Shown: positions 1 through 64,000 of the stretch, in pieces
How positions within the stretch are numbered: position 1 is the stretch's first letter
Layout of the letters: each line of letters opens with the position of its first letter
Assembly: GCA_029258795.1 (NCBI GenBank)
Contig: JAPDKB010000004.1
Coordinates: 32,001 to 96,000, forward strand
DNA from: an archaeon
GTDB lineage: Archaea; EX4484-52; WAPT01
Length of the DNA stretch: 64,000 nucleotides
Direction of reading: 5' to 3'
Program-made: the position numbers and the translations under genes
Notes under the pieces: generated by a model
Told to the model about the DNA's origin: nothing
The model's input: only the letters and a program-made list of their open reading frames with translations
The model's database searches: none

Positions 1-315
1 AACAAGCAGATTAACAACTTTGCCCGCTCCACCATTCTTCTTGTTGAATTCATGTGAAGAATAGATTCTGATGACTTTCACCCTCAAGTTCACCTGATTC
101 AGGCCGGGTATCAAATTCTCAACCTTGAGAATTTTCGGCTTTTTCTCCACCAAATCCACACCAAGCTCCTTACCCACGATTATTATCGCTCCAGCCCTTG
201 ACACCAGCCCTCCAAATTCTTCCAGTTTCTCTTCCACTTTTTTGAGAAGCTCCTCTCTGCTGATCTGGGCGTTCTCCACTATTTTGTTTATCATTTCTTC
301 CTCGCTCAACTCCAT
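1..315 (-). CDS. rpa: Replication protein A / ssDNA-binding OB-fold protein, N-terminal part (runs off window start)
   Basis: Hand translation from ATG at 315: MELSEEEMINKIVENAQISREELLKKVEEKLEEFGGLVSRAGAIIIVGKELGV...KVENLIPGLNQVNLRVKVIRIYSSHEFNKKNGGAGKVVNLLV, typical of the archaeal RPA N-terminal helical domain plus start of an OB fold. Not in the ORF track. Confidence 0.8.
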   Translation of the reverse strand, partial: MELSEEEMINKIVENAQISREELLKKVEEKLEEFGGLVSRAGAIIIVGKELGVDLVEKKPKILKVENLIPGLNQVNLRVKVIRIYSSHEFNKKNGGAGKVVNLLV

Positions 316-381
316 GCTGATGAAAAATTACTCCACTATATTTAAATCCCTACCCATATCCCTGCCGATAGAAAAACGCAA

Positions 382-3075
382 CTATCCGAAATATCCCAGC
401 TCTTCTGGTTTGTGGAGACTCTTCACCTTCTCCAGCTTTTTCTTGAACGCCTCAATCTCTGACTTCGTTAAGGACGGTTTTATTATCTTCAACGCTTCTT
501 CAAAATGCTTCATTGTCACCTTTTTAGCGTTTATGTTCTCGCGCAGAGCTATTATTGCTGCCTCCCTACACAGAGCTTCCAGATCCGCTCCACTGTAATT
601 CTCTGTCTTCTCAGCAACATTCTTCAGATCAACATCTTTGGCAAGAGGCATGTTTTTGGTGTGCACTTTCAGAATCTGAAGTCTGGCTTCCATATCTGGC
701 ATCGGCACGTAGATGTGTCTGTCAAATCTACCGGGCCTCATTAAAGCAGGATCGAGAGCATCAGGTCTGTTCGTTGCGCCAATAACAACCACACCTTCCA
801 ACCCTTCCAGCCCATCCATCTCTGAAAGCAGCTGTGTAACAACCCTTTCTGTCACATTGGTGTCCATACCAATCCCTCTTCTCGGGGCCACAGCATCAAT
901 CTCATCTATGAAAATTATGGAGGGTGCAACCTGTCTGGCTTTCCTGAATATCTCCCTTATCTTCTTCTCACTCTCTCCAACCCATTTGGAAAAGATTTCA
1001 GGCCCCTTGATGTAGATGAAGTTAGCCTCACTCTCATTAGCAACAGCTTTAGCAAGCAAAGTTTTTCCCGTACCCGGCGGACCATAAAGAAGCACACCCT
1101 TGGGTGGCTTGATTCCCATTCTTTTAAACGCTTCCGGATGTTTGAGAGGCCATTCCACCATCTCTCTCAGCTGCTGCTTCTGCTTCTCAAGCCCTCCAAT
1201 ATCACCCCACTTAACTTTAGGCACCTCTATCATCACTTCTCTCATGGCTGACGGCTCCACGACCATCAGCGCGTTCTTGAAATCCTCCATGGTAACCTGC
1301 AGCTTTTCAAGAACCTCTGGAGATATGTCCTCGTCAAGGTTTATTTCTGGCAGGATTCTGCGCAGAGCAGACATTGCCGCTTCCTTAACCAAAGCAGCGA
1401 GATCAGCTCCAACGTAACCATGAGTGCTATTTGCTATCCTCTCCAACATTATATCAATAGCTTTTTTACTCTTTTTCATTTCAGCTATGGCTTCAGGAGT
1501 GATAAGCTCAGTAGATATAGCTAAACGTACGATGTCGGATTTTGCCTTTTCAATATTTTCCTTATAAAATATGTTTCTTGGATCATACGCTTCTCTTAAA
1601 GACAACAATCTTTCATTTTCAAGTATGAATTTTATTAATTCGTCTATTTTTTCTTTAGTTTTTATCGCTTTCTTCAATTTATTTAGTTCTTCAACTTTTT
1701 TTTCAATATTGAATAATTTGTTCTTTATCTGATTTATGACATTTTTCTCCTCTAAACCATGTTCATATTCTCTAATTTTAGATTCGAGTTGTTCTTTCTT
1801 TACTTTTAACTTCTCTAGCTTTTCTTCTATCTTTTCCTCCAAGTATGTTCGTATTACTTCTGGATATAATTCTGCTTCTAGAGGCATGTTTCTGGTGTGG
1901 ATCTGCAGAATTTCAAGCCTCCCGTTCCTATCAGGAACGCCAATCTCAATCTCCCTGTCGAACCTGCCCGGCCTGCGCAAAGCAGGATCCAAGGCGTCAG
2001 GCCTGTTGGTCGCGCCAATAACTATCACTTGCCCTCTGCTCTCCAGTCCATCCATTGAAGCTAGGAGCTGAGCGACTATCCTCCTTTCCACCTCTCCAGT
2101 AACATCCTCTCTCTTAGGAGCTATCGCATCAATCTCATCTATGAAGATGATTGAAGGAGCGTTTTCCTGCGCTTCCTTGAATATCTCCCTTATCTTCTTC
2201 TCACTCTCACCATACCACTTGCTTGTTATTTCAGGACCGTTTATGGAGATGAAGTGCGCACCACTCTCATTAGCAACAGCCTTGGCCAGCAACGTCTTCC
2301 CAGTGCCTGGCGGACCATAAAGAAGCACACCCTTGGGTGGCTCTATACCCAAACGCTCGAAAAGCTCAGGGTGCTTCAGCGGGAGCTCTATCATCTCCCT
2401 TACCTTTCTAACTACCTCCTTCAATCCACCTATATCCTCGTAAGTTACGACAGGCACACCTTCCTCTTCCTTAACCTCAACCATGTGGCTGAGCACTTCA
2501 ACTTCAGTCCTTTCAGTTATCATCACTATGTCCTTGGGCTCGGTTTTGACAACCCTGAAAAGCATCTCCCCAAAGCCAAGAGCAAAAATTTCATCTATGC
2601 CCATGCCTGTGAGGAATTCAGGGTAGAAAGGCGCGTTTCTTTTGCGTGGTGTGGGCACAATTATATCTCCCTTAACCATCACCCTTCCCATCAAAATCCT
2701 CTTGATGTGCTCTCCAGGAATGTGCACCACAACACCCTTCTGAGCTGGAGCGAGCACGACCTTCTTCGCTTCCTTTATTTCTGCTTTTCTAACTATGACT
2801 GTCTCTCCAACAGAAACGTTAGCATTCCTTCTTGTATAGCCATCCATCCTTATTATACCCAATCCCGCATCTGAAGGATAGGAGCGCACAGCAATGGCTG
2901 CAGTTTTTCTCCTTCCCTCTATCTCAACTGGCTGTCCTTCCTTCACCCCTATTTCCGCAAGCTTTTTCAGATCAATTCTGACTATACCCACTCCTATATC
3001 TGACTGAGCACTGCTGGGTATTTCCCCGACCTTCAACTTTATCTCCTTCTTCCGTTTGGGCTCTCCATCCACCAT
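382..3075 (-). CDS. cdc48: CDC48/VAT AAA+ ATPase with ~140-aa insertion in D1 helical subdomain
   Basis: N-domain, two GPPGTGKT Walker A motifs, two IIFIDEID Walker B motifs, RPGRFDR arginine fingers, C-terminal GYFG tail. Confidence 0.97.
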
Positions 3076-3143
3076 AAGCCATCACATAAACAACAAATTA
3101 TGTCTGGCTTAAAATTTAAATGTTGGAGCATAAAACTTCGCAC

Positions 3144-3851
3144 ATGAAAAATGTACTCAAGCTGAGGTGGGAACAGCTAAATAACTTTCTTGGAGGAGGG
3201 CTGGAAAAGGGAATAATCACCAACGTCTATGGTGTGGCTGGAGCAGGCAAAACCAACTTTGCTCTTGAGACCGTTATAGCCGCATTACTCGATGATAAAA
3301 AAGCAATCTTTGTGGACACAGAAAGGAATTTTTCTCCGGAGAGGTTTCTCCAGATGCATCCGAAAGAGGAGGATCTTGAAAGAGTCATTATCTTTGAACC
3401 GTTCTCATTTCAGGAGCAGCACGAGGTGATAACCAAAAAGCTCCCTCTGATTTTGGAAGAGGAAAAAAGCAAGATCGGTGTGGTTGTCGTTGATTCGATG
3501 GTATCCCTCTACAGGCTGGAGATGAAGCATGAGAAAGCCCAAGAAATAAACGCTATGCTGAGCGAGCAGTTCGTCATGCTGGCAAAAATAGCCAAACATC
3601 ACAGCATACCTGTACTTGTTACCTGCCAGGTTTACACACCTTTTGACAGCGATGAGCTCGAAATAGTAGGGAGAGATATCCCGAAATACTCCTCAAAATG
3701 CATGATTTTGCTGGAAAAGAAGGACTATGGGATCAGAAAAGCAACGCTCATCAAACACCGCTACATGCCAGAAGGTACGAATATAGAACTTAAAATTACT
3801 AATAAAGGACTTGAACCTTCGGAATCGAGAAAATTCAGCATATTTAAATGA
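3144..3851 (+). CDS. radB: DNA repair protein RadB
   Basis: GVAGAGKT Walker A, VVVDS Walker B, C-terminal KHR motif (LIKHRYMPEG); start placed at ATG 3144. Confidence 0.9.
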   Translation: MKNVLKLRWEQLNNFLGGGLEKGIITNVYGVAGAGKTNFALETVIAALLDDKKAIFVDTERNFSPERFLQMHPKEEDLERVIIFEPFSFQEQHEVITKKLPLILEEEKSKIGVVVVDSMVSLYRLEMKHEKAQEINAMLSEQFVMLAKIAKHHSIPVLVTCQVYTPFDSDELEIVGRDIPKYSSKCMILLEKKDYGIRKATLIKHRYMPEGTNIELKITNKGLEPSESRKFSIFK

Positions 3852-3869
3852 TGCTCTCCAAAAAATATA

Positions 3870-4460
3870 ATGGGTGTGGTCTGGATGGTGTCACTGTTCG
3901 ACATATTCAACATGTCAAACGTGATTAAGATAGGAAAGTACAAGATATACAAGAATCTGGAATCCAACATCTATTTCGATGTTTCCGAAATTCTGAACAA
4001 CCCGCGCAACTTTGACATTCTAACTGACATGCTTGCCGATGAAGCCATGGCCTTGAACCCAGCCAGAATTGCAGGGGCTTACACATCAGGAATTCCTCTG
4101 GCCACTGCCATCTCCTTGAAAACGAACATCCCCATGGTGTTCATAAGAAGAGAGCCAAAGGAGTATGGTATGCACACACAGATAGAGGGTAGGATAAATG
4201 AGGGAGATCATGTCGTGCTGGTGGATGATATGTTCACATTTTATGAATACAACGTTCCGTTCATAGAAGCAATAGAGGATGCTGGTGGAATAGTGACTCA
4301 CATGCTCGTAATAGTTGATTTTGGAATAGAAGAAGAGCGGAAAAAACTTGCAAGAAGGGGTATTGAGCTTGTTTCTCTCACAACGGTTAGAGAAGTTGTG
4401 AGTAAATTGAAGAAGAGAGGCATAGTTCCTGAAGATTTCAAGATCGAGCTTGAGTATTAG
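3870..4460 (+). CDS. Orotate phosphoribosyltransferase-like PRTase with divergent PRPP-binding loop
   Basis: GIPLATAISL, IRREPKEYG, VVLVDD motifs of the PyrE family, but TTGxS is replaced by TFYEY. Confidence 0.7.
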   Translation: MGVVWMVSLFDIFNMSNVIKIGKYKIYKNLESNIYFDVSEILNNPRNFDILTDMLADEAMALNPARIAGAYTSGIPLATAISLKTNIPMVFIRREPKEYGMHTQIEGRINEGDHVVLVDDMFTFYEYNVPFIEAIEDAGGIVTHMLVIVDFGIEEERKKLARRGIELVSLTTVREVVSKLKKRGIVPEDFKIELEY

Positions 4461-6486
4461 CTTTCTTTTTCTTGCATTCGGGGTCCAAACACAGGAGCCA
4501 TGGTTTCTTATTTCGCATAATGATCTTGACTATTGGCGTGCCACACTCCTCGCAAACCTTACCAGTAGCTTCTACTTTACCTTTTGAAGGTAGGGGGTAT
4601 ATCTTCCTGCACTTAGGGTACGTGTCACATGACACAAATCTCTTCCCGTTCTTACTCTTTTTTATGATGAGGTTGCCTCCGCACTCACACTTTCCAACAA
4701 CGTTATTCATTTTTTCGGTTTCTTGGATGGAGTTAAGAAGCATTGAACCCACTTTAGATTCTCTGTTCTTGAACTCCTCGAGCACAACAGTTAAAGACTC
4801 CTTAGCTTCCTCAATGACATCTTCGCTTTCCACAGCATCCTTCGCTATTTTTTCAAGTTTTTCTTCAAATTCTCTGGTGAGCTTTTCATCCACTATTTTC
4901 TCAGCGTTATCCATGAGGACTTTAACAACCATCTCTCCAAGCGGAGTTATTTCAATTTTTCTTCCTTTTATGTAGCCTCTATCATACAAACTCTGCACTA
5001 TCTCCGCCCTGGTTGCCTTTGTGCCAAGATTTCTTTTCTCCATCTCTCTGACGAGAGAAGCAGGAGTGTATCTTTCAGGTGGAGATGTCATCTTCTTTTC
5101 GAGCTTAACCCGTTCAATATTTCGTAGTTCCCCAACACGGAATTGAGGAAGTTCTGTGTCCCTTATCCTTAAATACGGCTTGTAAGCTTCATACCACCCT
5201 TCCTTCAAAGTTGTTGTTCCGGTTGCCACGAATTTTATGCCAGATGCATTGAAAACAGCCTTTACCGTTTTCTTTTCTGCGGGCTCCATGAAGCATGAGA
5301 GGAAGCGCCTAACGATCAGATCATAAACTCTTGCCTCATTCCTGCTCAAGCCGTTGGGGAGCTCTCCTGTTGGATGTATCGCTGGATGTGCTTCGTCCTC
5401 TTTTTTTCCTTCAGCCGGAATCAGCATTCTTTTTTGGAGAAGAGTGCCAGCAATCTTCTTATATGGCTCAGATTTTGCGAGTTTCCCCATTATATTCCTG
5501 AAATCTATGGTTCTCGGGAGTTTCTGGGAGCTTGTTCTCGGATAGGATATGAGTGACATCTCGTAAAGCTTTTGCGCTATTTCCTGTGTTTGCTTTGGCG
5601 TTAGCTTAAAAAGAGCATATGCTTCCGATTGCAAATCGTTAAGGTTAAAGGGTGCTGGGGGATTATGCTTGTAGGTTTTTTCGGAAACGTCCTCCACAAC
5701 ACAGGTTTTTTGCCTGCTCACAATCTCCTTAAGCTTCTTTCCCTCATCCTCACTCTCAATCTTCCCTTTTTCGTATTCAGCGTTAATGCCATCCACAACT
5801 ATACTCAGCTTCCAGTAGGGTGTGGGTACAAAATCCCTTATCTCAAGCTCCCTCTCGTAAACTATTCTTAAAGCTGGCCCCTGCACCCTCCCACTGCTCA
5901 AAATGTAATGCCTTCCCGCTTTTTTCACGGAGCTCATAAGGGCTCTGCTTACATTTATCCCCCAGAAATAATCCAGTATGTGTCGCGTGACACCAGCTTC
6001 TGCCAAACCCTTCAAAATGGTGGACTTGGCATTTTCATAAGCTTTAACCAGATCTTCTTTGGTGAGTGCGGAAAACAGCATTCTTTTGGCATTCTTTCTA
6101 TTACATATAAAGCGGAGGATGTTGTATCCTATCGCTTCCCCCTCTATATCATAATCCGTCGCGATTATTATCTCTTTAGCATCTTTGCTCAGCTTTCTTA
6201 TTAGGTTTATGTAATCTTTTGTGTAAGAAGCGCTTCTGCTTATAGCATATAGTGGTTTCCACTCCACCTCAAAAACAGGGTAATGATTGAATGCCACCTT
6301 TTTCTTCTCAGCAACTCCAAAAAGGTGGCCAGCTGCGCCAACCACAACAATCTTTTTTCCTTTCCTTTCAATCTCAAAGTATGGCACTCGTCCATACTTT
6401 CTGGTTTTAACCCTGCTCTCTGCAAGCGCTTGCGCTATCTTCCTTGCGCTAGAAGGTTTCTCAGCGATTATAAGCTCGTCCAACAT
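4438..6486 (-). CDS. topA: Type IA DNA topoisomerase with C-terminal Zn ribbons
   Basis: AEKPS, ATDYDIEGE Toprim, SSGRVQ, catalytic ISYPRT, C-terminal Cys motifs. Confidence 0.97.
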   Translation of the reverse strand: MLDELIIAEKPSSARKIAQALAESRVKTRKYGRVPYFEIERKGKKIVVVGAAGHLFGVAEKKKVAFNHYPVFEVEWKPLYAISRSASYTKDYINLIRKLSKDAKEIIIATDYDIEGEAIGYNILRFICNRKNAKRMLFSALTKEDLVKAYENAKSTILKGLAEAGVTRHILDYFWGINVSRALMSSVKKAGRHYILSSGRVQGPALRIVYERELEIRDFVPTPYWKLSIVVDGINAEYEKGKIESEDEGKKLKEIVSRQKTCVVEDVSEKTYKHNPPAPFNLNDLQSEAYALFKLTPKQTQEIAQKLYEMSLISYPRTSSQKLPRTIDFRNIMGKLAKSEPYKKIAGTLLQKRMLIPAEGKKEDEAHPAIHPTGELPNGLSRNEARVYDLIVRRFLSCFMEPAEKKTVKAVFNASGIKFVATGTTTLKEGWYEAYKPYLRIRDTELPQFRVGELRNIERVKLEKKMTSPPERYTPASLVREMEKRNLGTKATRAEIVQSLYDRGYIKGRKIEITPLGEMVVKVLMDNAEKIVDEKLTREFEEKLEKIAKDAVESEDVIEEAKESLTVVLEEFKNRESKVGSMLLNSIQETEKMNNVVGKCECGGNLIIKKSKNGKRFVSCDTYPKCRKIYPLPSKGKVEATGKVCEECGTPIVKIIMRNKKPWLLCLDPECKKKKANTQARS

Positions 6487-6490
6487 CCTT

Positions 6491-7786
6491 TTACCTCTTG
6501 GTCTTCGGTTCTATCTTCTTTATCCCGTTCATATATGGCCACAGAACCTTGGGTATGTCCACACTACCATCCTCGTTCTGGTAGTTTTCAAGAATTGCGC
6601 ACATGGTTCTTTCCGTCGCTATTCCCGTGCAGTTCAGTATGTGAACATAGCCCTTTGGCTTATCCCCTTCTTTCTCCCTCCACTTTATGTTCAGCTTTCT
6701 TGCCTGATAATCCGTGCAGTTGCTCCCGCTGACCACCTCTCGGTATTTCTGCTGTGCTGGAAACCACACCTCTATATCGTACTTTTTGGCAGCGTTATCG
6801 TTCATCTCTCCCGAGCATATGTTCACAACTCTGTAAGGCAAGCCAAGCTCCTGATAGAACTCTTCAGCATTCCTTATCATTTTTTCATGCCAGTCCCAGC
6901 TTTCCTCAGGCAGACAGAACACTATCTGCTCCACCTTGTCGAACTGATGCACCCTGAATATGCCTTTTGTATCCTTACCATGGCTCCCTGCTTCCCTCCT
7001 GAAATTGGTTGAAAAGCCAACGTATTTTAGGGGGAGGTCATCCTTCAGAAAGGTCTCATCCATGTGGTATGCTAAAATGGATTGCTCAGCAGTAGCTATA
7101 AGGTAAGCATCCATACCCTCCACTTTGTAAAGCGTGTCCTGAAAATCAGCCAGTTCTGAAGCCCCCTTCATGGCTTTGCCACTTATCATATATGGCGTCC
7201 ATAATGGAATGAACCCCTTGGCAACGAGCTTCTCAAAGCCATATCTTATCAGCGCCAAATTCAGGAGCACGAGCTCATTTTTCAAATAATAAAACCTAGA
7301 GCCTATCACTTTTGCAGCTCTTTGGACATCGGCAACATCAAGCATCTCCACCAGGTCAGCATGACCCCTTGGCTTAAACTCAAAGCTTTTCGGCTCACCC
7401 CAGGTGCGCACAATCTCGTTATGCTTTTCCTCATCGTCCCCTACAGGCACGCTCTCATGCAATATATTCCCTATCCTGTAGCGCAGCTCATCCCTCTTCT
7501 GAAGAAATTCCTCCACCTTCCTTTCAAGTTCCGCAATCTCTTCCTTCAATTTCTTCATCTTCTCCACAATCTCGGCTGGAACTTCCCTGCCTTCTCTTTT
7601 TAGCTTCGCAACTTCCTGCAGAATTCTGTTTCTTTCCTCCCTTTTCTTCTGCACTTCCTGTAAGCATTCGCGCCATTTAACATCATACTCCAGAACCTTA
7701 TCCACGATGCTGGGGTCCTTGAACCTCTTGCGTTCAGATTCCTTAACAACATCGGGATGTTCCCGTATGAATTCCATGTCCAGCAT
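6491..7786 (-). CDS. serS: Serine-tRNA ligase
   Basis: N-terminal coiled coil, FRREAG...GIFRVHQFDKVE motif 2, SGSNCTDYQAR. Confidence 0.97.
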   Translation of the reverse strand: MLDMEFIREHPDVVKESERKRFKDPSIVDKVLEYDVKWRECLQEVQKKREERNRILQEVAKLKREGREVPAEIVEKMKKLKEEIAELERKVEEFLQKRDELRYRIGNILHESVPVGDDEEKHNEIVRTWGEPKSFEFKPRGHADLVEMLDVADVQRAAKVIGSRFYYLKNELVLLNLALIRYGFEKLVAKGFIPLWTPYMISGKAMKGASELADFQDTLYKVEGMDAYLIATAEQSILAYHMDETFLKDDLPLKYVGFSTNFRREAGSHGKDTKGIFRVHQFDKVEQIVFCLPEESWDWHEKMIRNAEEFYQELGLPYRVVNICSGEMNDNAAKKYDIEVWFPAQQKYREVVSGSNCTDYQARKLNIKWREKEGDKPKGYVHILNCTGIATERTMCAILENYQNEDGSVDIPKVLWPYMNGIKKIEPKTKR

Positions 7787-7834
7787 GAGCGATCACCACA
7801 AAACCTTTTATAATTCACCTAGTGTTAAATTTTT

Positions 7835-8458
7835 ATGGGTTTGCTCTCCTTCCTTTTTGGAAATAAAAAAGTGGAGAAAGACGTAGAAGAACTTAAAAAT
7901 TCTATGGAATCTTTTAAAGATGACATCAAAAATTTTGCTTTCTCGCTCGCAAAGATGAACGAAAAGATAGTTGAGTTAAATGAAAAGTTTGATGATGAGA
8001 TTGAACAGATTTACGAGAGAATTTCTGAAATTGAAGAAAAAATTAGCATATTGGCTAAATCCACTCGTGTTGGTGTGGAGGCAAAGAAAGAGCTGAAGGA
8101 AGTGAGGGAACAGCTGAGCAAGCTGATTCAAAAGAAAAAGGAAATTAAGAGGGAAAAGCCCGTTCAAGAGATTAATACGGAGGAAACAAGTAAAGTGCAG
8201 GAAATACATGCCTCTGTGAAAGAGGAAATGAGAATGCTGTCTCCTGCTGAAAGAGAAATCCTTTCCGCCTTGCTTTCTTCCGAAATTCCTCTGAGCTACG
8301 AAGAAATAGCCCAGCTTACGGGTAAATCCACAAGTACTGTTAGAGACCATATGAACAACATAAGGAAAAAAACAAATTTGCTGGAAGTGGTAGAAACTCC
8401 GGACAGAAAGAAGCTGTTTAGGATAGCGGTCAAAGCGAAGCAGGAGATCATATTGTAG
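7835..8458 (+). CDS. Coiled-coil plus C-terminal winged-HTH protein with predicted amphipathic N-terminus (MGLLSFLFG)
   Basis: Heptad-rich aa ~15-105; LSPAEREIL...LSYEEIAQLTGKSTSTVRDHMNNIRKK HTH followed by a beta wing. Confidence 0.85.
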   Translation: MGLLSFLFGNKKVEKDVEELKNSMESFKDDIKNFAFSLAKMNEKIVELNEKFDDEIEQIYERISEIEEKISILAKSTRVGVEAKKELKEVREQLSKLIQKKKEIKREKPVQEINTEETSKVQEIHASVKEEMRMLSPAEREILSALLSSEIPLSYEEIAQLTGKSTSTVRDHMNNIRKKTNLLEVVETPDRKKLFRIAVKAKQEIIL

Positions 8459-8461
8459 TTC

Positions 8462-8651
8462 TATCGAAATTTTCGACACATCTTCGACAGACATTCGACA
8501 CATCTTCGACACTGTCGAAATTTTCGACACATAAAAAAGCACAAGCAAAAGATGCTTTGCACATCTGTGTCGAATAACTGTCGAAATTTTCGACACATCT
8601 TCGACAGACATTCGACACATCTTCGACAGACATTCGACACATCTTCGACAC
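8462..8651. repeat. Bipartite iteron-like array of 11-bp units (TTCGACACATC/TTCGACAGACA) with TGTCGAAA-T-TTTCGACA palindromes around a short A-rich spacer
   Basis: 15 TCGA cores at 8464, 8473, 8484, 8495, 8506, 8515, 8524 and 8570, 8581, 8590, 8601, 8612, 8623, 8634, 8645. Confidence 0.95.
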
Positions 8652-8718
8652 TCAAACACAGCCATTTCCTATTAACGTACATATAAGTCCGAATTAGAAA
8701 CAAGGAAGTTCGTTAAAA

Positions 8719-9807
8719 TTACCTTGTGATTTCAACATTCTTTATGAACTCGTAAAGCTCCCTTGCTTTCTTGTTCTTTTCGAAGTGCTCTCTTATCGGT
8801 TTTATGAGCTTTTCCAGATGCGCTGCCACAGCCATCTTCAGATCAAGCGGGTGGAGCTTGCCCTCTCTATAATCCCCTTCAACCTCCTCGTACGAGCCAT
8901 AAACAACGTCTCCTCCGAACTTCTCCGGACGCTCAACCTTGAACTCATCAAACGCTCTGAAAATTATGTGCTTGACGTAATCCATAATCGGATTGTCCTC
9001 AACAACCTTTTCAGGACAGTACGCCTTCCTTATCTTTCTCACGATCTCCTCGCAGCTATCATGAACAAATATGGCTGAATCGGGCTTGCTCTTGCTCATT
9101 TTGGAAGAAATTTCCTTATCTATTTTCTTGTTTTCATCATACCCTTCTCCCTCCTTTGGCCCTTCCAGCCCCATCAGGATATGGTGGCTGACAACTACTG
9201 GCTTTTTCCACCCAAGCTTATCAGCCATCTCCCTTGCAAGCATGTTCACTTTCCTCTGATCCATCCCAAGCTGGCATATGTCAACATCAAGATGGAACAC
9301 GTCAGCACACTGCATTGAAGGATAGAATAGGAATGCCGTCGGATTGTTCTCTCTCCCAACTCTTCCCGCCACCGTCAAACATCTCATGCCCCGCTGAATT
9401 GTGTGGTTTTTCGCTATTAAAATAACCTTTTTCCAGTATTCTGGATCATCAAAATGCTCTTTATGCCACACAACATCAACCTTATTCATGTCAACTCCCG
9501 CAGCTTTCCATACCTCCAGAAAGTATTCTCCACACTTCCTTATTTTTTCAATATCTCCTCCCAGCTTGTTGTTTATCCATGCAAAGCTGTCCGCAAGCAA
9601 AAGCTTGAAGTGCACACCCGCCTTCATGAGATCCCTGAGCAGAAGGGGTCGAAAAACACCAACAGGCAGATGCGCTATACCACTCGGCTCAAAACCATCA
9701 TAAGCCACAATCCTATCTTTCGTTTCAACAAGCTCCCTGAGCTCTTTTTCCGTCACAATCTCTTCTCCCACGCCCGCTATGAGCTGGAAGCGCGTCTCCG
9801 CATCCAT
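8719..9807 (-). CDS. tyrS: Tyrosine-tRNA ligase
   Basis: AYDGFEPSG, QLGMDQRK, KMSKS; start placed at ATG 9807. Confidence 0.96.
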   Translation of the reverse strand: MDAETRFQLIAGVGEEIVTEKELRELVETKDRIVAYDGFEPSGIAHLPVGVFRPLLLRDLMKAGVHFKLLLADSFAWINNKLGGDIEKIRKCGEYFLEVWKAAGVDMNKVDVVWHKEHFDDPEYWKKVILIAKNHTIQRGMRCLTVAGRVGRENNPTAFLFYPSMQCADVFHLDVDICQLGMDQRKVNMLAREMADKLGWKKPVVVSHHILMGLEGPKEGEGYDENKKIDKEISSKMSKSKPDSAIFVHDSCEEIVRKIRKAYCPEKVVEDNPIMDYVKHIIFRAFDEFKVERPEKFGGDVVYGSYEEVEGDYREGKLHPLDLKMAVAAHLEKLIKPIREHFEKNKKARELYEFIKNVEITR

Positions 9808-9847
9808 AAGGTTATGGTTAAGTACTTTACACTTTAAATTTGTTGTC

Positions 9848-10873
9848 ATGATCGAGATTGACGGGAGTTATGGTGAGGGCGGAGGCCAGATAGTTCGGGC
9901 TGCCATGGCTTATTCCTGCCTTACGGGCCAGCCCACAAGAATATTTAACATACGGGCTAAGCGTTCCAATCCCGGGTTAAGGAAGCAACACGCAACAGCG
10001 ATAAAAGTGCTCGCAAATTTATTCAAGGCGGAGGTTGAGGGAGTAAGCGTTGGAAGCAAGGAGGTGACTTTCAAACCCGGGAGTGAGGTGAGGAGTGGTA
10101 ACTTCACTTTTGAAATAGGTAGTGCGGGCTCAATAACTCTGGTTCTTCAGAGCGTTACCTTCGCTTTGATAGGAAGAAAGTGCAAAATAACTCTCACAAT
10201 CAAGGGAGGTACAGATGTGCCCTTCTCCCCAACCTTTGATTATTTCAAGCACTGCTATCTAGCATTACTCTCACGTTTTGGGTACGAGGCAAGCGCTGAA
10301 GTGGCGAGGCGCGGCTATTATCCGGAAGGCGGAGGGGAAGTGAAGTTCACGTTTAGGAAGCATGAACCCCAGCCAATATTGATGAACGATTGTGAAGAAG
10401 ATTTAAAGGTATTCCGCGTGCTCGCTTCCGCTTCCAGCAACCTGCAGAAAGGCAGAGTATGTGAGAGAACGATAAATTCCGCTATTCACCACATCCTGAA
10501 GAACTTTGGAGAGGTGAAGGTTGAGACATGCAGACACTACTCTCAAACCCGATCCACTGGAGCAGCACTTTGTATAGTCGGTTCCGGCGGGGAAAGAATG
10601 ATCGGCGTTGATTTGCTCGGGAAGAGAGGTCTCCCCTCAGAAGAAATCGGGAAGAGGTGTGTTGAACTCATAAAAAATGAAAGTAAAAGTGGGGCATGTG
10701 TGGATTTTCATCTTGCTGACCATCTGGTTCCTTTTCTAGCAACTTGTGGTGGAGAAATAAAAACTTCTCATATAACGGAGCACACCAAGACGATGGTCTG
10801 GCTTGCCAACAGATTCATGGATGGATGCTTGAAAATAGAGGGGAACTTGATAAAATCATTAAATAAGGGTTAG
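9848..10873 (+). CDS. rtcA: RNA 3'-terminal phosphate cyclase
   Basis: MIEIDGSYGEGGGQ start, GGTDV, RRGYYPEGGG, catalytic ITEHTKT. Confidence 0.95.
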   Translation: MIEIDGSYGEGGGQIVRAAMAYSCLTGQPTRIFNIRAKRSNPGLRKQHATAIKVLANLFKAEVEGVSVGSKEVTFKPGSEVRSGNFTFEIGSAGSITLVLQSVTFALIGRKCKITLTIKGGTDVPFSPTFDYFKHCYLALLSRFGYEASAEVARRGYYPEGGGEVKFTFRKHEPQPILMNDCEEDLKVFRVLASASSNLQKGRVCERTINSAIHHILKNFGEVKVETCRHYSQTRSTGAALCIVGSGGERMIGVDLLGKRGLPSEEIGKRCVELIKNESKSGACVDFHLADHLVPFLATCGGEIKTSHITEHTKTMVWLANRFMDGCLKIEGNLIKSLNKG

Positions 10874-10889
10874 CATCAAAATTAAGAAC

Positions 10890-13800
10890 ATGAGGTTAAG
10901 AATGATCTTGCTTTTCACAGTAAGTATCCTCATGCTTTTTATTTGGTCACAGGCATCTCTGGCTATCAACCCAACCCTAATTAAATCACTATCGTCCAAT
11001 CCCAAAGTACATGGTTTGGAGAATCTGGATGTGCTGATGAAAGCCATCTCCAATAATCACAGAAAAGCTAACGGAATTCCCCTCATTCTTAAATTGAATG
11101 GCAACGTGGATGAAAACCTCCTGAAAAGAAAGGGAATAATCGTGAAGAGACGCATACCAAAATTGAATGTTCTGATTGTTGAGGCACCACCAGAAGCATT
11201 GGAATACCTCACATCACTACCTGAAATAAACGCGGTCCGCATACCACGACAGATACCTCTCACCTTACACGAGAGCGTGCCTTTAATTCGGGCCGACAAA
11301 TTATGGAACGTCCAACTAAACGGAATGAATCTAACGGGAAAAGGAATTACCGTCTGTGTTATTGATAGCGGTATTGATTACACACATCCTGCTCTCAGCA
11401 ATTGCACCACAGCATATCAGCCGGAAAATGATAGCGTAACCGTTGTGCCATATACCCTTAACATAACCCCAACAGCCACGCCCTTAATTCAAAATCACAC
11501 AATCGAAATAGAGAATTTCTCCGCATACTCCATTCACATAAAGGAGCTGCATCTTGGTTGGGATGACTATCTCTACATCTATGATGAGAACGGCACAGTT
11601 GTTCGGGAATATAACTGGGAAGACGATGTGGATGTTTGGACTCCACCAATAACAGGCAGGAACGTGACGGTGGGGGTGGTGATAAACGATAGCGATTCCA
11701 GCGTTTACATAGATATGGTGGCCAACGGCACAATGATCCCCAACATAAGCGTATGTCCAAGAATCGTTGCGGGTTACGATTTCGTTAATGACGACCCATT
11801 ACCCTATGATGATGTCGATCACGGAACCATGGTGGCAGGAATAATAGGGGCTAACGGCACGATAAAAGGTGTTGCTCCTGACGTCAATTTTGTGATAATA
11901 AAGGCTTGTTATCCTTTTCTATGGCTGGGGGTGTGCGATGAAGCAGCCATCATAAATGGAATATATTATTGTGTTGAAAACGCAACAAAGTATAACATCT
12001 CGGTCATTTCCATGAGTTTGGGGGGAGGATCTTTCTCAACTTATTGTGATGATTACAGCGAGGAGATGACTCAAGCCATAAGAGATGCGTTAAAAAACAA
12101 CATAACTGTGGTTGTTGCTGCAGGAAATGATGGGTATGCTACCAACATTTCTCATCCTGCATGCATCAACGGCACAATTCCTGTAGGGGCAACAACGAAA
12201 ACTGACGAGATAGCTTATTTTTCCTCCAGATCTCCAAACTTCGAATACTTTGTTTTTGCCCCAGGACAGGACATTTTAACCACAACCCCTACCTATCACA
12301 CAACAGGTTATTATGGAAAGGGAGACGGAACTTCCTTTGCAACTCCACACGTGAGTGGTGTCGTTGCTCTAATGTATCAGTTTTACCGTCTGCTTTACTC
12401 AACCTTACCCACCCCACAATTAATTAGGAGAAAGCTCGTTGAGACGGGCGTGCCAATAATGGATAGTGCTACCTCACACGTTTATCCAAGGGTGGACGCA
12501 TACGCAGCGGTCATGTCACTAGACACAATACCACCAACAGTGTCAATCATAGAACCACCAAAAGATATTGTTACAAACAACACCAATCTAACGTTTTTTG
12601 TGAAGCTAACGGATAATTTTGCGCTGAAAAATGCCTCCGCACACTTACTCTTCAACGGAACCCGCACCGAGCTTAAGAACTGGAATTTTGAGGAGAACAT
12701 CAACAGCACGACCATAAATTTTACTGTGGAGTTTACATCTGATGGAACACGCATAATCAACGTGTCAGCGTGTGACTATTCTTCCTGCACATCTTCATTA
12801 CGCACAGTGGTGGTGGACACAACACCTCCAGCAATACATCTCAACATGTCTAATGGCACTACCATCAACACCTCGACTGTGGTTGTCAGCGTTAAATGCA
12901 CGGATTTAACCCCCATAACCAGTATGGAATACTGTCTGGATGAATACTGCACACCGTTAACCTGTACCAACGGAAACGCGCAATTCGTCCTTAACAATCT
13001 AACAGACGGGAATCACCAGCTTGTCATGCGCGCGGAAGACTTTATAGGGAACAGCAACACGATCAACATAACCTTCAGGGTTAAGGTACCTCCCTACATT
13101 CTTGTTTACATTAATGAGAGCGAAAGCATCATACCAACCAATAACGTTTCAGTGTTCATTGAGGGTTCAGACAACACAGAAATCAAAGATATGGTTTTGG
13201 TTGTGGATAACAGCACGTATGAACACATTTTAATTAACGCAAGCAGCGTGAATTTAAATTACACTTTTTCATTGCCGGATGGAGGGCACAACATAACCGT
13301 GTGTGTTAATGACAGCGTGAATTTGTCTAGCTGTTCATTTTTAGAGGTGAAGGTGGATGGCAATCCCCCAGTTATCTTGCTCGTGTCTCCTCAGAACACC
13401 ACTTACACCAACTCAACCGCCATCCCACTACAATTCCAAGTTAGCGACCGACCATTTAACATCATAAACTGCAATTCAACCATCGAAAGATTCAATGGAA
13501 GTGGTTGGGTCGTGCAACACAAATTTTCCTTGAGCTCAAATGAAACGCCAATAAATTATAGCGATACCTTAACGATGGGTGATGGCATCTTTAACCTCAC
13601 AATAAGTTGTGTGGATCCCGCAACACACATTACCTCCATCAAAGCCAACTTCACCATCGACACCCTTCCTCCATCGATCAGCATCTCCTGGAAGAAAGGA
13701 AATTTGGTGGAGCACACACTGTACTTGAATGAGAGTGAACTTGAGTTTAACTTGAGCGTTAACGATCATGGTACTGGCATTAAAGAAGTAGAGATTGTTA

Positions 13801-15038
13801 AACTTGCTGGAAATTCAACGGAAGCAATAATCAACGACACATATCACAATTTAACCACGGAGAAGCGTTACAATTTATCTTTGATGGTGGAGCAGGAAAA
13901 CACAAGTTTAACGGTGGTTGTGAAGGATAGCATCAGATCCGTGAACGAGAGCTTTTACATCGTAACGGATACTTTGCCCCCACAAATCGTTATGCTTAGT
14001 GTGCCCTCAAAAGTTGCTTTAAATTCGGATATAGAAAGGCTGGCAACATGTGAGGCAGAAGATAACGAAACAGGTATATTTTTGGTTGAGATTTATGGAG
14101 ATACAACCACTACAGGCAACAAAACATTGGTGTGCTGTGCTTACGATTACGCCCTAAACCGCGTGTGTAACGAAACCTATTATTACGTTTATGCACCTAA
14201 ACCCAAAAAATCCAGTTCAACCACCCTCACCACGAGCTCCACTACCACAACCATTCAGATTGTTGAAGAGGAAGAGGAAAAGGAGGAGGTTCTGATTTTG
14301 GAAGATGCAGTTGTCATTGACATTTCAACAAAAGGAAGTGAAAAGGAAATCGATCTTTCGAATCAATCAATCCTGCCGTTCATCAAAAAATTAAGAGTGA
14401 AATCAGAAAAAGGAGTTGAACTCGAGATAGCTCCTGTGCAAGTTCAAAACGAAAGTGTGATTGAGGCTTTTGTTATCAACGCTTCCGGTTCTTCCGAGAT
14501 AACAAGTATCAATCTAACACTCTCTCTTCAAGAACTTCTTGAAGAGGGGGGAGATGTTATAATAGTTGTGAATGAGAAGGAAAATCACAAGGAATTGAAT
14601 GTTGATGCTGACACGCATTCAACAGTAGGTCTGGAAGTTGTTCCTCCAGCCACCATCACCATCCTCAAGAAAAAAACCACACAACTCACATATTATGGAG
14701 AGGAAGTGCAACCCGTGGAAGAGCAGTCCGAGATAAAAACAACCCAAACCAGACCCGATGATGAGGAACAACAACCCTCCAATTCCATTCTCTGGCTGTT
14801 AATGTTGGTTTGTTTTGTTTCCACACTTGTTCTTATAAAATTGTGGTCGCGCCATCTGAAAGAAAAACAGAAAAAACAGATTATTCGTGATATGGAAAGG
14901 ATCAACCTCCTTCGTGCAAAGATGGAGGAATTGCTGAGCTCGAAAGATATAGCTGAGGAGGATCGTAAAAGACTGGAGAGTTTAAGGAATGAAACAGAGA
15001 AGTTGTACAAATTCATGAAAAAGTCATTAGATAAATGA
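10890..15038 (+). CDS. Large membrane-anchored S8 (subtilisin-like) serine protease with Ig-like repeats
   Basis: Signal peptide; catalytic triad VIDSG / HGTMVAG / GTSFATPHV; repeated DTxPP Ig-like boundaries; many N-x-S/T sequons; Thr-rich linker; C-terminal TM helix. Confidence 0.92.
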   Translation: MRLRMILLFTVSILMLFIWSQASLAINPTLIKSLSSNPKVHGLENLDVLMKAISNNHRKANGIPLILKLNGNVDENLLKRKGIIVKRRIPKLNVLIVEAPPEALEYLTSLPEINAVRIPRQIPLTLHESVPLIRADKLWNVQLNGMNLTGKGITVCVIDSGIDYTHPALSNCTTAYQPENDSVTVVPYTLNITPTATPLIQNHTIEIENFSAYSIHIKELHLGWDDYLYIYDENGTVVREYNWEDDVDVWTPPITGRNVTVGVVINDSDSSVYIDMVANGTMIPNISVCPRIVAGYDFVNDDPLPYDDVDHGTMVAGIIGANGTIKGVAPDVNFVIIKACYPFLWLGVCDEAAIINGIYYCVENATKYNISVISMSLGGGSFSTYCDDYSEEMTQAIRDALKNNITVVVAAGNDGYATNISHPACINGTIPVGATTKTDEIAYFSSRSPNFEYFVFAPGQDILTTTPTYHTTGYYGKGDGTSFATPHVSGVVALMYQFYRLLYSTLPTPQLIRRKLVETGVPIMDSATSHVYPRVDAYAAVMSLDTIPPTVSIIEPPKDIVTNNTNLTFFVKLTDNFALKNASAHLLFNGTRTELKNWNFEENINSTTINFTVEFTSDGTRIINVSACDYSSCTSSLRTVVVDTTPPAIHLNMSNGTTINTSTVVVSVKCTDLTPITSMEYCLDEYCTPLTCTNGNAQFVLNNLTDGNHQLVMRAEDFIGNSNTINITFRVKVPPYILVYINESESIIPTNNVSVFIEGSDNTEIKDMVLVVDNSTYEHILINASSVNLNYTFSLPDGGHNITVCVNDSVNLSSCSFLEVKVDGNPPVILLVSPQNTTYTNSTAIPLQFQVSDRPFNIINCNSTIERFNGSGWVVQHKFSLSSNETPINYSDTLTMGDGIFNLTISCVDPATHITSIKANFTIDTLPPSISISWKKGNLVEHTLYLNESELEFNLSVNDHGTGIKEVEIVKLAGNSTEAIINDTYHNLTTEKRYNLSLMVEQENTSLTVVVKDSIRSVNESFYIVTDTLPPQIVMLSVPSKVALNSDIERLATCEAEDNETGIFLVEIYGDTTTTGNKTLVCCAYDYALNRVCNETYYYVYAPKPKKSSSTTLTTSSTTTTIQIVEEEEEKEEVLILEDAVVIDISTKGSEKEIDLSNQSILPFIKKLRVKSEKGVELEIAPVQVQNESVIEAFVINASGSSEITSINLTLSLQELLEEGGDVIIVVNEKENHKELNVDADTHSTVGLEVVPPATITILKKKTTQLTYYGEEVQPVEEQSEIKTTQTRPDDEEQQPSNSILWLLMLVCFVSTLVLIKLWSRHLKEKQKKQIIRDMERINLLRAKMEELLSSKDIAEEDRKRLESLRNETEKLYKFMKKSLDK

Positions 15039-15992
15039 ATCCAGTATCACTTCACCTATTTCCTTTGTGGACTGAGAAATTCTGCTCAAATTTTCCGTTA
15101 TGTTGGCTATGTCAGATCTAATGTCCGCTGGCACAACACTTAAATTTTCTCTCAGGTTTTCCAGATCAACTTTGGAATATCTTGTGCTTTCATCCACAAC
15201 ATAGTTGGCAAGGTTTCTGTCGTTTTCGCCAAGGGCAAGCGGAATTTTCTTTATTATCTCCGCCAACCTGTTGAGCGGTTGTTGCAGAAGATGGGAGAGT
15301 TCCGCCTTTTCCATAATCTGTATGGTGTGGGTGGCTATGCTCTCAAGACAATCTCCAACACTTTCCAGTTTTTGCAGAACAGAACTGTAACCAAACAGTT
15401 TGATGAATGTTCTCATGCTCGGAAAGCTCTCATATCCCTTGATATTTAGCTGTCTTCTCGCCAAAAGAACCATTTTATCCAGATCATCATCCCGTTGGAC
15501 AACATCTCGTAAGAGAGATGCGTCATTCTTTATTATCGCTTCAATGAGGGAAGATATCATCCAGAGAATGGATGCGCAACACCTAGAGATCATATCCTCA
15601 AGATTCATTTTTTCTGGCCCGACCATAACCTTTATGATCAGCTTATTATTTTCCTCCAGCAGATCTATCCCGAAAAGTATGGACTCCACACTGCTCTTGA
15701 TCTTTTTCAGCACATCCCACGAATCAAGGCCGGTAACCTCTATTTTATCGTATCCTTGAACGTATTTCGCAACTATTTCCCTTACCACCCATTCCACATT
15801 TCTGTCAAATTTAACAAAACACTCCCTCACCATCTTTCTGTCCTTTCTAACAACAACATGCTCGCTTTCTGGCGTGTAGTTTACCACCAACATGTCCCCA
15901 TTCTTTATTCCATGGCTATCCACCCATTCTTTTGGAAGAGAAACGACCAGTGTTGTTCTTCCAAGCTTCTGCACCTTTCTTCTTTCCTCCAT
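15027..15992 (-). CDS. AbrB-domain/PhoU family phosphate uptake regulator
   Basis: RKVQKLGRTTLVVSLPKEWV AbrB N-terminus, then PhoU-like helical repeats (RDDDLD, LESVGD). Confidence 0.85.
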   Translation of the reverse strand: MEERRKVQKLGRTTLVVSLPKEWVDSHGIKNGDMLVVNYTPESEHVVVRKDRKMVRECFVKFDRNVEWVVREIVAKYVQGYDKIEVTGLDSWDVLKKIKSSVESILFGIDLLEENNKLIIKVMVGPEKMNLEDMISRCCASILWMISSLIEAIIKNDASLLRDVVQRDDDLDKMVLLARRQLNIKGYESFPSMRTFIKLFGYSSVLQKLESVGDCLESIATHTIQIMEKAELSHLLQQPLNRLAEIIKKIPLALGENDRNLANYVVDESTRYSKVDLENLRENLSVVPADIRSDIANITENLSRISQSTKEIGEVILDSFI

Positions 15993-16094
15993 ACTACCCC
16001 TTCGGTATATGTTTGTATATACCACTCTTAATTAACTTTAAATATTTAACTTGGATTAGTGATTTTGTCTTTCCACCCCGTTCTTTGGTGATTT

Positions 16095-16415
16095 GTGATG
16101 GAGGACACGATAGTTAAGATAAAGGAAGCCGAGGAGAAGGCAAAACAAATCATCGAAAATGCGGAGAAGAAGAAGGAAAAAATAATTCTTGAAGCCAGAG
16201 AAAAGGCGGAAATGCTGTTGGTCGAGACCCAAGAAAGATTGAAAAAGGAGAGAGAGCAGGAATTAAAAAAACTTGAAAGAAAATTGAAGAATAAAAAACA
16301 GAAGTTGCTGAAAGAAGCGGAAAAACAGGCAGAAGCGCTACGCAAAACATACGAAGCACAGAAGGGAAGGCTGGTTAAAAAGGCGGTCGAGCACTTTCTA
16401 AAGGTTTATGCGTGA
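16095..16415 (+). CDS. atpH: A/V-type ATP synthase subunit H (G-like stalk)
   Basis: Charged coiled coil IKEAEEKAKQII; first gene of the ATPase operon. Confidence 0.8.
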   Translation: MMEDTIVKIKEAEEKAKQIIENAEKKKEKIILEAREKAEMLLVETQERLKKEREQELKKLERKLKNKKQKLLKEAEKQAEALRKTYEAQKGRLVKKAVEHFLKVYA

Positions 16416-16421
16416 AGGGCC

Positions 16422-18290
16422 ATGCTCAGAACAGAAAGAATGTACAAGCTGACGGTTATAGGAGCGAAAAAGTATTTGGAAGAGGTAGTGGATGCTCTAT
16501 ATGATCTTGGAGCGGTGCATATAAAAGAATATGAAAAAAGTGATGAGTTCTTCGACATAGGAAAGCCGTTTGAGAAATCGGAAAGAATCTCCAAACTTTT
16601 AATGAAGGTAAGAGCAATACTATCCTTACTCCCCAAAGATGTTGAGGTGGATGGAAAGCGGGCTGGCAGCTTCAAAAAATTTGATGAGCTGGAAGCTTGG
16701 TGTATCGAAATCCATGAAAAATTGGAAAAACTGCATGATGCTCTGAGAAAATATACCGAGACACAAGAAAAACTAAAAACAAAAGCGGAGCATCTCAAAA
16801 TGCTTGAGAAGCTCAACCTCAAACCAGAACTGCTGACAGAATATTCCACAATTCAGTGGAAAATCATTTTGACAAAGAATGATGATTTGGTTAAGAAGTT
16901 GGAATCGAAAGCCAAGGATGTGTGTGAATTTCGCGTTGCTGAGTATGATGGAGGGAAATTGATTGCTGTGTTTTATAGAAAGGATGCGGAGAAAAAAGTG
17001 AATGAGATCATGAGTAATTATGAACATGCAGTCGTTGAACTTAAAGAGCTGGAAGGGATGGAAGGCTCACCCACCATCCTGAAAAAAGAGGTCGAAAAAG
17101 AGCTCGTAAAGGTGGAGAAGGAGATTGAAAAGCTTCAGGAAAAAATAAAAGAGATTGCAAAAAGGGTAAAGCCAATTCTCCTCTACTGGCAGGAGGTTCT
17201 GGAGGAGGAAGCTGAGAAAGCTGAAGCCCCGCTAAAATTTGCCACAAGCCCCAACGTCTTCATGCTCAAGGGATGGGTTCCGAAGAAAAATGCGGAAAAG
17301 GTCAAGAAAACGCTGGAAAAAATAACCAACAAAACCATCTATCTGAAGTTTGAAGAGGTGGATGAGAAGAAAGAAAATGCTCCTGTCAAATTCGCTCATC
17401 CCAAAGGTGTGGATAATTTCCAGTACTTCATGGAAATGTATTCCCTGCCAAGATACAGCGAGATAGACCCAACACTCTTTGTTGCGCTCACATTCCCCGT
17501 CTATTTTGGCTTCATTCTGGGTGATGTTGGATACGGACTTACGAGCTTGATAGCGTTCCTCCTTCTCCGTCAAAAGTTCCCGAATCTGAAAAAGCTCATG
17601 AACATATTCATTTTCAGCGCGATAATGACCATAGTGTTTGGATTTGTTTATGGGGAGTTCTTCGGGCTTAATGAGATAGCTGGAATCAAGATGCCTGTGC
17701 TGATTCACAGGGTTCATGAAACAATGGACCTACTTTTAATCTCGGTTGCCATCGGAATAATACACGTTAACTTAGGATTTATTCTGGGCATAATAAACGA
17801 GTGGAAGCTCCACGGATTCAAGAAAGCATTATTTGAAAAAGCGAGCTGGCTGATAATTGAGGGAGGTGTGGTGATGTATTATTTAGCATCAAAGAGCTAC
17901 ATAGCCATTCCAAAAGAAACGGGTATAGCAGTTACGCTTGCAGGCGTTGTCATGCTCGCGAAAGGAGAAGGTATAAAGGGTGTGGTTGAACTCCCCACAC
18001 TGTTGAGTCACACTTTATCATATGCGCGATTGATGGGTGCCGGAATAGCTTCAGCAGGGCTAGCGATGGTGATAGATTCCATAGCTGGGCAGCTGATGGC
18101 AAAAGGTTCCGTGTTCGTTCTTTTTGCTATATTGCTCGTGATAATGGGTCATGTTATGAACATCATGCTTGGCATAATGGAAGGATTTCTCCACTCCCTC
18201 AGGCTTAATTATGTTGAATTTTTCACAAAGTTTTTCATAGGTGGAGGTTTTCCTTACAATCCTTTCGGCAAAAAATCAAAAATGAGGTGA
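16422..18290 (+). CDS. atpI: A/V-type ATP synthase subunit I (a)
   Basis: GWVP, PRYSEIDPT, GDVGYG, SYARL, LHSLRLNYVEFF. Confidence 0.96.
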   Translation: MLRTERMYKLTVIGAKKYLEEVVDALYDLGAVHIKEYEKSDEFFDIGKPFEKSERISKLLMKVRAILSLLPKDVEVDGKRAGSFKKFDELEAWCIEIHEKLEKLHDALRKYTETQEKLKTKAEHLKMLEKLNLKPELLTEYSTIQWKIILTKNDDLVKKLESKAKDVCEFRVAEYDGGKLIAVFYRKDAEKKVNEIMSNYEHAVVELKELEGMEGSPTILKKEVEKELVKVEKEIEKLQEKIKEIAKRVKPILLYWQEVLEEEAEKAEAPLKFATSPNVFMLKGWVPKKNAEKVKKTLEKITNKTIYLKFEEVDEKKENAPVKFAHPKGVDNFQYFMEMYSLPRYSEIDPTLFVALTFPVYFGFILGDVGYGLTSLIAFLLLRQKFPNLKKLMNIFIFSAIMTIVFGFVYGEFFGLNEIAGIKMPVLIHRVHETMDLLLISVAIGIIHVNLGFILGIINEWKLHGFKKALFEKASWLIIEGGVVMYYLASKSYIAIPKETGIAVTLAGVVMLAKGEGIKGVVELPTLLSHTLSYARLMGAGIASAGLAMVIDSIAGQLMAKGSVFVLFAILLVIMGHVMNIMLGIMEGFLHSLRLNYVEFFTKFFIGGGFPYNPFGKKSKMR

Positions 18291-18296
18291 GGAAAA

Positions 18297-18521
18297 ATGG
18301 CAGGAGATGTTGGCCTGATAGCAATCGGAGCCGGACTGGCTATTGGTTTGGGAGCGATCGGAGCCGGACTCGCTGAAGCATCCATAGGAGCTGCAGCAGT
18401 TGGTGCATTCACAGAAAAAGAGGAGCTCTTTGGAAAGGGTTTGATCATGACAGTGATTCCAGAAACCCTCGTGATATTCGGTATGGTTATAGCCATAATG
18501 CTGATGCAGCTCGCACACTAA
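18297..18521 (+). CDS. atpK: A/V-type ATP synthase proteolipid subunit K (c), single hairpin
   Basis: Gly-rich two-TM protein with IPET ion-binding Glu. Confidence 0.95.
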   Translation: MAGDVGLIAIGAGLAIGLGAIGAGLAEASIGAAAVGAFTEKEELFGKGLIMTVIPETLVIFGMVIAIMLMQLAH

Positions 18522-18544
18522 AATCTTATACAAAGAGGTGAAGA

Positions 18545-19105
18545 ATGGCATTGGATGAAGTGGTAGAGGAAGTTATCAGTAGCGCCAAGAACGAAGCCAA
18601 AAGAATAACGGAGGAAGGAAAAAAAGAAGCTAAAAAAATACTGAGTAAAGCGGAGAAGGAAGCAAAGGAGTATGAAGAGCGTTTCAGGAAGGAGACAGAG
18701 AAGATGCTGGAAGCGCTGGAGAAAAAAACAATGGCATCAGCAGAACTGGAGGCCACAAAAATTATCATGGAAGCAAGAAAAACGATCATGGAGGATTTCG
18801 TCAAAAGCTTGTTGGAAACCCTATCCAAACTCGACAAGAAAAAGAAGGAAAAATTGTTAGGGTCTTTGGCGGAGATGGTCAGGAATGAAATGAAGGTTCA
18901 CACCATTTATTGCAATAAGAACGAGGAAAACATCATCAAACAACTCTTTAAAAACGTCAAAATCAAGCACATCGATTGTGCAGGAGGGTTCATCGCAGAG
19001 AACAAGGAAGGAGATTTATCCATGGATTTGACATACGAAACTCTCGTAAATAGAATAAAGCTCGATCTCCTCAAGATCCTCGATTCCGGGCTCAAGAGCA
19101 AGTAA
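18545..19105 (+). CDS. atpE: A/V-type ATP synthase subunit E
   Basis: N-terminal coiled coil, GGFI..N..G..SMDLTYE; operon position. Confidence 0.9.
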   Translation: MALDEVVEEVISSAKNEAKRITEEGKKEAKKILSKAEKEAKEYEERFRKETEKMLEALEKKTMASAELEATKIIMEARKTIMEDFVKSLLETLSKLDKKKKEKLLGSLAEMVRNEMKVHTIYCNKNEENIIKQLFKNVKIKHIDCAGGFIAENKEGDLSMDLTYETLVNRIKLDLLKILDSGLKSK

Positions 19106-19107
19106 GC

Positions 19108-20187
19108 GTGAACACCATGCCCGCAATGGACATACTTGGAAAGATAAGCTTTGGAAAGTATCCATATCTAGCGGCACGGATGCGTGCCATGAAGAGTAAG
19201 TTGATGACTAGAATGGACTACGAAAAAATGCTTAAGATGGACATATACACCATGACCAAGTATCTGTATGAACACAGCTTCCCGATTCAGGAAGAATTGA
19301 TGAAAGAAGGTATAAAACCAGAGGATGTCATAGAGATGGCAGTAAATAAAAGCTTAGAGGAGTGCTTCAGAAAACTCCTGTTCATAACCGCAGGTAACAC
19401 CAGAAAAATCATCGTCGCATACGCTTACAGATACGACATAGAAAACTTGAAGGTTCTGGTTCGAGCAAGGATAAGTAACGAGCCCCTCGATCTCGTGGAA
19501 AAGCTGTGGGTGTGCGCCGGAACTCTGACCAAGGAAAAACTCCGAGAGCTTTATCAGCTTGAGAGTTTGGAAGATGTGATGAAAAAAGCAAGGATATTCA
19601 AGGTGGATAAGAAAATGAAGCAAGCCACAGAAGTTGCCGAAAAAGAAGGTAACCCAGCGGTAATAGAAAACCTTTTTGACAAGCGTTACTATACTTTCTT
19701 GGTTAAGTACACCAAAAGATTTGGTAGGGAAGCAGAACCGATCTCAAAACTGATAAAACTTCGTTTTGATATCATGAACCTGCGCACGCTTTACAGGCTT
19801 AAGAGGGAAGGTGTTTCCAAAGAAGAAATTCTCAAGTGGATCCACCTCACCGGAGGTTATCGACTCAAGAAAAAGGAGTTGGAACAATTGGCATCCGCAT
19901 CAAACCTCAGAGAACTTCACGAGAAGGTTAAAAACACTTACTATGGAAGCATTATCGGAAGTGTGGATATTTCAACCACACTCATAGACCTCGAGCTCAA
20001 GCTGAGTCAGTACTTTTTGGGCTTCGCATCCACCCTCATGCATGCTCATCCTTTATCCATAGTGCCGGTAATAGCATTCATGATGATGAAGGAGGTGGAA
20101 GCTAACAATATAAAGCTTATAGCAAGAGGTAAGGCAAAGGGTGTGGATGAAAACTTCATTAGAAACAATCTGGTGGTGTATGCATGA
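19108..20187 (+). CDS. atpC: A/V-type ATP synthase subunit C
   Basis: YLAARMRAMKSKL, YDIENLK, KEVEANNIKLIARGK. Confidence 0.92.
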   Translation: MNTMPAMDILGKISFGKYPYLAARMRAMKSKLMTRMDYEKMLKMDIYTMTKYLYEHSFPIQEELMKEGIKPEDVIEMAVNKSLEECFRKLLFITAGNTRKIIVAYAYRYDIENLKVLVRARISNEPLDLVEKLWVCAGTLTKEKLRELYQLESLEDVMKKARIFKVDKKMKQATEVAEKEGNPAVIENLFDKRYYTFLVKYTKRFGREAEPISKLIKLRFDIMNLRTLYRLKREGVSKEEILKWIHLTGGYRLKKKELEQLASASNLRELHEKVKNTYYGSIIGSVDISTTLIDLELKLSQYFLGFASTLMHAHPLSIVPVIAFMMMKEVEANNIKLIARGKAKGVDENFIRNNLVVYA

Positions 20188-20504
20188 AGCAAAAGAAGGT
20201 ATGGGTTGTTGGCAGCTATGATTTCACGCTTGGGTTCAGGCTTGCAGGAGTGAAGGATGTGGTTGAAGTGAGACATGGTGATATACAAACTCTTGAGAAA
20301 AAACTGGATGAAGTTGTGGAGAGGGATGATGTGGGAATAATCATAGTTAGGGAGGATGAGTTCAAACAGCTGCCAAAGAGAAAAAGAGCCGTGCTTGAAA
20401 ATCTGACCGAGCCAATCATAATCCCTCTTTCAGAAAAAATGGAAGGGAGTGATGTTTTGAGAAGCAAGATAATTCAGGCAGTTGGTGTTGATCTGTTAAA
20501 ATGA
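20184..20504 (+). CDS. atpF: A/V-type ATP synthase subunit F
   Basis: VVGSYDFTLGFRLAGV, AVGVDL. Confidence 0.93.
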   Translation: MKQKKVWVVGSYDFTLGFRLAGVKDVVEVRHGDIQTLEKKLDEVVERDDVGIIIVREDEFKQLPKRKRAVLENLTEPIIIPLSEKMEGSDVLRSKIIQAVGVDLLK

Positions 20505-20513
20505 TGATGCGAG

Positions 20514-22268
20514 GTGAAAAATATGGCAAAGGATGTCGGCAAGATATACCGAATTGCTGGTCCGGTCGTGGTGGCAAAAGGTATCCATGCTAAAATGTAT
20601 GATGTTGTTAGAGTTGGACACGAAAAGTTGATGGGTGAAGTGATTCAGATAGACGGAGATAAAACCATAATACAGGTTTATGAAGACACAACAGGACTTA
20701 AGCCGGGAGAGCCCGTGGAAAACACAGGAAAACCTCTCACAGTTACCCTTGGTCCCGGTTTGCTCGCGAACATTTACGACGGTGTGCAGCGCCCGCTTAG
20801 CATGCTGAAAGAAAAGTCCGGAGATTTTATAGCCAGAGGTATAGAAGCTTTTGCACTTGATGAAAAGAAGAAGTGGGAGTTCGTTGCCACAAAGAAGAAA
20901 GGGGATTATGTTAGGGGTGGAGATGTGATTGGATACGTGATGGAGTTCAACACCAAACACCACATCATGGTTCCTCCCGACGTCAAGGGAGGAAAAATAA
21001 AATCCATCTCATCCGGAAATTTCACGGTCAGGGATGTTGTCTGCACGTTAGAAGATGGAACGGAAATAAAGCTCAGCCACGAGTGGCCAATAAGAAAGCC
21101 ACGCCCCTACAGGAAGAAGTTGAAGCCCGAAGTTCCATTAACCACAGGGCAGAGAATTCTGGATGCGCTTTTCCCAATCGCAAAGGGAGGTACAGCCGCC
21201 ATACCGGGTCCATTCGGTGCAGGTAAAACGGTAACGCAGCAGACACTTGCCAAGTTCAGTGATGCTGATATTGTGGTTTATATTGGCTGTGGTGAGCGCG
21301 GCAATGAGATGACCGAAGTTCTGGAGGAGTTCCCAGAGCTTGATGACCCAAGGACAGGCAACCCTCTCATGAACAGAACTGTTTTGATAGCTAACACCTC
21401 CAACATGCCTGTGGCAGCGAGAGAGGCATCCATCTATACGGGCATAACCATAGCTGAATACTACAGAGACATGGGTTATGATGTCGCATTGATGGCTGAC
21501 TCCACATCCAGATGGGCTGAGGCGATGCGTGAAATTTCAAGCAGGCTGGAGGAGATGCCCGGAGAGGAGGGCTATCCCGCTTACCTCCCAACCAAGCTTG
21601 CGGAATTTTACGAGAGAGCTGGAAGAGTTCTGCCTCTGGGAGTTGAGGATATAGGATCTGTCACCATCATAGGAGCTGTCTCTCCACCCGGTGGAGATTT
21701 CAGCGAGCCGGTAACGCAGAACACGCTGCGCGTTGTTAAGGTGTTCTGGGCTCTCGATGCCAAACTTGCACACAGGAGGCATTTCCCCGCAATAAACTGG
21801 CTGACCTCCTACTCTCTTTACCTTGACACGCTTGAGCCGTGGTTTGCAGAGAATGTCGCAAGTGATTGGATAGAAAAGGTCAGGAAAGCGATGGAAATTT
21901 TACAGGAAGAGGAGAAGCTGCAGGAGATAGTGCAGCTTGTGGGTAGCGATGCCCTCCCACCAAAGGAGAGGATAACGCTTGAAGTGGCAAGGATGCTCAG
22001 AGAGTTCTTCCTGCAGCAGAACGCTTTCCATGAGGTGGACAGATACTGCCCTCTGGACAAAACATACCTCCTGCTTGACCTCATATTGAAATATGAGGTG
22101 TTTGCAAGAGAGGCACTTGCAAACAATGTTGCGCTTGAGGACATACTCAACATCAAATCCAAGAAGAAGATAGCGGAACTCAAGTTTATTGAGGACTACA
22201 AGAAGGAGATAGAAAAGATAGAGAAAGAGATGGAGAATGAATTCAAAGCTCTTGTGAGGGGTGAGTGA
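20514..22268 (+). CDS. atpA: A/V-type ATP synthase catalytic subunit A (no intein)
   Basis: [27 protein letters not shown]. Confidence 0.98.
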
Positions 22269-23677
22269 AGATGGCAATGAAGGAAGCTCATAAGTTTAAG
22301 GAGTACAAAACCATTGAAAGGATAGCAGGTCCACTGGTTTTTGTAAAGAAAGTTAAGGATGTTGCATACGGAGAGGTGGTTGAGGTCATTCTTTCCAATG
22401 GAGAGAGAAGAATGGGTCAGGTGCTTGACAGCTCGGAAGATATAGTTGTGGTGCAGATATTTGAGGGAACGAGCGGAATAGACAAGGAGAACACAAAGAT
22501 AAAGTTTACGGGAGAAGTGATAAAGCTTCCCGTCTCCCTTGACATGCTGGGCAGGATATTCAATGGGAGAGGCGAGCCCATTGATGGAGGCCCAGAAATC
22601 GTGCCTGAAAAGGAGATGGATATAATCGGTAGCGCTATCAATCCATACAGCAGAGCTCCACCTTCCGAGTTCATCCAGACGGGAATTTCAGCGATAGATG
22701 GTATGAACACGCTTGTTAGGGGGCAAAAGTTGCCCATATTCTCCGGCTCTGGCTTGCCTCACAACGAGATAGCGCTGCAGATAGCAAGACAGGCAAAGGT
22801 TGTTGGAAAGGATGAGAAGTTTGCGGTGGTCTTTGCAGCCATGGGTATAACTCATGAGGAGGCGCAGCGCTTCATAGATGATTTTGAGGAGACAGGCGCT
22901 CTTGAAAGAGCCGTTGTCTTCCTCAACCTTGCTGATGACCCTGCTGTGGAAAGGTTGATCACCCCAAGACTTGCGCTCACAACAGCGGAATATCTTGCCT
23001 TTGACAAGGACATGCATGTGCTTGTTATCCTTACGGACATGACTAACTACTGTGAGAGCTTGAGAGAGATAGCTGCAGCAAGAGAGGAGGTGCCCGGAAG
23101 AAGAGGTTATCCCGGTTACATGTATACGGACCTTGCAACAATTTACGAGAGAGCTGGAAGGATAAAGGGCAAGAAGGGAAGCATAACACAGATACCGATC
23201 CTCACCATGCCCGGAGATGATATAACACACCCGATTCCGGACTTGACGGGTTACATAACAGAAGGGCAGATAGTGCTGAGCAGAGAGCTTCACCGCAAAG
23301 GTCTTTACCCCCCAATAGATGTCCTGCCCTCACTTTCTAGGTTGATGAACGCTGGTATTGGTAAGGGTAAAACCAGAGAGGATCACAAACAGGTTTCTGA
23401 TCAGCTTTATGCACTTTATGCAGAGGGTAGGGATTTGAGAGGGCTTGTCGCCATAGTTGGAGAGGAAGCTTTATCTGAGAGAGACAAGCTCGTGTTGAAG
23501 TTCGCTGATAGGTTTGAGAAGGAGTTCGTGCAGCAGGGAAGGAAGGAGGACAGGAGCATAGAGGAAACCCTGAAAATAGCATGGAACCTGCTTTCAATGT
23601 TGCCTGAAGAGGAACTGACCAGAATCTCTCCAGAGTTCAGAAAGAAGTACTACAAAAAAGATGAGAAAAAAGAGTGA
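22265..23677 (+). CDS. atpB: A/V-type ATP synthase subunit B
   Basis: [29 protein letters not shown]. Confidence 0.98.
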
Positions 23678-23686
23678 AGCCGGTGG

Positions 23687-24310
23687 ATGCACGTGATGGA
23701 TGTTAAACCCACAAGATCAGAACTGTTGAACTTGAAGAAGAAAATACAGCTGGCAAAATCAGGACACAAACTGCTGAAGAAGAAGAGAGACGGACTGATC
23801 ATGGAGTTCTTCGAAATTTTGAAAGAAGCCAAACGGGTGATGGATGAGACCAGCAATCTTTATGAAGTGGCCAAGCAAAGGCTGGTTATTGCAGAGATAA
23901 CGGAAGGTGCGACAAAACTCAGATCAGTAGCGATGGGGGTGGCGCCATTCCCCTCCATAAACTTCACCACAGCAAACCTCATGGGTGTGAAAGTGCCAAA
24001 GGTGGAGGTGGAAGGAAGCGAGCTACATTTGCTTGAGAGAGGTCTCGGTCTTTTAAGCACCGATGCGAGGATAGATGAGGCATCCTACTATTACCGACTT
24101 CTGGTTGAAAAGCTGGTGAAGTATGCAGAGATAATAGCGACTCTTTACAAAATGCTGGATGAGATAGAAAAAACCAAGAGAAAGGTCAATGCTCTCGAAT
24201 TTGAAGTAATTCCAAAGCTGGAGGAAGCCTCAAAGTTTATAACCCAAAGACTGGAAGAAATGGAAAGAGAAAACATATTCAGGCTTAAAAGAATCAAGAA
24301 AAAGAAGTGA
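23687..24310 (+). CDS. atpD: A/V-type ATP synthase subunit D
   Basis: KPTRSEL, GHKLLKKKRDGL, KTKRKVNALE. Confidence 0.96.
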   Translation: MHVMDVKPTRSELLNLKKKIQLAKSGHKLLKKKRDGLIMEFFEILKEAKRVMDETSNLYEVAKQRLVIAEITEGATKLRSVAMGVAPFPSINFTTANLMGVKVPKVEVEGSELHLLERGLGLLSTDARIDEASYYYRLLVEKLVKYAEIIATLYKMLDEIEKTKRKVNALEFEVIPKLEEASKFITQRLEEMERENIFRLKRIKKKK

Positions 24311-24526
24311 TCATTTCTTTTTCAGCTTCCAGTAGACCTTCTTACTCTCCCCAATTCTCGCTATCCTGTACTCGCAATCTATCTTACCCTCGTCCTTCAA
24401 TCTATAACAGTGTGTATTTGCCGTGCTCCAGCTTATTCCCAGCTTCTTAGCTATTTGATATGTGGTCAGGGGTTCTTTCGCTTCTTTAAGCACCTTAAGT
24501 ATTGCCTCAGCAACGCTTTTGGTCAT
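24311..24526 (-). CDS. Small winged-HTH DNA-binding protein
   Basis: PLTTYQIAKKLGISWSTANTHCYRL HTH; start placed at ATG 24526. Confidence 0.8.
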   Translation of the reverse strand: MTKSVAEAILKVLKEAKEPLTTYQIAKKLGISWSTANTHCYRLKDEGKIDCEYRIARIGESKKVYWKLKKK

Positions 24527-24693
24527 GAAAGCACCTCTCGAGGTATCAAGATACAGATTTATTATTTCAATTAAAGCCCAAACTCCTATATAAAAATTTC
24601 GTTTTTCCAAAACCGCATTTTCCATTATTTACAAAATTTCACATTAAAAAGAGAAAAGGAGGTAGTTCTTAGTTTATTTTTACTCGGGGGAAA

Positions 24694-25314
24694 TTACTCT
24701 CCTTCCATTGCCTGCCTTATCTGGTGCAAAAGCTCTGCTGGAGTTTTTATCGGATACCTGAGTTTGTCCAGAATATCCTCGATTCTCTTGCCCTTTATCA
24801 CCATACCCTCCAGCTTTCTCTGCAGAGTGTCTTTTTCAACAGGGAAATCAGTACCCTTAAGCTTTGCGAGCACATGCACTGCCCAGTCAGCACCCAAACT
24901 CTTAACGGCCTGCTTTGTTATCTCTATGGCAAGGTTGATTTCATCCCTTCCGGCGAGAATCTCCTGATAGGCAAGCTTTGCGAGAGCTCCAGCTGTATGA
25001 GTCCTCTTCTCCTCATCCTTCTCTCCAGCAACATCATCCAGCTTGGATTTTATCGCTTCAGGATCAGCCCTCAACATGTTCTGCACTGTCTGCTTTGTCA
25101 CACCCAGTACGGATGCTATGTGCTCAGCACTGTAGTTCTTCTCCTTTGCATAAACTATGGCATAGCTTGCAGCCATCAAACTCGGAAGCCACGTCAAGTT
25201 GCGGTGCTCAACCAGCTTTCTTGGACCGCCAAGAATCTCTATGGACTTGAGAAATACTCTCATGGCTTTGGCATCAACATCATCCTCAACCGGCTTGACC
25301 TCTATCACCATCAT
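24694..25314 (-). CDS. KaiC-associated regulatory-domain (HTH) protein
   Basis: LGGPRKLVEHRNLTWLPSLMAASY, HTAGALAKLAY; overlaps the KaiC gene stop; resembles the near-KaiC regulatory domain family (TIGR03879-like, from memory). Confidence 0.75.
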   Translation of the reverse strand: MMVIEVKPVEDDVDAKAMRVFLKSIEILGGPRKLVEHRNLTWLPSLMAASYAIVYAKEKNYSAEHIASVLGVTKQTVQNMLRADPEAIKSKLDDVAGEKDEEKRTHTAGALAKLAYQEILAGRDEINLAIEITKQAVKSLGADWAVHVLAKLKGTDFPVEKDTLQRKLEGMVIKGKRIEDILDKLRYPIKTPAELLHQIRQAMEGE

Positions 25315-26225
25315 TCACCACCTCCTGAATAGGATTTCAAACCTACCTGACTTGATTCCTTCATTAACTCTTCAAGTGGAGGTCCAACCTTTACCAAGCC
25401 CGTCTCTGTTATTTCGAAAACATGAGTCCTTGTGTCGTGACCGCACATCCTGCAACCATCAATTCTTATAAGCCGCACCACCGAACCTACGGGTTTCTTG
25501 TAAAGGCTTGCAGCATACCTGCTCATTATCAGCTCCTTTGAGAGCACGATAGAACAATCCACTATGTGGCTTACTGCATAACCGCCAGCCGCTTCAGCTG
25601 TCAGCTCTTCATGTCCGCTCCTCTTTTGAGATACGAATATCGCTGTCTGATGGTGCAGCTTCATGAAATTGAACAGCTTCCTGACTATACTCCTTGCCAT
25701 CATTTCTTTTGCTTCGTAAAGTCCGGTAACAGAATCTATGACTACCGACTTAGTATCATAATTGTCTATCGCGTATTCCAGAGTGTTAAGCAAGCTTGAG
25801 ATATCCTCTCTCAACACAGAATGAGTTGCTGCATCAACCATCACAATGTTGTTCTCTATATCATCCCATTTTATGCCCATAGCTCTGGCTCTTTCTCTTA
25901 ATCCCACACTCACAAAAGCTGAAGGCGATTCCACAGTTACAAAGCAAACTCTGTAACCTCTCGATGCTTGAGTTACTGCAAACTGCTCCACCATCAAGCT
26001 CTTCCCCGTATCGGAAACGCCTGTTAGGTTAACCACAGCCAGATATGGAATTCCACCGAGCGGAACCCTCTTCACTTTACCTCCTTCAATCTTCGTGGTG
26101 AAGAACATCTCATCAAGTCCTTCCACACCCGTAGGTATGCCGAAGAGTTTTGGAGCCCTCTTCCCCGCTTCTTCCAGCGTTTCCACCGCTTCTTTCACAA
26201 CCTTTTCCCGTACTTCCTCGCGCAT
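25311..26225 (-). CDS. Single-domain KaiC-family ATPase (thermophile AF_0795 / TIGR03878-like)
   Basis: GVSDTGKS Walker A, VIDSVTG, SQKRSGHEELTAEAAGGYAVSHIVD, RIDGCRMCGHDT. Confidence 0.88.
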   Translation of the reverse strand: MREEVREKVVKEAVETLEEAGKRAPKLFGIPTGVEGLDEMFFTTKIEGGKVKRVPLGGIPYLAVVNLTGVSDTGKSLMVEQFAVTQASRGYRVCFVTVESPSAFVSVGLRERARAMGIKWDDIENNIVMVDAATHSVLREDISSLLNTLEYAIDNYDTKSVVIDSVTGLYEAKEMMARSIVRKLFNFMKLHHQTAIFVSQKRSGHEELTAEAAGGYAVSHIVDCSIVLSKELIMSRYAASLYKKPVGSVVRLIRIDGCRMCGHDTRTHVFEITETGLVKVGPPLEELMKESSQVGLKSYSGGGE

Positions 26226-26300
26226 AGTAATATTTTTGTTATCGAAACTTTTTAACTCATAATCAAAATCTTTATATGCAAGTTAAAAGAACCAAATATT

Positions 26301-26960
26301 ATGTTCTTGCGCAAGAAAAAATTGAATGTAATCGTGGTTGGTGGAGGGAAAATAGGGGAGCACGTGTCCAAGCTCTTTGAAACAAGAGGTCATAGTGTGT
26401 GCGTTATTGAAAAGGATGAAGAGCTGGCAAAAGAACTCTCCACCAGAATAGGAAGCACTGTTATAAATGGGGATGGAACAGACATGCTTGTGTTGAAGGA
26501 TGCTGGCATAACCAATGCTGATGTGTTCATCGCCCTCACCGGAGATGACAAAGTTAACCTCATGGCATGTGAGATTGCAAAGAGCTTCAACGTGCCAAAA
26601 ATAATAAGCATAGTTAATAAACCTGGCAATGAGGAGCTATTTCTCAAGCTGGGTGTAAATGACATAGTGGCGGTAACGCAGCAAGTTGCAAATGCCGTTG
26701 AGAACATGATAATGAAGGGGGGTAGCAGGGTTATTGGAGAGGTGGCGGATGGATCAGTCAAGGTTGTTGAGCTGCTCATAGGCGAGAATTCAAAATATGT
26801 TGGGAAGATGAAGGACGAGGTGAAGGATTTTCTGCTTGCAGGAATATGGAGAAACGGAGCTTTCATTTTTCCACACAATCACGTTAAAATCAATGCGGGA
26901 GACCTCATTCTTGCGGTGGTGAGAACCAAGGATCTGGACAAGGTAATGTCTAGGCTGTGA
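26301..26960 (+). CDS. trkA: Trk K+ uptake NAD-binding subunit
   Basis: VVGGGKIG Rossmann motif, GDGTD, TGDDKVN. Confidence 0.9.
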   Translation: MFLRKKKLNVIVVGGGKIGEHVSKLFETRGHSVCVIEKDEELAKELSTRIGSTVINGDGTDMLVLKDAGITNADVFIALTGDDKVNLMACEIAKSFNVPKIISIVNKPGNEELFLKLGVNDIVAVTQQVANAVENMIMKGGSRVIGEVADGSVKVVELLIGENSKYVGKMKDEVKDFLLAGIWRNGAFIFPHNHVKINAGDLILAVVRTKDLDKVMSRL

Positions 26961-26966
26961 TGCGAC

Positions 26967-28331
26967 ATGAGAAGTGTGCTTGGTTATTTAGGCGTGCTGC
27001 TTCAGATAATAGCAGTGTTCTCTCTGATTCCTGGGATTGCAGCTTTGATATGGAACGAGTTTGCCTACGCATTCTACATGATGTCGCTGGTTTTCGTGTT
27101 TTTGGGCATAATTCTGGAAAAGTATTTCGGGACTAAGGACGAGTTGACCATATCTGACGGTTTGAAACTCACAGCCATATCTTTTGTTGTGGTCCCCGTA
27201 ATTGCCACCATCCCTTACTTAACCCTGCTTAAAAATTCAATAACTTTTACGGATGCACTTTTCGAAAGCATTTCAGGGTTTACAACCACTGGGCTAACAG
27301 TATTTGATGACCCCTCTACACTTCCCAAATCGTTGCTGCTGTGGAGAAGCATGACTCAGTGGATAGGAGGGATTGGAATAGTGGTGGTTTTCCTCGGATT
27401 TTTGAGAAACGCATCAACCTCAGCGCTCAACATATTCTCCGCACAGAACATCGAAAAGAAGGTTGGATACGACATAATCAGGCTTGCTCGCAGAATCTTT
27501 CAAATATACCTCATGCTTACATTTACAGGATTTCTTCTATTTTTCATCGCGAGTAAAAGCGTTTTCACATCCATCAATTATGCACTGACCTCCATATCCA
27601 CTGGAGGTTTTCAAGTGGGTGCGCAGTTTCCATCAAGCCATGGAATGATGCTTGTAGCCATCATCATGATGATTGCAGGAGCCACAAGCTTCCTACTTCA
27701 TGACGAGCTGTTGAGGAGAAGGATAAAAAATGTAATTAAATCAGTGCCTTTTATGGGTATGATATCTTATCTTACTGTTTTCGTTCTGTACTCGTTTATA
27801 AATACTGGAAGCCTGGAATTTTCAGTGTTTCAGGTTGTCTCGGCGCTCACCACAACGGGATATCAGGTGGTGGATATAGCGTCGTTGCCTCTCCACCTCT
27901 TTTTCATACTTCTTATAGGGATGATCATTGGGGGGAACACGAACTCCACAGCAGGAGGCATAAAGACGGAGAGGGTATGTTTAAGCTTAGCATCCATACC
28001 ATGGATGGTGAAAAAACTATCCTCTCCAAGGAGGGCGGTCATACCCCTTAAGCTTGGAAAAAAAGTGGTGAGTGATGAGGAAGCTAAACTTGCATTTGTG
28101 TTCATTGGAGCCTACTTTATATTCGGAGTTGCTTCAGCGTTCTTCATAGCTTCATTTGGTGTGGGGTTTGAACACGCGCTCTTCCAATCCTTCTCAGCTA
28201 TAGGTACTGTGGGTCTGAGCACGCAGTCGTTAGCTTCATATCCTTTTTTAGCCAAGCTGAACCTCATGGTGCTCATGTTGATGGGGAGATTGGAGATATT
28301 TCCGCTGTTGATACTGCTGAAAAGAGAATGA
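26967..28331 (+). CDS. trkH: Trk K+ uptake membrane subunit
   Basis: FESISGFTTTG, ISTGG, STAGGIK, MGRLE. Confidence 0.92.
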   Translation: MRSVLGYLGVLLQIIAVFSLIPGIAALIWNEFAYAFYMMSLVFVFLGIILEKYFGTKDELTISDGLKLTAISFVVVPVIATIPYLTLLKNSITFTDALFESISGFTTTGLTVFDDPSTLPKSLLLWRSMTQWIGGIGIVVVFLGFLRNASTSALNIFSAQNIEKKVGYDIIRLARRIFQIYLMLTFTGFLLFFIASKSVFTSINYALTSISTGGFQVGAQFPSSHGMMLVAIIMMIAGATSFLLHDELLRRRIKNVIKSVPFMGMISYLTVFVLYSFINTGSLEFSVFQVVSALTTTGYQVVDIASLPLHLFFILLIGMIIGGNTNSTAGGIKTERVCLSLASIPWMVKKLSSPRRAVIPLKLGKKVVSDEEAKLAFVFIGAYFIFGVASAFFIASFGVGFEHALFQSFSAIGTVGLSTQSLASYPFLAKLNLMVLMLMGRLEIFPLLILLKRE

Positions 28332-28337
28332 AGAGAG

Positions 28338-29849
28338 GTGTGGTCCATGCTGAAGCTCAGAACGAAGCAAATGGATGTGGAATCAAACAGCAATCTGGTT
28401 GTGTTGAACGAGAAGGATGCTTACAGGCTGGGGGCGCATGCAGGAGATAGAGTTGCGGTGCGTTATGGTGTGCAGGAAGCTTGTGCCATCGTTGAAACAA
28501 CCAAAGAATTGGTGGATGAAGGTACCATAGGACTTTCCAAAGAACTTGTGGGGTGTGGTGTGAAGGATGGATGTGTTGTTGAGGTTGTGCCAGTATCAAA
28601 GCCAAGATCAATAGATTTCATAAAAAAGAAGCTTAGCGGAGAGGAGCTGGACGAGAAGGAGATAAAAGAGATAATGAAAGACGTAGCTTCTGGCATGCTT
28701 TCGGACATGGAAATAGCAGCTTTCATATCTGCAGTTTATGTTTACGATTACACAGAAAATGAGATAACCGCCGTAATAAACGAGATGGTTAATGCCGGAC
28801 TCACCATCGAATGGAAGAAGAAATACGTGGCTAACAAGCACAGCATAGGTGGTGTGCCAGGAAATAGAGTCTCACCCATAGTCATTCCAATAGTTGCGGC
28901 TGCAGGAATAACAATTCCCAAATCATCATCAAGGGCGATAACCTCTCCGGCAGGCACTGCAGACACGATGGAAGTGATATGTGACGTTAGCTTCAGTGTG
29001 GATGAGATAAAAAGGATTGTGAGGAAGACGAACGGCTGCCTTGTGTGGGGTGGAGCGCTGGATCTAGCGCCCATAGACGATAAGCTGGTGAGGATAGAAA
29101 GACCACTTTCCCTTGACCCTCGCGGTCAGGTTTTAGCATCCGTACTGTCCAAAAAGAAAGCCATGGGTGCAAAACAGGTGGTGATAGACATACCTGTGGG
29201 AAGTGAAGCAAAAGTGAGGAGCATGGATGGCGCGTTGTCTCTTGCGAGAAGGTTCAAAAGCATAGGTGCAAAGCTGGGCATGCAGATTGAGTGCACCATA
29301 ACGAGAGGGGATGAGCCGATAGGGAGAGGAATCGGTCCCGTGCTCGAGATGATAGATATAATGAAGGTGTTGAGCAACAGATCAAAAGGACTTGAGGACT
29401 TGAAATCGAAATCAATCATGCTTGCTGGCAAGCTGTTGAAAATGTGTAATGCTGGAGATGAGTCCACAGCCAGAAAGATTCTGGAAAGCGGGAAAGCTCT
29501 CAAGAAGTTCAAGGAGATTGTGGAAGCCCAAAATGGCAGCATAGATGTAAAGCTGGAAGAGATGCTGGCTCAACATCATTACGATTTTGTGGCTGAGAAG
29601 GATGGAGTTGTGCTTGACGTAAGCATAAAGAGCATAGCAGGTATAGCGAGACGTGCTGGCGCTCCCATGGATAAAGGAGCGGGCATCTATATGTTCGTGA
29701 AGAAGGGTGAGCACGTAAAGAAAGGACAACCCCTTTTCAGAATTCACGCATCCACCTCCACCAAACTCAGAAGCGCTTTGAAATACGCGAGAGAAACCAA
29801 TCCAGTTATGATAGGCAGGAGGGAGGATTTGCTGTTGAGGACGTTATGA
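28338..29849 (+). CDS. AMP phosphorylase (archaeal thymidine phosphorylase family)
   Basis: N-terminal beta-barrel extension, KHSIGGVPGN, KSSSRAITSPAGTADTME. Confidence 0.9.
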   Translation: MWSMLKLRTKQMDVESNSNLVVLNEKDAYRLGAHAGDRVAVRYGVQEACAIVETTKELVDEGTIGLSKELVGCGVKDGCVVEVVPVSKPRSIDFIKKKLSGEELDEKEIKEIMKDVASGMLSDMEIAAFISAVYVYDYTENEITAVINEMVNAGLTIEWKKKYVANKHSIGGVPGNRVSPIVIPIVAAAGITIPKSSSRAITSPAGTADTMEVICDVSFSVDEIKRIVRKTNGCLVWGGALDLAPIDDKLVRIERPLSLDPRGQVLASVLSKKKAMGAKQVVIDIPVGSEAKVRSMDGALSLARRFKSIGAKLGMQIECTITRGDEPIGRGIGPVLEMIDIMKVLSNRSKGLEDLKSKSIMLAGKLLKMCNAGDESTARKILESGKALKKFKEIVEAQNGSIDVKLEEMLAQHHYDFVAEKDGVVLDVSIKSIAGIARRAGAPMDKGAGIYMFVKKGEHVKKGQPLFRIHASTSTKLRSALKYARETNPVMIGRREDLLLRTL

Positions 29850-31058
29850 TTATTCCACGATCTTCTCCTTTCCAATGATGTTGAGGATTTCATGCATCAA
29901 ATCCTTTGCATGAATTCTGGCAAGCATACCGTTCTGACAGTCCCTCTCTCCAAACCTGTAACAGCCATCAACCCTAACACCATCCCCACTTATGAGGAGG
30001 GGGACATCATCTCCGCTGTGGTCCTTCAAGCAGCACGGTGTTGAGTGATCTCCCGTCACAACCTTCAGGCATTTTGTGTTTTCAAGCTTAGAAAACGCAT
30101 CGTCAAACTTCTCTATGAACCTCTTTTTTCCAATGGCATCGCCATCATGCCCGAAGAGATCGGTGGCTTTAACATGCAGGAAAACAAAATCGTATTTTTT
30201 GAGGGCTCTTTTTGCTGCTTCAACCTTCGCACAAACATCCGTTTCCTTTGTGCCTGTAGCGCCCCTCACCTCCAGAACATTCATGCCAAGGAACCTTGCT
30301 ATACCTTTGTAAAGCCCCGTCCCCGCTATACAGCAGGCTTTCAGCCCGTACCTCTCCTTGAAACTTTCAACATGTTTATGTTGAGCAGCACCCCTTATCA
30401 AAATGTAATTTGCAGGGAGCAGACCCTTTCTGATGCGCTCTTTGTTCACCTCATGCCTCTCCAGAATCTCATGCACCTTTTTTACATACTCTTCCAGCAG
30501 CTTTGCAAGATTCCTTGCCCCACTCTCCTTACTCACAGCCCTGATTTTTCTAGGTTTGACACCAGTCTTGTGCGGGTCATTCCCCTTCACATTTTTGCTT
30601 ATGTTTTCACCTCTGACCACAAGCACAGCCCTGTGCTCCACTCCCGCCTTCAGAATGAACTTCACACCACCAATCTCCATGGTGAGGTCCTTTTCAAAAA
30701 CACTCACATCCTTTATCCTCCCAGCTCTTCTATCCACAATCTTTCCGTCCTTCATCGTTGCGAAGTTGACGCGGAATGCGACATCTCCTTCCTTCAGCTT
30801 GAAGTTAACACCGAGAGCTTCAGGCACCCCCCTGCCCGGATAAAACTTTTCTAATGGATGGTAGCCAAAAAGCTCGAAATGCGCCGGTCCAGATTCCACC
30901 ACCACACCCGGCTCAATGGGAGTGTGGAACCCACACATCCCCTCTCTTGCAAGAAAATCCAGAAATGGTGTGGAAGCAGCTTCCAAGGGTGTCTCGCCAT
31001 AAAGCTCCTTGCAGGGCCTGTCTCCCAATCCATCCAGAATGGTGAAGAGAATTTTCAT
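29850..31058 (-). CDS. apgM: 2,3-BPG-independent phosphoglycerate mutase
   Basis: LDGLGDRP, PGRGVPEALG, DRRAGRI, GHDG, TGDHSTP. Confidence 0.93.
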   Translation of the reverse strand: MKILFTILDGLGDRPCKELYGETPLEAASTPFLDFLAREGMCGFHTPIEPGVVVESGPAHFELFGYHPLEKFYPGRGVPEALGVNFKLKEGDVAFRVNFATMKDGKIVDRRAGRIKDVSVFEKDLTMEIGGVKFILKAGVEHRAVLVVRGENISKNVKGNDPHKTGVKPRKIRAVSKESGARNLAKLLEEYVKKVHEILERHEVNKERIRKGLLPANYILIRGAAQHKHVESFKERYGLKACCIAGTGLYKGIARFLGMNVLEVRGATGTKETDVCAKVEAAKRALKKYDFVFLHVKATDLFGHDGDAIGKKRFIEKFDDAFSKLENTKCLKVVTGDHSTPCCLKDHSGDDVPLLISGDGVRVDGCYRFGERDCQNGMLARIHAKDLMHEILNIIGKEKIVE

Positions 31059-31101
31059 GATAAAAAAAGTTATTCTTTTTTTATATTAAGTTTTCTGTTT
31101 A

Positions 31102-31428
31102 TCAGCTACACTTACACTTTAGTGTTGCATCTCCTAATAAAACATCCTTACATGTGTCCTTTACTCCACTCACAGAACAACTAATTCCTTTGTTTTCACA
31201 TAGATTTTTACACTCACCCTTTGCTATATCGCTTGGATCTGCATTCGGACTGGTAGAACACGCTCCCAACACACAGGTTTTACATGCTTGTAGTTCCTCT
31301 TGAGGCACAGTATTTTGAAGGGGCTGCATCCCTCCACCAAAAATACCTATAAGAACCATGGCAACCACTATCAGAACTACAGCAGCTATAACCAAGGTTA
31401 GTGGTGCAGATAAAGCCCTCCTAGCCAT
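31102..31428 (-). CDS. Small pilin-like protein with class III signal peptide and Cys-rich head
   Basis: MARRA|LSAPLTLVIAAVVLIVVAMVLIGIF followed by 9 Cys. Confidence 0.65.
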   Translation of the reverse strand: MARRALSAPLTLVIAAVVLIVVAMVLIGIFGGGMQPLQNTVPQEELQACKTCVLGACSTSPNADPSDIAKGECKNLCENKGISCSVSGVKDTCKDVLLGDATLKCKCS

Positions 31429-31496
31429 ACCCTTCTATTAGAGCGGAGGTTATATATAAAAATTTCGTTGATAATATGATGTTGTCTTGGGTTCTT

Positions 31497-31601
31497 GGGG
31501 CCGTAGTGTAGCTTGGTTATCACTCCAGCCCGGGGCGCTGGCAACCCCGGTTCAAAAGCTAGGTTAAAGCGGTAAAGCTGAAAATCCGGGCGGCCCCACC
31601 A
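31497..31601 (+). tRNA. tRNA-Pro(GGG) with 28-nt intron at position 59/60 (31557-31584), CCA encoded
   Basis: Acceptor GGGGCCG/CGGCCCC, anticodon stem CCAGC/GCTGG with loop CCGGGGC, T-stem CCCGG/CCGGG; bulge-helix-bulge motif around the intron. Confidence 0.9.
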
Positions 31602-31604
31602 AAT

Positions 31605-31841
31605 TCAAAATCCTTTTTTCATTCCAACCTTCTCACTCTTCCATCTTTCAACATGCCCCTCCTCATCCAGCAGAAGGAGCTCAACCCCATCATCATTTAT
31701 CATCAGCTTGCAGCTTATCCTGCCGTTCGTTATCTTTATGGCTCCAGCTACGGGATGGGGTAAGAGTATCTTGTGCTTTACAACATCATAATTATCATCA
31801 AAACAGTTGGCTTCTATCAGCAAAGCTTTTCTGGCCATCAC
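31605..31841 (-). CDS. Small hypothetical protein
   Basis: 78-aa ORF downstream of the HerA-like gene. Confidence 0.55.
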   Translation of the reverse strand: MMARKALLIEANCFDDNYDVVKHKILLPHPVAGAIKITNGRISCKLMINDDGVELLLLDEEGHVERWKSEKVGMKKGF

Positions 31842-31931
31842 CCCACCTTTTCACCAATTTTGTTACTTATTAATAATAACACCTTAAATTTAAAAACCTT
31901 CTCAACACCCGCCACAATTCAACTTTTTGGT

Positions 31932-34025
31932 TTACAGCTCAACAGAAACGAACTTACTGGCTTTTTTCACTCCTTCCACCGTGTTCACGCGAAACAGAAT
32001 GCCCGAAACCTTCTCCTTTTTCTTAAGTTGTGCTAAGCTCTGAAGGAAAGCGTTCAAACACCTATCATCTTTAACCACAACCACATTTACCTCTTTACCC
32101 ATCTTCAGCATTTCTTCCAGCGCATCCTTGCCCGTATCAAATAAAATGAAAATCCTTCTGTTTCCCTTGGAAAACATTACAAGATGATTTGACACGTGTT
32201 CAGCTATAAACCCCCTTCTCTTCATCATTTCAACCATGTCATCCAGAGGCCTGGTATCGCATCCTTCATCACTCACATCTCCAAACATACTGATAACAGC
32301 ATCTCTCCATGCATCCTTCACAAAATATATGTGTGCATTCTGCCCGCTCACCCTCATCCCCTCAAAATCAACCACACCCAAATTTAGCATATCATCCATG
32401 AGCTTTCTGAAGGTCGTGCCCGAAATACCCATGTCCTTGTAGAGCTGTGAGGCTTTGGCCGCATCACAGTTAATGAGTTTTCTCAGCATAGCCAGCTGTC
32501 TTGCGTTCAGCTCATTTTTCAGCTTCTCAACCCGCTCATCCAAAACACCATCTCTGGATGCACCTTTTTCTTTACCCACGAGATCGTTATCCTTCTCCTC
32601 ACTCTCCTCATCTTTCTCCACACCAACCTCAACAAACTCTTTCATGGACTCCCTCACTTCCTCATCAGAAACGCTGCCCTTCTCCACGCTAACTTTTGGA
32701 AACCTGACCAAGAAGGGCTTCGTGAATTCTATCTTTCTGCAGAACACCATACCCTCTCCAATCCTCAACCTCCTCAGGAAATCCTTCTCCTCCTCGCTTG
32801 CAAGGTTGAGCATGCTCGCAGCATCATCAACATCTGAAGCTTGTTTTGTCTCAAGCCCCAGGTTCATATAAACCTGCGTTGAGGTGTTACCTAAAGCGGT
32901 GTAAGAAACGAGCGAGGGGTGCTGATCAGTATAAACTATACCCACTCCCAGCTCCCTTATCTCTCTGAAAATAACATCCGTTACGGTTTCTGTCCCGAGC
33001 TTCTTCGTTTTCTCTCTGTTCAGAATGTGATGTGCCTCCTCCACCACCATGATGCCATTTAGCTTTTCCTTCTTCCCGTTGACCAGCAACCAATCCCTGA
33101 GCCATTGAAGTATGATCTCAATGAAAAAGGTTCTGTCGTTGGAGGAGAGAGCATCAAGCTCCAGCACCGTTATGTTCGGCTGGAAGAAGAGCTCTGCAGG
33201 ATTGTAGCTGGTTTTGGGGTTGAACGCCTCTCCTATCTCTCTGAAGCAGAGGGAGTCAAGCGCTCTTTTGGCCGTTGCAGCCCAGTTTCTCTCTCTGGCT
33301 GATGCAAACTCCGCCTCGTTCGCATAAATCCAAGCCCTGATATCCTTCAGCTTTATTTCTCGTCCTTCAGCCATACTTTCCAGTTCATCGAGGGCGCGCA
33401 ACACAATGTATCTGCCACCACCCATCATCCAGTAAGCATGATCAAAGATTTCAGCAAATTCCTTGCTCCACTGGGAGAATGGAACGTTTTCTGGCGGCTT
33501 AACCGGGTTGAAGTAGAATGGCACAACGTTCCTGCCAACTGTATAGACACGCAGCTTGTCCCTAAGCTCATCAAGCCGCATCAGATCCCTGTAGTTCCTC
33601 TTGGAGAAATCGAACACAACCACAGGAATATCAAGCTTGGCAAGCTCTACCAATAAGTGCTGCACCAGGTTGGTTTTTCCGTAACCAGTTGAACCAAAAA
33701 TCCCCACATGATGAAGGAAAACCTCCGGATCAAGTTTGAAGGGGTAGAGTTTCACTCCTCCATAAACCACATCTCCGAAGTGCAGCTTTCCATTACACGC
33801 AACCTCTTTTGGAGGTGGTTCAAAAACAACCATGTCCTTCTCAGGCATTATGGAAAGCATAGCAGCTTTCACCGCATCCACCAGATCCATCAGCAAGCTT
33901 CTGGTTTTTTCATCTCCCGCAAGATAAAGCACTTCCATATCCACAACTTTATCCCTACCTATCAGAGGAGCAAGTTTCTTAACTTCCTTTAGAAACTCGT
34001 GTCTCTGTGTAACTTCCATAATCAT
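31932..34025 (-). CDS. HerA/FtsK/VirD4-like P-loop ATPase with C-terminal wHTH and degenerate nuclease-like tail
   Basis: HVGIFGSTGYGKT, MVVEEAHH, REIRELGVG..DQHPS, C-terminal HTH-like ASQLYKDMGISGTTFRKL. Confidence 0.85.
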   Translation of the reverse strand: MIMEVTQRHEFLKEVKKLAPLIGRDKVVDMEVLYLAGDEKTRSLLMDLVDAVKAAMLSIMPEKDMVVFEPPPKEVACNGKLHFGDVVYGGVKLYPFKLDPEVFLHHVGIFGSTGYGKTNLVQHLLVELAKLDIPVVVFDFSKRNYRDLMRLDELRDKLRVYTVGRNVVPFYFNPVKPPENVPFSQWSKEFAEIFDHAYWMMGGGRYIVLRALDELESMAEGREIKLKDIRAWIYANEAEFASARERNWAATAKRALDSLCFREIGEAFNPKTSYNPAELFFQPNITVLELDALSSNDRTFFIEIILQWLRDWLLVNGKKEKLNGIMVVEEAHHILNREKTKKLGTETVTDVIFREIRELGVGIVYTDQHPSLVSYTALGNTSTQVYMNLGLETKQASDVDDAASMLNLASEEEKDFLRRLRIGEGMVFCRKIEFTKPFLVRFPKVSVEKGSVSDEEVRESMKEFVEVGVEKDEESEEKDNDLVGKEKGASRDGVLDERVEKLKNELNARQLAMLRKLINCDAAKASQLYKDMGISGTTFRKLMDDMLNLGVVDFEGMRVSGQNAHIYFVKDAWRDAVISMFGDVSDEGCDTRPLDDMVEMMKRRGFIAEHVSNHLVMFSKGNRRIFILFDTGKDALEEMLKMGKEVNVVVVKDDRCLNAFLQSLAQLKKKEKVSGILFRVNTVEGVKKASKFVSVEL

Positions 34026-34519
34026 TCACCGCCAACTATACCCCTTATCTTGGAGAGGATGTAGTACTGCTCCTCAAGAACATTCAGCTCGTTGGTTATG
34101 GTGGTCACATCCCTCCAGTAGCTGACCTCCTCCCTCCTCAACTGCGATTTAAGTGCTGAGATATCTGCCATCACATCCCTTATGTCTTCCGGTTTGCTCA
34201 TCTTAGCCATCAAACCCTCCTTTTCCTTGATCTCCGCGTTTATGTCATTCACAATCTTTTCATGTATCTCCTTCCTTTTGGAAAGAGCATCCCTGAGGTC
34301 CTTTATCCTCTTTTCCAGAAACCTGCATCTTTCAGCTATGCTTCCAGCAACTTCCTCAACCTTCAGCTTCAGCTCTTCCAGCTCTTCTGTTGTCTCAACT
34401 TCCAGAGTGGTGGGGTGAACATGCACATCCCTTTTGACAACCTTTTCAACTTTCGGGGCTTGTTCTTTCCAAACATTGGCTGGGGAGTGCATGAACTGCT
34501 CTGAAGAAGCAATTGTCAT
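34022..34519 (-). CDS. Coiled-coil protein translationally coupled to the HerA-like ATPase
   Basis: Heptad-rich; start placed at ATG 34519 because the upstream ORF extension overlaps promoter and hairpin DNA. Confidence 0.7.
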   Translation of the reverse strand: MTIASSEQFMHSPANVWKEQAPKVEKVVKRDVHVHPTTLEVETTEELEELKLKVEEVAGSIAERCRFLEKRIKDLRDALSKRKEIHEKIVNDINAEIKEKEGLMAKMSKPEDIRDVMADISALKSQLRREEVSYWRDVTTITNELNVLEEQYYILSKIRGIVGGE

Positions 34520-34826
34520 CTCCCTATAAATTTTTTCCAAACTTTCGGAATCCTTGTATGTGTACCTATCATCATTCATGCCGCACACCAGTCCCAAGCG
34601 TCCCAACTTTAACTTCAGAACGAAATCATTTAAAAATGTTAGATACAATCTGTAATCCAACCAACCAACAACTATGTATGGACTCCGCTGAGACGCTAAG
34701 ACAAGTGTGATATTTCTACCTATCTTCTTCCCAATCTCAACCCTCTCCGTTCTCGAGGCCTTCTTCACCTCTTGGCCATATTTGGGCTGAGAGGTGAAAG
34801 GCGAGAAACGGAAGGAGGGAGAAGGA

Positions 34827-35150
34827 ATGAAACATGCGAATGGTCCGGTGGTTGGAGTGTGTATTGAGTGTGTGAAGAAGAGGGTGGCTCAAAACGGAGG
34901 ACTTGAGCTGTGCGAAAAATGCCAGAAATATCGGGAAAAAATTGATAGAGCTATAGAAACTGGTGAACTTCTGCCAGCAAATCTTTTATGCCCATATTGC
35001 ATAGAACACAACAGGATAGGCTTGGTTAGAATCGTGGGCCCATCTGAAGCAATAAATGGCAGCTCTCCAGTTAAAATGGAGGCCGACTGCGACGGATGCG
35101 GACATACTTACGAAGTGCTCGATGGTCCTGTACCAATAACCGTGAGGTGA
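34827..35150 (+). CDS. Orphan Zn-finger protein with four CxxC motifs (islet A cargo)
   Basis: CIEC, CEKC, CPYC, CDGC; GGAGG RBS upstream. Confidence 0.7.
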   Translation: MKHANGPVVGVCIECVKKRVAQNGGLELCEKCQKYREKIDRAIETGELLPANLLCPYCIEHNRIGLVRIVGPSEAINGSSPVKMEADCDGCGHTYEVLDGPVPITVR

Positions 35151-35156
35151 AGCGCC

Positions 35157-35480
35157 ATGCAGGAGACCATTGAGCACATTTTCTCAATTTTTAATGGAGG
35201 CAAGGAGCTTTTCGGAATTCCGCTAACAAGCCGTGAAAAGGGGATTCTGAAGAACTTGAAGGAAGTGCCTGAGCAGAAAGAAATCGGATTGTTGGCATAC
35301 AGCATAAAAGAGAAGTTTGGTGTGAGTGAGCACATTGCGGCTTGCGCAGCTTTCTGCATAGCCCTCAAAAAGATAGAAGTGACATCGATTCTGACGAGAA
35401 GACTTAGCAAATCAGATAGGGAGTGGGTTTCTGTTATAAAAACGGAGTACTCGCGAAAGAGGGTCAAGGGTATTCTCTGA
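35157..35480 (+). CDS. Orphan hypothetical protein (islet A cargo)
   Basis: GAGGTGA RBS, 107-aa ORF, T-tract after the stop. Confidence 0.65.
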   Translation: MQETIEHIFSIFNGGKELFGIPLTSREKGILKNLKEVPEQKEIGLLAYSIKEKFGVSEHIAACAAFCIALKKIEVTSILTRRLSKSDREWVSVIKTEYSRKRVKGIL

Positions 35481-35506
35481 CCCTTCCTATTTTTTATTTT
35501 TCATTT

Positions 35507-35522
35507 TAGGAAATTTTTCCCA
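35507..35522 (+). repeat. Islet-end palindrome, copy A (TAGGAAATTTTTCCCA)
   Basis: 14/16 identical to the copies at 54005 and 57958; preceded by a CTATTTTT...TCATTT tract. Confidence 0.75.
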
Positions 35523-35614
35523 TTTATACTCTCAATATATTTAAATAATGAAATACCAAAAAAGAGAGAGGAGTGTGCAACATTCATAAAGATTTTTCGT
35601 GAGGGTATATAACT

Positions 35615-38600
35615 ATGGTGAGCAGAGAGCAACATTTCACTCTTGTTGTCTGGACCTCGCTCTTACTTGTTCTGCTCGCTACTCGATCGTTTGCGACGGG
35701 CTTTTTAATAGCGACTCCAGAACCCTCAACGCCGTGTTACAACCAATCTTTTTACTCAACCGCACAAAATTTAGCTTCGGAATTTAACACAACGCTGGTG
35801 GAATTTAATTGCACAAACATGTCAACACTTAAAACTGCTTTGAGCTCGTATTTTTTGAACTATACAATGCTATATGTTGTTATGCATCCCGCCAATTTGA
35901 CTCCGGATTTCCTCGATGCGCTGTACCTCTCGTTAAAAAATGTTGATGATGACCCCTACTTGGACTTCGCTTACTCCATCATAACCGGCAAGGACAACAC
36001 CACCGCGTACAACTTTTTCAAGAGGAACGCTTATGGTTTTTCATCATCCCAACTCTACATCTCCTGTCCGGCTGAAACCTGCGTTCATGAGGCCAACTAC
36101 CTCCTGTCTCTCTATCCCTCGGCCATGCACCACTTCCACCCGAATGCAACCGCATCCAACCTTCAGAACAACTTCTTCGGCGAGGGTTCAAAGCACTGGC
36201 TCTTTTTGTGTTCAAACAAATCAACAAGCTCCGAGGTGTACATGGACGGCAACTCCCAACTTTATGCGAACTCAAGCTTGAGGTGGTTCGCAACCGATGG
36301 AGGAGCACTTGAGATGGCAAACACCGTGGCATTCCTGCCAACCTCCTACTCGGCAAGAATTGCTGGCACATCCTCCAACCCCAGCGAGATAGGTGCAAAT
36401 CCAGCGGGAAGTGGCGTTTCATCCCTCTTGATGTCATTCACGAATGAGGGTTCCCTCTACTTTGGCTTGCACTCCTCCAAACCGTCTGGCTTGAATGCAA
36501 TCTTCACACCAGTGCTCAACGAGCTGTTTTCAGGAAGGGAGAGTGCTCTTGGAGCGGTTAAGCTTCTGAAGGACTATCTCATTCTGATGGAAGAAATGGA
36601 AGGTGGTGTGAACACAACTCTAATCGACTTTCTGGCCTCCAATCCGGTTATAGCGGGAAGAGACATCAGCATTGATAACGAGAAAACTAACGCACCATAC
36701 TCCTATGCCATGGACAAAGTTCAGATCAATGCAACCGTGCCCGTCTCAGCAGATATATGGTGGAACACGACCGTCAACGTGACTTTCAGCTCAGCTTCAC
36801 CTTTGGTTGAATGCAGCACTTCTGGATGCATCTTCAAACCTTCCCCATTAACTCTCTGGATGATAAACGCAAGCACTGAAAACAGCACATACAACATTAC
36901 TTTCGTTGCAGCCATACCGGGCAGAATAACACCGGAAAACAGCATTATCAATATAACCGATCTGTGGATTGAAAGCACGCCAACCACTCTTAAGGCGTTC
37001 AAGCTCGTGACCAACACAACATCATACACGCTGAGCGTCGCTGATGACGTGACCAGAAACAGAGCTATGATTGGGCATGACGAAAACTCAATAATCTTTG
37101 CCCTGCTCACCACACCCAACCAGAGCTTGAGCACACAAACAGTAAAGTTCACAGCACGGTACTACACCCGTGGAATAACAATGGATGTTGTCAGCGAGAG
37201 ATGCTCCGACAACAGAACGGAGGTGAGGATCAAGCTGTTCAACCCATTAAGCGTCTCTGTAGAGAACGTCACTTTCAATTACACTCTTCCGAGCTATGCT
37301 GTGCTGAGAGACGTTATCAACGCTTCATACGCTCTCAACGGAAACGTTGTGAACATGCGAATACCATCTTTACCTCCGGGAGAGACGTACATCACACTTA
37401 TCTATGAGTCGAGGATTTCCATGATCAACCACACATTCTCAAGACCAACTAAAACTTACAACAGGGGAGAAACGCCCGGTTTCAACATAACTTTGGATTA
37501 TAACGGAAGCGCGTCCATCAACCTCACCCTGCGGGCCATAGACGCTCTGAACACCAACTTCTGGAACTACACCGACAGTGTTTCGTTCACAAACTCGATC
37601 GAGCTCAATTACACCACAACCCAGCTCTCCGCTAACCATCCAGACGGTGTGAACACGATCATAATCGAAATCTATGACAACTCCAGCGGAAAGATCCTCA
37701 ACAACTACACCATAACATTCACATCAACATCACAGCTGAAACTGGTCTCATCCAATGGAACCATCAGCCTTAGCAAGGATGCGTACACAAACGCATCCAA
37801 GAAGTATTTTTATTTTGTTGCTGATTCAGTGTCCATAACCGGCTCGGTCAGAAACTACAACAATGGAAATGTGAGCAACGCAAGTGTGACCGCTACCATT
37901 GCCGAGATCAACGTTACGAACAGCACCCAGACAACCTCAAAGGGAGAGTACATAGTGTATTTGTCGTGGAACACATCTTATGTCGGAAGCGCCACATTGA
38001 GGGTGTGTGCAGTGGATGATTACAACAACTCCGCCTGTTACTCCCTCAGCATCAGCATAACCAGAAAGCTCAGCAATGCCTGCCCATCCTTCAACGTAAC
38101 CCCTACAGCGCATAACGAATACGTGTTCAACGATGAGGATGAGATTTTCCTTATGGTTAGCGCTGTTGATCCTGATGGAAATCCAGTTTATGGAGCGGAT
38201 GTGAAGATAGAGAATCCACAGATAAACACGCAGGGAAGCGTAACTTCCACCACAACGGACGAGGATGGTGCTGCCATCCTCAAAATCATACCGTGGATCG
38301 ATCATGGAAAAGTAACTTTAAACATAAGCGTTACAGACCCACTGAACACATCAAGAAAGATCTACCTCCAGAAGAACTTCACCATTATAGACATAAAGAG
38401 GTGGAGCTACAATGATAACAGCAAGACCATAATCTACAAGCAGGAACCCTCTCCAGCAATAGTGGACGACTATGTTACTCTTTACGGAAACATAACTCTG
38501 AACTACGGAAACACAAGCTTGATAACCTCAAGATTCATTTCGTATGTGCTGATGGCGGAGGGTTCTGATGTGACAGAAGCATCGGATTGCACCATAACTG

Positions 38601-39817
38601 ATTCACCCTCTGGCACGGACAGCACCTTTGCCATTAAGTGCAAACCAAGAATGAAAGCTGAGCATTGCCTGAAAATGAACGTTTCTGTGAGTTATGATGG
38701 CGTCACAATCCATGAGTACAATATCCCTTACTGTTTTGACGTTACTTCCAACCAGAGCACAACCTCCACCACAACCCAACAGAGCACTCAGCAAACAACA
38801 ACCATGTTAAGGACTTGCGATAGTAATGAGGACTGTGAGATGGGAGAATACTGCTCATCAAGCGGTTTTTGCGAGCCCTTGGAATGCGAGAGCAATGAAA
38901 TAATCTACAACCATATGTGCGTGTCTCCCAACGACCTGTACAAATTAGTTATAAATGTGCCAAAACTGGTGATAAAGAAGAATTCATCGGCAGTTTACAA
39001 CATCACCGTCAGGAACACTGGTGTTAAGAGGTTAACTCAGGTTAGTTTACATTTAACCTCCGCGTACGTTTCATGGAAGGGATGGTACGCATTCATCGGC
39101 TCGAACACCGCAAGCGAGATCGAGCCCGCAAAATCCCACACATTCACAATCAAGTTTAAAGTTCCAGCGAATGTGAGTGCGGGCGCTTACCCGATAAAAA
39201 TATGGGTTATGACCAAAGAGAATCTGCAGAAGGGAGTGGAAACCACTCTTTATGTTGCTCCTATAGAGGAGGATATCTTGAGCTTCAATTCCACCGTACA
39301 GGAGTTGCTTTCCAATGTTTCCTTGCTGGAGCAAACCATCCTCGAGCTCATGGAGGAGGATGAGGAGAACACCACTCTATTGAACTCGCAACTTTCGAAA
39401 TTAAAACAAGCTGAGGAATTGCTCAACCAGTCGATTGATTTTGCCAGAAAGAATGATTATCTCTCCGCGTTCATTAAACTGGAAGAAGCGCAAAAAATAC
39501 TGGATGAGGTTAATTCAGCTGTCACTCAAGAGGCAGCCAAAATCGAGACAGAGAAAAATAAAAAAAGAAAATATGCGGTTTACATCACTCTGATTTTGAT
39601 AATTGTGGTTGTGCTCTACTATCTTTGGACACCTCCGAAAGAAGAAGTCAAGTTGACCTATTCTTACCACGGAAGCAAGAAGCGGCATCATGACATAATA
39701 AGCGAGATTAAAAAGCATATCGAGAAGATAAAGAAAGCTCTATCCAAACTTAGCAAATCGGAGGAAAGGACAAGACCTCGCTACAATTACCACAGAAGAA
39801 AGAGGTGGAGCTCTTGA
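35615..39817 (+). CDS. Giant membrane-anchored surface glycoprotein (Ig-like/CARDB-like domains, Cys-rich module, coiled-coil stalk, TM, basic tail)
   Basis: Signal peptide, many N-x-S/T sequons, Thr-rich linker, CDSNEDCEMGEYCSSSGFCEPLEC, ITVRNTG, C-terminal TM helix. Confidence 0.85.
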   Translation: MVSREQHFTLVVWTSLLLVLLATRSFATGFLIATPEPSTPCYNQSFYSTAQNLASEFNTTLVEFNCTNMSTLKTALSSYFLNYTMLYVVMHPANLTPDFLDALYLSLKNVDDDPYLDFAYSIITGKDNTTAYNFFKRNAYGFSSSQLYISCPAETCVHEANYLLSLYPSAMHHFHPNATASNLQNNFFGEGSKHWLFLCSNKSTSSEVYMDGNSQLYANSSLRWFATDGGALEMANTVAFLPTSYSARIAGTSSNPSEIGANPAGSGVSSLLMSFTNEGSLYFGLHSSKPSGLNAIFTPVLNELFSGRESALGAVKLLKDYLILMEEMEGGVNTTLIDFLASNPVIAGRDISIDNEKTNAPYSYAMDKVQINATVPVSADIWWNTTVNVTFSSASPLVECSTSGCIFKPSPLTLWMINASTENSTYNITFVAAIPGRITPENSIINITDLWIESTPTTLKAFKLVTNTTSYTLSVADDVTRNRAMIGHDENSIIFALLTTPNQSLSTQTVKFTARYYTRGITMDVVSERCSDNRTEVRIKLFNPLSVSVENVTFNYTLPSYAVLRDVINASYALNGNVVNMRIPSLPPGETYITLIYESRISMINHTFSRPTKTYNRGETPGFNITLDYNGSASINLTLRAIDALNTNFWNYTDSVSFTNSIELNYTTTQLSANHPDGVNTIIIEIYDNSSGKILNNYTITFTSTSQLKLVSSNGTISLSKDAYTNASKKYFYFVADSVSITGSVRNYNNGNVSNASVTATIAEINVTNSTQTTSKGEYIVYLSWNTSYVGSATLRVCAVDDYNNSACYSLSISITRKLSNACPSFNVTPTAHNEYVFNDEDEIFLMVSAVDPDGNPVYGADVKIENPQINTQGSVTSTTTDEDGAAILKIIPWIDHGKVTLNISVTDPLNTSRKIYLQKNFTIIDIKRWSYNDNSKTIIYKQEPSPAIVDDYVTLYGNITLNYGNTSLITSRFISYVLMAEGSDVTEASDCTITDSPSGTDSTFAIKCKPRMKAEHCLKMNVSVSYDGVTIHEYNIPYCFDVTSNQSTTSTTTQQSTQQTTTMLRTCDSNEDCEMGEYCSSSGFCEPLECESNEIIYNHMCVSPNDLYKLVINVPKLVIKKNSSAVYNITVRNTGVKRLTQVSLHLTSAYVSWKGWYAFIGSNTASEIEPAKSHTFTIKFKVPANVSAGAYPIKIWVMTKENLQKGVETTLYVAPIEEDILSFNSTVQELLSNVSLLEQTILELMEEDEENTTLLNSQLSKLKQAEELLNQSIDFARKNDYLSAFIKLEEAQKILDEVNSAVTQEAAKIETEKNKKRKYAVYITLILIIVVVLYYLWTPPKEEVKLTYSYHGSKKRHHDIISEIKKHIEKIKKALSKLSKSEERTRPRYNYHRRKRWSS

Positions 39818-40818
39818 AAAAGAACCACTTTGAAATTGTGGAAGCTTTGACTGGCTCAGCGGTGGTGTCTCTTTCATTCTATCTGGCGTGGAGCGCTGGA
39901 GTAACCGAATGGATAATAAATCCCTTCACATCCATTCAGTTGTTGAAAGAAAATTTGCTCATATACATTGTGGCTTCGATTCTTTTTTCCATGGGCGCTG
40001 CATTAATAGGCAGGCTGTGTTTTAACGATAGCACTAAATCCTCAACATTATTGCTGTTCGTTCTGATACCTCCCTTCGCCATCCTCACATTATTTGGTGT
40101 CCAGCTAACCTCCTTCATGCTTGCAATCGGATGGGTTCTCTTTTCAATACTGTTCTGCAGGGAAATAAGAACGGAGGTTGAAGCGTACAAAAAACCAAGA
40201 ATTTACAATATAGCTTCAAACTCGTTCAAGAGAACTTTTTTACTGTTTTCTATTTTTGTTGCGCTTTCTGTATATCTTTTTTTCATTTCCTCACCCAAAA
40301 CAACAGAAAAAATTGTCGCTAACTCGATTCTTCAGGCCACAGAATTCAGCGGCGATTTAATGAAAGGTGTAGAAGAAACGCAAAAGACCATGGCATTACA
40401 GCTTGTAGATTCGGTTGAGGGTGCGTTTATACTGGCGGCATCATCTTACATGAGCGAGGGATGTAGAGAGGAATTGAGGCAGATTTATCCTGTGGTGGAC
40501 AACATTACAAAAAGTGTTGTGATCAATGGAATGGAGTCATCTGCGATGAGTAAGGAAGAAATGACCAATATGATTTTGAGCCAGATGAAAAATATGGAGT
40601 TCTATCAGCAATCCATTAAACTGGTTCCAATAATGGTGGCTGCATTCGCTTTCTTCGTAGTGGAGATGATAAAAAGCATTGTTTTAGCACCACTGATTGG
40701 TATGTTCTCATTACTTTTCACCCGAAAAAGAAGAAAATCCAATCGATCAACGAGAAATCCAACTAAATCCCGAGAACCCTCCGAGACCGAGATTTACGGA
40801 GCAGAGACTTACATTTAA
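39805..40818 (+). CDS. Multi-pass membrane protein of unknown function
   Basis: About 6 hydrophobic segments; overlaps the end of the giant surface protein gene. Confidence 0.75.
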   Translation: MELLKKNHFEIVEALTGSAVVSLSFYLAWSAGVTEWIINPFTSIQLLKENLLIYIVASILFSMGAALIGRLCFNDSTKSSTLLLFVLIPPFAILTLFGVQLTSFMLAIGWVLFSILFCREIRTEVEAYKKPRIYNIASNSFKRTFLLFSIFVALSVYLFFISSPKTTEKIVANSILQATEFSGDLMKGVEETQKTMALQLVDSVEGAFILAASSYMSEGCREELRQIYPVVDNITKSVVINGMESSAMSKEEMTNMILSQMKNMEFYQQSIKLVPIMVAAFAFFVVEMIKSIVLAPLIGMFSLLFTRKRRKSNRSTRNPTKSREPSETEIYGAETYI

Positions 40819-40843
40819 AATGTTTCGTGGTCAAGCTTTCCCT

Positions 40844-41206
40844 ATGAGACCTTTTTGCGAGATAGTGGTTGGAAGGATATTCCCCATCCTCAGAGCGCTT
40901 CTGGCGAGAGAACTTGAAAAGATGGGCCATACGCAGGTGGAGATAGCAACATATTTGATGATAACCCAGCCAGCAATCTCCCAATACAAACGGAGATTGA
41001 GAGGCAAAAACGCAAAGCTGCTGGAGGATGATGCAGCGTTCATGAAAGAGATAAGAATCTCCGCTACACGAATAGCGAAGAACAAAAACGCCTATGCTGC
41101 TGAAATGTGCAGATTGTGTAAACTCATAAGGGAAAATAAATTAATCTGTAATTTTTGTCCTGATGCCGAGTTTAGTAAAGATGTGTGTAAGGGTTGTGTA
41201 CCCTAA
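40844..41206 (+). CDS. HTH transcriptional regulator (COG2522-like, Cys-rich C-terminus)
   Basis: PFCEIVV...LRALLAREL..GHTQVEIATYLMITQPAISQY. Confidence 0.8.
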   Translation: MRPFCEIVVGRIFPILRALLARELEKMGHTQVEIATYLMITQPAISQYKRRLRGKNAKLLEDDAAFMKEIRISATRIAKNKNAYAAEMCRLCKLIRENKLICNFCPDAEFSKDVCKGCVP

Positions 41207-41266
41207 CATACATTTTTAAAATTTAACATATTGCAAGAATTTGCAAGAATTAAAGGTGCTGTTAAT

Positions 41267-42379
41267 ATGGCGAAAAAAACCAAAAAAACAGATGTAAAAA
41301 AGACCGAATCTAAAAAAAAGACAACTGAAAAAACAACAAGACAGAAAAAAGAAGTGAAAAAGGAAGTGCAAAAGCCGAAACCAGCAAAAAAACAGGAGGT
41401 AAACCTCTGGAAGACAGCAAGCGGAATTCTGTTTGTGGCGTTGATGTTTGTAGTTGCATGGAGTTTCACCAGACAACCAGTGCAGCCACAAACTCAGGAT
41501 GAGCTAATATTCATCTCATCAAAAGCATGCAGCATCTGTGGAAACTACAACTCAACGATGCAGGAAATTGCAAGGATGCTTGATGTTCCATACAAGCAGG
41601 TGGAATTCATCAATCCAGTTAGCTTTCCAGGGTTCGTTCTCATAAAAAATAACACATTGTCGATCTCTGGCTTTGAAAACGAGGAGCAGCTCTACCAGCT
41701 GATGTGCATGATAACCAGCGACGAAGAGGTGTGCGCAGCTTACAGGAAATTGCTGGAGGAAAGCACGAACAAAACAGAAAAGCCAGTGGTGAAGTTCTTC
41801 GTGATGAGTTTCTGTCCGTTCGGACAGCAGATGGAATCTGTGATATATCCCGTCTACCAGAAGTTCAAGGAGCTTGCAAGCTTCGAGCCTCACTACGTCA
41901 TCTACAGCAATTACGGGGATTACAATACCACATGTATAGATAAGGATAAGAAATACTGCTCAATGCACGGGCTTGATGAGCTGATAGAGGATGTCAGGCA
42001 GCTCTGCATACACAAATATTACCCAATGGATGTCTGGTGGAACTATGTGATGTATGTGGACAACAACTGCAGCCTGGACAACATCAACACATGCTGGAAG
42101 GATGCAGCAAATCATGCGGGAGTTGATACTACTAAGGTTGAGCAGTGTGTGAAGGAAGAAGCCACTCAGCTGCTTGAGAAAGAATTGCAGCTCAATGCTC
42201 AGTACGATGTTAAGGGCTCACCTACCGTGTTCATAAATGATCAGCTTTACAGGGATGAGAGAACTCCAGACGCATTCCAGCAATCACTCTGTAGGAGCTT
42301 CATAACCCCGCCAGAAGAGTGCAACACATCAGTGGACGCTTCAGCAACAAGCGCAGCATCTGCCGGAAGCTGCGGATGA
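41267..42379 (+). CDS. Membrane-anchored thioredoxin-fold / DsbA-like oxidoreductase
   Basis: Lys-rich N-terminus, TM helix, CSIC, FVMSFCPFG, VKGSPTVFIN. Confidence 0.75.
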   Translation: MAKKTKKTDVKKTESKKKTTEKTTRQKKEVKKEVQKPKPAKKQEVNLWKTASGILFVALMFVVAWSFTRQPVQPQTQDELIFISSKACSICGNYNSTMQEIARMLDVPYKQVEFINPVSFPGFVLIKNNTLSISGFENEEQLYQLMCMITSDEEVCAAYRKLLEESTNKTEKPVVKFFVMSFCPFGQQMESVIYPVYQKFKELASFEPHYVIYSNYGDYNTTCIDKDKKYCSMHGLDELIEDVRQLCIHKYYPMDVWWNYVMYVDNNCSLDNINTCWKDAANHAGVDTTKVEQCVKEEATQLLEKELQLNAQYDVKGSPTVFINDQLYRDERTPDAFQQSLCRSFITPPEECNTSVDASATSAASAGSCG

Positions 42380-42429
42380 ATGATCAAGTGACGTTTTCTT
42401 TTTATCATTTTTTTACAATTTTTCTGTAA

Positions 42430-44469
42430 ATGAAAACACGATTCAAAAACTCGAATGAGTATTATGAGCACTTCTCCAGGCTGGTGGAGATTGAAAGAAA
42501 GGAAGAAATGAAGCTACACCTACAGGAAATGAAAAAGCTGAGCGGGGAGGAAAGAGAGAGGAAAGGAAGAGCCCTGACCGAGTTGAAAGCGAGATTTGAG
42601 GGCACCCTTCTGTTCAAGTTCGTGTATTCTTTCAGGAAAGTTGGTAAGAATAAGTTGCCAGAGAATGAAATCAAGGTAGGAGATGTTGTGCTGGTTAGCA
42701 AAACGCACCCCCTCAAAGATGGCAAAGAAGGAGTGGTCATCGAGAAAACGAAGTACAGCATGTCTGTGGTTTTTGATGAGAGGCTTCCACCCTCATGGAG
42801 GAAAGCCAAGCTTAGAATTGACCTCTACTGCAACGACACAACATTTCAGAGAATGAAATCTGCGCTTCTCAAAGTAAAGGACGGAAATATGGAGTTCAGC
42901 ATGCCTATTCTGCTGGGTATGAAAAACGCGAGAATCAATGTTGGTGAAGAAGAGAAGATAGCGTATTTCAACAAAAAGCTCAACCCGAGCCAGAGAGAAG
43001 CTGTTGCGAGAGCTTTGATTACCGAGCCCCTCTTTCTCATCCACGGTCCACCCGGAACGGGCAAAACCACAACATGCGTGGAGATAATAAAGCAGCTGGT
43101 TGCAAGAGGAAAAAAGGTGCTTGTTTGCGCTGACTCAAACGTGGCTGTGGACAACATAGTGGAAAAGATTGCAGATAAGGTTTATGTTGTTAGGATAGGG
43201 CATCCAGCCAGAATCTCAAAAAAGCTTCATGAAACTTGTATAGACCACATCATAGCGTGCAGTGAGGAGGGCATGCTCATAGAGGAGCTCACAAGAAGAA
43301 TTGAAAAGCTGAAGGAGAAGAGGGATGTGTTGACAAAACCCACGCAATCAAAAAGGCGCGGCTTGAGTGATGCGGAAATACTCAAGCTTGCGAGAAAATC
43401 AAAGGGAAAGAGGGGACTGAGCCAGAAGGAGATAAAGGAGATGGCACTGTGGATCACTCATACCAGCTCCATCCGAGCTCTTGCAAAGAAAAGGGAAGAA
43501 CTATTTGAAAAGGCAGCGAGAAAGGTGATACGGAATGCTCAGGTTGTATGCACAACCAATGCCGGCAGCTATGCCGAAATCATGCAGGACGAGAGGTTCG
43601 ATGTGGTTGTTGTGGATGAGGCAACGCAGGCAACAGAACCATCATGTTTGATGCCTTTAACCAAAGCTCCAAAAGTTATAATGGCTGGGGACCACAAGCA
43701 GCTGCCTCCAACCATAATGAACGAGGAAGCGAAGGAGAAAGGATTGGGCGTGACGATGTTTGAAAGATTCATGCAACTCTACGGAAAGAAAGCTTCCATA
43801 ATGCTGGAATATCAGTACAGAATGCACCCGTTGCTTGTCGAGTTTCCAAACAGGAAATTCTATGGGGGGAAGCTGAAATCGGATAAAAGCGTTCTGGACA
43901 TGTCCGTGCAAGAGATCATCAAGAAAAAAGTAAAGGTGAAGGATAAGCTTGATAAGGCATGCTTCTCCCCAATTCCGCTGGTGTGGATTGATATAAGGCA
44001 TGTGCATGGCAGGGAGAGGAGAAGAGCGGAGAGCACCTCACTTGAAAACATAACGGAAGCGCTGATGGTCAAAAAGCTGGTTGAAAAGCTTCTTGGTGCT
44101 GGTGTGAAAGCCTCGCAAACAGGTGTGATCACTCCTTACAAAGATCAGAAAGAGTTGATTTCAAGGATGGTTAGCAATGATGTTGAGGTCAACACAGTTG
44201 ATGGCTTTCAGGGGAGGGAGAAGGAGGTGATAATCCTATCGCTCGTCAGAAGCAATGAGGAGAAAAGGATTGGTTTTCTGAAGGATAAAAGACGGCTCAA
44301 CGTTGCAATAACAAGAGCCAGAAGAAAGCTCATAGTGGTGAGCGATTCGAAAACGGTAGCAGCTTATCCTCTTTATCGGGAATTCTTGCGGTTTGTGAAA
44401 AATAAGGCGTTGTATTTGGAAATAAAGGGAGGAGAGTTCAGCAGGATTTGTGAAGGGAAACACGTTTGA
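42430..44469 (+). CDS. SF1 helicase, IGHMBP2/Upf1-like
   Basis: [57 protein letters not shown]. Confidence 0.95.
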
Positions 44470-45070
44470 TTTTTCCTCTTGGCTTCTCCTCCTCGAAAGC
44501 CACCACCCTAAACTTATAAACTCTCGCATCTTTGCTCTTCCAGCAATCCTTATCCCACAGCCCTGCTTTGAAGCAGAGGTTGGCAAGAAACTCCCCCTTG
44601 TCAGGAATCTGTTCCCACACCTGCGGGAGGAAAAGCCCTTTGAAGGGACCAATTTCCAGTATCAGCCCGTCTTCAAACGGCACGATTTTATCCAGAAGTT
44701 CTTGGGGAGAGCCATACTCTATCCTTTCCGGGGGTGTAAGCACGGAAACTTCAAAAACAACACCGTCAAGCTCGTCCTTTCTCAGAGGAGGGAAGCGCGG
44801 GTCCTCAAATGCAGCTGATAAAGTGGAGTTAACGACAGCCCTGCACAGTGGTTTTATTGGATATGGAATTCCTATACACCCCCTCAGCTCATGCTCAGGA
44901 TAGGTGTGGAGCGTGACAAAGACACCCATCTTCTCTTTCATGAGTTCGTCAGTTTCCTTAGAGCACAGCTCTTCCTCCAGCTCAAGGGAGCGCTTTTCAA
45001 AGCTAATCTCAACAGCTCTTCTGGCAAGCTTCACCAGCTTTTCCCCAATATTATCAGATAGCTCAAGCAT
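44438..45070 (-). CDS. AMMECR1 domain protein
   Basis: GVFVTL, LRGCIG, AAFEDPRF, GLFLPQV. Confidence 0.92.
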   Translation of the reverse strand: MLELSDNIGEKLVKLARRAVEISFEKRSLELEEELCSKETDELMKEKMGVFVTLHTYPEHELRGCIGIPYPIKPLCRAVVNSTLSAAFEDPRFPPLRKDELDGVVFEVSVLTPPERIEYGSPQELLDKIVPFEDGLILEIGPFKGLFLPQVWEQIPDKGEFLANLCFKAGLWDKDCWKSKDARVYKFRVVAFEEEKPRGKIKRVSLHKSC

Positions 45071-45113
45071 ACCTTTTTATTTTTCTTGCAATTAAATTAA
45101 GCTTTGTGTTTCC

Positions 45114-45189
45114 GGGCCGGTGGTCTAGGGGTTATGACGCCGCGCTTACAACGCGGAGGTCGGCGGTTCGAATCCGCCCCGGCCCACCA
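45114..45189 (+). tRNA. tRNA-Val(TAC), CCA encoded
   Basis: GGGCCGG/CCGGCCC acceptor, CCGCG-CTTACAA-CGCGG anticodon arm, GGCGG-TTCGAAT-CCGCC T arm. Confidence 0.96.
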
Positions 45190-45213
45190 GATTAAAAGCT
45201 TGGAGGGGGAAGA

Positions 45214-45759
45214 ATGCTGAGCAGCATTGTACAGTTCATTTTGAGCGCGTTCTGGATCATCCTGCCAGCTTACTTTGCCAACTCCTCTCCAGTATACTTC
45301 ACTTCAAGAATGAAGAATCTCCACCCCATCGATTTCAACGGGAAGTTTTTGGATGGCAGACCAATTCTTGGAAAAGGCAAGACGTTTGAGGGCACGATTT
45401 CAGGGATAGCGGTTGGTACTGTTGTGGGCTGGGTGCAGGTGATGTTGCAAAAATTGGGAGGATTAGGAGTTTACTTCACCTATCAAATGAGCTTGGAACT
45501 GGCTTTCGCTCTTGCCAGCGCTGCTATCATTGGAGACATGATAGGGAGTTTTATAAAGAGGAGGATGGGTAAGAAGAGGGGTGAGGAATCATTCCTGCTT
45601 GATACTCTGGATTTCCTTGTGCCATCTTTATTAGTTGTATACTTAATGGTTGGAATGGATGTTTACACGGCGGCTTTCCTGATGGTGATCACACCTATGG
45701 TTCATCGTGCAGCCAACATTCTCGCATACAAACTGGGGATGAAGGATGTTCCTTGGTAA
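45214..45759 (+). CDS. carS: CDP-archaeol synthase
   Basis: LPAYFAN..P, PID..G...DGRPILGKGKTFEG, GDMIGSFIKRR, LDTLDF, C-terminal KDVPW. Confidence 0.9.
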   Translation: MLSSIVQFILSAFWIILPAYFANSSPVYFTSRMKNLHPIDFNGKFLDGRPILGKGKTFEGTISGIAVGTVVGWVQVMLQKLGGLGVYFTYQMSLELAFALASAAIIGDMIGSFIKRRMGKKRGEESFLLDTLDFLVPSLLVVYLMVGMDVYTAAFLMVITPMVHRAANILAYKLGMKDVPW

Positions 45760-46240
45760 TCGTGCCACACTTCTAAATCTAGTGATGTGTGTAGGCATAG
45801 CGATAGCATCCCTCCTCCTCTATGCGATTGAGAAAAACACCATTTTCATACTTGCGGGGGAAGTAGTAGTTGTGGGAATACTCCTCAGAACGGATAAACT
45901 GACTGTCATGATTTCAAGGGCCAGCTTTTCGTTGATGAGCGTTGCCACCTTCATCACATCCCAAAACGTTGTTGGAAGCGTGCTTTTCCTTTTCTCAGCC
46001 GTTTTTCTGCTCCACAGTCCCATGTTCCTCATTCTCAACCCTCCATCATCAAAGGTTGTTCTCCGCAGAATCATGGGATCAGCGTTTTTGCTTGTGTTTT
46101 TGATGGCGGAAGAGAAAATTGCTGTGTCCATACTTTTCGTTCTCTGCTGCTTGTTTCTCCTTCTTCAGGACTATCTCGCACTCAAAAAGAGAGTGAAGCG
46201 AGTTTCAAGAAGCGGGCAAAATACCAGTAAGAAAGCATGA
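45746..46240 (+). CDS. Small multi-pass membrane protein
   Basis: Highly hydrophobic 164-aa ORF overlapping the carS stop. Confidence 0.6.
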   Translation: MFLGNRATLLNLVMCVGIAIASLLLYAIEKNTIFILAGEVVVVGILLRTDKLTVMISRASFSLMSVATFITSQNVVGSVLFLFSAVFLLHSPMFLILNPPSSKVVLRRIMGSAFLLVFLMAEEKIAVSILFVLCCLFLLLQDYLALKKRVKRVSRSGQNTSKKA

Positions 46241-46850
46241 GCAAGGAGCTTTTCCTCCCACCAATCCATGTTTTACCCTTTCTTATTGCATCGAGCACAG
46301 CTTCCTCACTTTTTTCCTTGCATTCAACAGTGGTGTATGCCTTACCCACCTCCCTCCAGTGGTGCGCATCACTGCCCGCTATTATTGGTAATTTCAGCTT
46401 TCTCGCATACTCAAGCGCTTTCCAGTTCCCTATGGCGCTTCTTGAATTGAATACTTCCACACCATCAACCTCAAGCTCCAGCATTTTATCCCCGCTGCAC
46501 GATTTTAGGTGGAAGAGATAGCCGAAGGGATGAGCCACAACCGCAACCCCACCATGCTTTTGCACAATCTTGATAACATCTCTGGCATTCATGCCTTTCG
46601 GGATGCTGAAATCCAGCCCGTAAACAAGCAAATCACCCTCTTTGCACCTGACCTCCTGCCCCTTTATCAGGAGAAGCGAGAATTTTTCAGCGAGCTTTTC
46701 CGCCTGTTTGAGAGCTTTGCAGGTGTTGTGGTCGGTTATTGCTAAACCATCAAGCCCCCTCCTTTTTGCCTGAAGGAGTATGAATTTAACATCGCTCAAC
46801 CCGTCCTTTGAATGGTTGGTGTGGACATGCATATCCAGCTTTAACTTCAT
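46182..46850 (-). CDS. PHP-family metal-dependent phosphoesterase
   Basis: DMHVHT, ITDHN, AHP, GSDAH. Confidence 0.9.
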   Translation of the reverse strand: MKLKLDMHVHTNHSKDGLSDVKFILLQAKRRGLDGLAITDHNTCKALKQAEKLAEKFSLLLIKGQEVRCKEGDLLVYGLDFSIPKGMNARDVIKIVQKHGGVAVVAHPFGYLFHLKSCSGDKMLELEVDGVEVFNSRSAIGNWKALEYARKLKLPIIAGSDAHHWREVGKAYTTVECKEKSEEAVLDAIRKGKTWIGGRKSSLLMLSYWYFARFLKLASLSF

Positions 46851-46902
46851 TAGACCAAATTCCTCTGGAAGCTATAAAAATTTTGCAATCTCCCTATCAT
46901 GC

Positions 46903-47874
46903 ATGCTGAAATCCACAAAAATCGGAGATAAATTCAGTTTATTGATGGGGAAGCTATTTTGTGCGCTTCCTTTAAAACCGAACCACTATACCCTACTTTC
47001 AGTGCTCCTTGCTTTTGCAGGAATGGTTATGGTTATTGAACAACAAGTTGAAATTGCCATCCTTCTTTTCCTGTTATCCTTCTTTCTGGATGCTGTGGAT
47101 GGAGCGGTTGCAAGAGCAAAGGGTATGGCGTCCAGTTTTGGCGCTTTCATGGATGGAGTTGTAGATAGAGTGGTGGAAACTCTGTTTTTGATCTCACTTG
47201 CGTTCATGAACATAGAAACGATGCTTTTTCCATCATGGCTATGGGTAATGGTGGTGCTTGCGTCAGGCACATACATGACTTCCTTCATAAAAGCTTACTC
47301 TCACCACCGCCTCGTGCTTGAGGAAAGGGAAGCAGCCAATATGCCGGGTTTGCTTGAAAGGGCCGAGAGATGTGTGCTTTTACTTCTTGTGATGGTTCTG
47401 GCTTACTTCAATTATGGAAGGGTCGCGGGAGCGCTTTTGATGGTTGTGGCCTTGCTCGCAACCCTGACGGCTTTGCAGCGCTGCATATGTGTTTGGAGAA
47501 AAGCAGCCGGAAGCAAGCCATCAGGATTGCGCAACCTTAAGCAGGTTGTTGTGGTGAGAACTGACATAAAAATGGGCAAGGGTAAGCTTGCAGCTCAGGT
47601 TGCGCACGCATCCCTGCATGCGTTTTTAAACGCGGATGCGGAAAAAAGAAACGCATGGCTCAGCTCCGGGCAGAAAAAGGTTGTGCTCAAAGCAAGAAGC
47701 GAGGAGGAGCTCATGCAGCTTTACAAAAAGGCGAGAAGGAAAGGGTTGAATGCCGTTATGATAAGGGATGCTGGCCTAACTCAGCTTGAGAAGGGCACGA
47801 TCACTGCCATGGCAGCCGGTCCGGAGGAGGAAGAAAAGCTCGACGAGGTGTTTGGAGAGCTAAAGCTTTTATGA
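46903..47874 (+). CDS. Fusion of CDP-alcohol phosphatidyltransferase and peptidyl-tRNA hydrolase Pth2
   Basis: DAVDGAVAR...GAFMDGVVDR motif, then in frame KQVVVVRTDIKMGKGKLAAQVAHAS...GQKKVVLK...IRDAGLTQL...GP. Confidence 0.88.
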   Translation: MLKSTKIGDKFSLLMGKLFCALPLKPNHYTLLSVLLAFAGMVMVIEQQVEIAILLFLLSFFLDAVDGAVARAKGMASSFGAFMDGVVDRVVETLFLISLAFMNIETMLFPSWLWVMVVLASGTYMTSFIKAYSHHRLVLEEREAANMPGLLERAERCVLLLLVMVLAYFNYGRVAGALLMVVALLATLTALQRCICVWRKAAGSKPSGLRNLKQVVVVRTDIKMGKGKLAAQVAHASLHAFLNADAEKRNAWLSSGQKKVVLKARSEEELMQLYKKARRKGLNAVMIRDAGLTQLEKGTITAMAAGPEEEEKLDEVFGELKLL

Positions 47875-48203
47875 GGTGGTCCGTTATGTCGGAAAAGAAA
47901 GGCAAAAAGAAAAAGAAAAGGAAGAATAACTTGAGGGTGCTGGGCGTGGTTGTTGTCGTGATAGCAGTGTTGGCTTCCTTTTATCTGCTCTTCACCAAGA
48001 TAACGAAGTACAGGATGCTGGAGGAGAAGTGTAAAGCGATAGAGAGCAGTCCAGACCTCCTCTTTCCATGCAAGTGCAAACCTCAGCTCAAAAGCGTGGA
48101 GAATGAGAGTGATATTGTCTACAAGAAAACAGAACCGATGTGTATATGCACATGCGACATTGGCAATGGCACCACGGTAACCATAGAGGTCAGAGCTGCT
48201 TAG
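47871..48203 (+). CDS. Small membrane-anchored Cys-containing protein
   Basis: Basic N-terminus, one TM helix, CKC and CICTC motifs. Confidence 0.6.
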   Translation: MRWSVMSEKKGKKKKKRKNNLRVLGVVVVVIAVLASFYLLFTKITKYRMLEEKCKAIESSPDLLFPCKCKPQLKSVENESDIVYKKTEPMCICTCDIGNGTTVTIEVRAA

Positions 48204-49399
48204 CTCTCACCTTCTACCACATAGTCCAAGAGCTCCCTCAAGAATGTGGTTGCGTAGGTTGATTTTCTCAGAGCAAAGCGAATTGTTAGCTTGTTCTTCC
48301 CCTCGAACATTTCATCTTTTTCAAATTTCACAAATTCGAAATCGTGAACTTTCCCAAACGCCTTTCTGTATCTTGTTGTGGTGGTGAGGTGTTTTTCCTT
48401 GCTAAAATAGAACATCTCCGGCTTTATTCCTTCCTCCTCAAGCATTTCATCCAGCATATCGTGCCATTTCTCTCTGAAAACCGGCTTGGAGTAATCATAG
48501 CCAACGATAGGCAGCTTGAGCTTCTCATCAAAATAGCCCGCTTTAACCACCTTCTCGAGCAATCTGTTGAACAGGTAGGACTGGTAGGAGTTTATCACGA
48601 AGCGCTGAAACTTCTTAGGAAGAGAGAGAAACGCAAGCCTGAAATCTCCCGTCTTGATCAGCGTTCTGAGCATTATCCTTTCATGCTCATACTTTCTTGG
48701 AATCGTTTCCAGAGCTTCCTCATAATTCCCCTTTTCGATCAGCTCCCTTGCCTTCCTCATCCTTTCATCGTGCTCCTTTTTTTTGAACGCTGTCAGGTAA
48801 AAAAGAACGCCCTCCTCAAACTTTCTCAGCACGATGTACTTACCAAAAAGATGGGTTATCTCTCTCTTCGTGCCAAACCGCTGCTCTCCATAATAATTTG
48901 GAAAATAACCTCCTGTTTTTTCGAAAAAACCATCTATGATCTCTCTAACCTCCTTCTCATCCTGCTCTATGTCCCTTACCGTTATGGTGAACCTGTTTCC
49001 CCACAGCCCGCCGAGAAAAACCTTGCCGCCATACCTTATAGGCACAACTTCAATATCCTTCAGCTCGAGATTTTCAACGGCTTCCTTCTGAACCTTATAC
49101 ATACCTATGAGCTGGGAAGTGTAAGCGTGTTTGTCTTTAAGCCCAGCAAACGTTATTCGATCCTCTTTTTTGATGCGAAGCTTCTTTCTCAAGATGGAAA
49201 CTGCCTCAAAAGTATCGTAACCCTTCTTTATCAAAACACAATGCAAAAACTTTCCCTCACTCGTTTCATCGAACTCATAATCTTTTCCTATCTCCAGTAC
49301 CTCATGTCTATGTGGCATCTCCTCCACAATGAAATCCTCGTACTTCGCTTTTATCCTTCCCTTTATCTTTTTGCCATCGTAAAGTGTGCAAAAATGCAT
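48200..49399 (-). CDS. truD: tRNA pseudouridine(13) synthase
   Basis: EDFIVEE, FAGLKDKHAYTSQ, GNRFTI, PNYYGEQRFG, YATTFLREL. Confidence 0.93.
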   Translation of the reverse strand: MHFCTLYDGKKIKGRIKAKYEDFIVEEMPHRHEVLEIGKDYEFDETSEGKFLHCVLIKKGYDTFEAVSILRKKLRIKKEDRITFAGLKDKHAYTSQLIGMYKVQKEAVENLELKDIEVVPIRYGGKVFLGGLWGNRFTITVRDIEQDEKEVREIIDGFFEKTGGYFPNYYGEQRFGTKREITHLFGKYIVLRKFEEGVLFYLTAFKKKEHDERMRKARELIEKGNYEEALETIPRKYEHERIMLRTLIKTGDFRLAFLSLPKKFQRFVINSYQSYLFNRLLEKVVKAGYFDEKLKLPIVGYDYSKPVFREKWHDMLDEMLEEEGIKPEMFYFSKEKHLTTTTRYRKAFGKVHDFEFVKFEKDEMFEGKNKLTIRFALRKSTYATTFLRELLDYVVEGES

Positions 49400-49459
49400 G
49401 TTAAACACCGAAAGATATATATAGGTGTGAGAGACATAATAATTAGATTCTACCAAATC

Positions 49460-50512
49460 TCATGGTTTTATCTCCCTTACTGGGATGTGGCCGTGCCTCC
49501 TCCTTCGAGGGGAGGCACGGTTTTTCATCTCCACCCTCAAAAATTTAATGAGTTCTTCTATACTCTTCTCATCCTCGCTTGATGTTTCTAGCCATCTCAA
49601 TCCAAGCTTCTCCAGTTCATCTCTGAGCTTTCTCAGTTTTTCTTCATCCTGACAGAGGTCCATTTTGTTTATGCAGCAAACTATTCGGAGGTTTGGGAAA
49701 AGGGACATAAGCCTCTTCAACAACCCGATCTGCTTCTCAATATCATAACCACAGGTTTCGCTAACATCAAAAACATAAAGCATGAGCGATGGTAAAGTTG
49801 AGATGGCGGTTATGGCTTTCCTCTCGATTCCTTTCATCTTCGAAGGATCCCTGTCCAGAATACCCGGCGTATCTATCAGCTGAAGCTCGTTATCGAGATA
49901 ACCCACCATGAGCTTTTTGGTCGTGAAGGGATAATCCGCTATTTGTGGCTGCGCACCCGTAACCTTTCTAAGCAACGTGCTCTTCCCGACGTTAGGATAA
50001 CCCGCTATTATAATTGTGGGCATGTCCTTGAGCGAGGGGAATTCAGCGGTGAGCTTTTTGAATTGGATTAAAGTGTGGAAAGCATCCCTCCTCTTCTTTA
50101 TGAGGGAACTCACCCTGCCATAAAAAGCCCTCCTGACGTTCTTTACTCTTTTGATTGAGTTCTCACCCTTTATCTTGTTCGCATAATCAAGTTCGAGCTC
50201 TCTCACCTTCTTCGATATCCAGTTGAGTGTTGCCAGAGCTTTCTTCACATCATCAACAGGCATGGAGATCTCAATCAACTTCCTGTAGAATTCAGGAACC
50301 TCATCCAGGTTGGGCACGCTTCGGATTATTTCTTTTATGTTGTCCCTTATAACATTCGAAACGGTGCTTATCTTCTGCATTTCGAGAAGTTTCTCCCTCA
50401 TAACTTTGTCCTTCACATGAGGGTCTCGACTAACCTTACTGGCTTTTCTGAAAGCTTTGTCCACCAGCTCCTCATGCGTCGGGATATGTTTCATGTTTTT
50501 AAAGGGGTTCAT
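49460..50512 (-). CDS. NOG1-family GTP-binding protein
   Basis: AGYPNVGKS, YPFTTK, DTPGILDR, NKMD. Confidence 0.92.
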   Translation of the reverse strand: MNPFKNMKHIPTHEELVDKAFRKASKVSRDPHVKDKVMREKLLEMQKISTVSNVIRDNIKEIIRSVPNLDEVPEFYRKLIEISMPVDDVKKALATLNWISKKVRELELDYANKIKGENSIKRVKNVRRAFYGRVSSLIKKRRDAFHTLIQFKKLTAEFPSLKDMPTIIIAGYPNVGKSTLLRKVTGAQPQIADYPFTTKKLMVGYLDNELQLIDTPGILDRDPSKMKGIERKAITAISTLPSLMLYVFDVSETCGYDIEKQIGLLKRLMSLFPNLRIVCCINKMDLCQDEEKLRKLRDELEKLGLRWLETSSEDEKSIEELIKFLRVEMKNRASPRRRRHGHIPVREIKP

Positions 50513-50564
50513 GCCCTTTATTTCTCCTTCAAATTTAAAAAGTGAAGAAGCGAAAACTGAAGGT

Positions 50565-50852
50565 ATGGAAGACCAGACCAGAAAGTTGTCCAAGAGGGAG
50601 GTCGAACACACAAGGAAAGTGATCGAGGTGCTGAGAGAACATCCTTACGGGTTGTGGATAAGAGAGATAGCGAGAAGAACCGGGCTCCACATGGAACAGG
50701 TCAGAAGGGTGATAACATCTTACCCTCAGCTCTTTGAAGAGTATGCGGACTTCACATCTTACGGCATAAACCTCAAGATTGTGAGGTTGAAAAGAAAGAT
50801 CTCCACAAAAAATTTGGAAAAGCTCCTGCTCATGTTCAAGGAAGAAAGCTAG
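50565..50852 (+). CDS. Small winged-HTH protein (paralog of 63584-63802)
   Basis: KVIEVLREHPYGLWIREIARRTGLHMEQVRR. Confidence 0.75.
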   Translation: MEDQTRKLSKREVEHTRKVIEVLREHPYGLWIREIARRTGLHMEQVRRVITSYPQLFEEYADFTSYGINLKIVRLKRKISTKNLEKLLLMFKEES

Positions 50853-51957
50853 ATTCATCCTCAAACTCCATGAGTTTCTTGTGCTCCTCCTCTATTATTT
50901 TCCTCAGCTCCTCAAGTCCTACGGATTGCTTCGGTATTCTGGCTCCTGCCGCAGGTATGTGTCCACCACCCTCTCCTGCCTTAACTCGCTTCACAACATT
51001 TTTGGCCAGAACGTTCATGCCAACCACCCTATCCTGCCTCCTGAAGCTGAGATGGTAGTGAGTTTTGTCTTCCCATATCACAACCAGCGTCTTATCAGGA
51101 AACATGTTTTTTGAGAGGGTGTTAGCTACTATCGATTTCATGTTGTACTTGGTGGGAATAATAATTATTGCTAACCCATCTTTATCATCATAGCACTCTT
51201 TCTTTACACTCTCAATCACTTTCTCATATTCCTTCTCCATATCCTCAACCGCCTTAACAATCTCACTCTTCAAAAATTCCTGCATGCTATTACATCCATT
51301 TAACACGTGCAGAGCTCTCTCCACAACATCATATCCCTTTGCCCTGCAGAACTCTATTATTCGAGCGGCCATCTCAATGTTCTCCCTTTCCACCATCCAC
51401 TTACCACACACATCCCTTATGAAGTCGAACCAGAAATCGTCAGCGGAATCACCCACAACTCCTATGGCTGCCACCCAGTCCCACCTTTCCATATCTTTGT
51501 TCCACTCCTTCAATATGTCGTAGCTCAACTTTGAAGCAGGGTACTTGTCTCCGTTCGCAAAGCCCAAATGGCAGGAGTTTATGTAAGTTATGTTTCCTTC
51601 TTCCCTTTTGAGCAAGCCAGTGCTAACATGATGATCCACAATCAACACCCCATCACAGAGAGATGCGAGTTTTCTTACAGCTTCAACATCATTTTCAACA
51701 TTCAAATCAACTATGATCACTTTGTTGTATTTTTTACCCTTCACCATTTTCAGGGTTTCATCCGTTATGGTGACATGTGGTCCCTGGTTGAGAACATGGA
51801 TTGTGTTAGGATGGCGTTTCTCAAGCGCCTTGATGAAAAGGACGGCAGAGCATACTCCATCGGGATCGGGATGATATATTATGAGAACTTTGTCGTTTTT
51901 TTTGATTCCTTTTAGAAATGCATGTGCTGCCTTCAACACATCATCTTTGAGCTTCAT
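50836..51957 (-). CDS. DHH-family phosphoesterase (RecJ/NrnA-like)
   Basis: HPDPDG, IVD, VDHH, GGGHIPAAG (DHHA1). Confidence 0.88.
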   Translation of the reverse strand: MKLKDDVLKAAHAFLKGIKKNDKVLIIYHPDPDGVCSAVLFIKALEKRHPNTIHVLNQGPHVTITDETLKMVKGKKYNKVIIVDLNVENDVEAVRKLASLCDGVLIVDHHVSTGLLKREEGNITYINSCHLGFANGDKYPASKLSYDILKEWNKDMERWDWVAAIGVVGDSADDFWFDFIRDVCGKWMVERENIEMAARIIEFCRAKGYDVVERALHVLNGCNSMQEFLKSEIVKAVEDMEKEYEKVIESVKKECYDDKDGLAIIIIPTKYNMKSIVANTLSKNMFPDKTLVVIWEDKTHYHLSFRRQDRVVGMNVLAKNVVKRVKAGEGGGHIPAAGARIPKQSVGLEELRKIIEEEHKKLMEFEDESSFLP

Positions 51958-52597
51958 AGGCTTTCACGCTTTCCATGACTTTTTCCTTCGCATTTCTTTT
52001 TATTATCCTGCCATGTCCCGGCAACAGTATTTCAAAATCAAGATTTAAAATTCTTGAGAGGGAGTTGAGCATGGCTTTATCATCCCCACCCATCAAATCA
52101 GTTCTTCCTATCGAATGGTGGAAGAGCGTATCCCCACTTATCAGAATTTTCTTGTTGGGCTCATAAAGACATATGCTGCCCGGCGTATGCCCGGGTGTGT
52201 GCAAAACCCTGAATTTGTGGTCGGATGTTTTGATCCAGTCCCCATCATGCAAAATGAAATCCACATCATCTCTCTTAAGCTCACCACCGAAAAAATGATA
52301 GTATGTAGCCTTTTTATTTTCTTTCAGAAGCTCGGCATCATTTTCGTGCATTCCCACAAGAGCTTTTTCAAAAATGAAGTTCCCACCTATATGATCGAAG
52401 TGAAGGTGAGTATTGATGACCCTTTCTATTACCTTAACCTCCACACCCGCTTTTTCCATCAGTTTGAGGAGTTGCGTTGGCAGCAGGCCTGTGGTGGTAT
52501 CCACGACCATCTCGTTATCCACCACATAAACGTTGCTTTCCAGCTTGCCCATGTACACAAGTATTACACCATCAGTAACTTCCTCGACCTTCATCAT
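51941..52597 (-). CDS. Metallo-beta-lactamase-fold hydrolase
   Basis: THLHFDHIGG, TPGHTPG, SGDTLF, PGHG. Confidence 0.92.
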   Translation of the reverse strand: MMKVEEVTDGVILVYMGKLESNVYVVDNEMVVDTTTGLLPTQLLKLMEKAGVEVKVIERVINTHLHFDHIGGNFIFEKALVGMHENDAELLKENKKATYYHFFGGELKRDDVDFILHDGDWIKTSDHKFRVLHTPGHTPGSICLYEPNKKILISGDTLFHHSIGRTDLMGGDDKAMLNSLSRILNLDFEILLPGHGRIIKRNAKEKVMESVKAYEAQR

Positions 52598-53961
52598 TTA
52601 GATCTCCTCGAATAATCCACCAGCACCTTCAAAGCTTTCACAGCCCTCTCCGGAGTTGGATAGGCAGGAATGCCCTGCTTTTCAAAGCTTTTGAGAAGCA
52701 GCTTTGTGTACTCTCCACCAGATGAGCACACTATCATTGGTTTTTCTGTCTTCGCGTTTGCCTCAGCCAAAACATCCATGATTTCCGAACTTAATGGTGC
52801 TAATTGGAAAAGAGTAATTACGATAATCGCACCAACATTTTTATCATTCGAAACAATTTCCAGTGCTTGCGCATATCTCTCAGCTGTTGCATCGCCTATA
52901 AGGTCGAGAGGGTTGTGTACTGAAGCATAGCTGGGCAGGATCTCGCTTAGCTGTTTGGCTGTTTTTTCCTCAAACTCCGCAATCTTCAAGCCATTCTTCA
53001 CGCACAGGTCTGCTGTTATCACACCCATGCCTCCGCCGTTTGTTATTATGGCAACACTATCATTTTCAGCCCTCTTCTCAGTAGCCAGAATTCTGGCATA
53101 ATCAAACATCTGTTCTATGTTCTCAGCTTCTATGGCATTGCACTGCCTCAGCACACCTCTGAAAACCTCGTAACTACCAGCCATGCTGCCCGTGTGGGAT
53201 GCGGCAGCTTTTTTCCCAGCTTCACACTTACCCGCTTTGAATATCACCACCGGCTTTTTCTTTGTGGCTTTCTTTAGAGCATTCATGAATTTCCTTCCGT
53301 CTTCCACACCCTCTATATAACCGACTATAACCTTCGTTTCTTTGTCCTTAGCAAGATATTCCAATATTTCGCTTTCCCTCACATCCACACCATTACCATA
53401 ACTCACGAACTTGCTCACACCCACACCTTCTTCAGCCATCCAGTCGAGAATCACTAACCCGAAAGCCCCGCTCTGGGAGAAGAAGCTTATCTTGCCATCG
53501 TTGGGCTTTTTCATCTTGTAAGGTGGGATGAAAAGCGTATCCACCCCGCTTGATGGGCAGTAAACTCCGATGCAGTTAGGGCCAACAACACGTGTTGTTT
53601 TCCCTTCCTCAATTATTCTTTTCAGCTCTTCCTCCCTTCTGATGCCCTCTCCTCCTATCTCCCTGAAACCTGAAGTTATGATGATAATGCCTTTAACCTT
53701 TTTCTTGACACAATCCTCCACAACCTTATTCACGAATTCCGGCTTAACACAGATTATGGCGAGATCAACATCTTCCTTTATCTGTATGATGCGTTGATAG
53801 CATTTATGGCCCAGAATTTCATCGGCATTTGGGTTCACGGGATAGACCTTCCCCTTAAAACTGCTTATGAGATTCCTGAAAATAACATTTCCCACCTTTT
53901 CAGGATTTTTGGAAGCTCCAACAACCGCTATGCTTTTTGGTTTGAAGAAAGCTGAAAGCAT
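52594..53961 (-). CDS. acdA: ADP-forming acetate/acyl-CoA ligase alpha subunit
   Basis: IAVVGAS, GPNCIG, SQSGA, SHTGS phospho-His, NPLDLIGDA. Confidence 0.92.
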   Translation of the reverse strand: MLSAFFKPKSIAVVGASKNPEKVGNVIFRNLISSFKGKVYPVNPNADEILGHKCYQRIIQIKEDVDLAIICVKPEFVNKVVEDCVKKKVKGIIIITSGFREIGGEGIRREEELKRIIEEGKTTRVVGPNCIGVYCPSSGVDTLFIPPYKMKKPNDGKISFFSQSGAFGLVILDWMAEEGVGVSKFVSYGNGVDVRESEILEYLAKDKETKVIVGYIEGVEDGRKFMNALKKATKKKPVVIFKAGKCEAGKKAAASHTGSMAGSYEVFRGVLRQCNAIEAENIEQMFDYARILATEKRAENDSVAIITNGGGMGVITADLCVKNGLKIAEFEEKTAKQLSEILPSYASVHNPLDLIGDATAERYAQALEIVSNDKNVGAIIVITLFQLAPLSSEIMDVLAEANAKTEKPMIVCSSGGEYTKLLLKSFEKQGIPAYPTPERAVKALKVLVDYSRRSK

Positions 53962-54004
53962 GAAAAGAATTCTCGCATCACATCTTTATATGGTTTCTGT
54001 TAAA

Positions 54005-54020
54005 TGGGATAAATTTCCCA
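54005..54020 (-). repeat. Islet-end palindrome, copy B (minus strand TGGGAAATTTATCCCA)
   Basis: Exact reverse complement of 57958-57973; follows a T-tract after the stop of the 54043 gene. Confidence 0.85.
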
Positions 54021-54042
54021 AAAATGAGAAAAAATAGAAAAA

Positions 54043-54429
54043 TTAGGAAGAACGCAGGCTTGCTACGTAGAGAAATAGTGTCACCATCCCAGCAGCAATG
54101 GATCCTAAGGAAATGGGATCAAACTTTGGTTCAGGTAGTGCTCTGCTCAGCAGCATCAGCGCGATCATAAGGATCAGTGCTATCACAAACGCTGCATCTC
54201 TCGAAGCGTAGAGCACGAAACCACCTAGAATCGCGGCAATAACGATAGTGCTAACCAGCAAGTACAGCAAGAACTCTGCGGAAACTGTTGTTTCGCCACT
54301 TGCCAGTATTTGTCCCAGCCCGAGTATGGTGCTTACTACGAAGCTCACCGATATCGCGGCGAGCAATCATACAGCTCTTCTCTTCTCACCATCACTTTCC
54401 CACACATTCCCTCTACCTTCTCCATTCAT
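54043..54429 (-). pseudogene. Four-TM membrane protein gene with in-frame TGA at codon 21 (islet B cargo)
   Basis: GGAGGTGA RBS (54435-54442) and ATG 54429 are in frame with ORF 54043-54366; TGA at 54367-54369. Confidence 0.6.
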
Positions 54430-54462
54430 CTATTTCACCTCCTTTTCAGAAACCGAACCGCG

Positions 54463-54496
54463 GAGCCGGGAGGGACTTGCACCCTCGGACCGGCTC
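54463..54496 (-). ncRNA. tRNA-like minihelix (acceptor stem plus T-arm only)
   Basis: GAGCCGG-TCC-GAGGG-TGCAAGT-CCCTC-CCGGCTC: 7-bp stem, 5-bp stem, 7-nt T-loop-like loop. Confidence 0.55.
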
Positions 54497-54523
54497 ATAA
54501 AGCATAGAGAAAAAATTAGTGAT

Positions 54524-54901
54524 TTAGTCCGATGCTTCTTCAATCTCTATTATGTTCTCGAACCATGAGAATATTGGAACTCTCCATCCGCACGTCTTGA
54601 TGTTGTAGTGTTTACCTACTTCTATCTCTGAGTATATGTCAGCGGAATTGAACTTTTTCACCCACCAGTTATCCACGTTTGTCAGCGTAATTCTTTCACC
54701 ATTTTTTGTTTCTATCACTATCATGAAGTTATCGTGGTCGTAGTATCTCTTCACGTATTTGTCGATCACAGTTACATCATGGTACTCATGTATGCTAATG
54801 CATTGTATTCCGTCCCATATGAGTTTCGGTCCCACGTACAATACGATACCTATCGCAGCTAGAACCAATACGAAAGCAACTACTTCCTTATAATCTTCCA
54901 A
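54524..54901 (-). CDS. Membrane-anchored DUF1523-like protein, a family I associate with viruses (islet B cargo)
   Basis: TM helix, then VTVIDKYVKR, KFNSADIYSEIEVGKHY..KTCGWRVPIFSWFENI; TTG start after GGAGGTGA. Confidence 0.65.
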   Translation of the reverse strand: MEDYKEVVAFVLVLAAIGIVLYVGPKLIWDGIQCISIHEYHDVTVIDKYVKRYYDHDNFMIVIETKNGERITLTNVDNWWVKKFNSADIYSEIEVGKHYNIKTCGWRVPIFSWFENIIEIEEASD

Positions 54902-55072
54902 CCTATCACCTCCATTAAGAACTAAACAATCAATCCCATTCATCTCAACGTCTCGATTCATAGAAGCGAGCTTTTTTCAATAGTTATCACTATTTTGAGG
55001 TAAAAATTTTTAAATATATCTCGAAAGATTTCTGTCCCAACTTGTCCCAGCTTTTCAGAATGTTCTCTATTC

Positions 55073-55492
55073 TCAAAGAACGGCAACCCAGACCTCCCTT
55101 GTTCTCTTCCTCGTGTCAAAATTTATCACAACTATCTGCTGCCAAGTGCCGAGAAGAAGCTTGCCCTCCTTGAACGGTACAGTTATGCTTGACCCCACTA
55201 TGCTTGCCAGAATATGTGCTGCTCCATTATCATCTCCCCACGTTTTATGATGCTCATAATCAAACTCGTACGGCACATGCTTTTTCAGAACCGCGGGCAA
55301 ATCCTTCCTCAAGCCGGGCTCGAATTCTATGGTTGTTATGGCTGCGGTTGAGCCCTTGGCAAACACAACAGCCACACCCTCCTTCTTCCCGCTTTTCCTC
55401 ACTATTTCAGCAACACTCTTCGTTATGTCTTCCATACCTCCATATCCATCTACTTCCACCACAATTCTTTCGATCACTGTTCCACACCCCAT
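55073..55492 (-). CDS. yjbQ: YjbQ / UPF0047 family protein
   Basis: STAAITTIE, YEHH, NGAAHI, LGTWQQI. Confidence 0.9.
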   Translation of the reverse strand: MGCGTVIERIVVEVDGYGGMEDITKSVAEIVRKSGKKEGVAVVFAKGSTAAITTIEFEPGLRKDLPAVLKKHVPYEFDYEHHKTWGDDNGAAHILASIVGSSITVPFKEGKLLLGTWQQIVVINFDTRKRTREVWVAVL

Positions 55493-56415
55493 ATCGCTTC
55501 CTCCAATACGGGTATGATGCTAACAACTTTGAGCTTGGGTCTTTTTTTCTGAGCTATGGTATCGGTGACCACTATTTTATCTGCATGCTTCGCAACCTTC
55601 TTGTAACCGTCCCCCACAAACAGACCGTGTGTGGCTGCACACACGACAGCATCACATTTCAGCTCTTCCTTCAAAAGCTTGGCAGCTCCAGCCATCGTTC
55701 CGCCACCAGCTATCATGTCATCCAGCACAAGAATATTTTTACCCTTTAAACTACCCTTCTCATAAACAACCTTAACTTCGTAGTCGCGCTTCCCTGCCCT
55801 ACAGGAGCATTTAGTGACTTCAGCTCCACAATGTTTACACACCTTTGTTTTTTTGAAGCCCTTCAGGAATTTAACTCCGAGCATCTCAAGCCATTTGGAT
55901 CCGCCAAAATCGGGAGTAACTATTTCCAGCTTTCCGAACTCCTGTTCAACCGCACTTATGAGCTCGAAGACGGCGGTGGCATTTTTTATGGTGATACCTT
56001 TCTTGGTCATCTTTTTCGTGGTTCTCATGAAGTGTGCATCTACCGTTATTATTTCTCTCACATTGAGGATGGACAGGAGCTCAAGCACCGCCATGCTGGA
56101 GATGGTTTCACCATCCATAAACCTCTTATCCTGCCTTGAATAAGCGTAATAGGGAAGTATGCAGGTTATTTCCTTAACACCGTGGTCCTTCAGAACGTGA
56201 CAGGCGAAGAGCAGTTCCATAAGCTTCCGGTCCTGTTCTGGATAAGGCGTCTGTACAACATACATCTTGTTTCTGTTTAGGTGTTTCACGTCCACCCTGA
56301 CATACGTTTCGCCATCAGGAAACTGCTTCGTCATTACCTGTACAACATCTCCGGCTTTCCACCCTTCTTCCAGATGTTTTGCACCACTCAAAAACACGAA
56401 ACTCACAGCCACCAC
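55474..56415 (-). CDS. prs: Ribose-phosphate pyrophosphokinase with Cys-rich insertion
   Basis: FPDGETYVR, PYYAYSRQDK, DDMIAGGGTM, ATHGLF. Confidence 0.88.
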   Translation of the reverse strand: MVAVSFVFLSGAKHLEEGWKAGDVVQVMTKQFPDGETYVRVDVKHLNRNKMYVVQTPYPEQDRKLMELLFACHVLKDHGVKEITCILPYYAYSRQDKRFMDGETISSMAVLELLSILNVREIITVDAHFMRTTKKMTKKGITIKNATAVFELISAVEQEFGKLEIVTPDFGGSKWLEMLGVKFLKGFKKTKVCKHCGAEVTKCSCRAGKRDYEVKVVYEKGSLKGKNILVLDDMIAGGGTMAGAAKLLKEELKCDAVVCAATHGLFVGDGYKKVAKHADKIVVTDTIAQKKRPKLKVVSIIPVLEEAIWGVEQ

Positions 56416-57158
56416 CCCACGAGCTTACCTCTGTTCCAATCATCTATGACTCTTTTTGCCGCTCTGTTCATATCATAAACGTTTCCCCTACCAACAAAGT
56501 TGAATTTCTTGGCTATCATCTCGAGTGCCTTCTCCTCATCCTCCAGCTCAAATTCATACATTTCCTTAAAGTTATTTCCTTCAGCATTTTTTATTTTTTT
56601 GAGGAGAGTCAAGGCAGCGTTTTCCAGCTCTTCCCCGGGAAAAAGCACTGGCCTCCATTCCTTTTCAGCCATTTCAGGAGGGATCACACCGGGCGTGTCC
56701 GAGAGCATGATATTTTTCGTTATCCTTATCCATTGCTTCCCTCTCGTGTGTCCTGGTTTTGGAGCCACACTTGCCTTTTTTCTCCTTGCAAGCATGTTGA
56801 TCAGGCTGCTCTTCCCCACGTTGGGATAGCCAAAGACGCACAGCTTCTTTCTTTCCTCCGTGCCGAGATGTCTTTTCAGACTCCACTTCAAAATGTTGAA
56901 CCCGTAGTATTTGGTTGCGGAAACGTGCACGACATCAACAGCATTGCTATCTTCCTTTATGACATTCTTTGCTCTGTCCGCAAACTCTTTCGGCACGAGG
57001 TCAACCTTGTTTATAACTATCCAGTACGGCTTGTTCAACCTCTCCACAAACCTCTCGAGCTTTCTGCATCTGAGCTCAGAAGGACATCTGGCATCCACCA
57101 CTTCTATGGCAGCATCGCTATCCAAAATTTCTCTTTTAACCAGCTTTAAAAGCTCCAT
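56403..57158 (-). CDS. Circularly permuted ribosome-biogenesis GTPase (RbgA/YlqF-like)
   Basis: DARCP, NKVDL, GYPNVGKSS, PGHTRG.Q, DTPG in G4-G1-G3 order. Confidence 0.92.
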   Translation of the reverse strand: MELLKLVKREILDSDAAIEVVDARCPSELRCRKLERFVERLNKPYWIVINKVDLVPKEFADRAKNVIKEDSNAVDVVHVSATKYYGFNILKWSLKRHLGTEERKKLCVFGYPNVGKSSLINMLARRKKASVAPKPGHTRGKQWIRITKNIMLSDTPGVIPPEMAEKEWRPVLFPGEELENAALTLLKKIKNAEGNNFKEMYEFELEDEEKALEMIAKKFNFVGRGNVYDMNRAAKRVIDDWNRGKLVGWWL

Positions 57159-57432
57159 AACACAATACTCTGCACTTAAATTAAAAATAAATACTCGTAT
57201 CACACATAACTCTGTTTATAATTCACTACTTAAAAGTAACAAAAACTATTAAATTTAAGAGTAAAAAAGTGTGTAAAAAGACAAAAACAGCTTCCAGTTC
57301 CTTCAAAACATCGCGCCGGGATATCGTCGCTTCGGGACCGGTTCTCGGATCTTCTTAGATGAACTCATAGAGCCGGTGTGTCCCGGCTGTCCCGGAAACT
57401 AATTCTTAACAAAAATAAAAGGAGGGGAGAGA

Positions 57433-57540
57433 ATGAGGAAGGATGTCTTGTTGTTTGTTTCGTTATGTGAAATGTTAAGAGTATTGCTGGGAGATTTGGA
57501 AGTGGTGATAGAGCTTCCGATAGGGGGTGAAAGTGCGTGA
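57433..57540 (+). CDS. Putative 35-aa small protein (islet C)
   Basis: GGAGG RBS, then MRKDVLLFVSLCEMLRVLLGDLEVVIELPIGGESA*; overlaps the start of the next ORF. Confidence 0.4.
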   Translation: MRKDVLLFVSLCEMLRVLLGDLEVVIELPIGGESA

Positions 57541-57877
57541 CTACATACAAAAACCCAGAAAAATCCTTGAATCAAGGGAATTGAAAATTATGGAAGTTGA
57601 CGAGATCGTTGAGGACTTCAGAAAACTTGAGGAATTCGAACTCATGACCTTTGTCGTGAGAAGACCATTGAAATTAAGCCAAGTGATGTCATTCGTCACC
57701 CAACTAGAAAAAATCTACGAAGATCTAATAATGGGGAGATACGCAGTGTTCTCAATTTTATTGACATACCAAGAATATACTTACAAGATAACTGTCGATG
57801 TACCAGGTCAGGCAATAGAGACTCGTGAGGCAACACAACAAGAACTCGAGGAACTGGTGGACATACTAAATCTCTAA
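57533..57877 (+). CDS. Orphan hypothetical protein (islet C cargo)
   Basis: GGGGGTGA RBS-like motif, ORF of about 114 aa. Confidence 0.6.
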   Translation: MRDYIQKPRKILESRELKIMEVDEIVEDFRKLEEFELMTFVVRRPLKLSQVMSFVTQLEKIYEDLIMGRYAVFSILLTYQEYTYKITVDVPGQAIETREATQQELEELVDILNL

Positions 57878-57957
57878 AGAATTGAGTAGATACCAGAGCT
57901 CGAGAATAAAAAATATTTTTCTAGAATTTTCACCTATTTTTATTTTTCTTTTATTTC

Positions 57958-57973
57958 TGGGAAATTTATCCCA
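57958..57973 (+). repeat. Islet-end palindrome, copy C (TGGGAAATTTATCCCA)
   Basis: Identical to copy B; preceded by a CCTATTTTTATTTTT tract. Confidence 0.85.
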
Positions 57974-57990
57974 TACATTGTACACGATTT

Positions 57991-58029
57991 TTAATTCCCT
58001 CTCATCCCCGAACCAACAGGAGTTCTCAC
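57991..58029 (+). repeat. 39-bp direct repeat, copy 1
   Basis: TTAATTCCCTCTCATCCCCGAACCAACAGGAGTTCTCAC, identical at 59389-59427. Confidence 0.95.
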
Positions 58030-58102
58030 ACTTTCATAACTGAGGCTCATCAACCCAAGACCTTTCAACATTTTTATACTCGTACATACAACATAAAGGT
58101 GT

Positions 58103-59293
58103 ATGAAGAAAAAAGGACTATCTATCCAGACCATAGGTATAGTTCTTTTATTGGCAGTGGTTTCAGCTCTCATTTTCAGAGCGTACGGGTTCGTCATCAA
58201 TCCGGAAGGCAAAAAGTATACCGATCTCATAGACCTGCCTTATAAAGGCATCGAGTCAATTGTGGATAATTCTAGTGAACCGGCATATACTCCCACACCA
58301 TCTCCATCTACTGATGATCAGACAGATTCACAAGATTCAGACTCGAACTCTGGTGGGTCGGATGGAAGCGATCAAAATTCTAATGATGAAAGTGGTCAAG
58401 GCGATTCGAAAATATCCGTTCGTATCAAAGCAATTCTAGATACTTCGGTTGACGAAAATGAATATAGAAGATTTATAGAGAAGATTGAAAATTATTTGAA
58501 CACTCAAGGTATAAAAATAGATTTGGAAGTTGTAGATATAACCACATACATGGATAAAGACCCTGATGATCAAGATTGTTGTAGATCTCACAACTTGGGA
58601 AGCGATGACTCTGCAGATCTTCTAATGTGTGTTGGTCCGGGTGAAGGTTGGTTCTGGGCCAAACCGGTCGTTGGAGCAAACACGAACCCTCCATTTGGAT
58701 TTTCGGATGTTGGTGTTAGGGCGGAAGCACATGAAATTCTTCATTTCTTGGGATGTTCGGACGAAGTTTACCCTCCAGAAATGCCAAAAATGGGGTCGGA
58801 CGTTAATAAAGAGAATATAGACGCTTCCGTTATGCACGAATATGGGAGAGATGATGCGAAAGTAAGCTATGTGTGTAGAGAAATAGCAAACTATAACCTT
58901 AAGAATCTCAGAGCTTCGGTTGAAATGAAGTATCCACGCTGTTTTGATAGTCATTTCTCTACCATAATGCCGGACGAAATACTCCTAAAGTTTTCTGACG
59001 CTAAAACTAGAAATATTTACGAATTTTTCTTTAATTTTGAAGGAGGATTTGATTATCAATATGTAAAAGAGTGTGATGAAAAGGAATGTGATGTTCAAGT
59101 CTTCAACAAAAGAGACGGAAAATGGGTCTGGGGGTACAAAATCGAGGAACAATCCGGCAATGTTTACTGGATTCCGTACTATTTGCTTGAGGAGTGCTGG
59201 GTTGAAAGTGGATTCAAAAACTTAGAAGAATGCACATTTTTATGTGAGGAAGCTGGAAAATGGTGTAAATTAGAGTCGTGGAAAGTTTCATAA
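58103..59293 (+). CDS. Secreted zinc metalloprotease (metzincin-like) with class III (pilin-type) signal
   Basis: MKKKG|LSIQTIGIVLLLAVVS, Ser/Asp-rich linker, AHEILHFLGCSD (HExxHxxGxxD), SVMH Met-turn. Confidence 0.75.
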   Translation: MKKKGLSIQTIGIVLLLAVVSALIFRAYGFVINPEGKKYTDLIDLPYKGIESIVDNSSEPAYTPTPSPSTDDQTDSQDSDSNSGGSDGSDQNSNDESGQGDSKISVRIKAILDTSVDENEYRRFIEKIENYLNTQGIKIDLEVVDITTYMDKDPDDQDCCRSHNLGSDDSADLLMCVGPGEGWFWAKPVVGANTNPPFGFSDVGVRAEAHEILHFLGCSDEVYPPEMPKMGSDVNKENIDASVMHEYGRDDAKVSYVCREIANYNLKNLRASVEMKYPRCFDSHFSTIMPDEILLKFSDAKTRNIYEFFFNFEGGFDYQYVKECDEKECDVQVFNKRDGKWVWGYKIEEQSGNVYWIPYYLLEECWVESGFKNLEECTFLCEEAGKWCKLESWKVS

Positions 59294-59388
59294 AAATTCT
59301 TTCGATCGGAGTATGGAGAAGGGCGGATTTACATGCTATCCCCAAATCGTAAATTCTGAAGAAAAGGCCCAATCAACCCAACGAAATG

Positions 59389-59427
59389 TTAATTCCCTCT
59401 CATCCCCGAACCAACAGGAGTTCTCAC
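59389..59427 (+). repeat. 39-bp direct repeat, copy 2 (equals the 3' end of the nucleotidyltransferase gene)
   Basis: Identical to 57991-58029; encodes VRTPVGSGMRGN* on the minus strand. Confidence 0.95.
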
Positions 59428-60169
59428 GCGCCACCCATCTATCTCAAAACCACCCATTCGCTTCATCACATGCTTGGCAAGAGAACGGGCACGATCCACC
59501 ATGTTTTTAGGATGGGTGACGCGAGGCCCGCATAAACAATTCCAAAAACTCCTGATCCGGAAACTCCGGAAACAGGTATTTTTCTTTTGTCTCCTGATAA
59601 GTGAGCATCTCCACCACTTTACAATCCTTTGGGAGGGGATATTCCAAAAACTTACAGTAAATCTCAAGCCATCTTCCAATGGCTCTAAAGTAAGCAAAGC
59701 TGAGGGATGGAGATTCCTTTTCAAAAGCATCCTCTATCCCATCCAGATCATCCCATATGTTGTACTTCCAGAGCTCTATCCTCGCTTTTGAGGGACATGG
59801 AAACCTTTTCCTGACCCATTTTTTCGCCTCCCTTTTAAGAGCAGCAACCACACCTTCAGGGTCCCATAATATCTCCCTTGTGACAAACTGGGTGGCTGTG
59901 GTGATGCATCCGGCAGCATAATCCTCCTGAAAGTATTCCTTAATCTGACGCGGCGGATTTGCAAAATATTCTATTAGGTGGTTGTCAACAACCTTGTTGC
60001 CGCGCTCCCTCCATTTCACACCATCATCAAGAATGATGTGTACATCAATGTCTGAACGGGAAGAAGCACAACCCGTAACAAAGCTCCCACAGACCATGAA
60101 TCCGCGCACATACTTTTTCCTTTTCCATGGCTCCAGAAACTTCCACAGGGCTTTTCTCCACGAATCCAA
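59389..60169 (-). pseudogene. Pol-beta-type nucleotidyltransferase-domain protein, frameshifted near 59520
   Basis: CGSFVTG..SSRSDIDV NTase motif; frame stops at 59507 while the likely C-terminus (KHVMKRMGGFEIDGWRVRTP) continues in another frame to 59389. Confidence 0.7.
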
Positions 60170-60215
60170 AAGAAATTAAGATATCAAGCGTAATAAATTT
60201 TGTGCATAGAAGGAC

Positions 60216-60277
60216 GCGGCTCATAAGCTACTCCTGAAATCATACACCTCATTCTGGGACGGCTTAATCATCGCCGC
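60216..60277 (-). ncRNA. Box C/D methylation-guide sRNA with variant boxes
   Basis: GCGGC/GCCGC terminal stem; C AUGAUUA, 12-nt guide, D' AUGA, C' AUGAUUU, 12-nt guide, D AUGA. Confidence 0.8.
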
Positions 60278-60319
60278 AGTTAGAATTTTGTGCCCAATCT
60301 TAAAAAACTTCATCCTTCA

Positions 60320-61420
60320 TCAACCGTCCACCCCATAAAGCGGCTCCACCTGCATGATAAATCTATCTTCCGCAGGAAGCTCCCAGACAAGCTCGACCTT
60401 ATATCCGAACTTGCTTGCCTTCTGCCCCAGCTTATCTGATGTCTCCACTACCCCTCTCTTTTCGTCAATTTCAAACAGCCTGGGCGATGCTCTCAAAACC
60501 TTCTGCAACTCCTCCTTCAACTCTTTCAAGCTCTGTCCTTCTTTTGGATAAACGTAAGCTTTCAGAAGCCATCCTTCCTCACTCACCTTTTCATAGGGCT
60601 TCTTTATGCTCTCGGCTCTTAGCTTCATCCTGTTGCGCAGCTGATAATATTCCTTCACATAGCTCTCGCAGAAATGAGCGCTAAGCTTTGTGGTATATAC
60701 GGCTATGTATTTCATGAGCTTTCTTCCGAGCTCATAGCTTCCAGCTATGGTGTTGAACTCATCGTAGTTCAGCTCGTAACCTCTCGCAAGAATTTCATCC
60801 ACAGTCAGCTCTGAGGCCTCAAACTCGTTGAGGTTGATGAATTTAGCTCCTGCTTCCTCTATGTAGTGCACCATCTCCTTTATGTAATCTTCCTTGTCTG
60901 GAATGCAGGGAATCTCGACGCCCACATCAAAAGCATAGCTTGCAGCTATTCCAACAAGCTCCCAGTTGCGCTTGCTTTCCATATCAAGATGGAATCTCAA
61001 CTCATCAAGTCCAGCATCCTCAAGCTTTCCAAGCACATCCCTGAACTTTTCCTCATTCAGAATTCCGTAAGTATAAAGGTGGATGTGAAAGTCCTTTCCG
61101 AAAGTTTCCTTGAGCAGTTTAATGTAATGCAACGTTCTATCCAACCTCAGTAAGGGATCCCCTCCGGTAACGCCAACACCCTTGGACTGGCAAAGCTCCA
61201 CCTCTCTAATCACATCTTCATCCTTCTTAACCATGACTTCGTTTATCACCACAACATCTTTGTTCTTCTTGTAGGATGAGAGGGGACAATAGAAACAATT
61301 AACTGCACAGATACCTGTAACAAAAAGAACGGATTTGAGCCCCTTTATACAAAGATCACAACCTTTAGGAAGCGTACCTATGTACTTTGAACCAGCAAGA
61401 CTGGACTTGATCTTCCTCAT
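60320..61420 (-). CDS. Radical SAM protein (archaeal COG2108-like)
   Basis: CAVNCFYC, TGGDPL, HIHLYT, LDELRFH. Confidence 0.88.
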   Translation of the reverse strand: MRKIKSSLAGSKYIGTLPKGCDLCIKGLKSVLFVTGICAVNCFYCPLSSYKKNKDVVVINEVMVKKDEDVIREVELCQSKGVGVTGGDPLLRLDRTLHYIKLLKETFGKDFHIHLYTYGILNEEKFRDVLGKLEDAGLDELRFHLDMESKRNWELVGIAASYAFDVGVEIPCIPDKEDYIKEMVHYIEEAGAKFINLNEFEASELTVDEILARGYELNYDEFNTIAGSYELGRKLMKYIAVYTTKLSAHFCESYVKEYYQLRNRMKLRAESIKKPYEKVSEEGWLLKAYVYPKEGQSLKELKEELQKVLRASPRLFEIDEKRGVVETSDKLGQKASKFGYKVELVWELPAEDRFIMQVEPLYGVDG

Positions 61421-61475
61421 GAGAAAGAGCTTTCTACATGATAATTTTTAACCTTATCTCAAAAGAGGAAAAAAT

Positions 61476-61649
61476 CGGGCTCGGACGGTGGGGGACGCGA
61501 ACCTTCTCAACCCTGCGGTCTAGGACCGTGACCTTTGTCCCCCACCCTCCGAATCCGGAAGGCATGGCCTTTTCGGTCAACCTCTGATGCCCTCTTTGGC
61601 ACAGGGTCTCATCCCGAATTATGCCCTGTCCAACCCTGGTGCCATCTAC
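61476..61649 (-). ncRNA. Unknown structured RNA of about 175 nt with three hairpins
   Basis: GC-rich paired island in AT-rich intergenic DNA; TTTAAATA box at 61671-61678; T-tract at the 3' end. Confidence 0.65.
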
Positions 61650-61799
61650 ACACCTTTATGGATTCGCTACTATTTAAACTTTCCTGTGTCTCAATATAGA
61701 TTTTGCAGAATCAACTGATAAAAATTAAAAGATTTTTGATAAAAAATTGATAAAAAATAACCAAAAAATTACAAAAAAATTTGCTGATTTGATGCGATT

Positions 61800-62330
61800 T
61801 TGGAGGGGTGGCTTGTGTTGCATGCCCTCTCAACCAGAGAAAAACAGGTGTTTGCAGAACTGTTGAAAGATGCAAGACAGTCCGATAGAGAGATAGCCAG
61901 AAAGCTAAAGATGTCCCAACCGTCAGTGAGCAGAATAAGGCAGAAGCTTGAAAAGACGGGTCTCATAAAGAGGTATGCTGCTCTACCGGACATAAGCAAG
62001 TGCGGTCTCAATCTCTTTGCAATAACGTTCTTTGAGTGGAAGGATCACACCAAGAAAGAAGAGCTGAACGAGCTTGTGTCGTTTTTGAGTTCACATCCAA
62101 ACGTAATTCTATTCGGGAAAGGAGAGGGGATGAGCGGAAGAACAACGATCATTCTGTCCATCCATTCTGATTACGAATCATTTTTCGAGATGATCCACCA
62201 GATAAGGGAAAGGTGGGACACGCTCATTACAGCCATGGACCACTTTCTCACCACATCAAAATCCGTCAGAAAGGGTGGCGATGTAGCCTCAGCTATAGTT
62301 AAGATGCTTCGTGGCTCCAGCCATCACTGA
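61800..62330 (+). CDS. Lrp/AsnC-type wHTH transcriptional regulator
   Basis: ELLKDARQSDREIARKLKMSQPSVSRIRQKLEKTGLIKRY. Confidence 0.85.
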   Translation: MEGWLVLHALSTREKQVFAELLKDARQSDREIARKLKMSQPSVSRIRQKLEKTGLIKRYAALPDISKCGLNLFAITFFEWKDHTKKEELNELVSFLSSHPNVILFGKGEGMSGRTTIILSIHSDYESFFEMIHQIRERWDTLITAMDHFLTTSKSVRKGGDVASAIVKMLRGSSHH

Positions 62331-62929
62331 CAGAACCTCCTGTTAAACTCTTCTTCCAATTTTTTCAGTTTTTTATCATTTTCCTCCATTCTGACGTTCA
62401 TCACATCCACAACAAACTTTATGTAATCTTCATCCACTTTCAGCCGGTTATCGATTCCGAGCGGTGTTGCGATGTAATCCGTGGCGATTATTTCAACAAA
62501 GGGGAACGGCTCAAGCCTGAATATTCCGCTCCTCTTGAATCCCAGCTCCACACAGAGTTTTATCAGTTCTCCGGCATCTCTAACCGATCTACACCCCACA
62601 TGAAGTATGAATGACTCGCATTTCAGCCAGAGAACAGCACCACCGTACATTCCGCTGGCTGTTGCCATCTTCACTTTCTCCATAACTTCTTCAACTTCAA
62701 CCTTTCTGTGCCATTTTGCAATGAAGACGTGATCTTTCTTCTTTCCTCTCAAAGGAACACACGATAACGATATCCTCCCGCTGCAGGATGAGGTTGTGAA
62801 AAAGCTTGTTGTGGAGTTTATGAGCTCAAGGAGGGGAATTATTCCTTCATCCACCTCTCCCCTCTCCATCGCTCTAGCTAGAGAGTCCAGACTCTTCTTT
62901 TTGTGCTCATCAAAATCCACGCCTTTCAC
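62324..62929 (-). CDS. taw3: tRNA wybutosine-pathway methyltransferase Taw3/TYW3
   Basis: FTTSSCSGRI, KWH, FILHV, GFKRSG. Confidence 0.9.
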   Translation of the reverse strand: MKGVDFDEHKKKSLDSLARAMERGEVDEGIIPLLELINSTTSFFTTSSCSGRISLSCVPLRGKKKDHVFIAKWHRKVEVEEVMEKVKMATASGMYGGAVLWLKCESFILHVGCRSVRDAGELIKLCVELGFKRSGIFRLEPFPFVEIIATDYIATPLGIDNRLKVDEDYIKFVVDVMNVRMEENDKKLKKLEEEFNRRFCQ

Positions 62930-63576
62930 CTCTCAAGAACCATCCTAACATCAGCGGCAACAACCCTGTCCTTCCACACCATGACAGGATTGAGATCCAT
63001 CTCGTGTATGTCCTCCCTCTCAACCATCTTAACAACCTTCATCACGAAGTCCGCAACTTTTCCTTTGTCCGCTTGCGGATAATTCCTGAAGCCATCAAGC
63101 AAAAAGCCGTATTTCAACTCGTTGAACATACTCATAACGTCTTTCCTAGTTAGCGGAAGGACACGCACCGCAACATCCTTTATAACCTCGGTGAACACAC
63201 CACCCAGCCCAAACAAAACCACTTTGCCAAAAACATCATCCGTCTTAACACCAATGATGATCTCAATCCCCCTTTCCATCTTCTCAACAGCCACACCCTC
63301 CAGAATCATTTTTTTCTTTTTGACAATCTTCATCAGGTTTCGAAAAGTAAGTATAACCTCCTCATCACAGTTTATGTGGGTTACCACCCCACCAACATCA
63401 CTTTTGTGAAGCGCATCAGGACTGACAATTTTCATCACAACCGGATATCCTATCTTTCTCGCGGCTTTCACAGCTTCACTCTCATTATTAACAAGCTCAC
63501 CCTCACTTACCTCCACACCATTCCTTGTAAGGATTTCCCTGGCTTTCCAATAGCTCACGTTCATTAATCCCATCAA
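62926..63576 (-). CDS. acdB: ADP-forming acetate/acyl-CoA ligase beta (ATP-grasp) subunit
   Basis: GYPVVMKIVSPDALHKSDVGGV, FGLGGVFTEVIKD, EMDLNPV. Confidence 0.92.
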   Translation of the reverse strand: MMGLMNVSYWKAREILTRNGVEVSEGELVNNESEAVKAARKIGYPVVMKIVSPDALHKSDVGGVVTHINCDEEVILTFRNLMKIVKKKKMILEGVAVEKMERGIEIIIGVKTDDVFGKVVLFGLGGVFTEVIKDVAVRVLPLTRKDVMSMFNELKYGFLLDGFRNYPQADKGKVADFVMKVVKMVEREDIHEMDLNPVMVWKDRVVAADVRMVLER

Positions 63577-63583
63577 CTCACCT

Positions 63584-63802
63584 TCATCTTCTCTTCAACC
63601 TGTAGGTCTTGATAAGTCCTGAATAATTTTTTACTTCCTCAACCACATCAGCAAGATAGTTTTGAATGTAGCGGTGCACCGTGCTTTTTGGAATTCTGGT
63701 CAATCTTGCTATCTCCATCACCCACAACCCCTCAGGATGCTGCCTGAGAACTTCCACAATTTTCTCTATTTTCCTTGGATCAGGACCCGGAGGCCTTGGC
63801 AT
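63584..63802 (-). CDS. Small winged-HTH protein (paralog of 50565-50852)
   Basis: KIVEVLRQHPEGLWVMEIARLTRIPKSTVHRYI. Confidence 0.8.
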   Translation of the reverse strand: MPRPPGPDPRKIEKIVEVLRQHPEGLWVMEIARLTRIPKSTVHRYIQNYLADVVEEVKNYSGLIKTYRLKRR

Positions 63803-63844
63803 GCAACCACCTTAAACCTGCTCAAGAATTAGTGGGAAGAACAT

Positions 63845-64000
63845 CTATTTATTGATTTTCTTTCCCTTCTCCATTTCCTTCATCCTGTAAAATATTTCAA
63901 GAGCTTCCTCTGCCGTTGAAGCCTTCATATCTCCGAACACATGAGGGTGCCTCCTCTCAACCTTATCCGTAATTTCCTTGAGCACATCATGAATCGTGAA
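63845..64000 (-). CDS. mazG: MazG-family nucleotide pyrophosphohydrolase, C-terminal part (runs off window end)
   Basis: Hand translation FTIHDVLKEITDKVERRHPHVFGD...KKINK*; RRHPHVFG is characteristic of MazG. Confidence 0.85.
   Translation of the reverse strand, partial: FTIHDVLKEITDKVERRHPHVFGDMKASTAEEALEIFYRMKEMEKGKKINK

Follow-up and report, generated by a model that had tools for sequence, protein, structure and literature searches.

The window, a 64,000-nucleotide stretch of DNA from the 1.17-Mb genome of a DPANN archaeon, carries a gene for a 207-residue protein that is followed immediately by an array of short TTCGACA repeats (Table 1). The start codon of this gene is supported by the TATA-like box upstream of it, an element that was read at an equal distance from the ATG in two congeners, and by conservation of the N terminus in homologs. 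Neighboring genes encode SerRS, TyrRS, a topoisomerase, and RtcA. An antisense open reading frame at 7976-8665 (229 amino acids) was treated as spurious because it is built from translated repeats and lies across the conserved gene; a congener alone shares it, through DNA identity. No integrase, relaxase, or NTPase gene was seen adjoining the gene in this genome. The three MinD/ParA-like genes all lie on other contigs, with no ParA-like motor gene adjacent, and the CbiA-type ATPase genes and both FtsZ genes are likewise sited away from the locus.

Table 1. Features of the locus in window coordinates
Feature	Position	Strand	Description
TATA-like box TTTTATAATT	7806-7815	+	~25 nt 5' of the ATG; putative promoter, presumably of a leaderless transcript
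Gene for the 207-residue protein	7835-8458, including stop	+	Open reading frame as read; homologs in the phylum
Residues 1-12, MGLLSFLFGNKK	7835-7870	+	Hydrophobic/aromatic residues and two lysines; presumed membrane-targeting peptide; pLDDT <50
Residues 10-107	7862-8155	+	Presumed coiled-coil/oligomerization rod; AlphaFold2 helices 10-74 and 78-107
Residues 118-207	8186-8455	+	Predicted winged helix-turn-helix, ArsR/SmtB-like topology (AlphaFold2, Foldseek, VIA-align); recognition helix ~166-179
Array block 1	8462-8530	.	Degenerate palindrome, four direct 11-bp repeats, perfect palindrome TGTCGAAATTTTCGACA
Spacer between blocks	8531-8566	.	Unconserved; 52% identity to the congener, whose spacer is longer
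Array block 2	8567-8651	.	Two inverted cores, palindrome, six direct repeats at 11 bp

The initial annotation had placed the stop codon 3 bp from the array, and exactly 3 nt separate the TAG (8456-8458) from a degenerate half-site at 8462; the first perfect core follows at 8472. As assembled, the array holds 14 perfect TTCGACA cores, 11 on the plus strand and 3 on the minus strand, although the exact repeat copy number is uncertain: independent assemblies are interrupted within the repeats, where k-mer depth reaches 4-15 times the flanking value. Successive plus-strand sites are spaced by 11, 11, 11, 18, 66, 11, 11, 11, 11, and 11 bp. Three 17-bp palindromes are present, the first of them degenerate, with half-sites 10 bp apart center to center, and block 2 contains a 22-bp super-unit, TTCGACACATCTTCGACAGACA, in 2.8 copies with a 100% match. 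The extended motif TTCGACAS occurs 15 times in the window compared with an expectation of 3.1 ± 1.8, a count that was reached by 0 of 100 shuffles. TTCGACA cores number 103 genome-wide, and all stretches with at least four cores per 300 bp belong to this locus.

Predicted domains of the 207-residue protein

An AlphaFold2 model of the protein (mean pLDDT 78.8, from an alignment of 12 rows) agrees with the ~90-residue coiled coil and C-terminal winged helix-turn-helix (wHTH) domain that had been proposed at the outset. Two long helices, together ~95 residues, are predicted to form a rod, which is followed by a disordered linker (residues 108-117) and a wHTH domain of topology α1-α2-α3-αR-β-hairpin-α5 (helices 118-133, 137-148, 155-162, and 166-179, strands 183-187 and 193-197, and helix 199-206). 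In the rod region, a profile search of PDB sequences matched only coiled-coil proteins, and the family alignment has zero conserved positions there. Both fold searches were dominated by wHTH matches, with the rod barely covered; the wHTH model matched MepR with Foldseek (E 3e-4) and CzrA with VIA-align (Z 10.6, rmsd 3.5, 84 aligned residues).

The predicted order of elements, α1-α2-α3-αR-β-β-α5, is that which defines the ArsR/SmtB fold, and the model includes the α1 and α5 helices of the ArsR dimer interface. The center-to-center distance of the palindromic half-sites in the array is a further likeness to ArsR/SmtB and MarR proteins. The protein differs from them, however, in showing no sign of a metal or ligand site and in its ~115 additional N-terminal residues (peptide and rod), and its Pfam scores fall below the ArsR/SmtB family cut-offs (HTH_5, 21.5 versus 22; HTH_20, 21.9 versus 27). 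Sigma70_r4_2 (PF08281) was matched with 25.8 bits, the cut-off being 25.7, and the match is confined to residues 129-179. Membership of sigma-70 region 4 was rejected since the protein has no region 2, the model has a wing, and archaea are not known to have sigma factors; the match is attributed to generic HTH likeness. Among the best 25 of 35 Pfam and the best 25 of 38 NCBIfam matches, there was no curated family covering the protein, those from Pfam being generic HTH matches only, and the same matches included, for this protein, neither a ParBc/ParB family, nor a helicase-loading or AAA+ module, nor any sequence relation to the Firmicute proteins RicO, RocS, and RacA (for example, DUF536 of RocS). 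A distant relative, P0055, gave a weak NCBIfam match to parB_part (E 0.026, 14.3 bits against a cut-off of 58).

The N terminus had been annotated as amphipathic, by analogy with the termini of Bacillus Noc and MinD-type proteins. Membrane-targeting helices of the MinD/FtsA/Noc type are short and terminal and combine a high hydrophobic moment with basic residues. Across the family the median helical moment (μH) is indeed 0.51 compared with 0.41 for the proteome (p = 2e-10), and the peptide is positively charged, but the window protein itself reaches only 0.27, the 14th percentile of a proxy proteome of 1029 open reading frames, which does not bear out the description. What the protein has instead is a very hydrophobic patch (residues 2-8, 98th percentile of the same proxy proteome), the hydrophobic stretch being only ~6 residues long, followed by KK. 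A hydrophobic/aromatic N terminus followed by Lys/Arg recurs in 84 of 147 family representatives compared with 67 of the 1029 proxy-proteome open reading frames, and Phe-8 is nearly invariant, within the top ten conserved positions of the alignment. Judged from these sequence features, the chances that the peptide binds membrane are evenly balanced. Two other readings of this part of the protein were considered. A PCNA-interacting box was dropped as a matter of judgment, because the W/F-rich, KK-followed termini of many members fit it poorly. For a PspA/ESCRT-III-like module made of the N-terminal peptide and the helical hairpin, no such family is among the Pfam matches listed, and Snf7 was not found in the genome (completeness 96.3%); with the rod barely covered by the fold searches, this reading is neither favored nor disfavored.

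Conservation of the gene and its array

Of the 42 genomes of the phylum, 21 carry a homolog, each in a single copy, and the other 21 had no match to the profile used; the pairing of gene and array would be either non-universal or diverged past detection. In a representative library the family comprises at least 721 clusters (E ≤ 1e-3), and a profile search of genome contigs with a five-row alignment returned four loci.

The gene order and the TTCGACA blocks recur in two congeners (50% protein identity), the contig of one ending within the array. Between the window's genome and its congener G001, identity is 84-87% in the array blocks (84% for block 1 and 87% for the first 54 nt of block 2), 74-75% in the flanking aminoacyl-tRNA synthetase genes, 66% in the gene itself, and 52-57% in the non-repeat intergenic DNA. 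This comparison indicates that the array is under purifying selection and more strongly constrained than the gene.

If the protein were the cognate binder of the array, as the initial annotation held, its homologs might be expected beside lineage-specific arrays, and this is what was seen in seven genera of the phylum. In each, short repeats cluster at the 3' end of the gene or shortly beyond it, and the motif differs by lineage: TTCGACA in g1, GATAGTATC in g6, TTAATCGA in g8, TAACTAWACA in g4, and a TGTTRTAACA-type motif in g12, g3, and g10. The recognition helix also varies between these lineages. Repeat periods of 8, 9, 10, and 11 bp occur, depending on lineage, so loading on one face of the DNA helix is not a general property. 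In most cases the motifs are specific to the locus of the homolog, where the exact copies lying there numbered 4 of 5 in G035, 4 of 5 in G029, 1 of 1 in G037, 2 of 2 in G009, and 3 of 3 in G014, but 0 of 3 in G007. Eighteen phylum loci were examined, and downstream sequence was present in 16. Ten of these had the richest repeat window of the whole 5-13-kb locus immediately 3' of the gene; in the other six the top 7-mer window was not downstream, and four of those relied on a looser, post hoc 6-mer measure.

The position of the array varies as well. It is downstream of the gene, between convergent genes, in g1, g8, g3, g12, g10, and part of g6. Lineages other than that of the window have 0.6-2 kb of AT-rich noncoding DNA behind the gene. 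In a distant metagenomic subfamily the arrays are upstream of the gene instead, and in 24 of 51 loci the 400 nt preceding the gene contain a 7-mer at least four times, compared with 2% of 801 control blocks. CTCTCAC[AT]T motifs found 3' of homologs in g4, g3, and g12 were excluded because they accompany another neighbor gene; in the window's genome these motifs sit on another contig. The linkage of homologs to lineage-specific arrays, together with a constraint on the array that exceeds that on the gene, supports the TTCGACA repeats as the cognate sites of the 207-residue protein, and binding to them is quite probable.

Proposed membrane tethering and the main rival

The preferred explanation, to which we give a little less than an even chance, is that the protein acts alone as a chromosome-membrane tether, an analog of bacterial RocS, RicO, and TubY with no apparent homology to them. 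The TTCGACA cores would be read by the ArsR/MarR-like wHTH domain, arranged head-to-head at each 17-bp palindrome and head-to-tail over the 11-bp direct repeats (22-bp super-unit), and the long helices would oligomerize, such that a dozen or so copies would be loaded on about 190 bp. This loading would gather many N-terminal hydrophobic-plus-lysine peptides, and it would be the assembled complex, not the free protein, that sticks to the cytoplasmic membrane. One chromosomal locus, close to the orc1/ORB origin, would thereby be held at the membrane, which might provide an ultra-small, FtsZ-dividing archaeon with a minimal device for positioning or segregating its chromosome. A role in segregation or positioning can be proposed only tentatively. 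Points that count against this explanation are the low helical moment and shortness of this protein's peptide, the large distance from orc1 in a second genome, the variable repeat periods, the upstream arrays of the distant subfamily, the lack of an adjacent motor gene, the six loci whose top 7-mer window is not downstream, and the 21 genomes in which the profile found no homolog. The tether of the initial annotation is plausible in that the hydrophobic-plus-Lys/Arg type of N terminus is found family-wide and Phe-8 is conserved; the part that does not stand is the amphipathic character of this protein's own peptide. To our knowledge, chromosome segregation in archaea is largely an open question, and literature searches turned up no paper on a chromosome-tether device of this kind in DPANN archaea.

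The locus can be compared with several characterized systems. Plasmid centromeres such as R1 parC/ParR, P1 parS, and F sopC consist of phased short repeats beside the gene of their binder. The present locus is similar in having two blocks of ~11-bp direct repeats of lineage-specific sequence with the gene of the presumed binder adjacent, and it appears in this respect to have the repeat centromere of a plasmid-type partition system. It differs in being chromosomal, in housekeeping synteny, and without an adjacent NTPase motor (ParA, ParM, or TubZ), and the binder would be a wHTH protein with a rod and a presumed membrane peptide rather than an RHH or ParB protein. Noc, a ParB-family nucleoid occlusion protein, has an N-terminal membrane helix, and its membrane binding depends on assembly on DNA. 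Like Noc, the 207-residue protein would bind specific DNA sites and carry a membrane-targeting peptide at its N terminus, but it has no ParB/CTPase domain among the matches given above, and the sites of Noc are scattered whereas those here form a single array.

RicO, RocS, and RacA are reported to begin with a MerR/MarR-type HTH, to which a coiled coil is joined; RicO and RocS end in an amphipathic helix. Common to these proteins and the present one are a small HTH domain, a coiled coil, and a short peptide for membrane binding, which is presumed here. The order is nevertheless reversed (peptide, rod, C-terminal wHTH), so that the architecture is analogous and not the same; the predicted DNA-binding domain is of the ArsR/MarR-like, winged type, and the host is a DPANN archaeon rather than a Firmicute. 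RicO is reported to bind a specific motif near the origin through its DNA-binding domain, at nine origin-proximal ricS sites, and the membrane through its amphipathic helix; those nine sites extend over about 700 kb, in contrast to one dense array that touches the gene. For RocS, a single amphipathic helix is reported to be insufficient for membrane binding and oligomerization to be needed, which matches the multivalency that the array would give. TubY is reported to combine an HTH and a coiled coil with a lysine-rich tail, which becomes a membrane-binding amphipathic helix only when oligomeric, and to act at a repeat centromere. Unlike the present protein, TubY is MerR-like and plasmid-borne, its peptide is C-terminal, and it works with TubR and TubZ, neither of which is encoded adjacent to the gene here. 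DPANN archaea use FtsZ-based division, according to a review.

By extension, DPANN archaea could possess a widespread, unnamed, motor-free one-protein "centromere" with a private, fast-evolving array beside or inside its own gene, acting as an origin-proximal membrane anchor; this generalization is possible but doubtful, and the same caution applies to the idea that such a device would be independent in origin of RocS and RicO of the Firmicutes. If true, the combination of DNA-binding domain, coiled coil, and membrane peptide would be a convergent solution in two domains of life, and the family would offer a natural set of orthogonal protein-site pairs. The conserved binder gene with its site array is a concrete candidate, for which the DNA site is known beforehand in each lineage.

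The main rival to the tether is a plain transcription factor, which we consider rather unlikely. It would regulate itself or its neighbors via the array, or serve as a roadblock or as a terminator where genes converge, and the N-terminal peptide would serve in partner binding, as a degron, or in regulated sequestration. Autoregulators typically bind sites beside their own genes, as would be the case here, and the DNA-binding domain has the predicted fold of ArsR/MarR repressors. The upstream arrays of the distant subfamily are in operator position and fit autoregulation equally well, but they do not separate a tether from an autoregulator, since centromere-binding proteins also autoregulate via their centromeres. 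Between convergent 3' ends, where the array lies in most lineages, no promoter is expected. The 14 phased sites, moreover, far exceed the usual operators, the array is more conserved than the gene, and the hydrophobic-plus-basic N terminus is conserved family-wide, all of which count against a transcription factor.

Relation to the replication origin

The single orc1/cdc6 gene of the genome is 21 kb from the array (1.8% of the genome). Genome-wide, 28 ORB-like TCCANNNGAAAT elements were found, 4 of them within 310 bp of the orc1 start, around a 61-nt AT-rich stretch; the inverted elements cluster beside orc1 at G000:C4:19483-19791, and none is present in the TTCGACA array. Origin proximity was seen in two genomes and is weak in the second, G011, in which the homolog and orc1 are on one contig 94 kb apart, the genome being about 1.1 Mb. 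Fifteen genomes besides that of the window were checked, and in all but G011 (14 of 15) the two genes are on different contigs. GC skew along contig C4 was uninformative: it tracks gene orientation, and neither orc1 nor the array coincides with a turning point. Another protein, which resembles the 207-residue protein in its type of N terminus and in having a rod but lacks an HTH, is encoded 2.2 kb from orc1; it is a possible partner.

A parS-like nucleoid-organizing or loading site with no membrane role, at which the coiled coil would bridge DNA or recruit SMC or another partner, is quite unlikely. The single dense cluster of sites near the origin and the long helical rod are in its favor, and the rod protein encoded near orc1 is a candidate partner, but the conserved hydrophobic-plus-lysine N terminus would be left unexplained and no partner has been identified.

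The presence of a canonical orc1/ORB origin 21 kb away makes the array unlikely to be the main origin and disfavors the initiator that the initial annotation had offered as an alternative. A second, orc1-independent origin or replication-control element, in which the array would represent iterons and the protein an initiator or accessory factor, possibly membrane-attached, is very improbable. Iteron replicons and Sulfolobus oriC3/WhiP have direct repeats beside the gene of the binder, as does this locus, with a period of about one helical turn, and the AT-rich noncoding DNA that follows the gene in other lineages would also suit an origin. The array itself, however, has no ORB or mini-ORB elements and is not AT-rich (GC 0.41 versus about 0.44), the protein has no helicase-loading or AAA+ module among the matches given above, and a tblastn search of 72,556 plasmid and 50,697 phage records yielded no match.

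The same search argues against the least probable reading, a partition or transfer module (an accessory protein and its centromere or oriT-like site) that a mobile element left behind and that became fixed in the chromosome. There is barely any likelihood of this: the arrangement, with the array after the gene of its binder, is reminiscent of plasmid par loci, and an XerA-like recombinase gene is convergent and downstream in family f3, but the gene is single-copy, integrase, relaxase, and NTPase genes are not adjacent in the window's genome, and the housekeeping order SerRS, gene, array, TyrRS, RtcA is preserved in two families, f1 and f6.

Gene and Predicted Fold

The 207-codon open frame begins MGLLSFLFGNKK and is preceded, ∼25 nt 5′ of its ATG, by the TATA-like sequence TTTTATAATT. 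The same layout of TATA-like element and ATG recurs in two congeners, and the start codon and N-terminal peptide are therefore well placed. An AlphaFold2 model built on a 12-row alignment (mean pLDDT 78.8, pTM 0.40) divides the product into an ill-defined tip, a helical rod, a disordered linker, and a C-terminal domain in which helices are joined by a β-hairpin (see table). A Foldseek search of the PDB with this last domain returned winged helix-turn-helix (wHTH) repressors only (MepR, E = 3e-4; ArsR, SmtB, and MarR), and a wide VIA-align search returned CzrA (Z 10.6, rmsd 3.5, 84 aligned residues), ArsR, and SmtB. Both searches speak for the C-terminal domain and hardly probed the rod. Topology and matches together bear out the C-terminal wHTH proposed in the initial annotation.

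Pfam gave generic HTH rows only, at or below threshold (Sigma70_r4_2, 25.8 versus 25.7 bits; HTH_5, 21.5 versus 22), no NCBIfam row came close to a cut-off among the best 25 of 38, and a profile search of PDB sequences returned coiled-coil proteins, weak HTH rows, and nothing else. Full-text literature searches, in which subscription journals were thinly covered, found no such protein family described in DPANN or other archaea.

Coordinates of the gene, its product, the array, and related features
Feature	Coordinates (strand)	Remark
Gene	window 7835-8458 (+)	207 codons
Stop codon	window 8456-8458	
Degenerate half-site	from window 8462	
First perfect core	window 8472	
Array block 1	window 8462-8530	
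Array block 2	window 8567-8651	
Tip	residues 1-7	pLDDT <50
Rod, two long helices	residues 10-74, 78-107	
Disordered linker	residues 108-117	
C-terminal helices	residues 118-133, 137-148, 155-162, 166-179, 199-206	
C-terminal β-hairpin strands	residues 183-187, 193-197	
Array on host contig	G000:C4:40461-40651	
orc1/cdc6	G000:C4, about 18147-19433 (-)	
TCCANNNGAAAT cluster	G000:C4:19483-19791	4 elements
Further ORB-like TCCANNNGAAAT elements	G000:C4:11670 and 11752 (-)	8 kb from cluster
195-aa protein	G000:C4:15377-15964 (= L123:878-1465)	2.2 kb from orc1
Congener counterparts	G001:C12:14907-15359; G002:C14:4267-4707	each ∼2.5 kb from orc1
HTH-only ORF	G041:C33:11787-12017	95 codons
TGTTAC/GTAACA-type motif, family f3	L035:3800-4100; L042:5680-5760; L020:1348-1408	in gene's linker
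Convergent paralogue	L099:4909-5589 (-); L049:4237-4941 (-)	also in most of L043-L122
CTCTCAC[AT]T stretches	G000:C7:37557-38640; L038:6650-8950; L039:7500-8000; L099:4550-4760	one-strand copies
Subtilisin-like protein	window 10890-15038 (+)	1382 aa

The Repeat Array and Its Linkage to the Gene

As first annotated, the array opens 3 bp past the stop codon, with a degenerate half-site ahead of the first perfect core. It holds 14 perfect TTCGACA cores, 11 on the plus strand and 3 on the minus strand, in two blocks separated by 36 bp. Successive plus-strand cores are spaced by 11, 11, 11, 18, 66, 11, 11, 11, 11, and 11 bp, and alternation of the repeat units produces a perfect 22-bp super-unit. 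Each block opens with the 17-bp palindrome TGTCGAAATTTTCGACA; that of block 1 is degenerate, and a second, perfect palindrome closes the block. TTCGACAS matched 15 times in the window against 3.1 expected, a count reached in 0 of 100 shuffles. The genome (1,168,407 bp) contains 103 cores, at least four of which fall within 300 bp at the array locus only, and all 8 genomic occurrences of the tandem pattern lie in the array (reversed control, 0).

Comparison of the host genome, G000, with its congener G001 revealed the array to be the best conserved DNA of the neighborhood: identity was 84 and 87% in the array blocks, 74-75% in the flanking aminoacyl-tRNA synthetase coding DNA, 66% in the gene itself, 57% in the rest of the intergenic DNA, and 52% in the inter-block spacer. 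Contigs from public runs of two studies confirmed the central part of the array, one record spanning 8464-8607 without difference. The array thus exists, but exactly how many copies it contains, and possibly how long it is across the population, is uncertain: every assembly breaks within it, k-mer depth rises across it to 4-15 times the flanking level, and one contig skips block 2. This contig, from public run X1, bridges 8536 to 8684 via 19 other letters and reflects strain variation or else the path taken by the assembler.

Homologues were found in 12 of 41 genomes with the single protein and, with a 12-sequence profile, in 21 of 42 (8 of the 10 high-quality genomes; 7 of 13 genera). The two congeners, at 50% protein identity, keep synteny and the TTCGACA blocks with differing spacer letters, one contig stopping inside the array. 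In 18 loci (G000 plus 17), each 200-nt window was ranked by the copy number of its commonest 7-mer. Setting aside two loci that stop at the gene left 16 testable, and in 10 of these the top window of the 5-13-kb locus lay within 500 nt 3′ of the gene. The motif differs by genus: TTCGACA in g1, GATAGTATC with GGTTACC in g6, TTAATCGA in g8, TAACTAWACA in g4, and a TGTTGTAACA-like sequence in g12. Exact copies of the lineage motif lay at the homologue's locus in 4 of 5 cases in G035, 4 of 5 in G029, 1 of 1 in G037, 2 of 2 in G009, and 3 of 3 in G014; the exception is G007 (0 of 3), where the local copies are variants.

Among the six non-conforming loci, an extra HTH-only ORF separates the gene of L030 from the same motif cluster, and L031 still carries 3.7 repeat copies although its contig ends 240 nt 3′ of the gene. 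The other four belong to family f3; by a 6-mer measure picked post hoc, the best windows of L039 and L042 span the stop codon and sit in the gene's linker, that of L035 lies within the gene, and that of L037 lies elsewhere, its stop-codon windows scoring one count less. The f3 linker motif encodes NNVTTD-like peptide repeats, and a convergent XerA-like recombinase gene lies downstream at 0.9-1.9 kb, beyond AT-rich non-coding DNA. The HTH-only ORF of L030, seen in one g6 genome, is distinct from the full-length gene, and eight g6 genomes carry rod-only paralogues of ∼160 aa on other contigs.

Searched with the profile, a set of 1.84 billion representatives yielded 721 clusters at E ≤ 1e-3, of which 129 reached E ≤ 1e-10; most were of 180-310 aa, and neighbors in the ESM Atlas were Nanobdellota clusters annotated “hypothetical” or “HTH type 11.” A distant subfamily of 80 metagenomic loci has TGTTTA-core repeat clusters upstream of the gene; a 7-mer recurs at least four times in the 400 nt preceding the gene in 24 of 51 loci, versus 2% of 801 control blocks. 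Its protein linker carries VQT repeats coded by the related CAAACAG, and AAAGTGAGAG copies follow the stop codon. Arrays upstream here and mostly 3′ in the phylum indicate that a binder gene beside a private repeat array is a family trait and that the array's side is not. Because related genomes are not independent, the evidence should be counted by genus-level lineage, of which there are about five to seven, every one with a motif of its own. The flanking of homologues by lineage-specific arrays was the check set by the initial annotation, and its claim that the protein is the cognate binder of the array is well supported by these comparisons.

The conserved neighborhood of the distant subfamily comprises a small wHTH gene, an Lhr-like helicase gene, and a convergent paralogue with rod, QTDR repeats, and C-terminal HTH but without the N-terminal peptide; its repeats are encoded by a (CAGA)n-type microsatellite that could change length easily. 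CTCTCAC[AT]T, which reads AAAGTGAGAG on the opposite strand in this subfamily, recurs in long non-coding stretches. The stretch in G000 adjoins a gene beginning MAKKKVLVLCVDRDDD, not the window gene, and holds three ATTTCCCATTT copies.

N-terminal Peptide and Proposed Membrane Tethering

The family's N termini were scored for at least four hydrophobic residues including Phe/Trp at positions 2-9, at least two Lys/Arg at positions 7-16, and the absence of any long hydrophobic run. This pattern was present in 84 of 147 Met-starting representatives versus 67 of 1029 proxy-proteome ORFs of the genome, and the median best 11-residue helical moment was 0.51 versus 0.41 (one-sided Mann-Whitney p = 2e-10). 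The amphipathic N terminus originally ascribed to the window protein itself did not hold: its helical moment is low (0.27, 14th percentile) and its hydrophobicity very high (98th percentile), making the peptide a hydrophobic patch followed by two Lys rather than a textbook amphipathic helix. Being too short and of the wrong order (hydrophobic then basic), it is probably neither a signal peptide nor a membrane span. In the 12-row alignment F8 is almost invariant, and the rod has no conserved column.

Published accounts describe RocS of Streptococcus pneumoniae as a DNA-binding domain, coiled coil, and amphipathic helix, of which a single helix is insufficient and oligomerization is needed, and TubY as an HTH, coiled coil, and lysine-rich tail that forms a membrane-binding helix only if oligomeric, acting with a repeat centromere. 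These proteins, which anchor chromosomes or plasmids to the membrane, have the same three modules as the window protein, but in reversed order and with no sequence relation found; the likeness is analogy, not family membership. By that analogy, the wHTH would read TTCGACA cores, paired on palindromes and in file along direct repeats; the rods of array-bound proteins would associate; and a dozen weak membrane peptides, gathered by the array, would become a single strong anchor, such that only the DNA-bound assembly would sit on the membrane. Membrane tethering is the best available candidate mechanism. Repeat periods vary by lineage from 8 to 11 bp, which argues against a general one-face geometry. 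No motor gene adjoins the window gene, a point against tethering; the three MinD/ParA-like genes of G000 (∼260 codons each) are all on contigs other than C4.

That the distant subfamily has its arrays upstream fits autoregulation, a further point against tethering, although centromere-binding proteins often autoregulate as well.

Genome Setting and Replication Origin

G000 (96.3% complete, 23 contigs) encodes two FtsZ genes, one XerA-type recombinase (on contig C7), and no match to Snf7; public runs containing the sequence are labeled hydrothermal vent metagenomes. The window gene is flanked 5′ by a divergent SerRS gene 48 nt away and, beyond the array, by a convergent Tyr/Trp-tRNA synthetase gene and then RtcA.

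That the protein is instead an initiator, as alternatively annotated, is unlikely. Directly upstream of the single orc1/cdc6 gene of G000, a 14-19-nt element occurs three times, in inverted arrangement, around a 61-nt AT-rich stretch. Of 28 TCCANNNGAAAT elements in the genome, whose core we take to resemble the archaeal mini-ORB, 4 cluster there. The array lies 21 kb (1.8% of the genome) away; it lacks all of these elements and its GC content is 0.41. Proximity of the array to the origin is only a hint because orc1 and the homologue share a contig in just two genomes, the second being G011 (94 kb apart); in the remaining genomes checked they are on separate contigs.

The 195-aa protein near orc1, outside the window, starts MVFGFLFGKKEK and is then long helical with no HTH; its congener counterparts match the family profile weakly. 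It could partner the HTH protein as a rod with a membrane tip. Three genes 3′ of the array, a secreted subtilisin-like protein is rich in N-x-S/T sequons and has a membrane span at its C terminus.

What the first reader, a model, noticed from the sequence alone, without database searches (positions are those of the whole stretch)
8462..8651. Bipartite 11-bp iteron array: candidate non-ORB replication origin or centromere
Seen: two blocks of helically phased units alternating TTCGACACATC/TTCGACAGACA (22-bp higher-order period); perfect TGTCGAAA-T-TTTCGACA palindromes at 8513-8529 and 8579-8595 (imperfect at 8462); inward-facing units flank a ~35-bp A-rich spacer containing a GCAAA..TTTGC mini-hairpin. 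There are no unique spacers and no ORB G-string. Large genes to the left are mostly on the minus strand and the next ~15 kb mostly on the plus strand, which is only weak support for an origin. Known: plasmid R1 parC is two blocks of 11-bp iterons; archaeal origins have inverted initiator sites around an AT-rich unwinding element. Inference: with the adjacent wHTH protein this forms an undescribed replication or segregation module.
Basis: partly seen in the sequence, partly recalled or inferred. Interest (0 to 1): 0.9.

Follow-up and report, generated by a model that had tools for sequence, protein, structure and literature searches.

The report
Binding-site array beside its archaeal protein
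A tight, one-per-genome cluster of short DNA repeats sits right after the gene for a DNA-binding protein with a membrane-anchor-like tip in a tiny vent archaeon; protein and repeats change together across relatives, which suggests a new chromosome-anchoring or segregation device and not a replication origin.

Summary
Window 8462-8651 holds 14 exact TTCGACA heptamers and one imperfect copy, in two blocks. Each block is nucleated by an inverted pair followed by direct units phased at 11 bp. It is the only such cluster in the 1.17-Mb genome.

The array lies in a tail-to-tail gap between a 207-aa protein (hydrophobic/basic N-terminal peptide, about 100 aa of helical hairpin, C-terminal winged HTH) and tyrS. 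Two congeners keep the array at 81-85% identity, while four-fold degenerate sites in the flanking genes are saturated at 32-33%.

In other genera of this DPANN phylum the homologous gene is followed by arrays of different motifs, so protein and sites co-vary. A canonical Orc1/Cdc6 gene with ORB-like inverted repeats lies 21 kb to the left, so the origin reading is unlikely.

Best reading (about 0.45): this is the cognate, cis-linked binding platform of the wHTH protein, a centromere-like or membrane-anchoring site. Its closest functional analogues are bacterial RicO, RocS and Noc, and ParR/parC. DNA binding and membrane binding are inferred, not shown.

A distant subfamily embeds its repeat array inside its own coding sequence, in all three reading frames. 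No curated family or paper in my searches describes this system.

The parts
7835..8458 (+). Gene for the 207-aa protein P0001: N-terminal peptide MGLLSFLFGNKK, helices 9-74 and 78-106 (hairpin or coiled coil), disordered linker 108-124, winged HTH 126-206.
   Evidence: ORF and translation. Pfam gives only HTH matches at residues 129-186. AF2 model: mean pLDDT 79.1. Foldseek finds MarR/ArsR-type wHTH chains, E from 2.8e-4.
8462..8529 (.). Block A: imperfect inverted pair (8462-8478), four direct TTCGACA units at 8472, 8483, 8494 and 8505 (11-bp phase), and a perfect palindrome TGTCGAAATTTTCGACA (8513-8529).
   Evidence: Block A is 63/74 identical to the G001 block, while four-fold sites are 32-33% identical.
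8530..8565 (.). Spacer with an A-run and the GCAAA/TTTGC mini-hairpin (8545-8560). It is not conserved in the sister species and is absent from a variant contig in run X1.
   Evidence: Spacer identity to G001 is 27/56 in a global alignment. A joint 8536->8684 is seen in run X1.
8566..8651 (.). Block B: two inverted units (8568, 8579), the second forming the perfect palindrome 8579-8595, then six direct units at 8589-8644 in 11-bp phase.
   Evidence: Block B is 60/74 identical to the G001 block.
6491..7786 (-). serS, divergent from the wHTH gene. It is the left border of the conserved synteny.
   Evidence: Pfam tRNA-synt_2b plus Seryl_tRNA_N. Synteny is kept in G001, G007 and G041.
8719..9849 (-). 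tyrS, convergent with the wHTH gene, so the array lies between two 3' ends.
   Evidence: NCBIfam NF006330 tyrosine--tRNA ligase, 380.5 bits against a cut-off of 220. Synteny.

Best explanation
The array is the cognate, high-density binding platform of the winged-HTH protein encoded immediately upstream (P0001). Each heptamer is one wHTH site. The inverted pairs, with half-site centres 10 bp apart, would nucleate a dimer. The 11-bp-phased direct units would line further subunits up on one face of the helix, held together by the helical-hairpin/coiled-coil part.

The conserved hydrophobic-then-basic N-terminal peptide would attach this nucleoprotein complex to the membrane or to a partner. This single locus, 21 kb from the Orc1/ORB origin, would then act as a centromere-like or chromosome-anchoring site in a small DPANN cell.

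Shown here: the array, its uniqueness in the genome, purifying selection on it, cis-linkage and co-variation with the protein family, the wHTH fold, and the N-terminal peptide pattern.

Inferred: DNA binding by P0001, oligomerisation on the array, membrane or partner binding, and a role in segregation.
For: (1) It is a single locus. It is the only heptamer cluster in 1.17 Mb. There is no other palindrome or direct pair with fewer than 1-2 mismatches anywhere else. Phased pairs occur only at this locus in G000, G001 and G002.

(2) It is under constraint. Blocks are 63/74 and 60/74 identical between G000 and G001, and every heptamer column is invariant in 5 blocks from 3 species. Four-fold degenerate sites in serS and tyrS are 39/121 and 37/111 identical. 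The spacer is 27/56 and the 3' flank 41/76 identical.

(3) Protein and sites are linked and co-vary. Homologues in other genera are followed by arrays of other motifs: TTAATCGA (g8), GATAGTATCG/GGTTACC (g6), ACATAACTA (g4), GTT(A/G)TAACA (g3, g10, g12). In 10 of the 15 loci with at least 1.3 kb downstream, the densest-repeat window of the locus starts 2-348 bp after the stop codon.

(4) The location argues against a promoter role. The array lies between two 3' ends, and no heptamer lies between 6943 and 8472, so none is in the gene's own promoter.

(5) The protein has a wHTH fold and belongs to a family with 131 representatives at E<=1e-10. Of 138 representatives, 80 start with at least 4 hydrophobic residues in positions 2-9 and at least 2 K/R in positions 7-16, against 66 of 737 control ORFs of this genome. 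The peptide is unique in this genome. It resembles the first 12 residues of E. coli MinE as read (MALLDFFLSRKK against MGLLDFF-SRKN in L006). That those MinE residues are its membrane-targeting sequence is recalled, not shown by a call.

(6) It is near the origin. The array is 21 kb from orc1/ORB in G000 and 93 kb away in G011.

(7) Functional precedent exists. RicO (DNA-binding domain, coiled coil and amphipathic helix, with specific sites flanking oriC) anchors origins to the membrane (preprint 10.64898/2026.03.06.710092; abstract and sections 8 and 12 read).

(8) In a distant subfamily the repeat array lies inside the gene: 230 copies of CGTTCA[AT] in 42 CDS against 43 outside, spread over reading frames 80:69:81. 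This mirrors parS sites lying within parB genes, which I recall and did not check.
Against: No binding, membrane or localisation data exist.

No NTPase gene is adjacent. The three MinD/ParA-like ORFs lie on other contigs.

The N-terminal peptide has a low helical hydrophobic moment (0.17) and low AF2 confidence (residues 1-5 have pLDDT below 50). It may therefore be a partner-binding motif rather than a membrane anchor.

Origin proximity rests on two related genomes only.

24 of 42 genomes of the phylum gave no match at E<=1e-6, including 2 of the 10 high-quality genomes. Many of these are fragmented, and G013 has a divergent positional analogue.

In family f3 the arrays are looser, and 5 of 15 loci had their densest repeats elsewhere.

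Run X1 holds a contig without the spacer and block B, so two blocks are not obligatory.

The motifs used for the distant subfamily were chosen after looking at the same data.
Confidence: 0.45

Rival explanations
1. The array is a second, Orc1-independent replication origin, and the wHTH protein is its dedicated initiator (a replicator-initiator pair).
For: Cis-linkage and co-variation of a DNA-binding protein with an adjacent repeat array is also the signature of initiator/origin pairs. In other genera the gene is followed by ORF-poor stretches of 0.4-1.9 kb. Cumulative purine skew on C4 has its minimum at 42 kb, near the array at 40.5 kb. P0001's HTH part weakly hits a phage 'replication protein' family (phrog_17376, E 1.8e-5).
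Against: A canonical orc1/cdc6 gene with ORB-like inverted repeats around an AT-rich stretch lies only 21 kb away. The array has no unwinding element: the spacer is 36 bp, 64% A+T, not conserved and missing from a variant. The protein has no ATPase or helicase-loading domain. The skew follows local gene orientation and has other minima. In the distant subfamily the array is inside a coding sequence.
Confidence: 0.1
2. The array is an ordinary regulatory element. It could be an operator or titration site for a MarR/ArsR-like transcription factor, or a protein roadblock or insulator between the convergent wHTH and tyrS transcripts.
For: The DNA-binding domain is of the type used by transcription regulators. 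Many such factors bind palindromes next to their own gene.
Against: The array lies between two 3' ends, with no gene start to control. No heptamer lies in the gene's own promoter. Fourteen phased sites are far more than an operator needs. The long coiled coil and the conserved N-terminal hydrophobic/basic peptide are not features of such regulators. No other sites exist in the genome, so there is no regulon.
Confidence: 0.15
3. The module is a remnant of an integrated plasmid, virus or other selfish element: a Rep or partition gene with its iterons.
For: The iteron-like architecture fits. There are weak PHROG hits. In families f8, f4 and f3 the genomic context differs from that in f1 and f6.
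Against: The module sits between housekeeping genes (TopA, SerS | TyrS, RtcA). The order serS-module-tyrS-rtcA is kept across two families whose SerS proteins are about 50% identical. G+C content matches the flanks. No integrase, tRNA target or second element gene is nearby. 8 of the 10 high-quality genomes of the phylum have one copy.
Confidence: 0.05
4. The region encodes a structured RNA, or a 3'-UTR or terminator structure, and is not a protein-binding DNA site.
For: The plus strand folds well: -53.2 kcal/mol, z = -5.08, and 0 of 200 shuffles fold as well.
Against: The fold is the trivial consequence of the inverted repeats. No Rfam family matches (the best hit has E 0.44). In G001 and G002 the second palindrome is reduced to a half-site, so the long pairing is lost while every heptamer is kept. 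Lineage-specific motifs share no structure.
Confidence: 0.03

Closest known systems
RicO/ricS of Staphylococcus aureus (preprint 10.64898/2026.03.06.710092; abstract and sections 8 and 12 read). The related RocS (listing and abstract starts only) and Noc (PMC4331003, abstract start only) are similar.
   Same: The protein design is the same: a sequence-specific DNA-binding domain, a coiled coil and a short membrane-binding peptide. The sites are specific and lie in the origin-proximal part of the chromosome. No dedicated motor gene is adjacent.
   Different: There is no sequence relation. The domain order is inverted (peptide at the N-terminus, wHTH at the C-terminus). RicO has nine dispersed single sites over about 700 kb, whereas here there is one dense 190-bp array directly after the gene. 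The organism is an archaeon. Membrane binding is not shown here.
parC/ParR of plasmid R1, a type II partition system (PMC2241845, abstract start only; the rest recalled).
   Same: There are two blocks of helically phased, roughly 11-bp iterons separated by a spacer, predicted to carry a co-operative protein array.
   Different: ParR is a ribbon-helix-helix protein and parC lies upstream of parMR and overlaps the promoter (both recalled). Here the protein is a wHTH, the array lies downstream in a tail-to-tail gap, there is no actin-like ParM nearby, and the setting is chromosomal.
TubR/tubC, a type III partition system (recalled; PMC7762940 seen as abstract start only).
   Same: A winged-HTH centromere-binding protein polymerises on iterons.
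   Different: No TubZ-like GTPase gene is adjacent. There is no sequence match, and P0001 has an added coiled coil and N-terminal peptide.
Archaeal Orc1/Cdc6-ORB origins and archaeal SegAB (PMC8682754, abstract start only).
   Same: Repeats lie next to the gene of the protein that binds them.
   Different: The array has no ORB motif or G-string, and the true ORB sites are 21-29 kb away. P0001 is neither Orc1 nor SegB-like by Pfam or NCBIfam, and no SegA/ParA gene is adjacent.

Membership tests
Archaeal Orc1/Cdc6-ORB replication origin | ORB or mini-ORB elements (with G-string) in inverted orientation. | tested here: not met
   The ORB-like pattern found at the orc1 gene (TCCAnnnGAAAT[GC]A) occurs 8 times in the genome, none of them in the array. 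Five lie at C4:11668-19583.
Archaeal Orc1/Cdc6-ORB replication origin | Adjacent orc1/cdc6 initiator gene. | tested here: not met
   TIGR02928 matches above cut-off are at C4:18210-19298 and C2:125353-126306. The array is at C4:40462-40651.
Archaeal Orc1/Cdc6-ORB replication origin | AT-rich unwinding element between the repeats. | tested here: not met
   The spacer is 36 bp and 64% A+T (my count). It is not conserved in G001 and is absent in a variant contig.
Type II partition (ParR/parC/ParM) | Two blocks of phased iterons. | tested here: met
   Two blocks with exact 11-bp phasing.
Type II partition (ParR/parC/ParM) | Ribbon-helix-helix ParR, actin-like ParM in the operon, and the centromere overlapping the promoter (definition recalled). 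| tested here: not met
   The fold is wHTH. The neighbours are serS and tyrS. The array lies between two 3' ends.
ParABS / SegAB (Walker-type partition) | ParA/SegA ATPase gene adjacent to the gene of the centromere-binding protein. | tested here: not met
   The PF13614 and PF01656 matches above cut-off lie on C5, C1, C6 and C2, not beside the module.
ParABS / SegAB (Walker-type partition) | ParB-type (ParBc/CTPase) or SegB-type binding protein. | tested here: not met
   Only generic HTH families match P0001 in Pfam and NCBIfam, and none reaches a family-specific cut-off apart from Sigma70_r4_2 at 25.8 bits against 25.7. SegB itself has no model in these libraries, so it was tested only indirectly.
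Membrane-DNA tethers (RicO/RocS/Noc-like, a functional class) | Specific DNA-binding domain, an oligomerising region and a short membrane-binding peptide. | tested here: inconclusive
   The wHTH and helical hairpin are predicted. A hydrophobic/basic N-terminal peptide is enriched in the family (80/138 against 66/737). Membrane binding cannot be tested with these tools.
Membrane-DNA tethers (RicO/RocS/Noc-like, a functional class) | Binding sites concentrated near the replication origin. | tested here: inconclusive
   The distance is 21 kb in G000 and 93 kb in G011. In the other genomes the two features lie on different contigs.
Iteron plasmid replicons (Rep with WH1-WH2) | A Rep protein with two winged-helix domains, with iterons next to a DUE (definition recalled). 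| tested here: not met
   The model has a single wHTH preceded by a coiled coil. There is no Rep family hit above cut-off, no DUE, and the context is chromosomal housekeeping genes.

The most novel reading that the evidence does not exclude
DPANN archaea, which have no described segregation machinery, use a minimalist system without an adjacent motor gene. A membrane-tethered winged-HTH protein polymerises on a private array of sites kept in cis to its own gene: directly downstream in this genome, or embedded in its own linker-coding sequence in all three reading frames in a sister subfamily. This forms the chromosome's single centromere or anchor near the origin.
Probability: 0.35. Interest if true: 0.85.

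Novelty: new variant of a known kind. Interest (0 to 1): 0.72.

Why it matters
How archaea segregate chromosomes is largely open. For DPANN archaea, with tiny cells and reduced genomes, I found nothing in print in four full-text searches.

This locus gives a concrete, testable pair: one small protein and one 190-bp DNA site. There are natural specificity variants in sister lineages, where different motifs go with different recognition helices. That makes binding, membrane-tethering and plasmid-stabilisation experiments straightforward.

The cis-linked and co-evolving arrangement, and the arrays embedded in coding sequence in all three frames, are also of general interest for how protein-DNA specificity pairs evolve.

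Practically, the arrays break short-read assemblies (G002). They are therefore probably under-represented in MAGs.

Tried and rejected
CRISPR: rejected. There are no unique spacers, and the units are 11 bp.

Known RNA family: none at gathering score in the window except one tRNA, and nothing credible in 8350-8800.

PspA/ESCRT-III or MinE homology of the N-terminal part: not supported. No such Pfam or PDB sequence match was found. Only the first 12 residues resemble E. coli MinE.

Dip system (PMC13228585; abstract, section 5 and passages read): unrelated proteins.

GC and purine skew on contig C4: dominated by gene orientation and not decisive.

Homodimer prediction of P0001: no verdict, score 0.16 against a mark of 0.42. 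It counts neither for nor against.

Sequencing runs: no RNA holder was listed, so nothing can be said on expression. All laid runs are contigs, so depth and coverage cannot test an origin.

Extending the 'downstream array' test to 57 metagenome loci of a distant subfamily with a strict k-mer criterion mostly failed. Few loci had at least 4 identical 7-mers in the first 300 bp. The looser motifs I then counted were chosen after seeing the data.

hhalign of the G013 positional analogue against the family profile: probability 2.9%, so homology is not shown.

Supplements of the RicO and Dip preprints (ricS motif list, DipB DNA binding) could not be seen.

Full report
OBSERVATION. There are 14 exact TTCGACA heptamers, in orientation ++++-+--++++++, and an imperfect inverted copy at 8462.

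Block A (8462-8529) is an imperfect inverted pair, then four direct units spaced exactly 11 bp apart, then the perfect palindrome TGTCGAAATTTTCGACA. Block B (8566-8651) has two inverted units, the second forming the same palindrome, then six direct units at 11 bp. The linkers alternate CATC and GACA, which gives a 22-bp super-period.

The window has 18 heptamers. Shuffles gave a mean of 7.31, and 0 of 100 reached 18. The whole 1,168,407-bp assembly has 103 heptamers and only this one cluster. Poisson P(>=14 in 190 bp) is 1.5e-36.

Allowing 2 mismatches, there is no other credible palindrome or phased pair in the genome. Contigs from runs of two further studies carry 8464-8608 without a difference.

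CONTEXT. The window is C4:32001-96000 of a 23-contig, 96%-complete genome. Record titles of the closest public relatives read 'Nanobdellati archaeon', that is DPANN, and the holders are hydrothermal-vent metagenomes.

The gene order is CDC48, RadB, PyrE-like, topoisomerase IA, SerS(-), P0001(+), array, TyrS(-), RtcA(+), a 1382-aa subtilase, V-ATPase subunit I. The array therefore lies between two 3' ends. There is no heptamer in the 48-bp divergent promoter region of P0001.

THE REAL ORIGIN. Orc1/Cdc6 (430 bits, with a Cdc6_C domain) is at C4:18147-19433. Its upstream gap holds inverted repeats around an AT-rich stretch. As far as I recall, these repeats are ORB/mini-ORB-like.

The pattern derived from them occurs 8 times in the genome. 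Five of those are at C4:11668, 11750, 19481, 19560 and 19583, and several carry G/C-strings. None is in the array. A canonical origin thus lies 21-29 kb to the left, outside the window. A second Orc1 paralogue is on C2.

THE PROTEIN. P0001 is 207 aa. It matches only generic HTH models in Pfam, NCBIfam, PHROGs and PDB sequences.

The AF2 model has mean pLDDT 79.1. It shows helices at 9-74 and 78-106, a disordered linker at 108-124 and a winged HTH at 126-206. The best fold matches are MarR/ArsR-type wHTH chains.

A profile of 11 family members finds 799 representatives at E<=1e-3 and 131 at E<=1e-10 in 1.84 billion proteins. ESM-Atlas neighbours are unnamed archaeal clusters, most commonly Nanobdellota.

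Almost all members begin with a short hydrophobic/aromatic peptide followed by Lys/Arg, for example MGFFDIFKK, MFWLFKKRDD and MGLLSFLFGNKK. By a fixed criterion, 80 of 138 representatives do so against 66 of 737 control ORFs of this genome. The peptide is unique in this genome.

It resembles the first 12 residues of E. coli MinE, read from the K-12 record. That those MinE residues are its membrane-targeting sequence is my recollection. Nothing beyond those residues is similar.

RELATIVES.
- Same genus. In G001 the order serS-gene-array-tyrS is kept, and the array has two 75-bp blocks with the same heptamers and phasing. In G002 the assembly breaks inside the array, with one block at the end of C2 and the other at the end of C9 next to tyrS.
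- Conservation. In an alignment of five blocks from three species, every heptamer column is invariant. G000 and G001 blocks are 63/74 and 60/74 identical. Four-fold degenerate sites in serS and tyrS are 39/121 and 37/111 identical, which is saturated. The spacer is 27/56 and the 3' flank 41/76 identical. The P0001 proteins themselves are only about 48-50% identical.
- Spread in the phylum. The GTDB phylum is a single order of 42 genomes. A family member is found in 18 of 42 genomes at E<=1e-6, and in 8 of the 10 high-quality ones.
- Other genera. The gene is followed by arrays of other motifs: TTAATCGA in g8, GATAGTATCG and GGTTACC in g6, ACATAACTA in g4, and GTT(A/G)TAACA-type palindromes in g3, g10 and g12.
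- Repeat position. Of 18 loci, 3 had under 300 bp downstream. Of the other 15, the densest-repeat window of the locus began 2-348 bp after the stop codon in 10. The 5 exceptions are mostly family f3, where the repeats are looser or the coding region is itself repetitive. These loci are kin and some are near-duplicates, so the count is descriptive.
- Synteny. The order serS-gene-array-tyrS-rtcA is kept in families f1 and f6, but not in f8, f4 or f3.
- Distance to the origin. Orc1 and the module share a contig only in G000 (21 kb apart) and G011 (93 kb apart).

INTERPRETATION. Five properties together mark the array as the private binding platform of P0001: a single locus, strong purifying selection on short phased units, physical linkage to one DNA-binding gene, lineage-specific co-variation, and a position with no promoter to control.

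The geometry suggests how the complex is built. Half-site centres 10 bp apart in the palindromes suit a wHTH dimer. The 11-bp direct phasing puts further subunits on one face of the helix. The helical hairpin is the obvious oligomerising element.

The conserved N-terminal peptide is the kind of element that attaches RicO, RocS and Noc to membranes. In S. aureus, RicO uses a DNA-binding domain, a coiled coil and an amphipathic helix, with specific sites flanking oriC, to anchor origins for segregation (preprint 10.64898/2026.03.06.710092; abstract and sections 8 and 12 read).

I therefore read the module as a centromere-like or chromosome-anchoring site. I put about 0.45 on that functional reading, and about 0.8 on the weaker claim that the array is the cognate site array of P0001 and not an ORB origin. 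DNA binding, oligomerisation, membrane binding and the role in segregation are all inferences.

RIVALS.
- Second origin with a new initiator (0.10). It is favoured by the linkage and by long ORF-poor stretches after the gene in other genera. It is disfavoured by the nearby canonical origin, the lack of a conserved AT-rich unwinding element, the absence of any ATPase domain, the X1 variant lacking the spacer and block B, and the embedded arrays described below.
- Ordinary regulation or roadblock (0.15). It is disfavoured by the location, the number of sites and the protein architecture.
- Integrated-element remnant (0.05). It is disfavoured by conserved housekeeping synteny and composition.
- RNA structure (0.03). 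The good fold (z = -5.08) is a by-product of the inverted repeats and is not kept in G001 and G002.
- The remainder is 'something not yet thought of'.

BEYOND THE WINDOW. A distant subfamily was sampled as alignment A3 and 57 metagenome loci. It shows few dense downstream arrays. However, its linker-coding region carries CGTTCA[AT] 230 times in 42 distinct CDS (9.35 per kb), against 43 times outside (0.29 per kb).

The copies are spread over reading frames 80:69:81, and 41 of the 42 CDS have at least 3 copies in at least 2 frames. A repeat read in all three frames is constrained at the DNA level, so here the array seems to be embedded in the gene itself. The motif was chosen post hoc from the same loci, but the frame argument does not depend on that choice.

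Within the phylum, G013 gave no family hit. Between serS and tyrS it has a positional analogue with a similar N-terminus and coiled coil, a different wHTH, no downstream gap (37 bp), and a 5-bp-period repeat (14.8 copies) in its linker-coding part. Homology to the family was not shown.

NOVELTY. No curated family, no solved structure by sequence and none of four literature searches describes this protein family or its arrays. A term search of the recent Nanobdellota complete-genome preprint found no occurrence of iteron, centromere or segregation.

The design has bacterial analogues (RicO, RocS, Noc; ParR/parC and TubR/tubC for the iteron geometry). I therefore rate it a new variant of a known kind, in a domain and lineage where chromosome segregation is an open question.

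Noticed in passing
L053-L105 (metagenome loci), inside the family gene, for example L062 2685-2840: In a distant subfamily the linker-coding part of the gene holds 3-8 copies of CGTTCA[AT]. There are 230 copies in 42 CDS against 43 outside, spread over all three reading frames (80:69:81). This suggests a site array embedded in the gene's own coding sequence.
   Followed up: partly
L111 2395-3207 (G013:C1, between serS and tyrS): A genome with no family hit has a positional analogue: N-terminus MARGFLERLF.., a coiled coil and a different C-terminal wHTH. It has only 37 bp to tyrS and a 5-bp-period repeat (AACTC, 14.8 copies, 2752-2823) inside its coding region.
   Followed up: partly
window 8536-8684 (run X1): One contig of run X1 joins 8536 to 8684 through 19 other letters. 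This is a variant without the spacer and block B, coexisting with contigs that carry the window's version.
   Followed up: no
G000:C4:11668-11776 and C4:19434-19610 (left of the window): ORB-like sites with G/C-strings lie beside orc1/cdc6, and a second pair lies 8 kb further left. This is the likely canonical origin region, possibly bipartite.
   Followed up: partly
L056, L064, L071, L072, about 170-700 bp downstream of the family gene: A convergent downstream gene carries tetranucleotide runs, (GATT)n, (GAGT)n or (GAAT)n, inside its coding part. Between the two genes lie same-strand copies of AAAAGTGAG(R)GTT, at 6.2 per kb against 0.68 per kb elsewhere (motif chosen post hoc).
   Followed up: partly
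L045 8856-10717 (G011:C11): A 1.86-kb stretch with no ORF of 70 aa or more and 50% T follows the module's palindrome cluster. ORF-poor stretches of 1.0-1.6 kb follow the gene in G004, G007, G016 and G026, and shorter gaps of 0.4-0.6 kb in G009 and G014. That is unusual for such compact genomes.
   Followed up: no
window 10890-15038 (+): A 1382-aa subtilase (Peptidase_S8) with an Ig-like domain, large for a 1.17-Mb genome.
   Followed up: no
window 7976-8665 (-): A 229-aa ORF antisense to P0001 runs through the array. It is open because of the repeats and is conserved only as the antisense of the real gene. It is probably not a gene.
   Followed up: partly
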